Shown: positions 1 through 5,915 of the stretch, piece after piece
How the letters are laid out: each line of letters starts with the position of its first letter
How positions within the stretch are numbered: the first letter of the stretch is position 1
IMG/VR virus record: IMGVR_UViG_2585427787_000007
DNA length: 5,915 nucleotides
Source of the DNA: a virus
Lineage: Duplodnaviria; Heunggongvirae; Uroviricota; Caudoviricetes
Direction: 5' to 3' (one strand)
Made by a program: the position numbers and the translations under genes
The notes under the pieces: generated by a model
Database searches by the model: none
Told to the model about the DNA's origin: nothing
The model's input: only the letters and a program-made list of their open reading frames with translations

Positions 1-2
1 CC

Positions 3-203
3 GGACATCAGCGCTATCTCTGCTCTCATTGCCGTAAAACATGGCAACTGCAGTTCACTTACACCGCTTCTCAACCCGGTACGCACCAGAAAATCATTGA
101 TATGGCCATGAATGGCGTTGGATGCCGGGCAACCGCCCGCATTATGGGCGTTGGCCTCAACACGATTTTCCGCCATTTAAAAAACTCAGGCCGCAGTCGG
201 TAA
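3..203 (+). CDS. insA: IS1 InsA (transposition repressor), 5'-truncated by the window edge
   Basis: Frame 3 reads ...[66 protein letters not shown], ending at TAA 201-203; matches the InsA C-terminal region from memory. Confidence 0.85.
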
Positions 204-625
204 CCTCGCGCATACAGCCGGGCAGTGACGTCATCGTCTGCGCGGAAATGGACGAACAGTGGGGATACGTCGGGGCTAAATCGCGCCAGCGCTGGCTGTT
301 TTACGCGTATGACAGGCTCCGGAAGACGGTTGTTGCGCACGTATTCGGTGAACGCACTATGGCGACGCTGGGGCGTCTTATGAGCCTGCTGTCACCCTTT
401 GACGTGGTGATATGGATGACGGATGGCTGGCCGCTGTATGAATCCCGCCTGAAGGGAAAGCTGCACGTAATCAGCAAGCGATATACGCAGCGAATTGAGC
501 GGCATAACCTGAATCTGAGGCAGCACCTGGCACGGCTGGGACGGAAGTCGCTGTCGTTCTCAAAATCGGTGGAGCTGCATGACAAAGTCATCGGGCATTA
601 TCTGAACATAAAACACTATCAATAA
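122..625 (+). CDS. insB: IS1 InsB ORF (expressed as the InsAB' fusion transposase after -1 frameshift)
   Basis: 167-aa [19 protein letters not shown]...[15 protein letters not shown]; near-identical to InsB from memory, with a few substitutions suggesting an iso-IS1 variant. Confidence 0.85.
176..185 (+). other. IS1 programmed -1 ribosomal frameshift motif (TTTAAAAAAC, A6C) producing the InsAB' transposase
   Basis: A6C run seen at 179-185 near the end of insA, overlapping the insB frame; established IS1 biology. Confidence 0.7.
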
Positions 626-640
626 GTTGGAGTCATTACC
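618..640 (+). repeat. IS1 terminal inverted repeat (right end)
   Basis: ATCAATAAGTTGGAGTCATTACC read directly; sequence composition changes abruptly at 641. Confidence 0.8.
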
Positions 641-705
641 TTAATAACGATATAAAGAATGATAAACCAGTTGTACTTACCTCTCTTGCTGAGGTTCAGA
701 ATGAT

Positions 706-1335
706 TTGTGGGCCTATTGTATTAAAGTCCAAAAGGGGGCTGACGTCACTTATTCTTTCCGAAAAATCAGCAGGGGTAAAGTCACAACAAATGAACCACA
801 AAATATGACTCAGCGCGTATTCGCTTTGTTTGATAAAACAGATAAAGAGTTAAGATCATTTGATGGCAGCGCAGTCAATTTTGATGACAAAATCGATTGT
901 ATTTATATAAAAGATCAATTTTATGTATTTCATAAGAAAAGTTTTGAGGCTATTGTAGGCTTGGAGGTTGAGTTTACAGAAGCTGCACAAAAAACATTAA
1001 ATACAATTAAAGAACTTGATCTTATTGAAGGTTTAGATGTTATTGAACAAGCTATTCTTCATAAGCCATCACTGAGAAAAATTCTCACTCATATCGCTGA
1101 GAAAGGTAACCATACGGTTCTGGAAAAGAATGATGTTCAAGCTATGAATGATGTGCTAAAAATGTTTCAGAACGAAGAGTTTAAGACCAATGAGCATGGT
1201 AAATTAGTCATAGAAGATGAGAGGCAAGGAAGAAACTTTCTCAAACTGTTAAATGATTATTATAAACAAGGCATGACTACAAAAAAATACTATGGTACGG
1301 ATAGCGGAAATGTGATTAACCCTATTAAGGCGTAA
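706..1335 (+). CDS. Hypothetical protein, AT-rich; probably the 3' fragment of a gene decapitated by the IS1 insertion (frame open back to the IS1 junction at 641)
   Basis: Frame 1 has no stop between 583 and 1335. The only in-frame start candidates after the IS1 end are TTG 706 and ATG 805. Hand counts on sample 60-mers give about 23-35% G+C against about 60% in ydfU. No family recognised from sequence. Confidence 0.55.
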   Translation: MWAYCIKVQKGADVTYSFRKISRGKVTTNEPQNMTQRVFALFDKTDKELRSFDGSAVNFDDKIDCIYIKDQFYVFHKKSFEAIVGLEVEFTEAAQKTLNTIKELDLIEGLDVIEQAILHKPSLRKILTHIAEKGNHTVLEKNDVQAMNDVLKMFQNEEFKTNEHGKLVIEDERQGRNFLKLLNDYYKQGMTTKKYYGTDSGNVINPIKA

Positions 1336-1683
1336 AGCATATACTATATCTGGAACTGAAATACCAGCCGCCATCAGAAAGAACTGATGGGGCTTACAGA
1401 TAGTAAGTAAATATAAAATGTTAAGGTATTTTTCATGCAAAAATGAAAATCATTGGCACAAATTAGAAACTAAGTAAATTGCTAATACTAATAACTTATT
1501 ATTCTACTTACTATTTGCATGGAGTTATTGTGAATTGCTGGAAAGGTGGGTAATGTTTTTGTAGAATCACGGCGGGTGCTTGAGGCTATCTGCCTCGGGC
1601 ACGAACACCAAAGGCAGATAGAGAAAAGCCCCAGTTAACATTACGCGTCCTGCAAGACGTTTAACATTAATCTGAGGCTCCCT

Positions 1684-1896
1684 ATGCATGACAACATCAG
1701 GTTAGCCTCTTATGTGCCGAAAGGCAAGGAGAAGCAGGCTATGAAGCAGCAAAAGGCGATGTTAATCGCCCTGATCGTCATCTGTTTAACCGTCATAGTG
1801 ACGGCACTGGTAACGAGGAAAGACCTCTGCGAGGTACGAATCCGAACCGGCCAGACGGAGGTCGCTGTCTTCACAGCTTACGAACCTGAGGAGTAA
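1684..1896 (+). CDS. mok-like in-frame upstream reading frame of the hok locus (N-terminally extended Hok, 70 codons)
   Basis: ATG 1684 is preceded by GAGG at 1674-1677 with a 6 nt spacer and is in frame with hokD. My recollection is that chromosomal mok frames are N-terminal extensions of hok; that is not verified here. Confidence 0.4.
   Translation: MHDNIRLASYVPKGKEKQAMKQQKAMLIALIVICLTVIVTALVTRKDLCEVRIRTGQTEVAVFTAYEPEE
1741..1896 (+). CDS. hokD: Hok/Gef-family type I toxin (small membrane-depolarising peptide), HokD/RelF-like
   Basis: 51-aa product MKQQKAMLIALIVICLTVIVTALVTRKDLCEVRIRTGQTEVAVFTAYEPEE with a hydrophobic TM segment and the conserved RKxLCE...EVA motif of the Hok family; SD AAGGAG at 1726-1731. 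Confidence 0.9.
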   Translation: MKQQKAMLIALIVICLTVIVTALVTRKDLCEVRIRTGQTEVAVFTAYEPEE

Positions 1897-1903
1897 GAGA
1901 CCC

Positions 1904-1925
1904 GGCGAGGGAGAAATCCCTCGCC
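1904..1925 (+). other. Stable hairpin in the hok 3' UTR (9-bp stem GGCGAGGGA/TCCCTCGCC, GAAA loop)
   Basis: Perfect inverted repeat read directly, 8 nt after the hokD stop; hok mRNAs are known to carry structured 3' ends involved in fold-back inhibition. Confidence 0.45.
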
Positions 1926-1965
1926 ACCTCTGATGTGGCAGGCATCCTCAACGCACCCGCACTTA

Positions 1966-1990
1966 ACCCGCTTCGGCGGGTTTTTGTTTT
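1966..1990 (+). terminator. Rho-independent terminator of the hok transcript (stem ACCCGC/GCGGGT, TTCG loop, T-rich tail)
   Basis: 6-bp GC-rich stem with a UUCG tetraloop followed by TTTTTGTTTTT. Confidence 0.6.
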
Positions 1991-2004
1991 TATTTTCAAC
2001 GCGT

Positions 2005-2034
2005 TTGAAGTTCTGGACGGTGCCGGAATAGAAT
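2005..2034 (+). promoter_or_regulatory. Candidate sigma70 promoter upstream of rem (-35 TTGAAG, 18-bp spacer, -10 TAGAAT)
   Basis: Hexamers read by eye at 2005-2010 and 2029-2034; not experimentally supported. Confidence 0.25.
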
Positions 2035-2112
2035 CAAAAATACTTAAATAGCGCGCAGGGATAAGAGGGATGGTCCCTTAAAGGGGAGAGCTAATTATCC
2101 GGAAGGATTCTG

Positions 2113-2364
2113 ATGATGAACATCGAAGAACTGCGTAAAATTTTTTGTGAAGATGGCCTCTATGCTGTGTGCGTTGAAAATGGAAATCTTGTTAGTCATT
2201 ACCGCATTATGTGTTTGCGAAAGAATGGGGCTGCGTTAATTAATTTTGTGGATGCTCGGGTCACGGACGGATTTATCTTGCGCGACGGTGAGTTTGTCAC
2301 TTCATTACAGGCATTGAAAGAGATCGGAATAAAAGCTGGCTTTTCTGCTTTTTCAGAAGAATAA
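2113..2364 (+). CDS. rem: Rem, small prophage protein of unknown function (Qin-type prophage)
   Basis: 83-aa ORF MMNIEELRKIFCEDGLYAVCVENGNLVSHYRIMCLRKNGAALINFVDARVTDGF... matches my recollection of E. coli Rem, and it sits immediately downstream of hokD as in Qin. SD GGAAGGA at 2101-2107. Confidence 0.8.
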   Translation: MMNIEELRKIFCEDGLYAVCVENGNLVSHYRIMCLRKNGAALINFVDARVTDGFILRDGEFVTSLQALKEIGIKAGFSAFSEE

Positions 2365-2430
2365 ACTCATCTACAATCTTGCGCGGGGCTGAACTCCCGC
2401 TGAGTAACACCGTGCCACCGGAGAAAACCG

Positions 2431-2709
2431 ATGGCACGCAACGCAAAATATTACAATCATGATAATTCGACCGTTCTTGCCCACACGCACGAGCGGTATT
2501 CTCACGCATTTAAGTCAGACTGGTACCAGCATCCCCCATGCACTGAAGAACAGGCCGAATGGCTCATTCAGTGTTACCGCAGGCGCGGATACGAGGTTAA
2601 AAAAGCCCTTAGCCTCGACTACCGTCACTGGATAATCTCAGTCAGATTGCCTTACTCCGAACGCCCACCGCGTCCGTCCCGCACATTCCAGCAACGCATC
2701 TGGAGGTAA
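2431..2709 (+). CDS. Hypothetical 92-aa protein (unnamed ORF between rem and ydfU)
   Basis: ATG 2431 has SD GGAG at 2420-2423 with a 7 nt spacer; normal G+C; stop TAA 2707-2709 lies 2 nt before the ydfU start. No homolog recalled. Confidence 0.4.
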   Translation: MARNAKYYNHDNSTVLAHTHERYSHAFKSDWYQHPPCTEEQAEWLIQCYRRRGYEVKKALSLDYRHWIISVRLPYSERPPRPSRTFQQRIWR

Positions 2710-2710
2710 C

Positions 2711-3760
2711 GTGCGGGTATTACTTCGACCTGTTCTGGTACCGGAACTCGGGCTGGTGGTCGTTAAGCCGGGCCGTGAATCCATGCCGGTATTCCACAAT
2801 ACCCGGGTACTGGTGGAGCCGGAACCGAAAAGCATGCGTAATCTGCCGTCCGGGGTCGTTCCTGCCGTTCGCCAGCCGCTGGTGGAAGACAAAACATTGC
2901 TGCCGTTTTTCAGTAACGCACGGGTAATTCGTGCTGCTGGTGGTGCTGGTGCATTGTCTGACTGGCTGTTGCGCCATATTAAATCCTGCCAGTGGCCACA
3001 CGGCGATTATCATCACAGCGAAACCGTTATTCACCGTTATGGTACCGGCGCAATGGTGTTGTGCTGGCACTGCGACAACCAGCTGCGTGACCAGACATCC
3101 GAATCACTCGAGCAACTTGCTCATCAAAATCTGTCAGCATGGATGATTGACGTCATCGGTCACGCAATAAGCGGTACGCAGGAGCGTGAATTATCTCTGG
3201 CTGAATTATCCTGGTGGGCGGTCCGCAATCAGGTGGCGGACGCGCTACCGGAAGCGGTATTACGTCGTTCGCTGGGGTTGCGTGCGGAAAAAATCCGCTC
3301 AATGTACCGTGAAAGCGACATCGTACCGGGAGAGCAGACCGCCACCAGCATACTGAAACAGCGCACAAAAAATCTTGCGCCGCTGCCTCACGCCCACCAG
3401 CAACAGAACCCACCACAGGAAAAGACGGTGGTCAGCATTGCCGTTGATCCTGAGTCTCCGGAATCTTTCATGAAACGACCTAAACGTCGCCGCTGGGTTA
3501 ACGAGAAATACACACGCTGGGTGAAGACACAGCCGTGTGCGTGTTGTGGTAAGCCAGCCGACGATCCCCATCACCTGATTGGTCATGGTCAGGGCGGAAT
3601 GGGGACAAAATCTCACGATATTTTCACGCTACCGCTGTGTCGGGAGCATCACAACGAGCTTCATGCGGATCCTCTGGCGTTCGAAGAAAAGCATGGTTCT
3701 CAGGTTGATTTAATTTTTCGTTTTCTTGATCACGCCTTTGCAACTGGCGTGCTTGGGTAA
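2711..3760 (+). CDS. ydfU: DUF968-family prophage protein YdfU-like, with a C-terminal Cys/His HNH-like metal-binding motif (start uncertain: GTG 2711 or ATG 2783)
   Basis: 349-aa ORF; C-terminal ...WVKTQPCACCGKPADDPHHLIGHGQGGMGTKSHDIFTLPLCREHHNELHADP... matches the YdfU/DUF968 family from memory; position between rem and the Q gene agrees with Qin. Confidence 0.8.
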   Translation: MRVLLRPVLVPELGLVVVKPGRESMPVFHNTRVLVEPEPKSMRNLPSGVVPAVRQPLVEDKTLLPFFSNARVIRAAGGAGALSDWLLRHIKSCQWPHGDYHHSETVIHRYGTGAMVLCWHCDNQLRDQTSESLEQLAHQNLSAWMIDVIGHAISGTQERELSLAELSWWAVRNQVADALPEAVLRRSLGLRAEKIRSMYRESDIVPGEQTATSILKQRTKNLAPLPHAHQQQNPPQEKTVVSIAVDPESPESFMKRPKRRRWVNEKYTRWVKTQPCACCGKPADDPHHLIGHGQGGMGTKSHDIFTLPLCREHHNELHADPLAFEEKHGSQVDLIFRFLDHAFATGVLG

Positions 3761-3772
3761 AAGAGGTGAGTG

Positions 3773-4147
3773 ATGCTCATAGATTTGGTTTTACCTTACC
3801 CGCCGACGGTGAACACTTACTGGCGACGCCGTGGCAGCACATATTTTATCTCGGAGGAGGGAAAGCGTTATCGCCGGGCTGTGGCGCTTATTGTTCGCCA
3901 GCAGCGGCTGAAATTAAGCCTGTCCGGAAGGCTGGCGATAAAGGTGATTGCAGAGCCACCGGATAAGCGTCGTCGCGACCTGGACAATATCCTGAAAGCA
4001 CCGCTGGATGCGCTGACGCATGCGGGAGTGTTAATGGACGATGAGCAGTTTGATGAAATCAATATCGTTCGTGGTCAGCCAGTATCTGGTGGACGTCTGG
4101 GGGTGAAGATTTACCCCATAATGCATGAAGAGCAGGTCAAAAAATGA
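3773..4147 (+). CDS. rusA: RusA-family Holliday junction resolvase (crossover junction endodeoxyribonuclease)
   Basis: About 125 aa; acidic motifs RRRDLDN and MDDEQ correspond to the catalytic Asp cluster of RusA. SD AAGAGG at 3761-3766 with a 6 nt spacer to ATG 3773 (GTG 3770 also in frame). Confidence 0.8.
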   Translation: MLIDLVLPYPPTVNTYWRRRGSTYFISEEGKRYRRAVALIVRQQRLKLSLSGRLAIKVIAEPPDKRRRDLDNILKAPLDALTHAGVLMDDEQFDEINIVRGQPVSGGRLGVKIYPIMHEEQVKK

Positions 4148-4965
4148 AACTGGAAGATTTACCGAAATACTACTCCCCAAAATCCCCTTGCCTGACCGAT
4201 GCATCGGCCTCAACGTCAAAAGATGCGCTGAGTATCACTGATGTGATGGCCGCGCAGGGCATGACACAGAATCGGGCTGAGATGGGGTTTTCTGCGTTCC
4301 TGGGGAAAATGGGCATCAGTATGAATGACAGGGCGCGGGCAACAGAATTACTGGCAGATTATGCACTCAGTCGGTGCGATCGTGTGGCGGCGTTGAGAAA
4401 ACTTCCGGCAGAAATAAAACCGTTAGTGATGCGCATTATGGCTTCGTACGCTTTTGAGGATTATGCCCGCAGCGCAGCGAGTAAAAAGCAGTGCCCTTGT
4501 TGCTATGGGGAAAAATTTATTGAAAGCGTAGTTTTTACAAACAAGGTCCAGTATCCGGATGGTAAGCCGCCGGTATGGGCAAAGTGTACGAAAGGTGTGT
4601 ATCCGTCTTACTGGGAAGAATGGAAAAAAGTCAGGGAGGTGGTAAAAGTTGCCTGTCCGGAGTGTGGCGGAAAGGGTGAGGTTTCCACCGTCTGTAAGGA
4701 TTGCCGTGGGCGTGGTGTCGCCATTCACCGTGAAGAGTCGGTAAAACGTGGTATGCCTGTTATCAGAGACTGCCAGCGTTGTGGTGGTCGTGGCTATGAA
4801 AGACTACCATCAACGGAGGCATTTAATGCTATATGCGAGGTGACAAACCAGATAACACGCGCGTCATGGGAAAAAACAGTTAAGAAATTCTATGATGCGC
4901 TGGTGACCCGGTTTGATATTGAAGAAGCATGGGCTGAGCGGCAGTTAAAAAAGGTAACTAGGTAA
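4144..4965 (+). CDS. Late-gene antitermination protein Q (phage 82/21/Qin-type Q) with three CxxCxGxG zinc-finger-like repeats
   Basis: 273-aa ORF; N-terminus MKLEDLPKYYSPKS..LTDASASTS and the C-terminal YDAL region resemble the QuuQ/YdfT-type Q from memory. CPECGGKG, CKDCRGRG and CQRCGGRG repeats read directly. Start ATG 4144 overlaps the rusA stop (ATGA). Confidence 0.8.
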   Translation: MKLEDLPKYYSPKSPCLTDASASTSKDALSITDVMAAQGMTQNRAEMGFSAFLGKMGISMNDRARATELLADYALSRCDRVAALRKLPAEIKPLVMRIMASYAFEDYARSAASKKQCPCCYGEKFIESVVFTNKVQYPDGKPPVWAKCTKGVYPSYWEEWKKVREVVKVACPECGGKGEVSTVCKDCRGRGVAIHREESVKRGMPVIRDCQRCGGRGYERLPSTEAFNAICEVTNQITRASWEKTVKKFYDALVTRFDIEEAWAERQLKKVTR

Positions 4966-4970
4966 CAAGG

Positions 4971-4998
4971 TTGATTTTTCCGGAATCTGTGGTAAATT
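4971..4998 (+). promoter_or_regulatory. PR'-like late promoter with the expected qut region (-35 TTGATT, 16-bp spacer, -10 TAAATT)
   Basis: Hexamers immediately downstream of the Q stop; lambda PR' has -35 TTGACT and -10 TAAATT in the same position relative to Q (recalled, not aligned). Confidence 0.5.
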
Positions 4999-5045
4999 CG
5001 TCATAAAGATGGGCTTTTTATACCTGACGTTAGAAGAGTTTCTAC

Positions 5046-5070
5046 AACCCGCCACCGAGCGGGTTTTTTA
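5046..5070 (+). terminator. tR'-like intrinsic terminator (stem AACCCGC/GCGGGTT, 6-nt loop, T6 tail)
   Basis: Inverted repeat 5046-5052/5059-5065 followed by TTTTTTATT; lies about 45 nt downstream of the putative PR' start, as expected for a Q-antiterminated terminator. Confidence 0.55.
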
Positions 5071-5109
5071 TTGCGGAATTAATTACGGACCGTTATTATT
5101 CTGCTCCCG

Positions 5110-5148
5110 TGATCTTACCCAGCAATAGTGGACACGCGGCTAAGTGAG
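5110..5148 (+). repeat. IS3 left terminal inverted repeat (approximate extent)
   Basis: Begins with the TG dinucleotide typical of IS3-family ends; the 39-bp extent is recalled rather than measured, because the right end is outside the window. Confidence 0.55.
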
Positions 5149-5174
5149 TAAACTCTCAGTCAGAGGTGACTCAC

Positions 5175-5474
5175 ATGACAAAAACAGTATCAACCAGTAA
5201 AAAACCCCGTAAACAGCATTCGCCTGAATTTCGCAGTGAAGCCCTGAAGCTTGCTGAACGCATCGGTGTTACTGCCGCAGCCCGTGAACTCAGCCTGTAT
5301 GAATCACAACTCTACAACTGGCGCAGTAAACAGCAAAATCAGCAGACGTCTTCTGAACGTGAACTGGAGATGTCTACCGAGATTGCACGTCTCAAACGCC
5401 AGCTGGCAGAACGGGATGAAGAGCTGGCTATCCTCCAAAAGGCCGCGACATACTTCGCGAAGCGCCTGAAATGA
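5175..5474 (+). CDS. insE: IS3 OrfA (InsE), helix-turn-helix/leucine-zipper transposase subunit
   Basis: [52 protein letters not shown]...[15 protein letters not shown] matches IS3 InsE from memory. Confidence 0.9.
5435..5441 (+). other. IS3 -1 programmed frameshift motif (CCAAAAG, slippage at A-AAG) generating the OrfAB transposase
   Basis: A AAG at 5438-5441 in the insE frame; a -1 shift here reads through in the insF frame (..ILQK then [15 protein letters not shown]..). Established IS3-family mechanism; exact site inferred. Confidence 0.5.
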
Positions 5475-5915
5475 AGTATGTCTTTATTGAAAAACATCAG
5501 GCTGAGTTCAGCATCAAAGCAATGTGCCGCGTGCTCCGGGTGGCCCGCAGCGGCTGGTATACGTGGTGTCAGCGGCGGACAAGGATAAGCACGCGTCAGC
5601 AGTTCCGCCAACACTGCGACAGCGTTGTCCTCGCGGCTTTTACCCGGTCAAAACAGCGTTACGGTGCCCCACGCCTGACGGATGAACTGCGTGCTCAGGG
5701 TTACCCCTTTAACGTAAAAACCGTGGCGGCAAGCCTGCGCCGTCAGGGACTGAGGGCAAAGGCCTCCCGGAAGTTCAGCCCGGTCAGCTACCGCGCACAC
5801 GGCCTGCCTGTGTCAGAAAATCTGTTGGAGCAGGATTTTTACGCCAGTGGCCCGAACCAGAAGTGGGCAGGAGACATCACGTACTTACGTACAGATGAAG
5901 GCTGGCTGTATCTGG
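5471..5915 (+). CDS. insF: IS3 OrfB (InsF, DDE transposase catalytic subunit), 3'-truncated by the window edge
   Basis: [36 protein letters not shown]... in the -1 frame relative to insE, overlapping its stop (ATGA); matches IS3 InsF from memory. Confidence 0.9.

Follow-up and report, generated by a model that had tools for sequence, protein, structure and literature searches.

The window, the whole stretch of DNA analysed here (5,915 bp), is identical to the complete contig JORH01000020.1 of assembly GCA_000713095.1, with an IS1 at its left end and an IS3 at its right. Short-read assemblies usually break at repeats. Between the two elements lies the early-right region of a Qin-like prophage, in which a 3'-terminal part of the anti-phage gene kwaB directly follows the IS1 (Table 1).

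Table 1. Features in the left part of the window (positions are those of the window)
Feature	Position	Strand	Basis
IS1 3' end (end of insA and insB')	1..640	+	PF03400; IS1A/IS1B annotation of matches; terminal sequence
kwaB 3' two-thirds, putative pseudogene remnant	641..1335	+	PADLOC PDLC00223; Pfam PF16162; identity to L001
AT-rich non-coding 3' flank of the kwaAB island	1336..1560	.	composition; cross-genus comparison
Right copy of the 41-nt direct repeat, right boundary of the island	1561..1601	+	repeat search; NCTC9022 empty-site alignment
hok/sok locus (regulatory part 1574-1746; hokD CDS 1741-1896)	1574..1896	+	RF01794; HOK_GEF

The IS3 begins at 5110 and fills the rest of the contig (to 5915). 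It contains an InsE-like ORF (5166-5474), and a second ORF leaves the contig. In IS3-free relatives, the base at 5110 is the first of a prophage tRNA with anticodon CAT (13180-13255 in strain C6, annotated as tRNA-Ile), whereas a tRNA search of the window finds none. In place of the IS3, strain C6 carries an IS200C about 40 bp upstream, which is absent from the window.

The IS1 part represents the 3' 640 bp of the element in forward orientation, the same as that of kwaB, and the contig begins within it. The ORF at 122-625 matches Pfam PF03400 (DDE_Tnp_IS1), and the E. coli genome matches to this part found by megablast carry IS1A/IS1B transposase annotation. The right terminal repeat ends with ...GGAGTCATTACC at 640 and directly abuts kwaB. 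The frame that closes at 1335 is indeed open through the IS1 end, as described in the first-pass annotation: its last upstream stop (580-582) lies inside IS1, its first start is the TTG at 706, and the first ATG follows only at 805.

At the same boundary the base composition changes. The sharp drop in G+C noticed earlier at 641 is evident from a composition count, as 641-1560 has 33.2% G+C (34.0% in the ORF part and 30.5% in 1336-1545) versus 54.1% in the IS1; the G+C of 1561-5100 is 50.7%. The prophage genes had been put at about 60% G+C. However, they average only 51-52%, with 58-62% in some 120-base windows. Chance does not account for the low G+C of 641-1560, as its 920 bases fall about 10 standard deviations below the 51% background. 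The composition rises back to the prophage level between 1501 and 1620, and the comparison with an empty site places the true right edge of the island at 1560/1561, so that the island end first proposed at 1560 is exact. The non-coding flank from 1336 to 1560 (about 30% G+C) is particular to the E. coli Qin-like context and shows no conservation with the Klebsiella, Vibrio and Pseudoalteromonas cassettes discussed below. Scans of this flank found no Rfam family and no terminator-like site. The antisense ORFs in 641-1560 (60, 44 and 63 aa) overlap the homology-supported frame and were discarded as chance ORFs of AT-rich DNA.

The profile search that had been proposed for this gene returned both Pfam and PADLOC families. 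The 230-aa fragment encoded in the window matches eleven PADLOC KwaB models, the best of which (PDLC00223, E 3.7e-109) is covered from position 111 to position 338 of its 339. Over positions 1-338, the same model is matched by the full-length orthologue from IS1-free genomes (E 2.8e-159). In Pfam, residues 20-207 of the 230 match PF16162 (KwaB, formerly DUF4868) with an E-value of 5.6e-17 and 62.8 bits, versus a gathering cutoff of 26.3. The ORF ending at 1335 comprises codons 111-340 of a 340-codon kwaB, the gene for the DUF4868 component of Kiwa.

The suggestion of a candidate defence-gene remnant is therefore upheld, with the ORF being kwaB of the Kiwa anti-phage system according to PADLOC and Pfam. 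The description of the gene as uncharacterised and without a recognised family is not: KwaB is present in Pfam, PADLOC and NCBIfam, RefSeq names the protein KwaB-like, and both structures and a mechanism have been published. A reading of the ORF as what is left of some uncharacterised gene, accessory or defensive, outside any known family can be given practically no credence. No function is evident by eye and the clade is only distantly related to the Kiwa systems studied by experiment, but the strong and specific Pfam and PADLOC KwaB matches, the RefSeq name and the fold match to solved KwaB all contradict it. The remoteness is visible in NCBIfam, where the fragment (56 bits) and the intact KwaB (58.3 bits) stay below the 200-bit cutoff of KwaB NF041623, and KwaA reaches 81.1 bits for NF041622 (cutoff 100). 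The window clade is a divergent Kiwa clade, a member of the family by domain, fold and operon, and not an NCBIfam-type equivalog. The gene and its family are already known and are recognised by standard annotation.

Intact versions of the gene are readily found. In a megablast search of 5,426 complete E. coli genomes, the segment 641-1560 occurs uninterrupted, in single copy and with at least 99% identity in 156, and every one of these copies is annotated as 'Kiwa anti-phage protein KwaB-like domain-containing protein' of 340 aa. No interrupted kwaAB cassette was found among the 156 genomes. In the IS1-free loci the frame continues 328 nt further in the 5' direction to an ATG. The natural start is thus neither 706 nor 805, and the proposal that IS1 sits inside a longer gene is borne out by the 340-codon kwaB of these genomes. 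In strains C6 (L001) and 7/2 (L002), kwaB measures 1,023 nt and encodes the 340-aa protein WP_000915483.1; window positions 641-1335 are 100% identical to L001 8001-8695, within the intact 340-codon gene.

The earlier proposal to inspect the neighbours of IS1-free orthologues also revealed the order kwaA, then kwaB. The upstream gene, kwaA, ends 3 nt before kwaB in these loci. Its product, a membrane protein of 204 aa, matches PADLOC KwaA PDLC00212 (E 1.3e-101) and Pfam PF28043 (KwaA), and a 19-residue Kyte-Doolittle scan detects at least three strong hydrophobic segments in it.

The same gene pair is found beyond E. coli. A search with the fragment gave 83 homologues, nearly all of 337-342 aa, the shorter ones being mostly located on short contigs. 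They derive from Escherichia, Klebsiella, Edwardsiella, Aeromonas, Vibrio, Shewanella, Photobacterium and Pseudoalteromonas. In the three non-E. coli contexts examined (Klebsiella, Vibrio cholerae and Pseudoalteromonas), kwaA is located directly 5' of kwaB. The Klebsiella pair is part of a defence island and adjoins DarTG and MazEF, that of V. cholerae lies in a prophage between lysis and regulatory genes, and that of Pseudoalteromonas adjoins phage tail genes. Nucleotide homology across the genera is limited to the two ORFs and stops at the end of kwaB. The G+C of kwaAB is about 31% in Klebsiella and Vibrio and 36% in Pseudoalteromonas.

Comparison with the intact gene also defines the position of the element. 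IS1 is located after nucleotide 328 of the 1,023-nt kwaB. Window position 641 is kwaB nucleotide 329, and therefore the element lies inside codon I110. What the window holds of kwaB are the last two nucleotides of this codon, codons N111-A340 and the stop. The IS1/kwaB junction (window 521-780) is not spanned by any record from the 5,426 complete E. coli genomes, hence this IS1 allele is absent from that set. For several IS1 copies elsewhere in E. coli, the alignment continues for 27-36 nt beyond the element and reaches into the kwaB flank, with an overall identity of about 93-95% (window 521-676). These alignments probably reflect a shared AT-rich target preference or a spurious alignment extension.

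Instead of a simple insertion, a deletion or rearrangement mediated by IS1 could also have produced this junction. In this case the 5' part of kwaB would not be located left of the IS1, and the genome may lack both kwaA and the 5' end of kwaB. The left junction is out of sight, as the contig, which is the entire window, starts within IS1, and an exact look-up of N-terminal KwaB'-IS1 read-through products with duplications of 7-11 bp found none on record. The same look-up, however, failed equally for two further IS1 alleles known from at least 25 samples, and it is uninformative for that reason. The right junction, moreover, is clean, with identity to intact kwaB from the first base after IS1 (641). 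Simple IS1 insertion is also a commoner event than IS1-mediated deletion or rearrangement. A deletion or rearrangement is thus rated as unlikely, although it keeps a real minority share, and it is plausible that the 5' part of kwaB is located to the left of this IS1 copy. Under simple insertion, the left junction is predicted to read ...TTTTCAAAAGTTATTAATAACG followed by the IS1 left end GGTGATGCTGCC (or GCGATATCGTTTTCAAAAGTTATTAATAACG followed by GGTGATGCTGCCAACTTACTG), and the predicted 9-bp target duplication is TTAATAACG.

Structure prediction and a fold search, which had been proposed for the reconstructed protein, matched KwaB over the full length. The AlphaFold2 model of the full-length orthologue (45 aligned homologues) has a mean pLDDT of 77.5. 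Its sole significant matches in the PDB are the KwaB structures 9mrx, 9mtn and 9nyu, with Foldseek E-values of 1.5e-13 to 1e-9, a probability of 1.00 and TM-scores of 0.53-0.60 over about 345-350 alignment columns at about 16% identity. By sequence only, the match to the solved KwaB chains is weak (phmmer E 5.6e-6). With such low identity and an NCBIfam score below the cutoff, published interface residues can only be transferred approximately to this clade. To our knowledge, the 340-aa Qin-borne Kiwa clade has not been the subject of an experimental study.

The mechanism of Kiwa was described for the systems of E. coli ECOR8 and ECOR12, where membrane tetramers of KwaA and dimers of KwaB build a supercomplex (PMC11785009). 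KwaA senses phage attachment or DNA entry, a phage-induced disturbance of the membrane, and KwaB is tethered to KwaA via its N-terminal Rossmann-like domain (residues 1-185) (PMC11785009). The DUF4868 region of KwaB binds the incoming DNA, whereby replication and late transcription are blocked; the DNA-contacting residues of ECOR8 KwaB are found between 134 and 233 (PMC11785009). When the KwaA-contacting residues R21/R35/Y157 or P100/N101/Q103 are mutated, defence is lost (PMC11785009). About half of the Kiwa loci reside on prophages or defence islands, and the activity that defines Kiwa, protection from phages together with reduced conjugation, has been published for six other operons (PMC11785009). 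No evidence was found in the text of that paper that the 340-aa clade is among these six active operons, and the ECOR49 residue numbering quoted there does not match the protein of this clade.

Placed on the model of the orthologue, the IS1 break falls in helix 104-114. The lost part comprises strands 21-31, 45-52, 80-83 and 94-98 along with helices 4-15 and 56-74. Overall, four strands and two and a half helices are removed from the N-terminal domain of the model, which is more than half of this domain. Just 5' of the break, the homologue alignment contains an invariant motif, Y96/Y98/N101/F106, which we infer to correspond to the P100-Q103 loop of ECOR8. A full-length KwaB comprises about 300-340 aa with a Rossmann-like and a DUF4868 domain. 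The model of the orthologue shows this architecture, whereas of the 340 residues the window copy retains only those from 111 onwards. A scan across the IS1/kwaB junction found no promoter-like site, and no ATG occurs for 165 nt from the junction. Because of the lost N-terminal strands and helices, the lack of a promoter-like site and the missing ATG, the kwaB remnant is inferred to be, almost certainly, a non-functional pseudogene. By analogy with the solved systems, Kiwa defence from this locus would be abolished, since the DUF4868 region is kept but more than half of the N-terminal domain is gone.

It could be argued that a C-terminal fragment is still produced from TTG 706 or ATG 805, by read-through or from a hybrid promoter at the IS1 end, and serves as a free DUF4868 DNA-binding protein or as one half of a split KwaB. 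The DNA-contacting residues of ECOR8 KwaB do map to the retained part, split KwaB genes were reported in 70 of 9,797 Kiwa loci (PMC11785009), and frameshift and nonsense alleles that yield the same 209-aa ORF exist. Nevertheless, more than half of the N-terminal alpha/beta domain, including four of its strands, is missing from such a fragment, and in the solved system mutations of the interface alone abolish defence. The junction moreover lacks a nearby promoter-like site or ATG, and low-frequency truncated products are found in all size classes, as is predicted for random decay. A functional fragment is accordingly regarded as highly improbable, and the reading as a non-functional pseudogene is preferred.

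The window allele is not the only broken kwaB. A look-up of the 209-aa ORF retrieved five independent further lesions around codons 103-115, within about 40 bp of the IS1 site of the window. Two of them are IS1 insertions, one 5 nt upstream of the window site in the opposite orientation (L006, L008 and L011) and one 26 nt upstream that is oriented as in the window (L009 and L010). The other three are frameshifts of +1 (L003) and -1 (L005) and a nonsense change from AAA to TAA (L004). A mutational hot spot or selection was considered for the six disruptions in about 40 bp and was rejected. The clustering is an ascertainment effect, because only lesions between codons 100 and 132 lead to a call of the 209-aa ORF. 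Also on record are C-terminal products of the sizes expected for lesions elsewhere in the gene, with 306 aa (6 contigs), 260 aa (17), 241 aa (5), 176 aa (19) and 124 aa (3); the intact KwaB protein is found in at least 1,000 contigs. Taken together, the disrupted alleles look like sporadic decay of cryptic-prophage cargo. It is considered very unlikely that the clade, about 16% identical to the solved KwaB proteins, departs from the studied Kiwa systems in its mechanism or specificity, or that the disruptions reflect selection to shed the cassette (e.g. in favour of plasmid uptake).

The surroundings of the cassette show how it is inserted in the prophage. In L001, the block of low G+C extends from about 6943 to 8920, and a repeat search identified a 41-nt direct repeat of 80% identity that brackets the 2,019-bp island (6902-6942 and 8921-8961, the copies being 2,019 nt apart). 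The right copy, present in the window, coincides with the hok/sok promoter and the start of the 5' leader; the left copy may supply a hok-type promoter to kwaAB. A synthetic empty-site query recovered the corresponding empty site in NCTC9022 (L017), where queH is joined directly to hok/sok via one copy of the repeat. In REL606 (L018) and many other genomes, an unrelated filler of about 380 bp is located at this junction. As empty, filler-containing and 2.0-kb kwaAB states all occur, the queH/hok junction is a variable cargo site. Among deposited phage genomes the kwaAB cassette was not found, with matches being limited to 40-nt hok-type flanks.

The first-pass annotation had placed foreign AT-rich cargo next to a toxin locus, and this description is accurate: directly 5' of hok/sok, the cargo occupies a site in the early-right region of the Qin-like prophage. 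The latter is well supported: the Rfam model RF01794 (sok) is matched over its full length with 110.2 bits (gathering score 59), and the hokD product, which belongs to Pfam HOK_GEF, is the same protein as the one RefSeq names HokD. Equally correct was the remark that K-12 Qin carries relBE upstream of hokD and that the window does not, as hokD is reached here without an intervening relBE. A 70-aa ORF starting from the ATG at 1684 (1684-1896) extends the 51-aa hokD frame in frame and overlaps the sok-matching region. It may be a mere upstream extension of the frame or a mok-like leader frame.

From these observations the following sequence of events can be proposed. A Kiwa cassette of about 2.0 kb and 32% G+C, consisting of kwaA, a 3-nt spacer and kwaB, would have entered between queH and hok/sok of a Qin-like cryptic lambdoid prophage. 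IS1 would then have transposed into kwaB after nucleotide 328 (codon 110), and what was left behind would be a promoterless kwaB pseudogene that spans residues 111-340 and lacks its natural start. No evidence was encountered that contradicts the KwaB identification. Almost certainly, then, the window contains an ordinary IS1-broken copy of the known defence gene kwaB, part of a Kiwa cassette at the queH-hok/sok site of a Qin-like prophage. The correct label is a kwaB pseudogene, disrupted by IS1, in a Kiwa cassette carried by a prophage, which adds little beyond annotation. In practice, tools that accept partial matches should not count this strain as Kiwa-positive. Of modest wider use are the queH/hok junction of Qin-like prophages as a variable cargo site and the recognition of a widespread Kiwa clade that seems to have escaped experimental study.

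Four known systems can be compared with the locus. The Qin (Kim) cryptic prophage of K-12 shares with it dicB, the dicA/dicC-like repressors, hokD, rem, ydfU (DUF968) and a Q-like antiterminator. In K-12-type loci, however, a 3.27-kb segment with an ISNCY remnant, ydfW, flxA, ydfV and relBE interrupts the hok leader. This segment is absent from the window and from strain C6, and in the window the hok/sok locus is uninterrupted, with the kwaAB island upstream of it. The segment is flanked by the 16-nt repeat AGGAGAAGCAGGCTAT, as is seen from L002 9087-12393 versus L001 9087-9102 (about 1727-1742 in the window). The uninterrupted hok/sok of the window is presumably the ancestral arrangement.

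The broken gene itself resembles other cases of insertional inactivation by IS1, in that the terminal repeat of the element abuts the gene at an AT-rich target; the left end and the 8-9-bp target duplication are located beyond the contig of the window. The closest system with known structures is the Kiwa KwaB of ECOR8 and ECOR12 (9MRX, 9MTN, 9NYU and 9O0I; Zhang, Todeschini et al., PMC11785009). Common to both are the DUF4868/PF16162 domain, the two-domain fold over the whole length of the orthologue (E 1.5e-13, TM about 0.6), the kwaA partner directly upstream and the carriage on prophages or defence islands. The solved proteins differ in length (315-321 aa versus 340 aa) and share only about 16% identity with this clade, which scores under the NCBIfam cutoff. 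The window copy is further set apart by its missing residues 1-110, owing to the IS1. With the PADLOC families KwaB PDLC00223 and KwaA PDLC00212, by contrast, no difference exists for the intact locus. Of these two models, the window shows only KwaB positions 111-338 and no KwaA, whereas the intact orthologues match end to end, and the clade is already catalogued as Kiwa.

Follow-up and report, generated by a model that had tools for sequence, protein, structure and literature searches.

Described hok/sok systems

The hok/sok locus (parB) of plasmid R1 has a role in post-segregational killing, and its mechanism has been described (PMC9841398). A second system, hokW/mokW/sokW, is carried by the lambdoid Shiga-toxin phage 933W and the Sakai prophage Sp5 (AF125520; PMC8621323). 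It is a functional type I toxin–antitoxin (TA) system that is partly RNase III- and Hfq-dependent and aids Sp5 release. Its antisense RNA, sokW, was seen by northern blot and acts as the antitoxin, and Sok transcription and instability, 3′ processing of the hok mRNA and killing upon Sok depletion have all been shown for this pair (PMC8621323).

The E. coli chromosomal loci hokA, hokB, hokC (gef) and hokE belong to the same family. In K-12 they are reported to have lost their activity to IS elements or point mutations (Pedersen and Gerdes 1999, cited in PMC7232551), and native chromosomal hokA, hokB and hokC gave no post-segregational killing according to the summary of that work in bioRxiv 10.1101/2025.08.07.668861. 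HokD (RelF), encoded in the K-12 prophage Qin, is listed as a toxic control in the latter study.

A hok/mok/sok cassette in the window

The locus reported here lies in the window, i.e., the whole 5,915-nt stretch of viral DNA that was analysed. Region 1535–1990 is very probably a complete hok/mok/sok type I TA cassette of a Qin-like lambdoid prophage, belonging to the hokW–sokW sub-family of 933W and Sp5 (Table 1). It holds what characterises the hok/sok (Hok/Gef) family, i.e., the toxin, the leader, mok and tac/fbi, together with predicted alternative pairings and a predicted Sok gene. A sequence-only reading of the window had picked out the TAGAAT hexamer, the two complementary 8-mers, the ATG at 1684, the hok open reading frame, the 3′ hairpin and the terminator, all of which lie where that reading placed them.

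Table 1. Features of the hok/mok/sok cassette, in window coordinates
Feature	Position	Strand	Details
Putative hok promoter	1535-1567	+	-10 TAGAAT at 1562-1567; -35 TGGAAA at 1539-1544 (17-nt spacer) or TTGCTG at 1535-1540 (21-nt spacer)
Predicted full-length hok mRNA, ~415 nt	1574-1988	+	5′ end placed at G1574 (range 1571-1574); 3′ end in the U-tract past the terminator
tac (translational activator element)	1574-1585	+	GGGUGCUUGAGG; complementarity to fbi reaches 2 nt farther upstream, to 1572
5′ leader stem-loop	1586-1621	+	1586-1595 paired with 1612-1621 (folds)
Predicted Sok antisense RNA, ~69-74 nt	1624-1692	-	single-stranded 5′ tail GUCAUGCAUAGGG, long hairpin, 3′ UUUUCUCU tract
ucb (upstream complementary box / anti-SD)	1626-1634	+	AAGCCCCAG; kept in 22/22 diverse leaders
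mok Shine–Dalgarno (SD)	1674-1677	+	GAGG, 6 nt upstream of the mok ATG; invariant in all aligned leaders
Hypervariable segment around the mok start	1678-1700	+	loop and stem of the target hairpin; complementary to the Sok 5′ tail
mok-like ORF, 70 codons	1684-1896	+	in frame with hok, common stop codon (ORF list)
Putative sok promoter	1699-1727	-	-35 TTGCCT (complement of 1722-1727), 17-nt spacer, -10 TAACCT (complement of 1699-1704); start ~1692
dcb (downstream complementary box)	1704-1709	+	AGCCUC; pairs with GAGGCU at 1674-1679 in the leader fold
hok SD	1726-1731	+	AAGGAG; left end of K-12 hokD homology here, ~1727
hok toxin gene, 51 aa	1741-1896	+	Pfam PF01848 HOK_GEF, E=1.2e-23, 82.9 bits (cutoff 22)
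3′ UTR hairpin, 9 bp, GAAA loop	1904-1925	+	perfect inverted repeat I4; in every fold
fbi (fold-back inhibitory element)	1946-1960	+	CCUCAA-C-GCACCC(GC); pairs with tac
Intrinsic terminator of hok mRNA	1965-1990	+	7-bp stem (1965-1982), UUCG loop, T-run (terminator scan)

R1-type and hokD-like loci align element by element with the window locus. All elements of plasmid R1 can be placed in the window, and the R1 locus and its IncF copies (e.g., L010) share with it both the set of elements and their order, i.e., tac, ucb, mok SD, mok, dcb, sok promoter, hok SD, hok, 3′ hairpin, fbi and terminator; so is the predicted closed/open switch (PMC9841398). However, the two Hok proteins are only 43% identical, and the R1 tac/fbi pair, GGCGCUU / AAGCGCC, differs from that of the window with compensating changes. 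In R1-type loci mok is out of frame with hok (mok 443–655 and hok from 501 in L010), whereas the window mok is in frame. The first leader hairpin of R1 has a much larger loop, and the ucb/SD hairpin of the window has an extra 16-nt insert. Finally, the R1 system sits on a plasmid and serves post-segregational killing, whereas the window locus resides in a prophage.

The hokW/mokW/sokW locus of 933W is considerably closer, with 91.7% identity over window positions 1561–1968. The two loci are identical in tac, ucb, mok SD, dcb, hok SD, fbi and both sok promoter hexamers, have mok in frame with hok, are alike in Sok length and architecture and are both carried by lambdoid phages. They differ in 4 of the 51 Hok residues (the window toxin being that of K-12 HokD), in the terminator, in the region upstream of the hok -10 hexamer and in a ~20-nt segment covering the mok start and the Sok tail, which is 2 nt shorter in the window. 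Nor does the 933W locus precede rem/DUF968/Q, as the window locus does; it occupies another region. Among the chromosomal loci, hokC-like ones (e.g., L040 and L033) resemble the window locus in tac sequence, fbi position and leader architecture, but hokA, hokB, hokC and hokE occupy fixed chromosomal sites rather than prophages, and their Hok identity is ~80% or lower.

Leader RNA and the predicted switch

The sequence-only reading had suggested that the locus retains a hok-type leader of its own, and this is borne out by two profile searches. Positions 1574–1746 on the plus strand match the Rfam family RF01794 (“sok”) over the entire model (1–157/157) with 110.2 bits (gathering score 59, E=3e-25), and the leader matches a hok-leader nhmmer profile with E=6e-54. 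The RF01794 match was rejected as direct evidence for Sok, as it lies on the plus strand and the family models the hok leader (sense) rather than the antisense RNA.

In silico folding reproduces, as a prediction, a switch between a closed and an open leader. In the minimum-free-energy (MFE) fold of the full-length transcript, tac pairs with fbi, and 1627–1634 pairs with 1672–1679 (pair probabilities >0.99), so that ucb hides the mok SD. When the 3′ end is removed, tac changes partner and ucb positions 1626–1632 pair with 1574–1581; in this 3′-truncated form, as in the fold of the leader alone, the mok SD is paired with dcb. The ucb, SD and dcb helices are conserved with compensatory changes (RNAalifold), and the Rfam consensus structure contains the dcb/SD pair as well. 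The tac element is invariant among hokD-like loci and varies in other genera with a compensating fbi change, and in one locus a U-to-C change in tac is compensated in both fbi and ucb.

The 5′ leader helix is likewise present in the Rfam consensus structure, and RNAalifold retains it with covariation (AU:11, UA:8, GC:1 at one pair). The overlapping stretch 1592–1602 can instead pair with 1576–1586 to form an 11-bp hairpin, which resembles the metastable hairpin of the nascent R1 transcript. The mok-like frame matches the geometry of the annotated 933W mokW. Around its start codon, column conservation falls to 0.75–0.81 between invariant flanks; the sequence of 1678–1700 differs in nearly every locus, with the hairpin still kept, and the window allele is 2 nt shorter than the others. 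Only 36 records carry the whole leader, 1561–1726, at ≥99% identity. This hypervariable segment is presumed to be a specificity determinant.

Sok antisense RNA

Whether a Sok-like RNA is encoded on the minus strand had been left open by the sequence-only reading, and homology supplies an answer in the form of a predicted Sok. The annotated sokW misc_RNA (71 nt) of phage 933W (AF125520) maps co-linearly to window positions 1624–1692 on the minus strand, and the predicted RNA folds into its 5′ tail and a -28 kcal/mol hairpin. A generic sigma-70 consensus scan of the minus strand called no sok promoter above its thresholds, because the -10 hexamer TAACCT matches the consensus at only 3/6 positions. 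The assignment was nevertheless kept, since the hexamers and their spacing align with the TTGCGC-17-TATCCT of R1-type loci and with the 933W promoter.

Toxin, 3′ UTR and transcript ends

The encoded Hok protein is 100% identical to K-12 HokD/RelF (WP_000813254.1), an accession that is also annotated in strain C6. Downstream of it, the two 3′ structures that had been recognised from the letters, the GAAA-loop hairpin and the UUCG-loop terminator, are both confirmed. A hairpin is kept at the 1904–1925 site in homologs, including those of R1 type, via compensatory changes, and by analogy with R1 (PMC9841398) it is probably the stem-loop that protects the 3′ end of the processed, translatable mRNA. 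K-12 and most Qin-like loci have the identical terminator; in 933W and the plasmid copies another sequence takes its place. Sub-threshold Rfam matches to isrK (25.7 bits vs. 50) and rsmX over 1900–1986 were rejected as reflecting a hairpin-plus-terminator shape only, those to ceN48, sR55 and Yar_3 as chance matches, and that to Trp_leader at 4966–5072 (27 vs. 41) as merely the terminator past the Q gene.

At the other end, G1574 is supported as the mRNA start by the Rfam model, which begins there, by R1-type leaders, which align from the same base, and by two plasmid copies (L007 and L008) whose fbi complement ends opposite it. From these comparisons we infer both the 5′ end and the site of 3′ processing, as well as the mok–hok coupling. 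The -10 hexamer aligns with the TAGAAT/TAGGAT of homologous hok loci, and a consensus promoter scan gave TGGAAA-17-TAGAAT 9/12 consensus matches. Upstream of ~1561, however, the window differs from all other sampled loci, which carry TTGCGG or TTGCTG with a 16-nt spacer; the hok -35 region is therefore derived from the cargo. With this region replaced, hok transcription may be weaker or different.

Relation to hokD of K-12

The K-12 hokD of Qin encodes an identical Hok and is 99.5% identical to the window in the hok SD, coding sequence, 3′ hairpin (one G/A difference), fbi and terminator, followed in both by rem/DUF968/Q. In K-12-type genomes, however, the megablast alignment begins at query base 388, i.e., window position 1727, and the alignment of locus L002 agrees. 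To the left of this point, K-12 has the flank of relE, which ends 71 nt before hokD, whereas the window has the full hok leader; K-12 hokD is thus without the hok promoter, tac, ucb, the mok start, dcb and the whole sok gene. On this alignment, K-12 hokD is the same cassette after relBE-containing cargo has taken the place of all that lies left of the hok SD, and the arrangement “hokD behind relBE” is the derived, cut-down and 5′-truncated form.

Among 5426 complete E. coli genomes, the hok leader is present in 4167 and the K-12 relE–hokD junction in 1173, and the window allele occurs at 100% identity in ~36–40 complete genomes. The sequence-only reading had called the locus differently organised, which holds relative to K-12 relBE–hokD, but the organisation is not unusual: going by these counts, the leader-bearing arrangement is the common, canonical form in E. 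coli prophages. Given its frequency, its annotation since the 933W record (AF125520) and the experimental tests of hokW–sokW (PMC8621323), the locus is not novel. It is of a kind already known, is anatomically intact and may be active in the strain. As a discovery the result carries little weight; it confirms that a textbook RNA switch was recognised by eye from the letters alone. In practical terms, PGAP labels the hokD coding sequence alone at such loci, and neither mok nor the Sok RNA, which leaves the antitoxin gene unannotated in thousands of genomes, and the name “hokD” covers either a full TA system or a leaderless remnant.

Fold-back pairing and alternative explanations

The 8-mer GCGGGTGC at 1572–1579 is exactly complementary to GCACCCGC at 1953–1960, a match that the sequence-only reading had likened to tac/fbi fold-back. 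Chance alone would give approximately one perfect 8-mer inverted pair in a 451-nt region, and a second, unrelated one (I5) is present in this region, as would be consistent with a chance inverted repeat without structural role. However, the complementarity is part of a 14-bp pairing of 1572–1585 with 1946–1960 in which C1952 is bulged; this pairing belongs to the MFE fold of the full-length transcript with pair probabilities of 0.97–1.0, and its duplex energy of -26.9 kcal/mol was reached by only 1 of 2000 shuffles of the 3′ UTR. In a per-locus duplex search of 69 loci (Escherichia, Kluyvera, Photorhabdus, Citrobacter, Enterobacillus and others), fbi lay 45–57 nt past the stop codon in most cases. 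The two elements also covary in a set of 54 hok loci that spans several genera, with 87% of cells paired vs. 28–53% when the partner is slid, and one pair is UA in 31 sequences, CG in 21 and UG in 2, and is never unpaired. In the MAFFT alignment, sub-families with and without the bulged base run out of register, which blurs the distal half of the helix in the pair count, and the covariation evidence used is that of the in-register half and of the per-locus duplex search. The agreement with the experimentally established tac/fbi of R1 (PMC9841398) further argues for a genuine fold-back element, and a chance repeat is extremely improbable.

The locus might also be a leaderless hok remnant of K-12 type, expressed solely at the end of an operon that begins upstream, and the 99.5–100% identity of 1727–2112 and of the Hok protein to K-12 hokD and its 3′ flank would fit this. 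There is hardly any probability left for such a reading, as the 153 nt before the K-12 breakpoint (1574–1726) form a full hok leader by both the Rfam and the nhmmer search, while an nhmmer search of K-12 with the same profile gave no leader match, and the upstream neighbour is a KwaB-like fragment rather than relE. It is therefore not a K-12-type relBE–hokD (relBEF) fusion, and the region upstream of 1741, which was checked against the K-12 relE–hokD junction, shares sequence with it only from ~1727. A rather more serious alternative, though still an unlikely one, is that the cassette, though whole in its anatomy, is silent or decaying in function, i.e., transcribed too weakly or only by read-through, owing to insertion of cargo over the hok -35 and to IS erosion, much like the chromosomal hok loci without post-segregational killing in the work summarised above. 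This would account for the sequence unique to the window upstream of ~1561 and for the -35 spacing of 21 nt vs. 16 nt in homologs, as well as for the IS elements on both sides, one of which truncates the KwaB-like neighbour. Relatives in decay do exist: one has mutations in fbi and the terminator, three carry IS421 in the 3′ UTR (L009, L013 and the hokC-like L033), and another has a garbled, apparently frameshifted Hok sequence. On the other hand, all regulatory elements downstream of the -10 hexamer are intact, tac, ucb, SD, dcb, fbi and the sok promoter hexamers match functional hokW–sokW exactly, and the alternative -35, TGGAAA, stands at the optimal 17-nt spacing. Moreover, the allele is kept without change in the genomes counted above, and its toxin has the sequence of HokD, a toxic protein. 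The reading that we prefer remains that of a complete cassette.

Proposed mechanism

Based on the anatomy of the complete cassette and on the R1 and hokW work, the following stepwise mechanism may be proposed. A weak constitutive promoter with the -10 TAGAAT would yield the ~415-nt mRNA, in which tac is locked to fbi (1946–1958/60). In this closed form, ucb would lie over the mok SD, leaving mok and the coupled hok untranslated and Sok unable to bind. Slow 3′ exonucleolytic trimming to the 1904–1925 hairpin would remove fbi, upon which tac would move to ucb, and the mok SD region and dcb would refold as the Sok target hairpin. The unstable Sok (~70 nt, minus strand, from ~1692 to 1624) would then use its 5′ tail to pair with the region of the mok start, leading to blocked translation and RNase III cleavage. 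If the supply of Sok ended, e.g., on prophage loss or induction, Mok and Hok would be translated and the 51-aa Hok would harm the inner membrane.

Prophage context and cargo exchange

The sequence-only reading had noted that no relBE lies upstream, which is correct: the upstream ORF at 706–1335 is a KwaB-like fragment (Pfam KwaB) truncated by IS1, and 1336–1560 is AT-rich and non-coding. The prophage shows degradation: IS1 lies on the upstream side and an IS3-family element on the downstream side, after the Q gene. A search of complete E. coli genomes for the IS1/KwaB junction found no match spanning it. A functional link of Hok with the neighbouring Kiwa-like defence gene was considered and dropped for want of supporting evidence; a Hok census reports that hok is not enriched beside defence systems (bioRxiv 10.1101/2025.08.07.668861).

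The cassette occupies a constant prophage position, with a variable cargo slot on one side and rem/DUF968/rusA/Q on the other. The cargo directly left of hok varies by prophage, being KwaB-like in the window and a RelA/SpoT-domain gene, the Paa adhesin or, in K-12, relBE in others. Strain C6 (NZ_CP195945), whose locus is identical, has the same prophage but lacks the IS1; there, 49 nt left over from a second hok promoter and 5′ leader are found beyond the Kiwa-like cargo. We tentatively suggest, while thinking it doubtful, that the hok leader serves as a recombination anchor or boundary for the exchange of defence and other cargo in Qin-like prophages, and that the mok-start/Sok-tail segments are alleles of orthogonal specificity. 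If the former were true, K-12 relBE–hokD would be one outcome of a recurrent process; if the latter were, orthogonal Sok alleles would let up to 9 copies coexist per genome. The hypervariable Sok-recognition segment and the cargo slot beside hok may serve as markers of prophage module exchange.

Architecture of the hok locus

The hok locus at 1545-1990 is, as judged by sequence, a complete hok/mok/sok member of the prophage hokW-like sub-family, and its toxin is identical to K-12 HokD. A sequence-only reading had proposed that the locus retains its own hok-type leader, that the two ends of its transcript fold back on each other, and that its organisation differs from that of K-12; all of its coordinates proved right when checked on the sequence, its observation was confirmed and its interpretation is supported. 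The window was aligned with 13 loci, including an IncF plasmid's hok/mok locus of the R1 type, the Hok of which is 100% identical to R1 Hok, with thousands of plasmid matches in agreement. Every R1 element could be placed on the window, including the 5′ activator element tac, the upstream and downstream complementary boxes ucb and dcb, and the 3′ fold-back element fbi. The Rfam family RF01794 ("sok") matched over its full model at 1574-1746 on the + strand (110.2 bits, gathering score 59, E=3e-25). Because this match lies on the hok-sense strand, RF01794 is a model of the hok leader, and its consensus helices correspond to four structures, namely tac/ucb together with the 5′ hairpin, the hairpin of ucb and the SD, the SD/dcb target hairpin, and a small one preceding the hok SD; together with the element mapping, this bears out the hok-type leader. 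The mok frame is in frame with hok in the window, as annotated for mokW, whereas it is out of frame in R1-type loci.

Features of the window and the basis of their assignment
Feature	Position	Strand	Basis or remark
IS1 transposase	~1-640		Pfam DDE_Tnp_IS1
KwaB-like (Kiwa) gene	706-1335		C-terminal 209 of 341 codons; Pfam, ORF list
AT-rich spacer	between KwaB-like gene and hok locus		31-38% GC
Putative hok -10 TAGAAT	1562-1567	+	
tac	1574-1585	+	alignment
Predicted Sok	1624-1692	-	pairwise alignment with 933W sokW
ucb	1626-1634	+	alignment
mok SD	1674-1677	+	alignment
mok ATG	1684	+	
Putative sok -10 TAACCT	complement of 1699-1704	-	17-nt spacer to -35
dcb	1704-1709	+	alignment
Putative sok -35 TTGCCT	complement of 1722-1727	-	
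hok SD	1726-1731	+	alignment
hok	1741-1896	+	
3′ hairpin, 9 bp	1904-1925	+	also mapped by alignment to R1-type locus
fbi	1946-1958/60	+	alignment
Terminator, UUCG loop	1965-1982, then T-run to 1990	+	terminator scan, alignment
rem	2113-2364		followed by 92-aa ORF
DUF968/YdfU protein	2711-3760		
RusA	3770-4147		
Antiterminator Q	4144-4965		
IS3-family element	from ~5100 (within 5100-5915)		directly after terminator region downstream of Q

The predicted tac/fbi fold-back and its conservation

The proposed fold-back was based on GCGGGTGC (1572-1579), to which 1953-1960 is exactly complementary; both segments are present. An 8-mer inverted repeat in 451 nt is close to chance expectation, and a second, unrelated perfect 8-mer pair occurs in the same stretch. 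Folding in silico extended the pairing to 14 bp between 1572-1585 and 1946-1960, with C1952 bulged, and the minimum-free-energy fold of the 1572/1574-1986 transcript contains this pairing (pair probabilities 0.97-1.0); the duplex energy, -26.9 kcal/mol, was reached by only one of 2000 shuffles of the 3′ UTR. In this full-length fold, tac lies on fbi while ucb (1627-1634) covers 1672-1679, including the mok SD. When the 3′ end was cut to 1930 or 1926, just past the 3′ hairpin, tac (1574-1581) shifted to ucb (1626-1632). The leader folded alone placed the SD (1674-1679) on dcb (1704-1709), with the mok AUG within the stem, and one intermediate truncation gave an 11-bp 5′ hairpin (1576-1586 with 1592-1602), similar to the metastable one that the nascent R1 transcript forms. 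As predictions, these folds reproduce the R1 switch model (PMC9841398).

A scan of a genome collection yielded 79 further hok loci (Escherichia, Shigella, Kluyvera, Photorhabdus, Citrobacter, Pantoea, Enterobacillus, Klebsiella, Buttiauxella and others), nearly all with a full-length leader. When the first 14 nt were searched against the 3′ UTR in 69 non-redundant loci, the best duplex lay at the homologous place, 45-57 nt past the stop codon, in the great majority. The tac and fbi sequences vary between groups in a compensating manner: GGGUGCUUGAGG with CCUCAA(C)GCACCC in hokD-like loci, ...GAGA with UCUCAA... in Kluyvera, GGGCGCUUGAGA with UCUCAAGCGCCC in Photorhabdus, ...GAAG with CUUCA... 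in Citrobacter (L075), and GGCGCUU with AAGCGCC in the R1 type. On a MAFFT alignment made without fitting to structure, 87% of cells were paired, versus 28-53% when the 3′ partner was slid by 1-3 columns, and one tac/fbi pair is UA in 31 loci, CG in 21, UG in 2 and unpaired in none. In an Enterobacillus locus (L065), a U-to-C change in tac is matched by compensation in both fbi and ucb, as expected if tac pairs alternately with the two. The pairing that had been read from one sequence is thus conserved in place, with compensatory changes.

In three loci (L009, L013, L033), an IS421 insertion separates the 3′ hairpin from fbi, and in L006 point changes affect fbi and the terminator; the pairing is gone in all four, which look like decaying copies. 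These four and L073, whose Hok sequence is garbled and apparently frameshifted, are visibly inactivated.

The predicted Sok antisense RNA

A hok locus of the window's type is carried by 78 records in the phage collection. Among them, the record of the Shiga-toxin phage 933W (AF125520), 91.7% identical at this locus, has mokW, hokW and a 71-nt sokW antisense RNA annotated. A predicted minus-strand Sok RNA found support in homology to sokW and in the promoter hexamers, both of which are the same in the window and 933W by pairwise alignment, whereas the R1 type has TTGCGC-17-TATCCT at this position. A generic sigma-70 scan of the minus strand did not call the sok promoter, the -10 of which fits at 3 of 6 positions only; the putative assignment therefore rests on homology. 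The predicted Sok folds into a single-stranded 5′ tail of 10-13 nt and a long hairpin (-28 kcal/mol), followed by UUUUCUCU.

The hokW-sokW pair has been experimentally shown to be a toxin-antitoxin system of type I, in which HokW is toxic and is neutralised by sokW from its own promoter, partly via RNase III and Hfq (PMC8621323). Northern blots show both RNAs, sokW vanishes upon mitomycin C induction, and the system leads to faster lysis and doubles the release of the Sakai prophage Sp5 (PMC8621323). The implied novelty of the locus was not upheld, as its kind was already known from the 933W annotation and a 2021 functional study, and a recent census preprint reports that hok is enriched in prophages (10.1101/2025.08.07.668861).

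Peculiarities and activity of the window's copy

Upstream of ~1561, the window is unlike all other sampled loci. Those loci have TTGCGG or TTGCTG, a 16-nt spacer and TAGAAT, whereas the window offers as -35 either TTGCTG, 21 nt away from the -10, or TGGAAA, 17 nt away from it, so that the strength of the putative hok promoter is uncertain. An intact but silent locus is a reading to which this altered spacing is relevant, although we regard it as rather unlikely; the elements downstream are all in place, and the window's own hok copy is probably active.

About 20 nt at the mok start (1678-1700), to which the Sok 5′ tail is complementary, are hypervariable within invariant flanks among otherwise near-identical hokD-like loci, and the hairpin here is maintained across loci through compensatory changes. 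The allele in the window is shorter than the others by 2 nt, and only 36 records reach 99% identity or more over the whole leader. Since Sok is encoded in cis, it co-varies with this segment automatically, and keeping multiple hok copies orthogonal would be an obvious candidate role for the segment. Separately, the Hok Tyr47 codon UAC and the following G form UACG (1879-1882) in all aligned loci; UACG in hok genes has been described as a target of A-to-I editing by TadA, which would turn Tyr into Cys (10.1101/2025.08.07.668861).

Comparison with K-12

K-12-type genomes match the window from 1727 rightwards only (99.5%). In K-12, relB and relE sit immediately upstream, and what precedes the hok SD is unrelated to the window; a leader profile searched against the K-12 locus gave no match. 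Identity with the K-12 relE-hokD junction is thereby ruled out, in line with the proposed difference in organisation. K-12 hokD is without the hok promoter, tac, ucb, mok start, dcb and sok. Of 5426 complete E. coli genomes, 4167 carry the leader (1561-1726), at up to 9 copies per genome, and 1173 the K-12 junction; thus, the organisation in the window is the common and canonical one. Strain NRG857c was noted earlier to have an intact hokD homolog (PMC7232551).

Prophage setting and neighbouring cargo

That the window is part of a Qin-like lambdoid E. coli prophage is indicated by its ORFs, by Pfam and by the top database match. Within 1-1335, the IS1 element cuts off the KwaB-like anti-phage gene, giving a junction found in none of the complete E. 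coli genomes of the collection searched. Strain C6 (NZ_CP195945) is 100% identical over 1340-2112, and in the same prophage there, which lacks the IS1, an uninterrupted KwaB-like gene adjoins a gene annotated hokD; at the position of the window's IS3-family element it has IS200C and tRNA genes.

The slot directly left of hok (641-1560 in the window) holds differing AT-rich cargo among prophages (the window and L002-L006, L011, L012 and L015), e.g., KwaB-like, a RelA/SpoT-domain protein, the Paa adhesin and small hypothetical genes, and relBE-ydfV-flxA in K-12, while rem/DUF968/RusA/Q usually lie to the right. In strain C6, 49 nt left over from a second hok promoter and its 5′ leader (L001:7196-7244, GAGTTAAGTAAAATTGCTGCGGGTGCTTGAGGTTGTCTGTCTCAGGCAT; 45/49 matching standard hokD loci) sit immediately to the left of a two-gene Kiwa-like cargo, and the intact hok locus follows on the right; hok-leader sequence therefore brackets the cargo. 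This suggests that recombination at hok leaders, or inside them, may exchange cargo.

A promoter-like site (TTGAAG, 18 nt, TAGAAT; 2005-2034) in the interval from the hok terminator to rem may be the promoter of rem. Just past Q, 4966-5072 combines promoter-like sequence with a strong terminator (AACCCGCCACCGAGCGGGTTTTTTATT), and gave only a sub-threshold Trp_leader match in Rfam; it probably represents the late promoter and tR′ region, the target of Q. Finally, E. coli-type or R1-type hok loci (96-100% identity to the query or R1-type Hok) were found on contigs labelled Veillonella parvula MAG (L025), Acinetobacter idrijaensis (L035), Xanthomonas pisi (L042), Ferruginibacter MAG (L086), Streptomyces morookaense (L087) and Oscillibacter MAG (L088), all six of which most likely represent enterobacterial or plasmid contamination of the assemblies.

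Follow-up and report, generated by a model that had tools for sequence, protein, structure and literature searches.

The window, the whole 5,915-base stretch of DNA analysed here, is part of a lambdoid prophage that resembles Qin/mEp460 and comes from E. coli or Shigella. Its genes and elements are as follows.

Up to 640: right end of an IS1, with the insB ORF at 122-625
641-1335: 3' part of kwaB (Kiwa; PF16162), cut by the IS1
1574-1896: sok/hokD (Rfam sok, 110 bits, E=3e-25)
2113-2364: rem
2431-2709: 92-aa ORF
2711-3760: DUF968/ydfU
3770-4147: rusA
4144-4965, plus strand: Q antiterminator gene, 273 aa
4966-5109: the intergenic region studied here, between Q and IS3
5110-5915, plus strand (the orientation of Q): IS3, cut off at the end of the window

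Strain C6 (CP195945; locus L004) is 100% identical to the window across 641-5109. The earlier note on this DNA had read the prophage as degraded from its IS1 and IS3, and this holds, with at least two IS hits confirmed and the IS1 end at 640 truncating kwaB. Intact kwaA and kwaB (340 aa) occupy the same place in the otherwise identical prophages of strains C6 and GCA_012037365, so the IS1 with its right end at 640 has inactivated a prophage-borne anti-phage defence system, Kiwa, in the window prophage. The sok antisense RNA/hokD (relF) type I toxin-antitoxin locus is complete (1574-1746 and 1684-1896), and after it, at ~1962-1986, lies a strong terminator-like hairpin, AACCCGCTTCGGCGGGTTTTT, with weak isrK/rsmX Rfam hits. 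The ydfU homologue in the mEp460_ev081 record (L020, 1782-2831), whose window counterpart is at 2711-3760, is labelled 'Phage antitermination protein Q'; Pfam returned only DUF968 and a weak HNHc_6 hit for this DUF968/HNH-like homologue, and the label is probably an annotation error.

The Q protein of the window belongs to the lambda-Q family (Pfam PF03589 Antiterm, E=8e-55). BLASTP aligned it to lambda Q at 31% identity in an alignment spanning both termini (E=2e-39), and it matched PDB entries 7UBM (E=1.9e-40) and 4MO1. Its N-terminal segment aligns well with residues 1-44 of lambda Q, which refold into an exit-channel 'torus' (PMC9388147). The protein carries an extra 66-aa insertion relative to lambda Q (residues ~114-182) with DnaJ-type CXXC/CXXCXGXG zinc-finger motifs, for which the DnaJ_CXXCXGXG hit was sub-threshold, and this insertion falls in the part aligned to the zinc-ribbon 'arm' of lambda Q. 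In lambda the arm makes contact with sigma region 4 and with the distal part of the Q-binding element.

The Q stop codon (4963-4965) ends 5 bp upstream of the first of the following features, which fill the intergenic region and the left part of IS3.

4971-4976, plus strand: -35 hexamer of the candidate PR' promoter, TTGATT, aligned to lambda TTGACT
4977-4992, plus strand: 16-bp spacer of PR', with an extended -10 TG at 4990-4991 near its end
4993-4998, plus strand: -10 hexamer of PR', TAAATT, identical to the lambda PR' -10
5005-5013, plus strand: predicted start A5005 and predicted sigma-dependent pause element AAAGAT followed by GGG, from the lambda alignment
5046-5071, plus strand: tR' intrinsic terminator, with stem AACCCGC/GCGGGTT, loop CACCGA and a T-run
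5070-5109, plus strand: conserved 40-bp tRNA upstream block, ATTGCGGAATTAATTACGGACCGTTATTATTCTGCTCCCG
5071-5099, plus strand: candidate tRNA-operon promoter, with -35 TTGCGG at 5071-5076, a 17-bp spacer and -10 TATTAT at 5094-5099
5107-5109, plus strand: CCG, candidate left copy of the 3-bp IS3 target duplication
From 5110, plus strand: left inverted repeat of IS3, starting TGATC
5175-5474, plus strand: IS3 orfA (insE), Pfam HTH_Tnp_1
From 5471, plus strand: IS3 orfB (insF), whose frame overlaps orfA

A lambda-PR'-like promoter after Q (TTGATT, 16 bp, TAAATT) had been described in the earlier note, and our reading of these positions agrees with it. Its hexamers match the consensus at 8 of 12 positions, and the sigma-70 promoter that they would form has the status of a candidate. 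The generic promoter scan of 4966-5109 (threshold 9/12) listed neither PR' nor the tRNA promoter, and shuffled sequence yields ~1.5 promoter-like sites at the scan's stricter threshold. Hexamer similarity alone is thus no better than chance, and the promoter calls made here therefore rest on homology and conservation instead.

The homology extends well past the hexamers. Lambda TAAATT-TGACTC-AACGAT-GGG and window TAAATT-CGTCAT-AAAGAT-GGG stand in register column for column, which places AAAGAT-GGG at predicted positions +1 to +9, opposite lambda AACGAT-GGG; pausing itself is likewise predicted. In lambda the second hexamer (+1 to +6) is a -10-like sigma-dependent pause element that is required by polymerase for Q loading. 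The window has a single copy of the composite TAAATT-N6-AAnGATGGG, where 0.01 would be expected, and 17 of the 28 fetched loci, phage lambda among them, have a single copy of its relaxed form (TAAAnT), placed right behind Q; the fetched loci without it have AATAAT-GGG or a variant -10 instead. Among relatives the pause hexamer reads AAAGAT, AATGAT, AACGAT or AATAAT, varying only at positions 3 and 4, and the A at position 2, the T at position 6 and the GGG are invariant. Positions 2 and 6 of the hexamer are the bases most critical for sigma region 2. The qut/tR' arrangement that had been proposed to follow Q is thereby supported, as a lambda-type PR'/qut/tR' cassette behind a lambda-family Q, an architecture described in PMC9388147.

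With the late cassette of lambda the window shares the Q family (PF03589), the -10 TAAATT, the 6-nt gap to the pause hexamer and GGG, and the intrinsic terminator, but it differs in the 66-aa zinc-finger insertion in the DNA-binding arm of its Q, in a spacer of 16 bp rather than 17 bp with unrelated sequence, and in having TTCGTC where lambda has a -35-like TTGACT upstream of the pause element. The Q-binding element of lambda sits between the -35 and the -10, and by analogy we infer such an element in the window spacer at 4977-4992. This spacer is conserved in close relatives and is unrelated in sequence to the lambda Q-binding element, a divergence that would be expected for a different Q specificity; the insertion in the Q arm would fit with a spacer unlike that of lambda.

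The earlier note had also placed an intrinsic terminator at 5046-5070, and scan and fold both confirm a hairpin at 5046-5065 followed by a T-run. The stem, which has seven pairs, five of them G-C, was called by the scan and is present in the minimum-free-energy fold; among relatives it is conserved while the loop varies. The terminated PR'-tR' RNA is predicted to be ~66 nt long (5005 to ~5070), with a fold of −17 kcal/mol and a z-score of −1.8, in contrast to the 194 nt of lambda 6S RNA. Rfam detected no family above threshold in 4966-5109, and a Trp_leader hit (27 bits against a 41-bit cutoff) was rejected as terminator-driven. By design the unit resembles those of StxS and lambda 6S (PMC7547250), in that a constitutive PR' with immediate termination at tR' would be expected to give an abundant RNA in lysogens, and the ~66-nt RNA may thus be an analogue in origin of both. 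Homology to StxS was not established; the PR'-tR' interval of Sakai Sp5 is 258 nt and follows a much shorter Q of 144 aa. The window contains the template for the predicted RNA.

What IS3 has interrupted is apparent from IS3-free relatives, whose sequence matches the window at 100% identity as far as 5109; in them, a phage tRNA-Ile(CAU) gene has base 5109 (G) as its base 1. For strain O177:H21 (L001), RefSeq and ARAGORN agree in placing the tRNA start (anticodon CAT) at position 6410, the counterpart of window 5109; the native sequence across the site reads ...CTGCTCCC/GGTCCTTTAGCTCAG..., with the slash marking the insertion point. The genes downstream in that strain are, in order, tRNA-Ile, tRNA-Arg(UCU), a DUF3927 gene, TolA-like fragments, holin (essD), ydfR and lysozyme, with the lysis genes ~2.5 kb past Q, and other IS3-free relatives have terminase genes as well. 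In the window ARAGORN found no tRNA at the IS3 site, where just base 1 of tRNA-Ile is left. Of 5426 complete E. coli genomes, 1238 carry the intact arrangement, which also occurs in phage mEp460. Comparison with IS3-free relatives had been proposed as a check in the earlier note, and the native downstream sequence is indeed late-gene related (holin, YdfR, lysozyme, terminase). The expectation of lysis or cold-shock genes at the IS3 site is not borne out: lysis genes do lie further downstream in relatives, but the immediate neighbour is the tRNA-Ile/tRNA-Arg cassette.

The 40-bp block at 5070-5109 precedes tRNA-Ile in three contexts, and in the alignment homology begins at ATTGC each time: behind tR' here, behind the end of a methylase gene in Sakai Sp5/Stx2_EH1910 and behind the right end of an IS200C in C6. 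Many E. coli genomes match solely from this block onward. Within the block, positions 1-4 and 6 of the -35 hexamer are invariant, position 5 is G or A, and the -10 hexamer is invariant. A primary start site for the tRNA promoter of Sp5 is reported in PMC7547250, and TTGCGG-17-TATTAT is probably that promoter. Transcription would then be predicted to start at ~5106-5109, and on this promoter reading IS3 lies between the -10 of the tRNA promoter and base 2 of the tRNA.

The tRNA genes of the relatives recall the ileZ-argN-argO cassette of Sakai Sp5 and 933W, which has the same tRNA-Ile(CAU), the same 40-bp block (ATTGC..TATTAT..CCCG) and a position in the late operon downstream of Q/tR'. In contrast to that cassette, which follows a methylase gene and has three tRNAs, the one here abuts tR' directly and, in the relatives of the window, has two (Ile and Arg-UCU). 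The quuQ region of K-12 Qin is alike in its gene order (hokD-rem-ydfU-Q), in a lambda-family Q with a DnaJ-like insertion, and in its pause element AACGATGGG and ACCCGC/GCGGGT terminator. K-12-type Qin differs in having a 250-aa Q, no rusA, and the cold-shock genes cspF/cspB after tR', where the lineage of the window has rusA, a 273-aa Q and tRNAs.

The left end of IS3, TGATCTTACCC..., begins at 5110, and 28 of its 42 positions match the inverted right end. The match between IS3-free relatives and the window ends at 5109, in agreement with the left end at 5110 and with the distance of ~40 bp past the terminator given in the earlier note, which measures 39 bp from the T-run. Over 5113-5915 the element is identical to K-12 IS3A at 803 of 803 positions. 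It is like the IS3 of K-12 (insE/insF, 1258 bp, 3-bp duplication), with a full left repeat, TGATC, in the window, but its insertion site is new. The K-12 IS3A copy itself (L027, NC_000913 315229-316483) is annotated at 1255 bp without the first three bases of the left repeat, TGA, which are present in the window copy and in the 1258-bp copies of loci L017 and L018. A leader hairpin in IS3 (5144-5174, GUGAGU...ACUCAC) encloses the ribosome-binding site of orfA just before the AUG at 5175; it folds whether the transcript starts inside or outside IS3, with unremarkable z-scores of −0.7 and −1.1.

CCG at 5107-5109, named previously as the left copy of the target duplication, is the only possible left 3-bp copy. 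Since IS3 makes 3-bp duplications (the copy in L018 is flanked by GTT/GTT), a simple insertion would regenerate CCG-GTCC... at the right end of the element. The IS3 right end would in that case be followed by CCG-GTCCTTTAGC, and the right junction would read ...GGGTAGGATCA-CCG-GTCCTTTAGCTCAGTGG....

Neither junction has a counterpart in the collections that we searched. A search with the left junction, as a 39-mer, gave no match in 5426 complete E. coli genomes, plasmids, species-representative genome contigs, metagenome contigs or viral contigs, nor did the predicted right junction match any viral, genome or metagenome contig. The novelty of the IS3 allele, seen in 0 of the 5426 complete E. 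coli genomes, is confined to that of a strain polymorphism. STEC313 and A21005 also have IS3 near Q, but these copies were rejected as parallels, as they lie upstream in the accessory-gene region and are unrelated insertions. The STEC313 copy (L017, 4002-5259) interrupts a P-loop ATPase gene, and its flanks, AAAAGCTAAg on the left and AAAAGCTAAtgc on the right, form a 9-bp direct repeat in place of the usual clean 3-bp duplication.

An independent insertion is present in strain C6 (L004, ~8932-9642), where an IS200C directly follows the T-run of tR' (...TTTTTTATTG and then the element), at the equivalent of window 5073/5074. This site is 37 bp upstream of the IS3 site, and the end of the IS200 regenerates ATTGCGG. 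One 39-bp spacer between tR' and the tRNA has thus received two different IS elements, IS3 in the window and IS200C in C6. C6 has kept the tRNAs and lysis genes behind its IS200C, so simple IS insertions in this spacer do occur.

These comparisons indicate that the locus is a lambda-type Q cassette followed by a known lambdoid tRNA cassette and interrupted by a standard IS3, with a putative Q-binding element and a candidate PR'. The reading that we favour, to which we assign a probability of about 0.8, is that a late switch and a tRNA promoter block stand next to each other here and that IS3 was inserted after base 1 of the tRNA in the course of ordinary IS-mediated prophage decay. Under it, 4966-5109 would hold two stacked control units. 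The first would be a lambda-type late switch, in which PR', with its extended -10, fires constitutively and polymerase pauses at AAAGAT-GGG just past the start; without Q, transcription would terminate at tR' and yield the ~66-nt RNA, and with Q bound near the promoter polymerase would become terminator-resistant. The second would be the promoter block of the phage tRNA-Ile(CAU)/tRNA-Arg(UCU) cassette. With its left end after base 1 of tRNA-Ile and its transposase reading the same way as Q, IS3 would part the tRNA genes from their upstream block and put 1258 bp between tR' and everything downstream. With the CCG duplication the tRNA gene would be whole again where IS3 ends on the right, 1258 bp from its promoter, and Q-loaded polymerase would be expected to read through the element, so that late-gene control would be lost only if the far side of IS3 were a deletion or rearrangement junction.

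The claim that IS3 uncouples Q from the late genes, made in the earlier note, does not follow from the insertion. Suppression of insertion polarity by the antiterminators of lambda is classical genetics. Once loaded with Q, elongation complexes run past pause and termination sites for thousands of bp (PMC9388147). IS3 measures just 1258 bp and is in the sense orientation relative to Q transcription, and a search for intrinsic terminators in it detected none. Late transcription should therefore not be blocked by a simple insertion, which would delay rather than abolish it. Polymerase without Q, starting from the tRNA promoter, would be more exposed to polarity. For true uncoupling, the far end of IS3 would have to border a deletion or rearrangement.

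It is possible, if somewhat doubtful, that the main effect of IS3 falls on the tRNA operon, with tRNA-Ile(CAU) and tRNA-Arg(UCU) cut from their promoter, these rare-codon (AUA, AGA) tRNAs silenced and Q-dependent transcription passing through. Several observations would be consistent with this: the conserved promoter block directly precedes the tRNA, the tRNAs of Sp5 are driven from a primary start site according to PMC7547250, the insertion separates the -10 (5094-5099) from tRNA base 2, and Q-loaded polymerase is terminator-resistant. Nevertheless, the promoter assignment is itself a prediction, and the tRNAs could still be transcribed by read-through from IS3 or from an outward-facing promoter at its right end.

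We consider it unlikely that IS3 marks a deletion or rearrangement junction, at which the tRNAs and late region were lost or moved by IS3-IS3 recombination and Q was uncoupled. The absence of the IS3 junction from the 5426 complete E. coli genomes and all other collections searched speaks for such an event, as do the decayed late regions of several relatives, with pseudogenised lysis and tail genes, and an IS-active host, in which the match to C6 begins at 641, where the IS1 truncates kwaB. However, the window can be explained without it: the native sequence runs unbroken to the IS end, which is what simple transposition would leave, and C6, the closest relative, has a simple IS200C insertion 37 bp upstream with tRNAs and lysis genes present.

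Two further ideas are together highly improbable, namely that the IS3 transposase is driven from outside by the tRNA promoter or PR', so that its mobility would be tied to induction, or that the ~66-nt RNA is a trans-acting sRNA like StxS. The former arises from the position of IS3, which follows directly, in the sense orientation, on a predicted constitutive tRNA promoter and a Q-controlled PR'. Finally, that the PR' hexamers are chance matches and the hairpin a terminator of the early (Q) operon, with no dedicated late switch, is hardly credible: although the 8/12 match, its omission by the scan and the ~1.5 sites in shuffled sequence would allow it, the -10, 6-nt spacing, AAnGAT and GGG match lambda PR' column for column, the composite has an expectation of 0.01, variation is confined to pause positions 3 and 4, and these features persist across Q genes that have diverged to 31% identity.

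The favoured reading, of a late switch and tRNA promoter block with IS3 behind them, describes an ordinary locus and not a new system, and its value is mainly one of annotation. A very common E. coli prophage lineage carries a predicted lambda-type PR'/pause/tR' switch, and the tRNA cassette directly behind this late switch brings along a portable block that probably holds its promoter. As a polymorphism at the level of strains, the IS3 allele would have no wider consequence unless it alters phage tRNA supply or the expression of IS3 transposase, and, if the sRNA idea were true, the PR'-tR' unit would survive in a decayed prophage for its ~66-nt RNA. For lambdoid prophages the inference to be corrected is that from insertion to uncoupling: because Q-modified polymerase is terminator-resistant, an IS behind a Q-dependent terminator is not in itself enough to uncouple the late genes.
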